Part shown: piece by piece, positions 1 through 26,479 of the stretch | Layout of the letters: each line of letters begins with the position of its first letter | Numbering within the stretch: the stretch's first letter is position 1 | Source of the DNA: Candidatus Peribacterales bacterium | Lineage (GTDB): Bacteria; Patescibacteriota; Gracilibacteria; Peribacterales; Peribacteraceae | Reading direction: 5' to 3' | DNA length: 26,479 nucleotides | Assembly: GCA_020059985.1 (NCBI GenBank) | Contig: JAGVCI010000103.1 | Span: forward strand, 1-26,479 | Translations under genes and position numbers: made by a program | Notes under the pieces: generated by a model | The model's input: the letters and a program-made list of their open reading frames with translations, nothing else | What the model was told of the DNA's origin: nothing | The model's database searches: none

Positions 1-1
1 C

Positions 2-547
2 ATGACCTTGAGTGAATTCCGCGATGTGCTCGTAGAGCAACAAGAGCGCGATGTGCGACTACCGCCGAAGAAAGTGATCCTCGCGATCTCCGATGTCACC
101 CCAGAGAATGTGACCGAGGTCTCGGACGTGCTCCGCGCGAGCAATGTGACGGCAACGATCTTCATCCCGACAAAATTCATCGGACTAGAAGGGATTACGG
201 AGAAACAGATCTTAAATCTCCTCGCCAACGGCAACGACATTCAATCAGGTGGTCACACGGGTGACGACCTGCGTTCACTCACGAATGCGCAGGTGGAGCT
301 GGAGCTCGCGCAGAGCCGCAAGATCATCGAGGAAATGACCAAGCAGGCAGTATTTGCCATCGGGTACCCCATTGGAGGCGTGAATGAGCGTGTTGCACAG
401 AAAGCAGGCGATGCAGGGTACCTTCTCGGCATCGGTGCCGCGCAGGAACGATCCTTCGTTCGCGCTGACCTCCTCCGTATTCCAAGTTTCGGCATATCTG
501 CGTCATCAACAGCCGAAGAGGTCGTGGGACTTGTGACAGGGCAATAA
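2..547 (+). CDS. NodB/CE4 polysaccharide deacetylase-like domain, probably 5'-truncated by the window edge; catalytic motifs degenerate
   Basis: Fold-typical segments ATIFIPTKFIG, ELAQSRKIIEE and GYPIG..N..V...AGY are present, but the TFDDG motif reads ISDV and the HS/TxxH motif reads SGGHTG. Confidence 0.75.
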   Translation: MTLSEFRDVLVEQQERDVRLPPKKVILAISDVTPENVTEVSDVLRASNVTATIFIPTKFIGLEGITEKQILNLLANGNDIQSGGHTGDDLRSLTNAQVELELAQSRKIIEEMTKQAVFAIGYPIGGVNERVAQKAGDAGYLLGIGAAQERSFVRADLLRIPSFGISASSTAEEVVGLVTGQ

Positions 548-588
548 CGGGCCCACGACTTCTTTGGACCGCTTAAAAAAGTATTTCT

Positions 589-843
589 CTATCGATTTGT
601 TCCCCCACGCAGCATCATCTCTGCTTGCTGCGCAGCCTGTTCACCGATCATGCGCATCAAATCGTCCGTGTGGTAGTACGCGACATAGATGCTTCCGAGG
701 AGGGCGAGAATAGGAATGATCCCGAGGAGACCGCGGAAGAACCCGCCGATCGTGCGGAGACGATCGCGCTTATCCATGTTTCGGAGGTGCTCCAAAATCT
801 CTTCCAGCTTGTCGTCTGTTGTTGTGCGTGTGGGTTTATCCAT
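589..843 (-). CDS. Small single-pass membrane hypothetical protein (84 aa)
   Basis: ORF with hydrophobic stretch GLLGIIPILALLGSIYVAYY; TATAAT lies 7 nt upstream of the ATG. Confidence 0.7.
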   Translation of the reverse strand: MDKPTRTTTDDKLEEILEHLRNMDKRDRLRTIGGFFRGLLGIIPILALLGSIYVAYYHTDDLMRMIGEQAAQQAEMMLRGGTNR

Positions 844-850
844 CCCCTGT

Positions 851-856
851 ATTATA
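851..856 (-). promoter_or_regulatory. Sigma70-type -10 box (TATAAT) 7 nt upstream of ATG 843
   Basis: Perfect consensus hexamer at the spacing expected for a leaderless transcript. Confidence 0.6.
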
Positions 857-883
857 GCGAAAATCGCTCAAACTGTCACTTTG

Positions 884-1942
884 CTAGAAACCCCGTCGCC
901 ACTTCCGAATCGCCTCAAAGGCGCGGGTGAGTCGGTAACTTCCGGAGAGAGGGATATCCACGCAGTGCTGTAACTCGAGGAATGTTCCGCCGAAACCGGT
1001 CTTGAATGTCGTGACGCCCTGGAACGGATGATTCTTCGCACCCTCAGGGGCGATGCCCCAAAAGTTATAGACGTGATCGCCACGACGGATCGCGTCGCGG
1101 ATCGCGGTCCATTGGAGAAGATAGCTCGCAGGGATTTTATCGTAAGCGTGTGTACTCGCTCCGTGGTGATAACTGGTCTCTCCACCGACGTGCATGTGGA
1201 TAGACGATGCGATCACTTGGCCTTGGTACTCCGCGAGGTAGAGCGTGCACTCGTTGCGGTCACTGAATCGTCCGACTTGTGCGGTGAAGAACGCGTTCGT
1301 GTATGGCGTGAACCCATGACGCTTGCGGGTCTCATCGTGGAGACGCAGAAAGTGTGCGAGATCGCTCTTAGGGTTCTTCGACGCTCGGACCGTGACACCC
1401 TCGCGCTCTGCGCGGCGGATTAAATTGCGGGTGGTCTTGCGCATGGCCATGAGAATGGATTCCTCGGAGCAGGGGGTGGGATTGGGGGGTAGGGGGTAGG
1501 GGGTGGGGCTCCAGTAATCCGGTGCGGTGAGTGGTAAATACCAGATGTGCTCTGCGAGAAGGTGAAGCGGAGAGGGCACTGAGCCGGAAAGTGGCGCGAG
1601 CGAGGCTGGCCAGAAAGGACTCAGTCGCAGAAACGAGCACCGATGCTCTTTCGCGACGCGTGTGAGCTCACCGATCAGGAGGTCACTCACTATTTTTTCT
1701 TTTCCGCGTTCACATACAGGTCCGTAGGGGATTGCGAGATGTCTGCCACGACGTGCGGGCACGACTATGCTCAAGCAGATCCCGACGATCGCGCCGTTCT
1801 CACGGACTTCCAACCGGATCGGCTCTTGCGCTGTGTCACGGTAGACCTCACCCATCGTCCACGATTGGAGGAATGGAGAAAACTGCTGCCGCGTGAGGAA
1901 TGCATCCCACTCCTGTGCGTTATTGGCTTTAGCGATCTGCAT
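884..1942 (-). CDS. FemABX/FemX-family aminoacyl-tRNA-dependent peptidyltransferase (peptidoglycan bridge formation family)
   Basis: Motifs FLQSW..GE, IPYGPV, MRKTTRNLIRRA, YLLQW.AI..A...G...YNFWGI and GV..FK.GFGG; overlaps the upstream gene by 14 nt. Confidence 0.88.
   Translation of the reverse strand: MQIAKANNAQEWDAFLTRQQFSPFLQSWTMGEVYRDTAQEPIRLEVRENGAIVGICLSIVVPARRGRHLAIPYGPVCERGKEKIVSDLLIGELTRVAKEHRCSFLRLSPFWPASLAPLSGSVPSPLHLLAEHIWYLPLTAPDYWSPTPYPLPPNPTPCSEESILMAMRKTTRNLIRRAEREGVTVRASKNPKSDLAHFLRLHDETRKRHGFTPYTNAFFTAQVGRFSDRNECTLYLAEYQGQVIASSIHMHVGGETSYHHGASTHAYDKIPASYLLQWTAIRDAIRRGDHVYNFWGIAPEGAKNHPFQGVTTFKTGFGGTFLELQHCVDIPLSGSYRLTRAFEAIRKWRRGF
1471..1508 (+). repeat. G-run tract with AGGGGGT heptamer periodicity inside the FemABX gene (encodes PTPYPLPPNPTP)
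   Basis: Six G-runs (5,3,6,5,5,4 G); AGGGGGT occurs at 1471, 1491 and 1498. Confidence 0.8.
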
Positions 1943-3188
1943 GTGGAGAAGACGGTAGCACCTCGCTCAAGGCGCGGACCAGCGAGCGACCTTGGCCCAG
2001 AGTCATCGTGGGGTGCGTGGGGAGGGAAAGGATCTGCTCGCATGCGGCCTCCGCGACAGGATCACTCCCCGGAACGTAATTCACCGGATCGAAATCGACG
2101 CCCTCGGGACAGACGACGCACCCGGTCCATCCATCGTGGAGATGAATGTTCTGTTTCTTCAATTTCTGTCTGATCTCCTCTGCGTGCATCGTGAAGAGCG
2201 GGAACTTCTGGAGTGGAAGATCGCCGGTGACTCCGCTGAGCATCGGCCACTGCTGCTCCTTTCCTTCCTCGAGGAAGAACTGCGTGAGGGCACGGCGATG
2301 ATCATTGATCTTTTGAAGCTTCTTCCATTCTCCGAGCGTGAGAGCAGCGCAGGCATTGGGGAGAGCGTGGAGCGCAGGGGACATCTGTCCCTGTTTCTCC
2401 GTAGCGGTAAGGATCGGGACCAGTGCGCCGATCATGCGGGCGAGCTGCAGGATCGCTTTTCCGATGCCGACACCGATCAACGGTCGAGAGACGAGGTACA
2501 CGAGTGGGTAGAGGAGCAGACGCACGATGTGGAGATGCGATAATCCGCGCGCCTTCGCTTCCTCACCTTTCAGAAGTGCGGAGACGGCACTCTGTTTCGA
2601 CACGATCGCACCACCGGTGATCCCCGAAATCGCCTTGTCGCGACCGAAACTGAGGAGAAGGAAGTCACCAGCGCCGATTGGGGCTGGCCCTGATGCATCA
2701 GGAAGCACGTGTGCGCAGTCTTCGATGAGCGTCAGGTGTTTCTCCGCACACAACGTGCGCAGCTCTGCAGTGGGCCCTGGGATGCCGAACGTGTGCTGGC
2801 AGATCACTGCTCGCGTGCGGGGTGTGAGACATTCGCGGACGCTCTCGGCTGTGAGGTTCAACGTCTCGCGATCGATCTCGGCGTAGACCGGCACGCCGCC
2901 CGCGGCGTGAATAGCATTCGGCACCACAACGCAGGTGTAGCTCTGGACGATCACTTCTTCTCCGGCCTTGAGGTGCATCGCTTTGAAGAGAGCGACGAGT
3001 GCTTCTCTGCCGCTCGCGAAGAGTGCGACGTCTCCGTGAAGAGCATCACTCAGAGAGTGGCGCAGGATCTCTCGGTCGCGACCACGCTGCCACTTCCAGG
3101 GCATGAGGAGGAGTCCTATGCTCCTGAGCGCGTACGAAAGCGTCACGTGCGGCGCGAAAGTGTGGTGGATAGGGGAGAGGAGACTCAT
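1929..3188 (-). CDS. DegT/DnrJ/EryC1/StrS-family PLP-dependent aminotransferase
   Basis: ASGREAL, YTCVVVPNAI..AGG.PVY.EID, QHTFGIP, IEDCAH, SFGRDK (PLP lysine position) and C-terminal LSLPTHP. Confidence 0.9.
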   Translation of the reverse strand: MSLLSPIHHTFAPHVTLSYALRSIGLLLMPWKWQRGRDREILRHSLSDALHGDVALFASGREALVALFKAMHLKAGEEVIVQSYTCVVVPNAIHAAGGVPVYAEIDRETLNLTAESVRECLTPRTRAVICQHTFGIPGPTAELRTLCAEKHLTLIEDCAHVLPDASGPAPIGAGDFLLLSFGRDKAISGITGGAIVSKQSAVSALLKGEEAKARGLSHLHIVRLLLYPLVYLVSRPLIGVGIGKAILQLARMIGALVPILTATEKQGQMSPALHALPNACAALTLGEWKKLQKINDHRRALTQFFLEEGKEQQWPMLSGVTGDLPLQKFPLFTMHAEEIRQKLKKQNIHLHDGWTGCVVCPEGVDFDPVNYVPGSDPVAEAACEQILSLPTHPTMTLGQGRSLVRALSEVLPSSPHADR

Positions 3189-4705
3189 GGGAGGAGGCGC
3201 GTGATCGTGGCATGACTCATACGGCCGACCGCCGCAAGAAGAGAACCGGCTTCGAGTGCTTGCGTAGACTCACTGAATCGTTCGACGCTTCGCCCGTAGC
3301 CTCGTTCGAACATCGCGGCACTCCGCGGGTGAAGGAAGATCACCCGGTCGAAGACGTCACGCGCGAGGCCGCCGAGCTCGGTGTGGGTACGGTCCTGCAC
3401 TTCGCCAAGCTCGATAAGTCCGGGTGTGAGGAGAACCTTTTTGTCGGCTGGTTGGCTCTTTGCCCAGGCGATAGCGGCGCGGAAGCTCGCCGCGCTCGCA
3501 TTGTGGGTGTCATCGAGCACCGTGACGCCGCTGCGTGTATCTACGTGGAACGTGTGCGCGGGAGGCGCGAAGGAACTGAGCCTCGTCGCGATCTCTTTGC
3601 GCGCGAGTCCGAGGTGCTCGGCAGCGGCGATCGCGAGGAGAACGTTCGTGACGTTATGAGTGCCATGGAGCGGGAGAGCGAACGTGGTGTCTCCCACGCG
3701 GAATCGTATCCCGCTCGGTGTCTCTTCGATGTCATACGCCTCGATGTCGTTGTGCCCGCCGGTTCCGACGGTGAGTACGGGGCTTGCGGCTTTGGATTTC
3801 ACTGCCGCACAGAGGTCGCAGTCCACATTGAGGAGAGCGAGACCACTGGCGGGGAGCGCTTCGAAGAGTTCTGCCTTCGCATTCTGCAGTGCCTCCTGCG
3901 ATCCGAAGAGCGCGATGTGCTGACTCCCGATAAATGTGATGATCCCGATCTGTGGTCGTGCGATTTCTGCGAGGAGTCGGATCTCTCCCGGTGCGTACGC
4001 GCCCATTTCTACGATCAAGATCTTCGGAGGACTCTGGAGAGTCTTCGTGAGCCACTGCGCGACTCCCATTTCCGAGTTCACGTGCGCAGGAGTGGCGACC
4101 GCTCCTTCTTTTTTGAGGGTGTGTGCGAGGAGTTCTTTCGTCGTCGTCTTTCCTACGCTCCCCGTGATGCCGATGACCGTGAGATCATCGTGAGCCGCTC
4201 GCAGAGACTTTGCTCTCTCGAGGATCCGCTTTTTAAGGAAATAATCGAGCGGTGCCAAGAGCTGCCACGCGATTATGAGGAAGAAGGGGATGAAGAGCGG
4301 GAGGAGAGGGAGCACGAGCGGCTCTCTATCGACGAACGCCCACGCGGTTCCTGTAGTGAGGAGGAGTGTCAGCACACAAAGCGAGATCGCCTTCTGTGTC
4401 CAGATGGGCTTGGGTTGTCGGCGCACGACGGTCTGGAGCAGACCGAGCGCCGTGAAGGCGATGAGGGATGCGGCGATCCACTGTTCCTGGGAGAGGAACG
4501 AGAGAACCAGAGGAATCGTGGTGAAGAGCAGCAGCAGCGGGCGCGTGATCCCGAAGAATTGACGCATGAGTCCTTCACTGCGCATGTGTTCCCGCAGGCG
4601 ATCAATGCGCCACTCTTTGATCTGCCACAGATGCGCGAACGTGAGGAGTGGCGAGAGTGATGACGCGACGACCAAGCCGATGAGGAGTATCGGATTTGTG
4701 ATCAT
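3185..4705 (-). CDS. murF: MurF-like Mur ligase with an N-terminal multi-pass membrane domain
   Basis: P-loop GITGSVGKTTTKE, VEMGA...GEI..LA.IARP.IGIIT, QH...FGS...L..AKAEL, LDDTHNAS and TPGLIELG; the first ~155 aa contain about 4 hydrophobic helices. It may be a MurF paralogue rather than the housekeeping enzyme. Confidence 0.8.
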   Translation of the reverse strand: MITNPILLIGLVVASSLSPLLTFAHLWQIKEWRIDRLREHMRSEGLMRQFFGITRPLLLLFTTIPLVLSFLSQEQWIAASLIAFTALGLLQTVVRRQPKPIWTQKAISLCVLTLLLTTGTAWAFVDREPLVLPLLPLFIPFFLIIAWQLLAPLDYFLKKRILERAKSLRAAHDDLTVIGITGSVGKTTTKELLAHTLKKEGAVATPAHVNSEMGVAQWLTKTLQSPPKILIVEMGAYAPGEIRLLAEIARPQIGIITFIGSQHIALFGSQEALQNAKAELFEALPASGLALLNVDCDLCAAVKSKAASPVLTVGTGGHNDIEAYDIEETPSGIRFRVGDTTFALPLHGTHNVTNVLLAIAAAEHLGLARKEIATRLSSFAPPAHTFHVDTRSGVTVLDDTHNASAASFRAAIAWAKSQPADKKVLLTPGLIELGEVQDRTHTELGGLARDVFDRVIFLHPRSAAMFERGYGRSVERFSESTQALEAGSLLAAVGRMSHATITRLLP

Positions 4706-5439
4706 GCGAGCAGAGGACGGATAACGGCGGCGATTTCAGTCGCACGGTCTTTATGCACGCCGTGGCGTACGCCCGGGTAGCGGTGAACCGTGAGCGTCGG
4801 GATCGCTTTCTGAAAGATTGCGGCGTCGGTGATGGGCGTCATGCGGTCGTCTTCTCCCCAGAAGAGATCAGTTCCGATCGAAATTTTCGGAAGAAGTGAT
4901 CGCAGATCTTCGCGCGTGACGAGGATCAACGTTTCGCGCATGAGTGGTGACGCTTTCTCGTAGTCATGCACGCGCACGAGTCTGTAGAGGAGTTTTTTTC
5001 CGAGGGGAGAGAGCGACGCGAGTCCTGGGATCGACAGGAAAAACTTCCCGGTCTTCGCGAGCGTGAGTCCGAAGATGCGTTTGAAGTGTCGTGGATGACG
5101 GATGCCTGCGGGCGCGCAGAGGAAAAGGTGGATTGGTGGTCGCACTGACCCGCGAACGAGCATCTTGATCGCGATGCGACCGCCGTGGGAGTGTGCGAGC
5201 AGGAGATACGGACGGTCTCCGATATTCTTTTTGATAAAAGTTTCCACCCAGTCGACGTAATCATCTGTGTTCCAGGGACGACTGGGCTCGGGTTCCGCGC
5301 CAAACCCCGGCAGATCCGGGGTGAGGATGTCGAGAACTTCTGAATGCAGGGCGGCGCGCAGGGGATCGAAGGATTCCTTGGAGCCTCCCCATCCATGAAG
5401 GCACAGGAGGATCGGCCGATTGGGCTGCGGCGAATTCAT
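4702..5439 (-). CDS. Alpha/beta-fold hydrolase
   Basis: LHGWGGS, DLPGFG, nucleophile elbow AHSHGG, WGEDD.MTP and a C-terminal His (RHGVH); 4-nt ATGA overlap with the MurF-like gene. Confidence 0.9.
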   Translation of the reverse strand: MNSPQPNRPILLCLHGWGGSKESFDPLRAALHSEVLDILTPDLPGFGAEPEPSRPWNTDDYVDWVETFIKKNIGDRPYLLLAHSHGGRIAIKMLVRGSVRPPIHLFLCAPAGIRHPRHFKRIFGLTLAKTGKFFLSIPGLASLSPLGKKLLYRLVRVHDYEKASPLMRETLILVTREDLRSLLPKISIGTDLFWGEDDRMTPITDAAIFQKAIPTLTVHRYPGVRHGVHKDRATEIAAVIRPLLA

Positions 5440-5446
5440 CCGGCCC

Positions 5447-5452
5447 AGTATA
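5447..5452 (-). promoter_or_regulatory. -10 box (TATACT) 7 nt upstream of ATG 5439; likely promoter of the four-gene envelope operon
   Basis: TANNNT hexamer at leaderless spacing; no Shine-Dalgarno sequence. Confidence 0.55.
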
Positions 5453-5520
5453 CGGGATTTTGGCTCATTTCACGCGAAAAACGCGGCTGGAATTGCTCCC
5501 AGCCGCGTCCTTCTTTTTGG

Positions 5521-7887
5521 CTACAGCGAGCACCAGGTGACCGGTGCGGTGTTGAGCGACTCGCACTTCGTACCGTTTTCCGTCGTCGTGCAGATGTCGT
5601 TCGCGTTTCCGCCGTCGGACTTGTCGGATCCCGTTCCGCCGTCGATACGGTCGGTTCCGTTGCTGCCTTCGGCGTTGTCGTTACCGCCACCACCGCAGAT
5701 ATCGTCGCTGCCGTTGCTGCCGTCGAGCTTGTCGTTCCCTTCACCGCCGTCCAAGTGGTCGTTGCCGTTCCCTCCGTCGAGCTCGTCGTTATCGGCACCG
5801 CCCAGGAGGGTGTCATTTCCGTTGCCGCCTTCGAGTTTGTCTCTACCTTCCTCGCCAGCGATCCAGTCGTTGCCGATGCTGCCGTCGAGCTCGTCATTTC
5901 CTCCGCGGCCGCAGATGATGTCGTTCCCGATACTACCGTTGATGTCGTCTTTTCCAGATGTGCCGACGATCACATCGTGTCCTTGCGTGCCGTCCAACGT
6001 ACCGTTGTACACATCGCCGTCGTCACTTCCGCCGTGAATGATGTTGCTGCCGTCCACCCAAATGGTTGCAGACTTCGCATTGCAGATTGGCTCGATGTCA
6101 CAGGCATTTCCGATGCCGTCATTGTCCGCATCAGCTTGATCTGGGTTCGGGATGCTCGGACAGTTGTCGCTGTCGTCATTGTCGCCGTCGTCGTCCGCGT
6201 CGATGTCCGTGTTATTGAATGTGCAGGTCACGGTCTCTCCGGCAGCCACGTTGAACGTTGCCGTTCGGGTGCCCGTGTTCCCGGAACTATTGGTGGTGGG
6301 ATCGCTGCAGACGATGCTCGAGAGCGTCCAGCCTCCGAGCGCTGCTTCCGTTGTGGTGTAGGTTCCCGGGTCGACTGCGAGGGTGATGCTCTGACCATCC
6401 GCGATGGAACCGCTCAAGCTTCCGCTGAAGCTGAACGGCGTCGCACTGCCATCCGGAGTCGTCTGCTTCGTCACGGTGATCGATCCCTTCTTCGTGTTCA
6501 CAAAAGTACAGGTCACCGATTCACCGGCGGCGAGCACGATCGCATTGATTGGGCTGCCGTCGCTACAGGTTGCCGATGTCTGTATCCATCCTGTCTGTGC
6601 ATCTTCACTCACGCTGTATGTTCCCGCGGCAAGAAGTCCGCTGTCATTGGACTGACCATCAGATAACGTAAATCCATCCTGATCGTAGCTACTGGTGAAG
6701 GTGAAGGATCCCGATCCTCCAATGGTTTGCTTCTGCACGATGATGCCGCTGCCCTTCGTATTCACGAAGTGACAGGTCGCAGTCCCACCTGGACTGACCG
6801 TCACAGTGCAGTTCGCCTGGTTCGGTGTCCAGTTCGCCACAGCTTGCTCGGTGATAGTGACTTGCGTGTTCGCATCAACGAAGACATCGAAAAAGCTACT
6901 CACCGTCTGGCCTGTTTGCGTCGTCGTGAGCGTGAGTGATCCTGTGTTCGCATTCACTGCATTATGCGTGAAGGTGAATGGTCCCACGCCACCGATCGTT
7001 TCTTTCTCCACAGTAATCCTCGCGCGGCGCCTGTTCACGATCGTACAATTCAGATCCTGGCCAGGTGCGACAAGAAGATTCGAGCAGTTGTTGGAAACCA
7101 TCATCCATCCATCCTGTGCGGTCTCATTGATCGTGTACGTTCCACTTAGCGTGAGAACCGTCGATGCGGATCCGTTCGAAGTCGTGAGGTTGAAAGGGGT
7201 GATTCCGGTTCCCGTGAAGCTAAACGTCCCATTTTCTCCTTGAGCTTCTTTTCGTACGGTGATCGATCCACTATTGAAGTCGTATGTGTCGTTATTAATC
7301 ATTACATTGTCGATGAGAATGGTTTGTTCGTTGTCGTCTGGGAATATCCAACCTGCGTCCACGGCGATAGTAACTGCAAGAATTTTGGCCGTTCCTGCGA
7401 GAGTCACAGCATTAGCGTATGTATCAACTGATGTCCCTCCAATCTGTGATGTATCAAACCGGGAATCCAATGATTGCAAAAGGTTTCCGGTCGTGTCCCA
7501 CATGTTCGGTGTGCAGCCTCCTGTGAAGGGCGGAGGTCCGATGTATATGAATATATTGCCATCCGCAGGTTGTTCAAATGTTCCATTTCCATTTCTATCA
7601 AGCGAAACCTGGAAACGCGGCGCACCTCCTTTGCAATCGTCATCAGTCACATTGAAGTCTGTGCTGAGTTTTGTGAGGTCACTAAACTCTAGTCCATCGT
7701 AATGATGGAAATCCATGCCGGTAATACCGGCTGCAGCATCAGGGATGGCCACAGATTGGAACTGAAGGACACCTCCAACGTTTTGGACGTTACCTTCAAA
7801 TTCAATGAGTGGATCCGCAGCAATAGCCAGCGTTGCGACGAGTCCGATGGCACCGCCCGCTGCGGCGAGAGAAAGAAAACGCTTCAT
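5521..7887 (-). CDS. Secreted multidomain Ca-binding surface protein/adhesin (signal peptide, beta-rich N-terminal domain, Thr-rich prealbumin/SpaA-like repeats, TSP3-like motif, RTX-type repeats)
   Basis: N-terminal MKRFLSLAAAGGAIGLVATLAIAA; repeated ITVxKxT...F.FT...CTFVNTK modules; DNCPSIPNPDQADADNDGIGNACD; GGxGxDxLx nonapeptides. Confidence 0.85.
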   Translation of the reverse strand: MKRFLSLAAAGGAIGLVATLAIAADPLIEFEGNVQNVGGVLQFQSVAIPDAAAGITGMDFHHYDGLEFSDLTKLSTDFNVTDDDCKGGAPRFQVSLDRNGNGTFEQPADGNIFIYIGPPPFTGGCTPNMWDTTGNLLQSLDSRFDTSQIGGTSVDTYANAVTLAGTAKILAVTIAVDAGWIFPDDNEQTILIDNVMINNDTYDFNSGSITVRKEAQGENGTFSFTGTGITPFNLTTSNGSASTVLTLSGTYTINETAQDGWMMVSNNCSNLLVAPGQDLNCTIVNRRRARITVEKETIGGVGPFTFTHNAVNANTGSLTLTTTQTGQTVSSFFDVFVDANTQVTITEQAVANWTPNQANCTVTVSPGGTATCHFVNTKGSGIIVQKQTIGGSGSFTFTSSYDQDGFTLSDGQSNDSGLLAAGTYSVSEDAQTGWIQTSATCSDGSPINAIVLAAGESVTCTFVNTKKGSITVTKQTTPDGSATPFSFSGSLSGSIADGQSITLAVDPGTYTTTEAALGGWTLSSIVCSDPTTNSSGNTGTRTATFNVAAGETVTCTFNNTDIDADDDGDNDDSDNCPSIPNPDQADADNDGIGNACDIEPICNAKSATIWVDGSNIIHGGSDDGDVYNGTLDGTQGHDVIVGTSGKDDINGSIGNDIICGRGGNDELDGSIGNDWIAGEEGRDKLEGGNGNDTLLGGADNDELDGGNGNDHLDGGEGNDKLDGSNGSDDICGGGGNDNAEGSNGTDRIDGGTGSDKSDGGNANDICTTTENGTKCESLNTAPVTWCSL
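5587..5991 (-). repeat. 15 tandem RTX/hemolysin-type Ca-binding nonapeptide repeats (27-nt period)
   Basis: GTQGHDVIV, GTSGKDDIN, GSIGNDIIC ... GGTGSDKSD, GGNANDICT counted in the translation. Confidence 0.85.
6097..6207 (-). repeat. Thrombospondin type 3-like Ca-binding motif
   Basis: DIDADDDGDNDDSDNCPSIPNPDQADADNDGIGNACD. Confidence 0.8.
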
Positions 7888-8336
7888 GGGAGAGGGGGGA
7901 AGGGGTTGGGAATGAAAGCGAGCCGATGAAAATAGTCAGAGATGAGGAGAGTGTGAGATGAAAAAATACGATGCTTAACTTTGGATTCTACTGAGAGAGC
8001 ATCCTGATCGATAAAATTTTTGTTGACTGAATGCCAAGGTCTTATGTCTCGTGTTTTTTTCTGCACGCATTTCGACGACTCGCATTGTGTCGTATTAGTA
8101 AAAGAAAGCCTGCCCGAGCGCGATTGCGTTCGTGTTTCCGTCTGTGATTTTTTCGTGCACATTATGTGCACTGGTGTTTTCTTCGGAAGTTTGTCAAGAA
8201 TCTGCACGAGAGAGACCGATGCGTACGAAGAACCGTGTGTCATGACACACTGTAGAACGTTCGGGAGAGAACATTCTTAACGCGGTTCTCCTTGCCGAGA
8301 AGAAGTAAACGTTCTGTGCAGCGATCTCTCGTTGTC

Positions 8337-8861
8337 CTACCGTGCTGGGTACAAGTTCGTACCACGGAGGTCTTGCATTTGCTTGCGAGCGGTATTGCCG
8401 AGTTCGTCCAGGCAGATATTGCGCTGGCGTCCGGGAGGCGCGTACATGCACTGCAATCTCTGATAGCGGATATCGTTTACGTACGGACGCTTTGCGGTGT
8501 TCAAGTCCTCAGTGGGTTTGAACTCTGCATACGTTCTGCGGTTGAGACGCACATCGCGTGCGAAGTCTTGAGCTCGCATTCTCTGCAAACGCGCACGCAG
8601 ATGATTCTGGCCACGGTCCATACCATCATAAAGCTCAAATGCTCCAGTTGGTCGACTCATCCCACCTTCCACTTTTGCGCGCGCCTTCTGCCGAGCGATG
8701 CACCGCTCTGTGTGATCACTGTCGACGTGTGCGCAGACACGAAGAAGCTGCTCTTCCTTAGTCAACGTCTTCGAAGCCACTGTCGCTGCAGATGCGACGA
8801 AGGGAATACAGAAAAGAACGAACGCCGAAAGGGAAAGGAGGGTGCGATGCATGGGTTCCAT
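8337..8861 (-). CDS. Secreted hypothetical protein, Arg-rich, with two Cys pairs (start at 8861 or 8852)
   Basis: Signal-peptide-like MHRTLLSLSAFVLFCIPFVASAA; the ORF-track start at 8945 runs into a terminator hairpin, so it is probably too long. Confidence 0.7.
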   Translation of the reverse strand: MEPMHRTLLSLSAFVLFCIPFVASAATVASKTLTKEEQLLRVCAHVDSDHTERCIARQKARAKVEGGMSRPTGAFELYDGMDRGQNHLRARLQRMRAQDFARDVRLNRRTYAEFKPTEDLNTAKRPYVNDIRYQRLQCMYAPPGRQRNICLDELGNTARKQMQDLRGTNLYPAR

Positions 8862-8931
8862 TTTCGTTCCTTTCGCGTCGTGTTGCAAGTTTTTAGATTG
8901 GCAGCCTCTGCTTTTTAGCGTGGTGACGCAT

Positions 8932-8978
8932 AAAAAGAATGCCATTCCTTCCGACTGAAGTGCTTCGGAAGGAATGGC
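8932..8978 (-). terminator. Rho-independent terminator of the 9006-9470 gene
   Basis: 14-bp perfect stem GCCATTCCTTCCGA/TCGGAAGGAATGGC with a 10-nt loop, followed by ATTCTTTTT on the minus strand. Confidence 0.75.
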
Positions 8979-9005
8979 GCTGTTCTTCTGCTTTCTGAAT
9001 ACAAA

Positions 9006-9470
9006 TTATTTGAGGATCGTCACTGCCGCATCTGCCGACAGGCTGATGCGAGACAATTCGGTGAGAGCACTGTAGCCACCTTCCTCATCGACGGTGCGGT
9101 GCGAAATGATGATGTCTCCGGTCGGGAGTCGGTTGACGATGAGATCGTCACCACCACCGATGTACCAGACGCTGGCCGAGGTGAGGGGAGTCGTCGAGAG
9201 GTCGCTCACGTTTCCAGGAACCGTGAACTCGCTGCCGGTGTAGGTACCAAGATCGATTGTTTTACTCTGAGCGCCAGAGACAACGAGCGCAGCGGAAACC
9301 TCGGGAGTGTCGGTGTCGGACGTGGCTTCTGTCGCGACGAACTGCCACTCGAGAGTGACTTCGTCCTGTGTCGTGATGTCATCGACCATGTTCGGATCGC
9401 TTGGTGTTGTGGGTGCGCACGCGGCGAGTGTGAGCAGGGAAGCAGCCACGAGAAATGCGCGATTCTTCAT
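9006..9470 (-). CDS. Hypothetical lipoprotein (154 aa)
   Basis: MKNRAFLVAASLLTLAAC lipobox at the ATG at 9470. Confidence 0.75.
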   Translation of the reverse strand: MKNRAFLVAASLLTLAACAPTTPSDPNMVDDITTQDEVTLEWQFVATEATSDTDTPEVSAALVVSGAQSKTIDLGTYTGSEFTVPGNVSDLSTTPLTSASVWYIGGGDDLIVNRLPTGDIIISHRTVDEEGGYSALTELSRISLSADAAVTILK

Positions 9471-9610
9471 GAAGAAAAATGGGAAATAAATGAAGCGGTT
9501 CAGCCTAGCACGCGTCATGAAACCAGCACAGACAAAGAGGAGATTTCTTCCAATCCTCTTATTCCTCGAGGTCATCGCCAAAAGGCTTCATTGTTCAATT
9601 ATCGTAATTA

Positions 9611-9619
9611 TGTTAAAAT
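9611..9619 (+). promoter_or_regulatory. Extended -10 (TGnTAAAAT) 7 nt upstream of ATG 9627
   Basis: TGTTAAAAT followed by ATGTTCG and then ATG. Confidence 0.6.
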
Positions 9620-9626
9620 ATGTTCG

Positions 9627-10142
9627 ATGGAAACACACCTCGCAGAAGGGCAGAGCGGCAAGGAGCGAGAGCCGGTTCGGGTCCGCTATTTTCCCGTGGA
9701 CGACCGCGCGGCGATGCGGCTAGGCGGTCAGATCAAACAGGCGGAAGCAAAGGATGAAGTGACGATGGATCCGGATGCGGTTCGTGATGCGTTTCATCAG
9801 ATTGATCCGTATGAGAGCTTGATGCGCACTCAATATTTCAGTCATGGTCCTATCACGACGTTGTACTTCTCAGACACCAATCCCAACCGCCCAGTGATCA
9901 CTGGGCCTGTGCCGGACGAAATGATGGGGAAGGAAACGATCGATTTGCGGGTGGTGACCCGTGCGGGAGTCATCGAGTTAAAAGACATTCCAATCGGCAT
10001 CGTGAAAGCTGGAGAAAAAGCGAGCACAGTCCAAGCGTTCAAGAATTGGTTTACCAGTGCGTTGGCTAAGTTTGTACCGGGAAGTCAGGCGAAGAACGAT
10101 GCGGAGATCGATCGGCTGTTCAACCCTGACCAGGAAAAATAA
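9627..10142 (+). CDS. Hypothetical protein (171 aa), no recognisable family
   Basis: 3' part of the 9099-10142 ORF; the 5' part is antisense to the lipoprotein gene. The promoter-adjacent ATG at 9627 is the likely start. Confidence 0.6.
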   Translation: METHLAEGQSGKEREPVRVRYFPVDDRAAMRLGGQIKQAEAKDEVTMDPDAVRDAFHQIDPYESLMRTQYFSHGPITTLYFSDTNPNRPVITGPVPDEMMGKETIDLRVVTRAGVIELKDIPIGIVKAGEKASTVQAFKNWFTSALAKFVPGSQAKNDAEIDRLFNPDQEK

Positions 10143-10150
10143 TTTTGAAG

Positions 10151-10226
10151 TGGTGTCACGGGCCGGGATTGAACCGGCGACCCCGGGCTTATGAGTCCCG
10201 TGCTCTACCAACTGAGCTACCGTGAC
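10151..10226 (-). tRNA. tRNA with CAT anticodon (elongator Met or Ile2), CCA encoded
   Basis: 76 nt: acceptor GTCACGG/CCGTGAC, D arm TAGCTCAGTTGGTAGAGC, loop CTCATAA, T loop TTCAATC, 3' ACCA. The G1:C72 pair argues against an initiator tRNA. Confidence 0.93.
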
Positions 10227-10337
10227 ACGCGCGCGGATTATGACGGACGATCAGGCGCTTTTGAAGCGATTCTTCTGAATATTTCCAATAGAAGATATTC
10301 GCTATCGGACATATCCAGAGTAGAATGTGTCTTCTCT

Positions 10338-10649
10338 ATGATACAAGAATATATTGATCTTCATACGGAGGCTGTCACTCGCACTGCGTTGCAGCAGTTT
10401 TCTACTGGTCAGGATGTGCATGTTGCAGAAATTATCAAAATGTTCATTCGACGATGCCCCGCTTTAGATAAGTTGGGGAGAAGGGATGCGGTGAGAGAAC
10501 GAGCTGTGCTGATTCGTCAAAAACTGAGCGCTCTCTATCTGGAATCGACAAAGAAGAGTGATCCAATCGATGAGGCGGGATATCAGAGAAGTCTCGACGA
10601 GTGCGGTCCGAATGTTCTCATTCGTAACGAAGAGCCTCGATTGGGCTGA
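10338..10649 (+). CDS. Hypothetical protein (103 aa)
   Basis: ATG 11 nt after TAGAAT (10321-10326); helical-looking sequence; 32-nt convergent overlap with the permease gene. Confidence 0.45.
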
Positions 10650-11835
10650 GACTTGCTGCCCTGCGCGCAGGGTAGATTCCAAACACCAATCCAATCACGA
10701 TGGCCATTCCAAGAGCAAGGAACGCAGAGAAGAAGCTTAAGTCGTAGGTGAAGCTCCCGAGGAATTGTCCTGCGACGAGCGCGAGGAAGAGCCCGAGGAG
10801 AATGCCGCCGACGAGTCCGACCACGCCTCCCCCGATGGTGAGGGTGACGGCTTCCAGGAGGAACTGGATCAAGATATCGCGGCGGCGAGCGCCGAGTGCT
10901 TTTCGTAGCCCGATCTCACGTGTGCGTTCGGTGACCGACACCAACATGATGTTCATGATGCCGACTCCGCCGACGAGGAGCGAAATACTCGCGATGAGCC
11001 CCAGGAACATGGTGATGCCGAATGCGACTGTCCCAATGATCTCCGTTGCTTGCGCGAAGGAGCGAGCGGTGAAGTCATCTTTGTCCGGGTCGTTCTCTGG
11101 GTTATCGATCGAGTGTCGTTGACGAAGGAGCGTCGTGATGTCTGCCTGCGTGAGGTCGTTATCTCCCTTGGACTGCAGCGAGATGTAATCGACGTGTGTC
11201 GTGCGTCCCATCATCGACTTGGCGATCGGGAGCGGGACGAAGATGAAGCTATCGAACTGTGCGGCGAGCGGGGAACCGAGTGCCTCGAGGACGCCGACGA
11301 CGGTGAATTTGCGCGATCCGATCGTGACGCGCTTCCCGATGGGGTTCACCTGGTCGAAGAGATCTTCGGCCGCTTGCGACCCGATAACGGCGACGCTGCG
11401 TCCGCCTTCCACGTCTGTCGTGTCGATCAACCGGCCATCCGCAATTTTGAGCGACCAGTTGGTGAAGAGTTCTGCAGTGGTGCCGAGCACAATCGGTGCG
11501 ATCTCTTTGTCGTCACTGCGGATGCGTGCGGCCACAAAGATGACAGGCGCGATGCTCTGCACCGTCGTAAGTCCGCGAATCGCTTCTACATCGCCGAAGG
11601 TAATGGTGAGTGTGCTTTTGCCGACTTGCTCCAGACCTTTCGGTTGAATCTCGAAGGTATTCGGCGAGAAGCTCTCCACTTGGCTCAAGATGAAACGTTC
11701 GAAGCTCGCACCCAGCGAGAGCATGAGCACGACGGACCCGACGCCGATGACGATACCGAGCGTGGTGAGGAGCGAGCGTAGGCGATTACGCTTCAGGCCC
11801 TCGAATGCCGCGTGAATAATGTCCGCATTTCTCAT
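10618..11835 (-). CDS. MacB/FtsX-family ABC transporter permease (copy 2)
   Basis: [44 protein letters not shown] and [20 protein letters not shown]. Confidence 0.95.
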
Positions 11836-11837
11836 AC

Positions 11838-13082
11838 TTATTCGTAGCGCATGGCTTCGATAGGACTCAAATCCGCGGCCTTGCGCGCGGGGTAAATGCC
11901 AAAGAGGAGACCGGTGCCGATCGCCATGGAAACGGCGAGCACGATGGAGCTGATACTCCAGGCAAATCGGTAGTCGGCGAGGAATTCCCCCGCGACTCGC
12001 GCTACGATCACCATGAGCACCAGTCCGCTGGCAATGCCGATGAGACCGCCGGTGAAGGTGAGGAACGCGGACTCCGCCAGGAACTGCGCGAGGATATCGC
12101 GTCGACGCGCGCCGAGCGCTTTGCGGAGACCAATCTCCTGCGTTCGCTCCGTGACGGCCACGAGCATGATGTTCATGATGCCGATGCCACCGACGACGAG
12201 CGAGATACCCGCAACCGTGGTGATGAAGAGCGTGAGTCCGAGCGAAACAGCGCCGAGAGTGTCTTGCGCTTGCTGTGCCGTGCGCATGAGGAAGTCGTCG
12301 TTCTCCGTGGGGTCTCCCGTGAGCGGAGCGATGATTCCGTGACGAGCGCGGAGCAGTGACTCCACGTCTTTCTTTGCAAGATCCACGGACACATCGTCTG
12401 CGGCCTGCATGGTGACCATGTCGAGGTACGTCCGTCGTGTGACTGCTCGAGCAGTCGAATTCGGTACGATGATGCGTTCATCGACATTCTGAAAGAATTG
12501 CGTTCCGATCGGTTTGACGACTCCGATCACCGTAAATTTCTCCTCACCCAGTTGGATCCGTTCACCTACGGGGTTCGAGTTCCAGAAGAGCTCTGCCGCG
12601 ACATCCGATCCGATGACGGCGACTTTGCGCGCGGTGCGCTCGTCGGTCTCGTCATGCAGACGTCCAACATCTATTTCGATCTTCTGGTTTGAGTAGAACT
12701 CTGGTGTGGCTCCGACCGTACTTGGTTCCATCTGCTCTCTGCCGTAGATCGCTCGGCCAGTCATGAGGATCATGGGGGCGACACTCGTTACGGTGTCGAG
12801 AGAGCGGATGGCCTCGATGTCTGCGAAGGTCAATGCGTCAAAATCTGATCGTAGCGAAGCGCTTCCTCCTTCTGGCCCCTGCTTTCCCGGCCAGAGAGCT
12901 AGGGTTCGTGGACCGAGCGCGGAGATCTGTCCGAGGATGACACCCTCCATGCTCTTCCCAATTCCCGTCATAAGAACCACTGCCCCAACACCAATGATGA
13001 TGCCAAGCATGGTCAGGAGAGATCGGCTCACATTGGCCGTGAGTCCACGCGTTGCCAATGTAAGAAGATCGCGATTGCGCAT
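11838..13082 (-). CDS. MacB/FtsX-family ABC transporter permease (copy 1)
   Basis: [41 protein letters not shown] and [20 protein letters not shown]. Confidence 0.95.
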
Positions 13083-13085
13083 GGT

Positions 13086-13802
13086 TTACAGAGGGGGGCG
13101 TTTTACATTTGGCGTGTCGCTCTTTATCCGACCGTCGTAGATCTCGATTGTGCGTCGCGCATGGTCGGCCGTGCGTTGATCGTGCGTGACGAGGATGACG
13201 GTGTGTCCATCAGTGTGAAGTTTCTCGAGTGCTTCCATCACGTGCGCGCCAGAAACGGAGTCCAAGTTTCCTGTGGGTTCATCTGCGAAGATGACGTCAG
13301 GCTCGGTAATGAGCGCTCTTGCGATCGCCACGCGCTGCTTTTGTCCTCCGGAGAGCTGGTTGCTGAGGTTATACATGCGATCGGTGAGCCCCACGGCCGC
13401 AATCGCTTTCTCTGCTCGTTCGCGTCGCTCACTCGGGGCAATCGTCGGGTGGTAGAGAAGAGGAAGTTGCACATTCTGCAGCACCGATGTGCGTGGGAGC
13501 AGGTTGAACGCCTGGAAGACGAAACTCACACGCTGTGCGCGGATCTTTGCGAGCGAATCCTCGTCCATACGGCTGACTGGTTGCCCTTCGAAGAGGTAGC
13601 TCCCGCTCGTGTGATGATCTAAAAATCCGAGGATATGCATCAATGTCGATTTTCCAGAACCAGACGGACCGCGAATCGCGACAAACTCACCCTTCTCAAT
13701 CTTCAAATTGATATCGAAGAGCACCGGTGTCTCCAGTTCGTCATTGAAGTACGACTTATGCAGACCTTTGATCTCGATGAGGGGCGCTGTTTTTTTCTCC
13801 AT
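13086..13802 (-). CDS. ABC transporter ATP-binding protein (MacB/LolD type)
   Basis: Walker [10 protein letters not shown], signature [15 protein letters not shown], Walker B/D-loop [11 protein letters not shown] and H-loop VTHD. Confidence 0.96.
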
Positions 13803-13807
13803 GGGGA

Positions 13808-15610
13808 TTATTCGCGGATGAGGACGACGATTTGTTCGCTTCCTTCCAGTCCAGAGAGGACCTCCACTTCGCCGTCAGCACCGTCGAGGCCTGTCACCAC
13901 CTGCTTCTCTTCCAGTGTGCCATCCTCGAGGAGTACGCGGACGAATTCTCCTTCGTCGGTGCGGAAGACCGCACGACCCGGGATAATCAGCACATCCTCC
14001 CGAAGGTCCGTGTAGATCTCGGCATCACCCGACATTCCTATGCGGAGGTTCTCTGGAGGAGTGACGAAGTCGAGTTTCACGAGGTACTTGGAGACGCCGT
14101 CGACATCAGTCGCCACTGGATCAATCTCGCTCACGCGGAGAGGGAAGGAAACTCGCGGGAAAGCGTCGAGCTCCACGGATCCGGATTGTGTGAGGACGAC
14201 CTTCGGGATGTCGATCTCGGCAATGAACATCTCCACGCGGTATGGCGAGGAACCTAGCATGCTGATTGGGCGGTCGAAGCTTTCCAGATCGCCCGTGAAT
14301 TCTCCCACTTTCATGCCGACCGTCGTGATGACGCCGTCATAGGGAGCGCGGAGGATCGTATCGTCCAAATGCGCACGTGCGCGCTTCAGCTCTGCGGCAG
14401 CCTGATTCACCGCGGCCTGCGCAGCATCGATCTCGGTCTTGCGTGCGCCTGCTTTATCACGGGCAAGAGCGGCTTCCGACGTACGGACGGCAGTCTCGTA
14501 GGTCAGGATGTCACTGAGTGCGGACTCTCGGGTGTTCTCTGCGGTTGCGAGACTATCCTCCTCAGCGAGGATTTTTGTCGTGTAGGACGCGGACGCATTC
14601 TTGAGATCGGTATGAACGGTGGTGATCGCATCGAGGGCGGTCGCGGCCGTCGTAATGTGCGTGGCAATCTCTTCTTTGATCTCTTCGCGTTCCGCGGTGT
14701 CGAAGAGGTTTCCCGCGAGGGGGAGACGTGCGACCAAGTCGTATGCATCATTCAACACGTTCGAGGCTGCCAGTATCGCACCACGAATCTGGTCCATGGC
14801 GACGAGTCCTTCCTCGTAGGTATCGAAGCTCGTGATCGTGAGCGATCGACCGGCGGTCAGGGCGTCCTCGGCCGATTCCTGTTGGTTGAGAAGAACAGAC
14901 ATTGCGGACGATTCGAACTGTTCGACCACACGGCGCATGCTCTCGCGTGCGAGGAGGTCGTCAAGAGACTTGATCGCTGTGTTCGCCGCTGTGAGCTGCT
15001 TGGAGCTCGTACTCTGCGCGGTCGCGACGGTTCCCGCTAGGCTGGTGCCCGCTTCTTTCCGGAGTTGTTCGAGCTTCTTCGTCGCATTCGCCACTTTGAT
15101 CTCTGCGTTCTTCAGTGTCGTCTGTGCAGAGTCCAAAGCCGCGCGCTTATTCGCAAGTTCTGCTTCCGCAATCATGATGTCCTCTGGACGTGTGCCCTGC
15201 TTGAGTTCATTGAGTCTGGCGAGTTCCGCAGAGACGCGCGCCTGTGCGCCGTTCACATCTGCAGCGACGGCTTCATTCTTCAGTCTTGCGAGTTGCTGTC
15301 CTGCGGTGACGGTCTGTCCCTCCGTCACGAAAACTTCGGCAACAACGCCGGTCACCGGGAACTTGAGCGTGAGATCTTTTTCTGAGACGACTGTTCCCAC
15401 TGCTTCGACAGTCTGTTGAATGTCACCCGGTTCTACTTCCGCAAGGACGTACTCCGGTGCTGCGGGCGTGAAGATCCACGAGATGCCCATTCCGAGGATA
15501 AGCACTCCCAAAGCCATTATTACCGAGACAACTTTGTGAGCTTTGACGAATGCACCCGTTTTACGGACTACACCGGTGACAAGGGCGCGAAATGGGGAGA
15601 GGAGAGACAT
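13808..15610 (-). CDS. Efflux membrane-fusion (MacA/HlyD-like) adaptor with a long coiled coil
   Basis: N-terminal TM helix, G.V..V.V.EGQ.V.AGQ.LA.L lipoyl half, ~300-aa helical hairpin, LRAPYDGVIT, EIDIPKV..G, LRIGMSGDAEI and V..GL.....VEVLSGL. Confidence 0.9.
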   Translation of the reverse strand: MSLLSPFRALVTGVVRKTGAFVKAHKVVSVIMALGVLILGMGISWIFTPAAPEYVLAEVEPGDIQQTVEAVGTVVSEKDLTLKFPVTGVVAEVFVTEGQTVTAGQQLARLKNEAVAADVNGAQARVSAELARLNELKQGTRPEDIMIAEAELANKRAALDSAQTTLKNAEIKVANATKKLEQLRKEAGTSLAGTVATAQSTSSKQLTAANTAIKSLDDLLARESMRRVVEQFESSAMSVLLNQQESAEDALTAGRSLTITSFDTYEEGLVAMDQIRGAILAASNVLNDAYDLVARLPLAGNLFDTAEREEIKEEIATHITTAATALDAITTVHTDLKNASASYTTKILAEEDSLATAENTRESALSDILTYETAVRTSEAALARDKAGARKTEIDAAQAAVNQAAAELKRARAHLDDTILRAPYDGVITTVGMKVGEFTGDLESFDRPISMLGSSPYRVEMFIAEIDIPKVVLTQSGSVELDAFPRVSFPLRVSEIDPVATDVDGVSKYLVKLDFVTPPENLRIGMSGDAEIYTDLREDVLIIPGRAVFRTDEGEFVRVLLEDGTLEEKQVVTGLDGADGEVEVLSGLEGSEQIVVLIRE

Positions 15611-15625
15611 GGGGAGGAGAGCGAT

Positions 15626-15639
15626 AGTATATAATTATA
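15626..15639 (-). promoter_or_regulatory. Tandem -10-like hexamers (TATAAT, TATACT) for the exporter operon
   Basis: Minus strand reads GTATAATTATATACTATCGCTCTCCTCCCC-ATG. Confidence 0.5.
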
Positions 15640-15840
15640 CCACATTTTTTGTTTATAGGAAGCCCCAAAGGGAGCTTTTATCCTAGCAGGGAAGCCCATT
15701 TAGCACCCTCCTATTTTCACCCTTTTTGGTGGGGGAAAAGTGCACAACTCGTAGGACGATTGAGTGAGAGTAAACTGTCCATTGGTTGCTTCTCCTTTGT
15801 GGCATCTTTACGATGCCGACCTACTTCTTCCCTACTTTTT

Positions 15841-16029
15841 ATGAACAAGAAAATTTTTCTGACGCTTACAAGTCTCTCGCTTCTCGCCGCTTGTCATCCG
15901 ACGGCTCCTATCAATGACACAGTTCCGACGGAGGAGTCGCACTCTATGGATGAAGACGGTGAAAGCATGATGATGGATGGTGCAATGCACGTCGAAGGCG
16001 GCGTCGGCGGTGCTGGTTCCGCTCAGTAA
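15841..16029 (+). CDS. Small lipoprotein (62 aa) with a Met/His/acidic tail
   Basis: MNKKIFLTLTSLSLLAAC lipobox; EESHSMDEDGESMMMDGAMH; followed by a terminator. Confidence 0.7.
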   Translation: MNKKIFLTLTSLSLLAACHPTAPINDTVPTEESHSMDEDGESMMMDGAMHVEGGVGGAGSAQ

Positions 16030-16042
16030 TCGCGAGACCATT

Positions 16043-16074
16043 AAAAAAGCCGCTCCCCACCGGGGCGGCTTTTT
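16043..16074. terminator. Bidirectional Rho-independent terminator
   Basis: AAAAAAGCCGCTCCCC-AC-CGGGGCGGCTTTTT, between convergent small ORFs. Confidence 0.8.
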
Positions 16075-16087
16075 ATAGTCATTTCAT

Positions 16088-16261
16088 TTAAAAATCCTCA
16101 TCGCTCACGAGAACGGTATTGGAGATGTGCTTGTCAAAATCCAATCCAGTTTCTCTACAGAGCTCTCGCAATTGATCGATTAAACTCTTCGGTACTTCTT
16201 GCGTGGTAGTTCCTGTGACTTGTTCCACATGGACAGATGAGTTTTCAGCAGGACCGTGCAT
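16088..16261 (-). CDS. Small hypothetical protein (57 aa), below the ORF-track cut-off
   Basis: Translated by hand: MHGPAENSSVHVEQVTGTTTQEVPKSLIDQLRELCRETGLDFDKHISNTVLVSDEDF*. It ends just before the bidirectional terminator. Confidence 0.45.
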   Translation of the reverse strand: MHGPAENSSVHVEQVTGTTTQEVPKSLIDQLRELCRETGLDFDKHISNTVLVSDEDF

Positions 16262-16426
16262 AAAGAAAGAAGGAGAAAATAGCGTGCAGAACTTTGGCTG
16301 CTTCTGCGATTTTTGTCTGCCTTACAATGCTCCGAACTTTCTCGTTTATTTTTTTTCTTCTATTCGTAGCGGAAAAAATGAGGGTGAGCTTCTTGATGCT
16401 ATGACAAACATCGTTACCATGAGGAC

Positions 16427-16918
16427 GTGAATCCTCCGAAAAAGAAAAGCGATGGCGATGAGAAACTTGCTGAGGAACTCCTGAAGGCGCAGGAGGAACT
16501 TGCGAAGTTGAAAGATCTCGCGGGTCGCGCACAGGCCGATCTGCAGAATGCGAAGGATCGGTTGCAGCGGGAGGGTGCGGACATGCGTCGCTACGCACTC
16601 GAGGGTGCATTTCTCTCTCTGCTCCCGACAATCGACAATCTGCAGCGTGCGTTCAAACATCTCCCCGAGGAGATTTCCTCGCACGATTGGGTGAAGGGGA
16701 TCCAAGCGACCGAGAGTGAGCTCATTCGGCAGTTACAGGCGCTCGGGCTCAAAAAAATTGATGCCGTGGGGCAGCCTGTCGACCCGAGCAAGCATGAGAT
16801 CCTGCAAGCGGGACCGGGAGAAGAGGGAAAGGTCACCCAGGTCCTGGAAGAAGGGTATGAGCTGAATGGAAGAATCATCCGCCCAGCAAAGGTCATGGTC
16901 GGAAATGGAGAAAAATAG
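16427..16918 (+). CDS. grpE: Nucleotide exchange factor GrpE
   Basis: RAQADLQNAKDR, LLPTIDNLQRA, FDP..HE-like VDPSKHE and GYELNGRIIRPAKVMV; GTG start 6 nt after TACCAT. Confidence 0.93.
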   Translation: MNPPKKKSDGDEKLAEELLKAQEELAKLKDLAGRAQADLQNAKDRLQREGADMRRYALEGAFLSLLPTIDNLQRAFKHLPEEISSHDWVKGIQATESELIRQLQALGLKKIDAVGQPVDPSKHEILQAGPGEEGKVTQVLEEGYELNGRIIRPAKVMVGNGEK

Positions 16919-16924
16919 GAATTG

Positions 16925-16960
16925 TTTTGGTCGCGGGTAAGGAAAACCGCTTCCAAAAAA
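16925..16960. terminator. Possible imperfect bidirectional terminator between grpE and murD
   Basis: TTTTGG..GCGG-loop-CCGC..CCAAAAAA. Confidence 0.35.
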
Positions 16961-16996
16961 ACTATTTCTAAAATCAAGAACCAGGGAGCAGGTTTC

Positions 16997-18280
16997 CTAC
17001 CTGCGGACCTGGATCTGTTTTTTGAAGTCTTCTCCCTTCTCTTCGAAGTTTTTATACATGTCGTAGCTAGCTGAGGCGGGAGACAAGAGGCAACGACTGC
17101 CCGATCTTGTTACCCTCTTTGCGATTTTCACTGCTTCCTCCATCGTTACAGCATCAAAGATCTGGAGCTCTTCTTCCTTTTTCGAGCTCTCGAGCGCTTT
17201 GCGGATGATCTCTCGATTCTCTCCAAGGAGGATGACATTACGCGGATGGAGCGCGATCTCGTCGGCGAGGTTTTCAAACTTCAGCCCGCGATCTTTGCCG
17301 CCGAGGATGACGGTGTGCACTCCGTGATCAAACGATTCCAGTGCTTCGATGGTCGAGTGCGGTGTGGTCGAGATCGCATCGTCAATCCATTCGATACCAT
17401 CGTGGACTCCGAGTGATTGAAGCCGATGGGGGAGTCCTTGGAACTTTTTGATCGTGTCTGCGGCGATTGCTTCAGACACACCCAGGTACTCCGCGACTTT
17501 CCACGCACCTGCGGCATTCCGCAGATTATGCAGACCGAGGAGCGTCATCTCGTCTTCGCCGACGATGCTCTCGTCTGAATCGAAGGCAACGAGTTCTCCT
17601 TCGCTCTCTTTCGCGATCGCGTACGCACCATCCGAAACGCCGTTATAGAAGACGACATCACCATCAGACTGGAACCGTGTGATATTTTTCTTCGCTTCCA
17701 GGTACGCCTTCTCGGTGCCGTGGTAATCGAGGTGCTCGGGAAAAAAGCTCGTGATGAGGGCGATCTGTGGACTCGTTGTCGTGTGCATCAGCTGGTAGCT
17801 GCTCATTTCCATCACGAAGAAGGAATCCTTCGTGGCCTGGTCCAAATGGGCGATTGAGGGATCGCCAATATTTCCGACAAGGTACGATTTTTTCCCTGCA
17901 GCGACGAGGATCGCATGGATCAAGCTGGCGGTTGTGCTCTTGCCCTTCGTTCCCGTCACTCCGATGAGTGTCGCCCCTGCGGCTTTTGCGGTATCGAGAA
18001 AAATCTGCGACGAGTTGGTGATCTTCTTCTCTACTGCTTTAAATTCTTTCTGCGGCGGAATGCCGGGAGAAATGATGATGACATCAAAACGATTGAGATT
18101 CTCTAAATATTTTCCCCCGGTTTGCATCTTGTATCTTGTCTCTTGCAGTTTTTCGTTTCGATCCGCAATCGTGACATCAGCACTCGGTGCATATTTCTGT
18201 ATAGCTCCCAGCATTGCTCGCCCCTCTTGGCCGAAGCCGAGGATACAGACGGCCTTTCCTTTGAGTTCCTGAATAATCAT
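16997..18280 (-). CDS. murD: UDP-MurNAc-L-Ala:glutamate ligase, MurD2-type (probably L-Glu-adding)
   Basis: ILGFGQEG, ISPGIP, GVTGTKGKSTT, EMSSYQL, GLPHRL, ILGGKDRG and LLSPASASYDMYKNFEEKG. DDAISTTP replaces the canonical NDSKATN; 4-nt overlap with murL. Confidence 0.88.
   Translation of the reverse strand: MIIQELKGKAVCILGFGQEGRAMLGAIQKYAPSADVTIADRNEKLQETRYKMQTGGKYLENLNRFDVIIISPGIPPQKEFKAVEKKITNSSQIFLDTAKAAGATLIGVTGTKGKSTTASLIHAILVAAGKKSYLVGNIGDPSIAHLDQATKDSFFVMEMSSYQLMHTTTSPQIALITSFFPEHLDYHGTEKAYLEAKKNITRFQSDGDVVFYNGVSDGAYAIAKESEGELVAFDSDESIVGEDEMTLLGLHNLRNAAGAWKVAEYLGVSEAIAADTIKKFQGLPHRLQSLGVHDGIEWIDDAISTTPHSTIEALESFDHGVHTVILGGKDRGLKFENLADEIALHPRNVILLGENREIIRKALESSKKEEELQIFDAVTMEEAVKIAKRVTRSGSRCLLSPASASYDMYKNFEEKGEDFKKQIQVRR
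18122..18149 (+). repeat. Four degenerate heptamers (TTGCATC TTGTATC TTGTCTC TTGCAGT) inside murD
   Basis: 7-nt period read directly from the sequence; encodes LQETRYKMQ. Confidence 0.65.
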
Positions 18281-19635
18281 GCAACGGCGGCAACTTCTTG
18301 GAGACTGAAACTTCGCATGAGCGATTGAAATTCTCTCGGGATCCGATGATCCGTGGATGGCTTGAGCGAGCTCTCGATCTTGCGCATTGGATCATTGACC
18401 AAAGGAAGGACATCTCTCACGAACATCTGCATCGCCTTGGTGTCTTCCAGATCTCCACGCTTGTGCGCAAGGAGGAACGCTGCCTTCGTTTCCTCTGGTG
18501 TGCCGACACACTCGAACGGTTTATGCCCCTGTAGTCCGAGGAGTTCGCGGTAGAGCGTCTGCGCTTCTGGGGCATCGAAGGTCAGTCCTCCGAAGATCTG
18601 TGTGAGCGTCTCGCGAGGGAGGAACGCGGCGTAGAGCGCGAAGACGAATGCGGTTTTGGGATCAGAGTGGACCCAGAGGTTCGCGGGTTTCTCTTCGAGG
18701 ATTCTCCAGTTCGCGTTGCAGCTCGTCGTGACGGCGAAGTACTGGGGATAGTGCGTGAAGAGCTTCGCGATTCCTAGTTCCGAGAGCGGCCGGAGCAAAC
18801 TGAAATAGGAAAGATCTGGCGTGATGTAGTCCTTCACGTACTCCTGGAACATTTCTTCGAATGCGAGGCTCTTACTCCACTGGTGATTGATCACACGGCC
18901 TTTCCATTCCACATTTCCCTCCGAGGCGCTTCGCTCATTGCTCATGATCACCGCTTCAAAGCCGTACTGGAGTGCCACGAACGTTGCGAGGAAGGAGAGG
19001 TACGCCGTGATCGGCACGTGGCCGTTGAGTGCTCCTTCTTTGTTGAGCTCAAAAAGTTTCGCCGAGAGTGTGCGTTCGACGGTGATCACGGGGAGACCGG
19101 TGACCTTCACCGCTTTATCGATCAACGGATGACTTCCCATCCGCAGAAGCGTCACGTCGTAGCCCGCTTCCTTGAGGAGTTCTATCGTTACGATGGAATC
19201 TTTTCCTCCGCCGATCGGGACGAGAACGGATCCCTTGCGAATGTCGCGTCCGGCTTCTGCGTGTCCGCCCATGCGGGTGATCGGGAAGCGCACGAGACCA
19301 GTCGGATCTATCTGATTCTTATAGAAAAATTCTCCGAGCCCTTCGGTGTAGACGGTGTTCCAGAAGAGCGTCTGTCCTTCGCTCAAATCTCCGGACTGCA
19401 CATCCATCGTTTTTGGGCAGCACGTTTTGTAGTAGCTCGTTCCTCCTGCCAGGTGGAGTCCGAGGAGCGCTCGATTCGCGAGCCGTTGCGGGACCGCGAC
19501 AGGGGAGAGATTTGTTTTGATTTCGAGCGTTTCGCGAAACCGGGTCTCACCGTCGAGCGTGTATCCTAGGTCGATCCGATTGGCCCGCGGGTCATAGCCG
19601 AAAGACGAGAAGACGAATGTCTTATGCTGCTCCAT
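18277..19635 (-). CDS. murL: MurL-like UDP-MurNAc-L-Ala-L-Glu epimerase (PP-loop/QueC-like fold)
   Basis: GGGKDS PP-loop, GALNGHVPITA, MSNERSASEGN, NHQWSKS, FSLLRPLSEL, SCN and GHKPFECVG; translationally coupled to a MurD2-type ligase. Confidence 0.82.
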   Translation of the reverse strand: MEQHKTFVFSSFGYDPRANRIDLGYTLDGETRFRETLEIKTNLSPVAVPQRLANRALLGLHLAGGTSYYKTCCPKTMDVQSGDLSEGQTLFWNTVYTEGLGEFFYKNQIDPTGLVRFPITRMGGHAEAGRDIRKGSVLVPIGGGKDSIVTIELLKEAGYDVTLLRMGSHPLIDKAVKVTGLPVITVERTLSAKLFELNKEGALNGHVPITAYLSFLATFVALQYGFEAVIMSNERSASEGNVEWKGRVINHQWSKSLAFEEMFQEYVKDYITPDLSYFSLLRPLSELGIAKLFTHYPQYFAVTTSCNANWRILEEKPANLWVHSDPKTAFVFALYAAFLPRETLTQIFGGLTFDAPEAQTLYRELLGLQGHKPFECVGTPEETKAAFLLAHKRGDLEDTKAMQMFVRDVLPLVNDPMRKIESSLKPSTDHRIPREFQSLMRSFSLQEVAAVA

Positions 19636-19709
19636 CGAGTGGTCAGCATACCGTAAAGAACGCTCTGGGAGTTAGGGTTTGATTGTGAATTATTGTACGA
19701 TGGGCGCGA

Positions 19710-19722
19710 GCCATGGTGGCGG
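19710..19722 (+). repeat. Truncated copy 1 of the tRNA-Leu 5' end (GCCATGGTGGCGG)
   Basis: 13/13 identical to 19876-19888. Confidence 0.75.
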
Positions 19723-19742
19723 TCCTTCGACCGGGCTCAGGA
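19723..19742. repeat. REP-like imperfect palindrome TCCTTCGACCGGGCTCAGGA
   Basis: Terminal TCCT/AGGA inverted ends; begins exactly where tRNA copy 1 stops. Confidence 0.6.
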
Positions 19743-19786
19743 CAGCTCTCGTGATCATTCATTCAGGTCTTTCTGTCATTGCTCAA

Positions 19787-19839
19787 GCCATGGTGGCGGA
19801 ATTGGTATACCTGCCTGCCGGCAGGCAGGCGCGCACGAC
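19787..19839 (+). pseudogene. Truncated copy 2 of the tRNA-Leu 5' half, interrupted in the D arm by a 20-bp perfect palindrome
   Basis: GCCATGGTGGCGGAATTGGTATA (22/23 match) + CCTGCCTGCCGGCAGGCAGG + CGCGCACGAC (10/10 match); the anticodon and 3' half are missing. Confidence 0.8.
19810..19829. repeat. Perfect 20-bp palindrome CCTGCCTGCCGGCAGGCAGG (REP-like)
   Basis: The sequence equals its own reverse complement. Confidence 0.85.
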
Positions 19840-19875
19840 GAAAACTCGTTAGAATAGAATTACGATCTTTCTTAT

Positions 19876-19962
19876 GCCATGGTGGCGGAACTGGTATACG
19901 CGCACGACTCAAAATCGTGTTCCCTCACGGGATTGTGGGTTCAAGTCCCACCCATGGCACCA
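19876..19962 (+). tRNA. tRNA-Leu(CAA), CCA encoded
   Basis: 87 nt: acceptor GCCATGG/CCATGGC, anticodon arm CACGA-CTCAAAA-TCGTG, long variable arm, T loop GTTCAAGTC and 3' ACCA. Confidence 0.95.
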
Positions 19963-19990
19963 AAACACTGGCTTAAAGCAGATTGGAACA

Positions 19991-20018
19991 TTGACATAAA
20001 TAGAAATTAGTTTAAAGT
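19991..20018 (+). promoter_or_regulatory. Sigma70 promoter TTGACA-16 nt-TAAAGT, 6 nt upstream of ATG 20025
   Basis: Perfect -35 hexamer and a TANNNT -10 at leaderless spacing. Confidence 0.7.
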
Positions 20019-20024
20019 ATTTTC

Positions 20025-21611
20025 ATGTCTGAAAAGCAGGAATCTCCGCTAGAGAATCCAGAGAAAGCTGCGAGCTCTGACGTGGATGCTGAGGCACTTC
20101 TCGCAGATCTTGCTGACCTTGGGAAGCTTCTTCATAAAAACGGTGATCCACTCAAGAAGCAACTCGCGGACGCTGTTCGTGAAGTACAGACCGACTTACG
20201 TGTTACTCTTAGAGGAGAGCAGTTAGAAAGTGGGGCAGAAGTGCTCGCACAACTTCGTGAACGCGCACGTGTGCTTCGAGAAGAAATACAGGCGCTCGTT
20301 GATGCGAAAGAGAAAAAAGAGAAAGCGGAGACCGCGCGCAGAAATGCGCAAACGAAGCTTCAAAAGCTTTCCGAACATCCGCCGCAGAGACGGAAGATCA
20401 AGCCGAGTCGAGACCCGAAATGGAAAACCCCCACCGAAGACGAGCTCAATAAGGAGCATGAAACGGAGATGGCCGAGCACGCGAAGGAGATCCAGCGAGT
20501 GGAAGGGAGAATCGCGACGTTGAGTGCGGAAACGAACGCTGCGGATGCGCGATTGAACGAGATGCAAGCGAGCACGCAAGCGAGCATGCAGGAAACACTC
20601 GAGGCGGTGCAGCACACGAGTGCGTTTCTCCGTGAGCAATCGACACGACAAGTGGAGAGTGTGCCGCAGTCAAAAGTCACCACCCCCAGGCAATCGAGCC
20701 CCTTCGTCATCGATGTAGGTGCGGGATTCGAAAAGACGTCCATACCACCCTCTCCGCAAAAAAAAGTAGGGCTGCGTCTCACTTCGAATAAAGGTTTGGA
20801 TTTATCGTTTTCAGTCCCGCTTCAGGCCGAGTCTACTGTAGACCTGGCACAACTGGAACAAAGGGTGCTCGTTGTTTCGAGCCTGATGAAAGAGCTGCGT
20901 TCGAAGCTGAAAGATCCTGCAAATTTCATCAAAGATTTTGATGCGATCAGGAATGTGATACGCACGCTGATCGCGAAGTTGAAAGAGGATGGTGTGCAGA
21001 ATGAAAGCGATGCTCTCGCGGCGATTTCGGAACAGACATATGGGGCATGCCAAAGCAAAGAATGGAACCTGGAAGAAGGCTTTCTCCATCAGCTTTCCGC
21101 AGTAGGTTCGAAAAAATGGGACGAGGTAAAACGGATTATTTCCCACGAACGCCCCATCTACCCGACGTCAGCACAATTCAATCTGTATGAGAATATTCCG
21201 GACGCGGTTCCGCGCGTGGGAATCACGAAAATGAAAAAGCGATTTACGGAGTTAGAAGACGGGGAATTCGATCCCCTGTATGCCCAGGCGCTGAATCTCG
21301 CGGAGTGGTGCGCTGTGACGGAAAAAGAGCGATATGTTGCCGCTGGTCAGCAGTTTTTTGATCAATCAGTGCGCGAGCCGGCAAAGGACGCCCTGCACAG
21401 ATTGGTGGGGGTAATCCCTCCGAAGCGGGAAGGAAAACGAATAGCTGCCGAGCGTATGTATCACGCGGTTCTTACGGTGGAAGATCGCGCGGAAAAAGCG
21501 GAGACGGAATACCAGAGAGTCATCACGCAATTTTTCGGGTATCTTGCCGGGAAAAACGGGAATGCATTGCTGAAGCAATGGGAACAGGGCGGGTCGAGGA
21601 AGAAACGTTAG
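20025..21611 (+). CDS. Hypothetical protein with an N-terminal coiled coil (528 aa)
   Basis: Long ORF with its own promoter; heptad-rich E/K/A/L N-terminal ~200 aa; no catalytic motif recognised. Confidence 0.75.
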   Translation: MSEKQESPLENPEKAASSDVDAEALLADLADLGKLLHKNGDPLKKQLADAVREVQTDLRVTLRGEQLESGAEVLAQLRERARVLREEIQALVDAKEKKEKAETARRNAQTKLQKLSEHPPQRRKIKPSRDPKWKTPTEDELNKEHETEMAEHAKEIQRVEGRIATLSAETNAADARLNEMQASTQASMQETLEAVQHTSAFLREQSTRQVESVPQSKVTTPRQSSPFVIDVGAGFEKTSIPPSPQKKVGLRLTSNKGLDLSFSVPLQAESTVDLAQLEQRVLVVSSLMKELRSKLKDPANFIKDFDAIRNVIRTLIAKLKEDGVQNESDALAAISEQTYGACQSKEWNLEEGFLHQLSAVGSKKWDEVKRIISHERPIYPTSAQFNLYENIPDAVPRVGITKMKKRFTELEDGEFDPLYAQALNLAEWCAVTEKERYVAAGQQFFDQSVREPAKDALHRLVGVIPPKREGKRIAAERMYHAVLTVEDRAEKAETEYQRVITQFFGYLAGKNGNALLKQWEQGGSRKKR

Positions 21612-21627
21612 GAGCCCTTCGATAGAA

Positions 21628-23334
21628 TTAATCCATCTCCCAGAGTGCCACACGGATGTTCCAATCGGGCTCGAATGCCATCGTGGGTTTTGCGGTGTTC
21701 TTCCACGTGCCCTCCGCGAGCTTCATGGCGCGCTTTGCGGTCTCCTCCAAGATCTTCGGGAATTTGTCTTCCGGAATGTCAGACCAGTCGCACTTATCGG
21801 AGTGGAAGAGCATGGCGCCCGCGTAGCGGCTGATGAGGCTGATGAAGATCATGCTCGCGGTCGTAATGAAGCGCTCGTCCATGGTCTGGTCCTTCGTGCG
21901 GAACGACTCCATGTACTTCTGCACGTCCCAGATGTGGGCCATGGAGAGAATGGTGGCGACGCTGTCGCCAGCGCCCATGGTCTGTTCCTTGGCGAGGTTG
22001 ATTTTCTTCTCGGGATCGCCGAGCAGCTTGATCATTTTTGCCGGGCCCTCGGTGGTCTCGTCGGGGATAGAGGAGAAGATCGCGTACTTCTTTCCGTTCG
22101 GGTCGATCGCGACGTGATACCCGCCCTCTCGTCCGCAGCTGACACTCACGGGGAAGCGCATGTTCTTCGCTGCCTTTGGGTGCACGACGGAGAAGTATCG
22201 GCGGAACGAGGCCGTTACCTCACTCGTTGTTTGCTCGTGCAGCTGCCCATTCTCGTCGAAGGGTTTGGCGAAGGTGAGGACTTCCTCTTCCTCGGGGAGC
22301 CCGCTGCTGTTGGCGCGCTTGCCCTGTACTGCTTCGCGTCGCTCGAGTGCCTCGATGAACTTCACCATCTCTTCGTCGTTCATGCTGATGATGGGATTCT
22401 CTCCCTGGTTGAGCCTGTTGTTGTAGGTCTCGATCGCGCATTGGTCCCGGAATGCACTCGACGGATTTTGGAACTCGGTGTAGGTCGCACGGTCCTGATT
22501 GTTCTTTGCGAGGGGAGTAAGGCTTTCGGAGACCAGGGCGTGGTTACATTCGGCGAGCTTCGGAAAATGCTTTCCCATTTCACTGAGAGTGGAGTGCATG
22601 GGAGTGACGAGTCCGAGCGTCCCCTTCGATTGAGTCATATCGTTCGGATACTTCATGTGGAGGGCCTTGCGACTATCCACTTCGAGATACTTGAGGTGGA
22701 TGCGCTCCCGCACATCCTCTGGAACTCCTTCCATCCATTCGTTGAAGACGGGTTCGTACGTGGAGAACAGACGGACTTCCACATTCGTCGGCATCACTTT
22801 CGCACGCATTGCGTGCACGATGTTGCGGATCATATTCGGGACGTTGCCACCCGGGTCCACGCGACTGATGTGCATGAGCGCCTCGTGCAGTCGGATCGCA
22901 TCCGAAGCGTTTTCGTTGATCCCTTTTCCTCTGTACGACTGAGGCAGAGGGATTTTCATCTCCTTCAAATATTCGTCACCTTCGGCGCCGAGTCGGAGGA
23001 CGAGACCCAATTTATCTCCGATCTGGGTGTTGAGCAGGCGCATGCTGGCTGCCACTTTTTCCTGCTTCGGTCCCACGAAGTTTGTGTTTTTGCGCAGACT
23101 CAAGAGAAGCTGCTTCGCAGCGTCCTCGTGTTGCGCAACTTCTTCTGGGGTTGCCCTCGTCGGGTCCGGAAATGCTTTGTAGTCGACAACGTTCACCTGT
23201 ACTGCTCCGAGCAGCGGGTTATCGACGCTTTGCATTTCGTGCTTCTTACTCACAGGAGGGGTATTTGTAACAGAGAGCGTATGGGCAACGCAAGTGGCGC
23301 TTCCCACTGTTCTTTCTTTGGACATTGGAAACAT
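21628..23334 (-). CDS. Divergent ribokinase-superfamily (PfkB or ADP-dependent GK/PFK-like) kinase (start at 23334 or 23325)
   Basis: Motifs in the correct order: PGGNVPNM, ISMNDEE (NxxE), VSCGREGG and TMGAGDS (anion hole GAGD). Confidence 0.62.
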   Translation of the reverse strand: MFPMSKERTVGSATCVAHTLSVTNTPPVSKKHEMQSVDNPLLGAVQVNVVDYKAFPDPTRATPEEVAQHEDAAKQLLLSLRKNTNFVGPKQEKVAASMRLLNTQIGDKLGLVLRLGAEGDEYLKEMKIPLPQSYRGKGINENASDAIRLHEALMHISRVDPGGNVPNMIRNIVHAMRAKVMPTNVEVRLFSTYEPVFNEWMEGVPEDVRERIHLKYLEVDSRKALHMKYPNDMTQSKGTLGLVTPMHSTLSEMGKHFPKLAECNHALVSESLTPLAKNNQDRATYTEFQNPSSAFRDQCAIETYNNRLNQGENPIISMNDEEMVKFIEALERREAVQGKRANSSGLPEEEEVLTFAKPFDENGQLHEQTTSEVTASFRRYFSVVHPKAAKNMRFPVSVSCGREGGYHVAIDPNGKKYAIFSSIPDETTEGPAKMIKLLGDPEKKINLAKEQTMGAGDSVATILSMAHIWDVQKYMESFRTKDQTMDERFITTASMIFISLISRYAGAMLFHSDKCDWSDIPEDKFPKILEETAKRAMKLAEGTWKNTAKPTMAFEPDWNIRVALWEMD

Positions 23335-23422
23335 CCCAAAATCTTGCGTTTTCCGAGGAGATCAATCTCCGCGTCATACTGTTGTTCTCTCTCCCAACAG
23401 CGGATGTGTGTAGAGTACCGCC

Positions 23423-24211
23423 GTGCGCATCGCTTCTCTTTCTCCGGCGGCAACCGAGATCCTTTTTGCTCTCGGGCTCGAGAAGCAGATCGTGTGCACG
23501 GATCAGTTCAGTAACTTTCCGGAGGAGGCGAAATCACTCCCGCACGTGCGAGACATGGTGAAGATCAAGCCCGAGGATGTCTCTGAGTTTCAGCCGGACA
23601 TCGTTCTTCTTGGGACATCGATCCAAGAGAGATTAGCTGAGCATCTTCGAGCTGTGGGATTCAGTGTCGTGCACGACGATCCACGCACGATCAATGACAT
23701 CTATGTGTGGATCCGTTCCCTCGGTGCGATCTTCGATAGCGAGAAAAAAGCCGAAGAACTGGTGCGCTCGATGCAGGAGGGTTTCAACGATGTAAAAAGG
23801 AAAGCTGCGAAACTTCCGCGCAAGCCGCACATCTATATAGAAGAGTGGCCCGCCCTGCCCGACAGTTCGGGCGGGCATCAACCTCCTTTCGCGTCCGGGA
23901 ACTGGGTTCCTGAGGTCGCGAAGATTGCGGGGTGCGAGCAATTTCCGGTTCCGGCAGGGCACTTAAGCCCAGAAGTCACACTTGATCAAGTTGCAGGTTG
24001 GAACCCCGAGATGATTGTCATCAGTTGGTGTGGTGCGGGGTCGCTTGCGCAGAAAGAACTCCTCACGGACCGTCCGGGATGGGATGTCCTTGAGGCGGTG
24101 CAATCAGGAGCTGTTCGGGTGATCGATGATAGTTTGCTCAATCGTCCGGGACCGCGGCTCGTCGAGGGGGCGCAGCGGCTCTACGGATGGATTTTTGAAA
24201 AACTCCATTAA
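23423..24211 (+). CDS. BtuF/TroA-like (cobalamin/iron-siderophore-binding fold) protein lacking a signal peptide
   Basis: RIASLSPAATEILFALG, PDIVL, EEW...P....GNWVPE...IAG, P.MIVISWCG and LLNRPGPRLVEG; GTG start 6 nt after TAGAGT. Confidence 0.85.
   Translation: MRIASLSPAATEILFALGLEKQIVCTDQFSNFPEEAKSLPHVRDMVKIKPEDVSEFQPDIVLLGTSIQERLAEHLRAVGFSVVHDDPRTINDIYVWIRSLGAIFDSEKKAEELVRSMQEGFNDVKRKAAKLPRKPHIYIEEWPALPDSSGGHQPPFASGNWVPEVAKIAGCEQFPVPAGHLSPEVTLDQVAGWNPEMIVISWCGAGSLAQKELLTDRPGWDVLEAVQSGAVRVIDDSLLNRPGPRLVEGAQRLYGWIFEKLH
23849..23875. repeat. 27-nt palindromic in-frame segment CCCGCCCTGCCCGACAGTTCGGGCGGG (PALPDSSGG)
   Basis: CCCGCCC/GGGCGGG inverted ends with an inner GCCCGA/TCGGGC stem. Confidence 0.6.
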
Positions 24212-24262
24212 TCGATTTTTCGATTGAAGTGGGAGGCTCGCATTTCTACAATGCGGCACTTT

Positions 24263-24565
24263 ATGGAACAGGAATGCAATCATAGGCCGGGGCACACGTT
24301 CCTTGTTCGTGCCGCAATCGATCATTCGCGGCCGTCGAAAATGGATGACATGGTCACAGCTCTCACAGAGGCTATTGCGGATGTTTCCATGTTCTTGAGG
24401 TTGAGCCACACACACGTGCTCCAAGCAGGTGTGGAGCAGAATGAAGCCATCATCTGCGACGGCATCCATATTCCTGGCAATCTTACCGATGAGCAGATCC
24501 AAGAACTGACAGAGGCATTTCGGGAGCCTCTCGAGATTATGGTTGCAGAGAGTAGAGAAGCTTGA
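24263..24565 (+). CDS. Hypothetical protein (~100 aa; start uncertain, 24224/24251/24263)
   Basis: ORF filling the gap; TACAAT at 24247-24252 favours the ATG at 24263. Confidence 0.5.
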   Translation: MEQECNHRPGHTFLVRAAIDHSRPSKMDDMVTALTEAIADVSMFLRLSHTHVLQAGVEQNEAIICDGIHIPGNLTDEQIQELTEAFREPLEIMVAESREA

Positions 24566-24615
24566 TGACGAAAGAACCCACGCGTAGGCTGAGGGTACTT
24601 TCCCACCTTTCGCTC

Positions 24616-25269
24616 ATGATTTCTCTCACGCAGTTCGATGATCTCATCCGTTCGAAGAGTTTGCTGACCCACTACTTCTACGCACAGAAGTGGAACATGG
24701 GAGAGCTGACACTCGATGAGTTAAAAATCTACGCGAAGGAGTACTACCACTTGGCCAAGAGCGTACCGGGCATCGTGAGCCGCGTGCGCGATCGCGCAGT
24801 GGAGAGTAAGCCGGAGCTGGTCAAAGAGATCGAGAAGAACATTGTGGAAGAGACGGAGCACATTGCGCTCTGGAAGAGATTTGGGAAAAGTCTCGGCGTG
24901 AGTGAAATGGAAATGGATAGCTACGAGCCGAGTGCAACGGTGAAGAATGCGGTGACATCGCTCGAGACCCTCGCAGAATCGAGTTTGGATGCTGGAGTGG
25001 CTGCGGTCTACGCGATGGAGCTGGAACTCCCGGCTATCGCACAGTCGAAGAAAGACGGACTCTGCAAGTGGTACGACCTGCCAGAGGCGAATGCCGACGC
25101 GCACATCTACTTCGATGAACACTTGAACGAAGAGGAGCACTTCTCCGTCTGGCGCTCTGTGCAGATCGATCCGGTAAAAGCGAAGCAGGCGATCGAGTCG
25201 TCACTCGCTGCGCAGCACGCAGTGCTCGATGGCGTGTGTGATCGCTGCGGTTTCGACATGAAGTGCTAA
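24616..25269 (+). CDS. CADD/TenA/PqqC-like heme-oxygenase-fold diiron protein
   Basis: H.FY...W..GELT..EL..YAKEYY, NIVEE..HI.LW..F...LGV, AAVYAME...P.IA..K..GL and YFDEH...EEH. Confidence 0.82.
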   Translation: MISLTQFDDLIRSKSLLTHYFYAQKWNMGELTLDELKIYAKEYYHLAKSVPGIVSRVRDRAVESKPELVKEIEKNIVEETEHIALWKRFGKSLGVSEMEMDSYEPSATVKNAVTSLETLAESSLDAGVAAVYAMELELPAIAQSKKDGLCKWYDLPEANADAHIYFDEHLNEEEHFSVWRSVQIDPVKAKQAIESSLAAQHAVLDGVCDRCGFDMKC

Positions 25270-25305
25270 GTTCGTCGTCCGATCCATCATCGCTGCGATT
25301 TTGTG

Positions 25306-25314
25306 TGTTAGACT
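25306..25314 (+). promoter_or_regulatory. Extended -10 (TGnTAGACT) 9 nt upstream of ATG 25324
   Basis: TGTTAGACT followed by GTGTCTCCG and then ATG. Confidence 0.55.
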
Positions 25315-25323
25315 GTGTCTCCG

Positions 25324-26478
25324 ATGACCCGCTCTCTGTCCACGCCCTACGGTCGATTTCAGTTCACGCTCGATCGGGTTTTCAAAAAATTGAAGCTGGA
25401 AAAATCCGCAGAAGAGATTTTCACGAAGCCGGAGCGGATTCTCAAGAAAACAATTACCATAAAAAGAGAGAACGGAAAGAGTGCGAAGTACGAGGCGTTC
25501 CGCGTGCAGTTCAATAACGCGCGCGGTCCGTACAAAGGCGGCATCCGCTACCACCCCGAGGCAGACGAGAGCGAAGTGAAGGCGCTCGCGGCGCTCATGG
25601 CGATAAAGACTGCAGTCGTAGATATCCCGTTCGGCGGAGCGAAGGGTGGTGTGCAGGTCGATCCGAAGGAGCTCTCGAAGCGCGAAATCGAAGAACTCTC
25701 ACGCGCGTATGTGCGGGCATTTGTGGATCACTTGGGACCCGATACCGATTGTCCCGCTCCGGATGTGAACACTACTCCGGAGATCATGGCGTGGATGCGC
25801 GACGAGTACGAGAAGATCACGAAGACCGTCGCCCCGGCAATGATCACGGGTAAGCCGCTCTCCTCCGGTGGATCCGTCGGACGTGATACCGCGACCGCGC
25901 GGGGTGGGTTCTTTTTGCTCCAAGAGTTTGTCGCACAGGAGGCACTCAACCCCGGCGAGCTTTCCGTGGCAATCCAGGGATTTGGGAACGCGGGAGCGAC
26001 GATGGCGAAGTACCTGCACGATGCCGGGTTCATCGTTGTTGCGGTGTCGGACTCGCAAGGTGCTCTGTACATGCCCGAGGGGGTGGATCCGGCTCGTATA
26101 GAGAAGTACAAGAAGAAAACTGGATCTGTCTCGGGCGAGTATTGCGAGGGATCGGTTTGCGATCTTGAGAAGATGAAAAAGGATGGCGTCGAGGCGATCT
26201 CGAACGAAGCACTCCTCGAGCTCCCGTGCGATATCCTCATCCCCGCGGCTCTCGACAATGTCATCACGAAGAAGAATGCGACGCAGATTCATGCAAAGTA
26301 CGTTTTCGAACTCGCGAACGGTCCAACAACACCCGAGGCGGATGCCATTCTCGAGGAGAAGGGAATCACGCTGATTCCAGACGTCCTCGCAAATGCTGGT
26401 GGCGTCACGGTGAGTTACTTCGAGTGGCTGCAGGGGAAGTCGGGCGAGCAGTGGACAGAGGAGCGGGTGGATCGCGAA
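25324..26478 (+). CDS. gdhA: Glu/Leu/Phe/Val dehydrogenase (glutamate dehydrogenase), 3'-truncated by the window edge and absent from the ORF track
   Basis: Translated by hand: MTRSLSTP...RGPYKGGIRYHP, PFGGAKGG, GPDTDCPAPDVNT, GGSVGRDTATARG, IQGFGNAG, ELANGPTT and PDVLANAGGVTVSYFEW. Confidence 0.95.
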   Translation, partial: MTRSLSTPYGRFQFTLDRVFKKLKLEKSAEEIFTKPERILKKTITIKRENGKSAKYEAFRVQFNNARGPYKGGIRYHPEADESEVKALAALMAIKTAVVDIPFGGAKGGVQVDPKELSKREIEELSRAYVRAFVDHLGPDTDCPAPDVNTTPEIMAWMRDEYEKITKTVAPAMITGKPLSSGGSVGRDTATARGGFFLLQEFVAQEALNPGELSVAIQGFGNAGATMAKYLHDAGFIVVAVSDSQGALYMPEGVDPARIEKYKKKTGSVSGEYCEGSVCDLEKMKKDGVEAISNEALLELPCDILIPAALDNVITKKNATQIHAKYVFELANGPTTPEADAILEEKGITLIPDVLANAGGVTVSYFEWLQGKSGEQWTEERVDRE

Positions 26479-26479
26479 C

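Follow-up and report, generated by a model that had tools for sequence, protein, structure and literature searches.

Why should a tRNA gene, which belongs to the most conserved and essential sequences of a cell, be preceded by two broken copies of its own front end, each filled with a different small repeat? The question is raised by the tRNA-Leu(CAA) gene and its upstream region at 19685-19962 of the window, by which we mean the whole stretch of 26,479 nucleotides that was analysed. The genome from which it comes (G000) is a MAG of 962 kb in 125 contigs, estimated to be 88.6% complete, and this gene is the sole Leu-CAA gene found in the assembly; nearly all tRNA genes are single-copy in these roughly 1-Mb genomes. 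Its size, the many open reading frames lacking a Pfam match and the affinity of the neighbouring MurL-like protein assign the genome to the Patescibacteria/CPR. On balance we lean towards the view that the array represents two stacked scars of GIY-YIG cassettes, both now devoid of their nuclease gene, together with companion hairpin repeats. From 5' to 3' the array reads as follows.

19696..19701, + strand: -10-like box TACGAT, 8 nt before stub 1
19710..19722, + strand: stub 1, nt 1-13 of tRNA-Leu(CAA) (5' strands of the acceptor stem and of the D stem), identical to 19876-19888
19723..19742, + strand: hp1, TCCTTCGACCGGGCTCAGGA, 20 nt, at the expected start of the D-loop, abutting stub 1
19743..19786, + strand: spacer 1, resembling a cassette right end (weak alignment) and containing a TCTTTCT block
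19787..19809, + strand: first part of stub 2, tRNA nt 1-23, with 22/23 positions matching the tRNA
19810..19829, + strand: PAL, the perfect 20-nt palindrome CCTGCCTGCCGGCAGGCAGG, cleanly inserted at D-loop position 23/24
19830..19849, + strand: second part of stub 2, tRNA nt 24-33 exact, the next 10 nt matching at 7/10
19850..19875, + strand: spacer 2, with TACGAT at 19861-19866 directly followed by a TCTTTCT block at 19867-19873
19876..19962, + strand: intact tRNA-Leu(CAA), CCA encoded (ARAGORN; Rfam RF00005, 58.7 bits)

The initial annotation had described a triplicated 13-mer, and copies of GCCATGGTGGCGG indeed begin at 19710, 19787 and 19876, successive ones lying 77 and 89 nt apart; since only one further exact copy is present in the 962-kb genome, on another contig, three copies within 180 nt do not arise by chance. 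The clean insertion of a palindrome in the D arm of the second copy was also reproduced: nt 1-23 of the tRNA are followed by PAL and then by nt 24-33, without any target duplication. The one mismatch in nt 1-23 (AATTGG against AACTGG in the tRNA) is a T at 19802, the very base carried by the tRNA of the closest relative, G328, and the stub breaks off at the start of the anticodon loop, about nt 33. As to the first copy, said to end exactly at a hairpin, its 13 nt do abut the 20-mer; taken alone, the 20-mer folds weakly as DNA, no better than its shuffled versions (z = -0.6), and we reject a stable hairpin here. hp1 is better called a conserved motif than a hairpin. The TACGAT boxes noted upstream of copies 1 and 3 are where they were said to be, the second of them 9 nt before copy 3. 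Of the 33 tRNA genes of the genome, 18 have a TAnnnT box at a distance of 5-12 nt upstream, against 4.5% of random positions, and this enrichment makes it very likely that such boxes are the -10 boxes of nearly leaderless tRNA transcripts. Spacer 2 is the proximal promoter of the live gene, while the box at 19696-19701 is probably the original promoter of the tRNA; the sequence around it, TTATTGTACGAT, resembles TTATTGTATGAT, which in G004 precedes the outer of the tRNA stubs at the orthologous locus next to murL. Between 19560 and 20060 we found neither a full sigma-70 promoter nor a terminator for the tRNA, and at permissive thresholds the tRNA was the only Rfam match. No GIY-YIG open reading frame or recognisable remnant of one was detected in 19685-19962, the nearest in the genome being on other contigs, and the contig has no integrase, in agreement with the annotation.

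Fragmented tRNA copies are not confined to this locus, and the search of other tRNA loci suggested by the annotation returned 5' or 3' fragments in this genome and in many relatives. In G000 a hairpin follows an 18-nt 5' stub at the tRNA-Ser(CGA) gene, a module of the 13-mer and hp1 with a perfect 29-nt repeat accompanies a second Leu gene (G000:C96), and the Arg, Pro, Asp and Asn tRNA genes have 3' pieces downstream. Modules of the stub-1 type, i.e., the 13-mer with an hp1-type motif, occur in five other places. Among about 33 tRNA-Leu(CAA) loci of the family, 5' stubs were seen at 8, a whole intact tRNA nested between the halves of an older tRNA at 3-4, remains on the 3' side only at 3, and no remains at about 19, including that of G328. 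At many of these loci the divergent neighbour is murL; these are orthologous and therefore display the same site in different states. A MurL-based search of GTDB for further orthologous loci returned distant CPR loci only, all of them without the tRNA. The three-step staircase itself (a stub broken at 13/14 with its hairpin, a stub with PAL at 23/24, then the live gene) was found again in G337 and G236, which belong to two other genera, the stub break of G337 being similar in position to that of stub 2, and single-step forms occur in several more genera. The staircase is therefore common to these genomes and not the history of one alone. In some relatives, an intact tRNA-Leu flanked by GTGCC..GGCAC is nested in a PAL that itself lies in the D-loop of an older tRNA-Leu of the same anticodon.

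Several features bear on the history of these arrays. In 12 of 14 stub-tRNA comparisons, drawn from six acceptor types, the acceptor strand is the same in the stub and in its partner tRNA. The length of a module is constant at 58 nt plus the hairpin, so that modules with hp1 measure 77-80 nt and those whose hairpin has 36 nt measure 94-95 nt. Spacers have diverged although the stubs still match the live tRNA. Identical patches that include the promoter link neighbouring units (29 nt in G000:C96, 47 nt in G236), and from these sequence comparisons it appears that copying between the steps is ongoing. In G000:C96, pairing between the copied 5' strand and the 3' strand of the gene itself has been lost.

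What are the two inserts? Searching this genome and its relatives for both, as the annotation had proposed, revealed that PAL and hp1 are multi-copy and dispersed; neither insert is single-copy, and the 5'-fragment locus is not unique either. PAL has two copies in G000, the second at C48:701, and with at most one mismatch it is present in 72 of 301 genomes sampled from the class, spread over many families, with 1-18 copies per roughly 1-Mb genome where present; a reversed control pattern gave no match in the same 301-genome sample. Its distribution is patchy even within a genus (e.g., 13 copies versus 0), and exact copies lie in 35 stretches of IMG/VR viral contigs, most of them outside tRNA contexts. 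We read the placement of 20 copies in two relatives. One PAL occupies the T-loop of a 3' piece of tRNA-Ala that lies shortly downstream of an intact tRNA-Ala, another the T-loop of a tRNA-Gly copy that precedes its intact gene, and several of the 20 copies are in the loop of hp1-type hairpins. In G021 PAL interrupts the anticodon loop of a nearly complete tRNA-Ile with an intact twin ~240 nt away, and Leu stubs in several genera (CAA, CAG and TAG isoacceptors) have it at D-loop position 23/24. The elements proposed in the annotation are thus dispersed and do enter tRNA loops, the D-loop as well as T- and anticodon loops. All PAL-bearing tRNA copies examined have an intact copy within about 300 nt, which indicates that they are dead copies and not intron-containing genes; PAL as a tRNA intron was rejected on this ground and on the lack of any intron family match in Rfam. 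No single target sequence for PAL was found; many copies have an orientation in which the element is followed by CG. The hp1 core, CCTTCGNC..GCTCAGG, has 11 copies in the 0.96-Mb genome and none in shuffled versions. The hp1 family is a dispersed motif of 18-20 nt, present also in relatives, mostly inside longer hairpins, and in this genome as in relatives it usually occupies the loop between flanks that pair into a longer stem, such as GTGTCAT..ATGACAC. Both PAL and hp1 are also met in the loops of hairpins away from tRNAs.

Some relatives have, at the same kind of site, what the window lacks. In G338 a stub of nt 1-35 with PAL at 23/24 is followed by 18 nt, an 87-aa GIY-YIG open reading frame, 35 nt and tRNA-Leu(CAA), and this stub-ORF-tRNA unit is tandemly repeated. 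In G020:C15 the GIY-YIG gene is flanked by two PAL-bearing stubs upstream of tRNA-Leu(CAG); G006 presents tRNA-Leu(CAA), 21 nt, the GIY-YIG gene and behind it a repeat of nt 15-87 that carries a PAL variant, and G021 has tRNA-Ile, the open reading frame and then the PAL-bearing tRNA-Ile copy. The Leu-linked proteins measure 79-87 aa and match only PF01541, the GIY-YIG catalytic domain; the small GIY-YIG proteins (79-110 aa) consist of the catalytic domain only, with no separate DNA-binding domain. To count the linkage, 26 small GIY-YIG genes from 12 genomes were picked by score and not by context: 11 of them have a tRNA gene 22-356 nt upstream on the same strand, and none of the 26 has one in any other arrangement. 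Chance would account for less than 1% per gene, a figure in which independence is overstated because the genomes are related. Both enzyme types proposed in the annotation are thus present, the small GIY-YIG genes being strongly tRNA-linked and the second type being RAYT-like HUH genes. PAL is found on the flanks of the nuclease gene or next to it at each of the four Leu-linked cassettes (G020, G338, G006 and G010). It lies within 1.5 kb of only 2 of the 26 loci, and it was accordingly rejected as a constant companion of the GIY-YIG genes of the clade; this rarity, together with its mostly non-tRNA placement in viral contigs, suggests that PAL may spread independently of these genes. Two further points connect the window with the cassettes. 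The stubs of the window break at 13/14 and about 33, the cassettes at 14/15 (G006), 35/36 (G338) and about 33 (G020:C15). Moreover, the TCTTTCT block is common to the spacers of the window, to the 35 nt after the nuclease stop codon in G338 and to the spacers of G022, G003 and G145, and in these four relatives it is preceded by a -10-like box. Spacer 1 is arranged in the same way as these sequences. The homology between the window spacers and the cassette end of G338 is short and weak, with 61% column identity.

Taken together, these data incline us to regard the array as the non-coding debris of two successive insertion-and-rebuild events in tRNA-Leu(CAA). A complete cassette would comprise the front end of the old tRNA, broken in or next to a loop and left as a stub, then a short left end, the gene of a single-domain GIY-YIG nuclease of 79-87 aa, and a right end of ~35-45 nt bearing the -10-like box and TCTTTCT, behind which the rebuilt intact tRNA would follow. 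The break may be made by this nuclease or by a hairpin-specific ssDNA nuclease of the Ssn type; repair would copy the promoter-proximal 5' part of the tRNA gene, short-patch conversion would keep the stubs identical to the 5' end of the live gene, and the stubs would later collect tiny hairpin repeats (PAL, hp1 and others) in the former tRNA loops. In the window both steps would have lost the nuclease gene, stub 1 marking a break at nt 13/14 and carrying hp1, stub 2 a break at about nt 33 with PAL at 23/24. The notion of successive hits on the locus is largely supported by these comparisons; what changes is the agent, which is probably not the palindromes. Breaking and rebuilding appear more likely to be the work of a GIY-YIG cassette, of the kind that G338, G020 and G006 still carry at the same tRNA. 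Several observations weigh against the scars: no trace of a GIY-YIG gene in 19685-19962, the short and weak spacer homology, the scarcity of PAL near GIY-YIG loci, and modules that are old, judging from their diverged spacers, but whose stubs still match the live tRNA, which calls for conversion or selection.

Could simpler processes have built the same array? Plain local duplication by slippage or unequal exchange might have multiplied the promoter and the 5' part of the tRNA, producing neutral stubs that, as ssDNA, would still fold into tRNA-like arms and were later colonised by REP-like palindromes moved by RAYT-type HUH transposases, with no GIY-YIG cassette ever at this site. The perfect repeats of 47 nt in G236 and 29 nt in G000:C96, which include the promoter, are what such duplication would leave, the clean entry of PAL is as expected for single-strand insertion by an HUH enzyme, and the presence of PAL and hp1 in other hairpin loops away from tRNAs agrees with colonisation of this kind. 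RAYT-like genes do exist (1 in G000, 7 in G010 and 11 in G009). Yet each of them is flanked by its own inverted hairpin repeat, and none of those inspected is flanked by PAL or hp1, so that the linked RAYT transposase expected from the annotation exists as a gene family and not as a partner of these two repeats; we rejected REP/RAYT ownership of PAL and hp1 on this basis. Duplication also leaves unexplained why the stubs end at the same two loop positions as the breaks of cassettes with an open reading frame, and why the spacers carry the cassette-like TCTTTCT block. We consider it a doubtful account of the locus, albeit one to be kept in mind. A MITE identity of the repeats was rejected as well: PAL has no flanking duplication at the tRNA site, and the repeated tRNA pieces measure 13, 18, 23, 29 and 33-35 nt.

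Selection for a function would offer another reason for matched stubs. If the tRNA were transcribed from the upstream TACGAT, a leader of ~165 nt, in which the tRNA 5' end is mimicked twice and stable hairpins occur, could affect the processing, stability or expression of tRNA-Leu, or serve as a decoy. The constant module lengths, the agreement of stub and tRNA acceptor sequences, the far better conservation of hp1 and the 13-mer than of the spacer, the position of the sole good -10 box upstream of the stub in G022 and G050, and the retention of the array in streamlined genomes of roughly 1 Mb would all fit. Against this, six aligned modules contain no compensatory change in 9 predicted pairs, the leader matches no Rfam family, the inserts of the stubs are variable, nested and decaying, and the identical patches indicate copying rather than selection. 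Because most relatives, G328 among them, do without stubs at this tRNA and covariation is absent, a functional leader is rated as unlikely. tRNA genes are classic integration sites, and the 3' fragments downstream of the Asn, Pro, Arg and Asp tRNAs of the genome could recall the attachment-site remnant of an integrase-type element; here the repeated part is the 5' end and not the 3' end, the steps are just 77 and 89 nt apart, and the contig has no recombinase gene, the only two Xer-like genes of the genome being elsewhere. Such a remnant is very improbable. Equally slight is the likelihood of an assembly artefact in a repeat-rich region: contigs of this MAG do often break at tRNA-Leu repeats (C56, C96), but independent assemblies from two other genera display these three steps too, with the inserts at identical positions, and single-step forms occur in several further assemblies, which argues against misassembly. 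This judgement draws on the relatives, since no public sequencing run contains the window (best share 0.04).

How do the stacked cassette scars that we favour relate to known systems? One close counterpart is Ssn, a group of single-domain GIY-YIG nucleases that cut ssDNA next to hairpin repeats flanking their own genes (Chenal et al. 2025, PMC11893778). Ssn and the cassettes of the relatives share very small single-domain proteins, and hairpin repeats that are dispersed in many copies (the NTS/SRM of 20-50 nt in the case of Ssn); an IS-like repeat-gene-repeat layout, with hairpins flanking the nuclease gene, may be shared as well, to judge from the Leu-linked cassettes. Our comparison covers protein size and the match to PF01541, cd10448 being the Ssn clade. 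The paper on Ssn does not mention tRNA, whereas the genes described here come immediately after tRNA genes, with dead tRNA pieces on either side, and the window differs from Ssn in having hairpins and stubs without a nuclease gene. SegB, a free-standing GIY-YIG homing endonuclease of the T4/T6 tRNA cluster, makes cuts that cause tRNA-segB units to amplify in tandem by way of a short homology to the 5' end of the tRNA (PMC13096335). As in the cassettes, and unlike in the window, its gene lies beside tRNA genes; however, SegB comes from phages, is larger and includes a DNA-binding part, whereas the proteins reported here are cellular and reduced to 79-110 aa of catalytic domain, and its units contain whole tRNA genes in place of hairpin-filled stubs. 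PAL and hp1 resemble REP/REPIN elements and their RAYT in being short, dispersed, non-coding palindromes in genomes that also have RAYT-like genes with inverted hairpin repeats (PMC3116915). In contrast to REPs, they lack the GTAG head; REPs are usually species-specific, while PAL is letter-perfect across families and viral contigs, and REPs are not known in tRNA loops, where PAL is found. Integrative elements likewise leave partial dead tRNA copies beside an intact gene (PMC9897764), in their case 3'-end repeats kilobases apart with an integrase included, as opposed to 5'-end copies at 77-89 nt with no recombinase. The small size and clean entry of the repeats also invite comparison with other clades. 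Rickettsia palindromic elements and the small dispersed repeats of cyanobacteria are tiny palindromes that insert cleanly into structured or coding sequence and are sometimes nested, as is the case here, although their sequence families and clades are different from those of PAL and hp1. These repeats are not known to be linked with tRNA stubs or small nuclease genes.

We found no published description of the arrangement of tRNA stubs, hairpins and GIY-YIG cassettes in the literature on CPR and Peribacteria, tRNA fragments, GIY-YIG nucleases, RAYT or dispersed repeats, and the paper on complete Peribacteria genomes mentions neither tRNA fragments nor palindromes. The tRNA-gene GIY-YIG cassettes of ultra-small, Peribacteria-like bacteria are thus apparently undescribed, and we tend to think that the window holds a decayed example of them, without the nuclease gene. 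It is tempting to speculate further, and only tentatively, that tiny GIY-YIG nucleases and letter-perfect hairpins such as PAL constitute a new class of selfish elements that would target the loops of tRNA genes, probably as folded ssDNA, and survive by rebuilding or bringing along a working copy of the gene, even by carrying a whole tRNA. If so, the staircases would be a readable fossil record of repeated invasions, in which the stubs are kept matched by ongoing copying, and the breaking and rebuilding of tRNA genes would give selfish DNA a new, integrase-free mode of life inside an essential gene. The same hypothesis would explain the odd tRNA pseudogenes and contig breaks of CPR assemblies as well as the occurrence of a 20-nt palindrome, unchanged to the letter, in several bacterial families and in viral contigs, and it would give a biological home to the hairpin-specific ssDNA nucleases of the Ssn type, which are of interest as tools. 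The staircases and the nested tRNAs form natural series of intermediates that could help to elucidate the mechanism. Elsewhere in the genome, many open reading frames have no Pfam match, and the MurL-like protein encoded next to the array has its best relative, at 53% identity, in a Candidatus Peribacteria MAG.

At eight loci, an intact tRNA-Leu is enclosed by an older one with an identical anticodon. The inner gene is bracketed by the 5-nt inverted repeat GTGCC..GGCAC and usually lies at the centre of PAL, the dispersed 20-nt perfect palindrome, in the D-loop of the outer tRNA-Leu; the two halves of the outer gene have kept their mutual pairing and contain additional hairpin inserts.

Loci with an intact tRNA-Leu nested in an older one (locus, genome, contig)
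L003, G024, C3
L017, G009, C76
L019, G003, C46
L137, G337, C140
L140, G180, C8
L152, G336, C25
L153, G004, C11
L159, G328, C57

The genome that carries the window (G000) has only one further copy of PAL (L100, contig C48, 701-720). This copy is located in an intergenic leader, 25 nt before the start of a minus-strand gene, and GCGCG flanks it on one side, much as CGCGC comes after PAL in the dead tRNA stub of the window. PAL also occurs in viral contigs of IMG/VR (L169, L163 and L179, among others), where direct repeats of 7-14 nt flank some copies. Three viral copies reside within tRNA loops, two in the variable loop of tRNA-Met and one in a D-loop, the latter (L192) being followed by a GIY-YIG-like ORF.

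GIY-YIG genes are found behind tRNAs. On contig C57 of G000 (4210-4700, L086), a tRNA-Glu is followed by 132 nt of hairpin repeats and then by a gene for a 93-aa GIY-YIG protein; a copy of hp1, the dispersed 18-20-nt motif, precedes the tRNA by about 280 nt. At four loci, tandemly repeated units of 40-120 nt fill the stretch between tRNA and GIY-YIG gene, and the borders of the cassette (tRNA stub, nuclease gene and rebuilt tRNA) therefore appear to be themselves amplified.

Loci with a tandem-repeat gap (locus, genome, contig)
L076, G005, C22
L083, G026, C2
L089, G002, C27
L072, G008, C21

A second module of hp1 and the 13-mer, the first 13 nt of tRNA-Leu(CAA), is found in G000 upstream of a Leu(GAG)-like gene (L097, contig C96, 1-400, minus strand), where 16 nt of upstream sequence and the 13-mer form a perfect 29-nt repeat. 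The 5' acceptor strand of this gene, GCCCAGG, is unpaired with its own 3' strand, and ARAGORN did not call it; the gene is either chimeric or dead, or else the assembly is chimeric. Partial copies accompany further tRNAs of G000 (L098 on C118, L099 on C55, and loci on C11, C67 and C119): an 18-nt 5' stub with a hairpin lies 92 nt upstream of tRNA-Ser(CGA), 3' pieces preceded by hairpin elements lie 70-85 nt downstream of the Pro(GGG), Arg(TCG) and Asp(GTC) tRNAs, and a 3' piece of tRNA-Asn lies 1.2 kb downstream.

Within the window, a candidate 27-nt palindromic element, read from sequence only, sits in frame in a BtuF-like gene (23849-23875) and would fit the tiny hairpin inserts seen here. 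Outside it, contig C56 of G000 (2029-2478) encodes a HUH-Y1 protein resembling RAYT, the transposase type of REP repeats, with the motifs HCH and YIHQNPVKAGL. The gene is flanked by inverted copies of the hairpin repeat GGGAGCGGGTTTCCTACCCGCGG, which has about 12 copies in G000, and a tRNA-Leu(CAG) lies 1.9 kb away.
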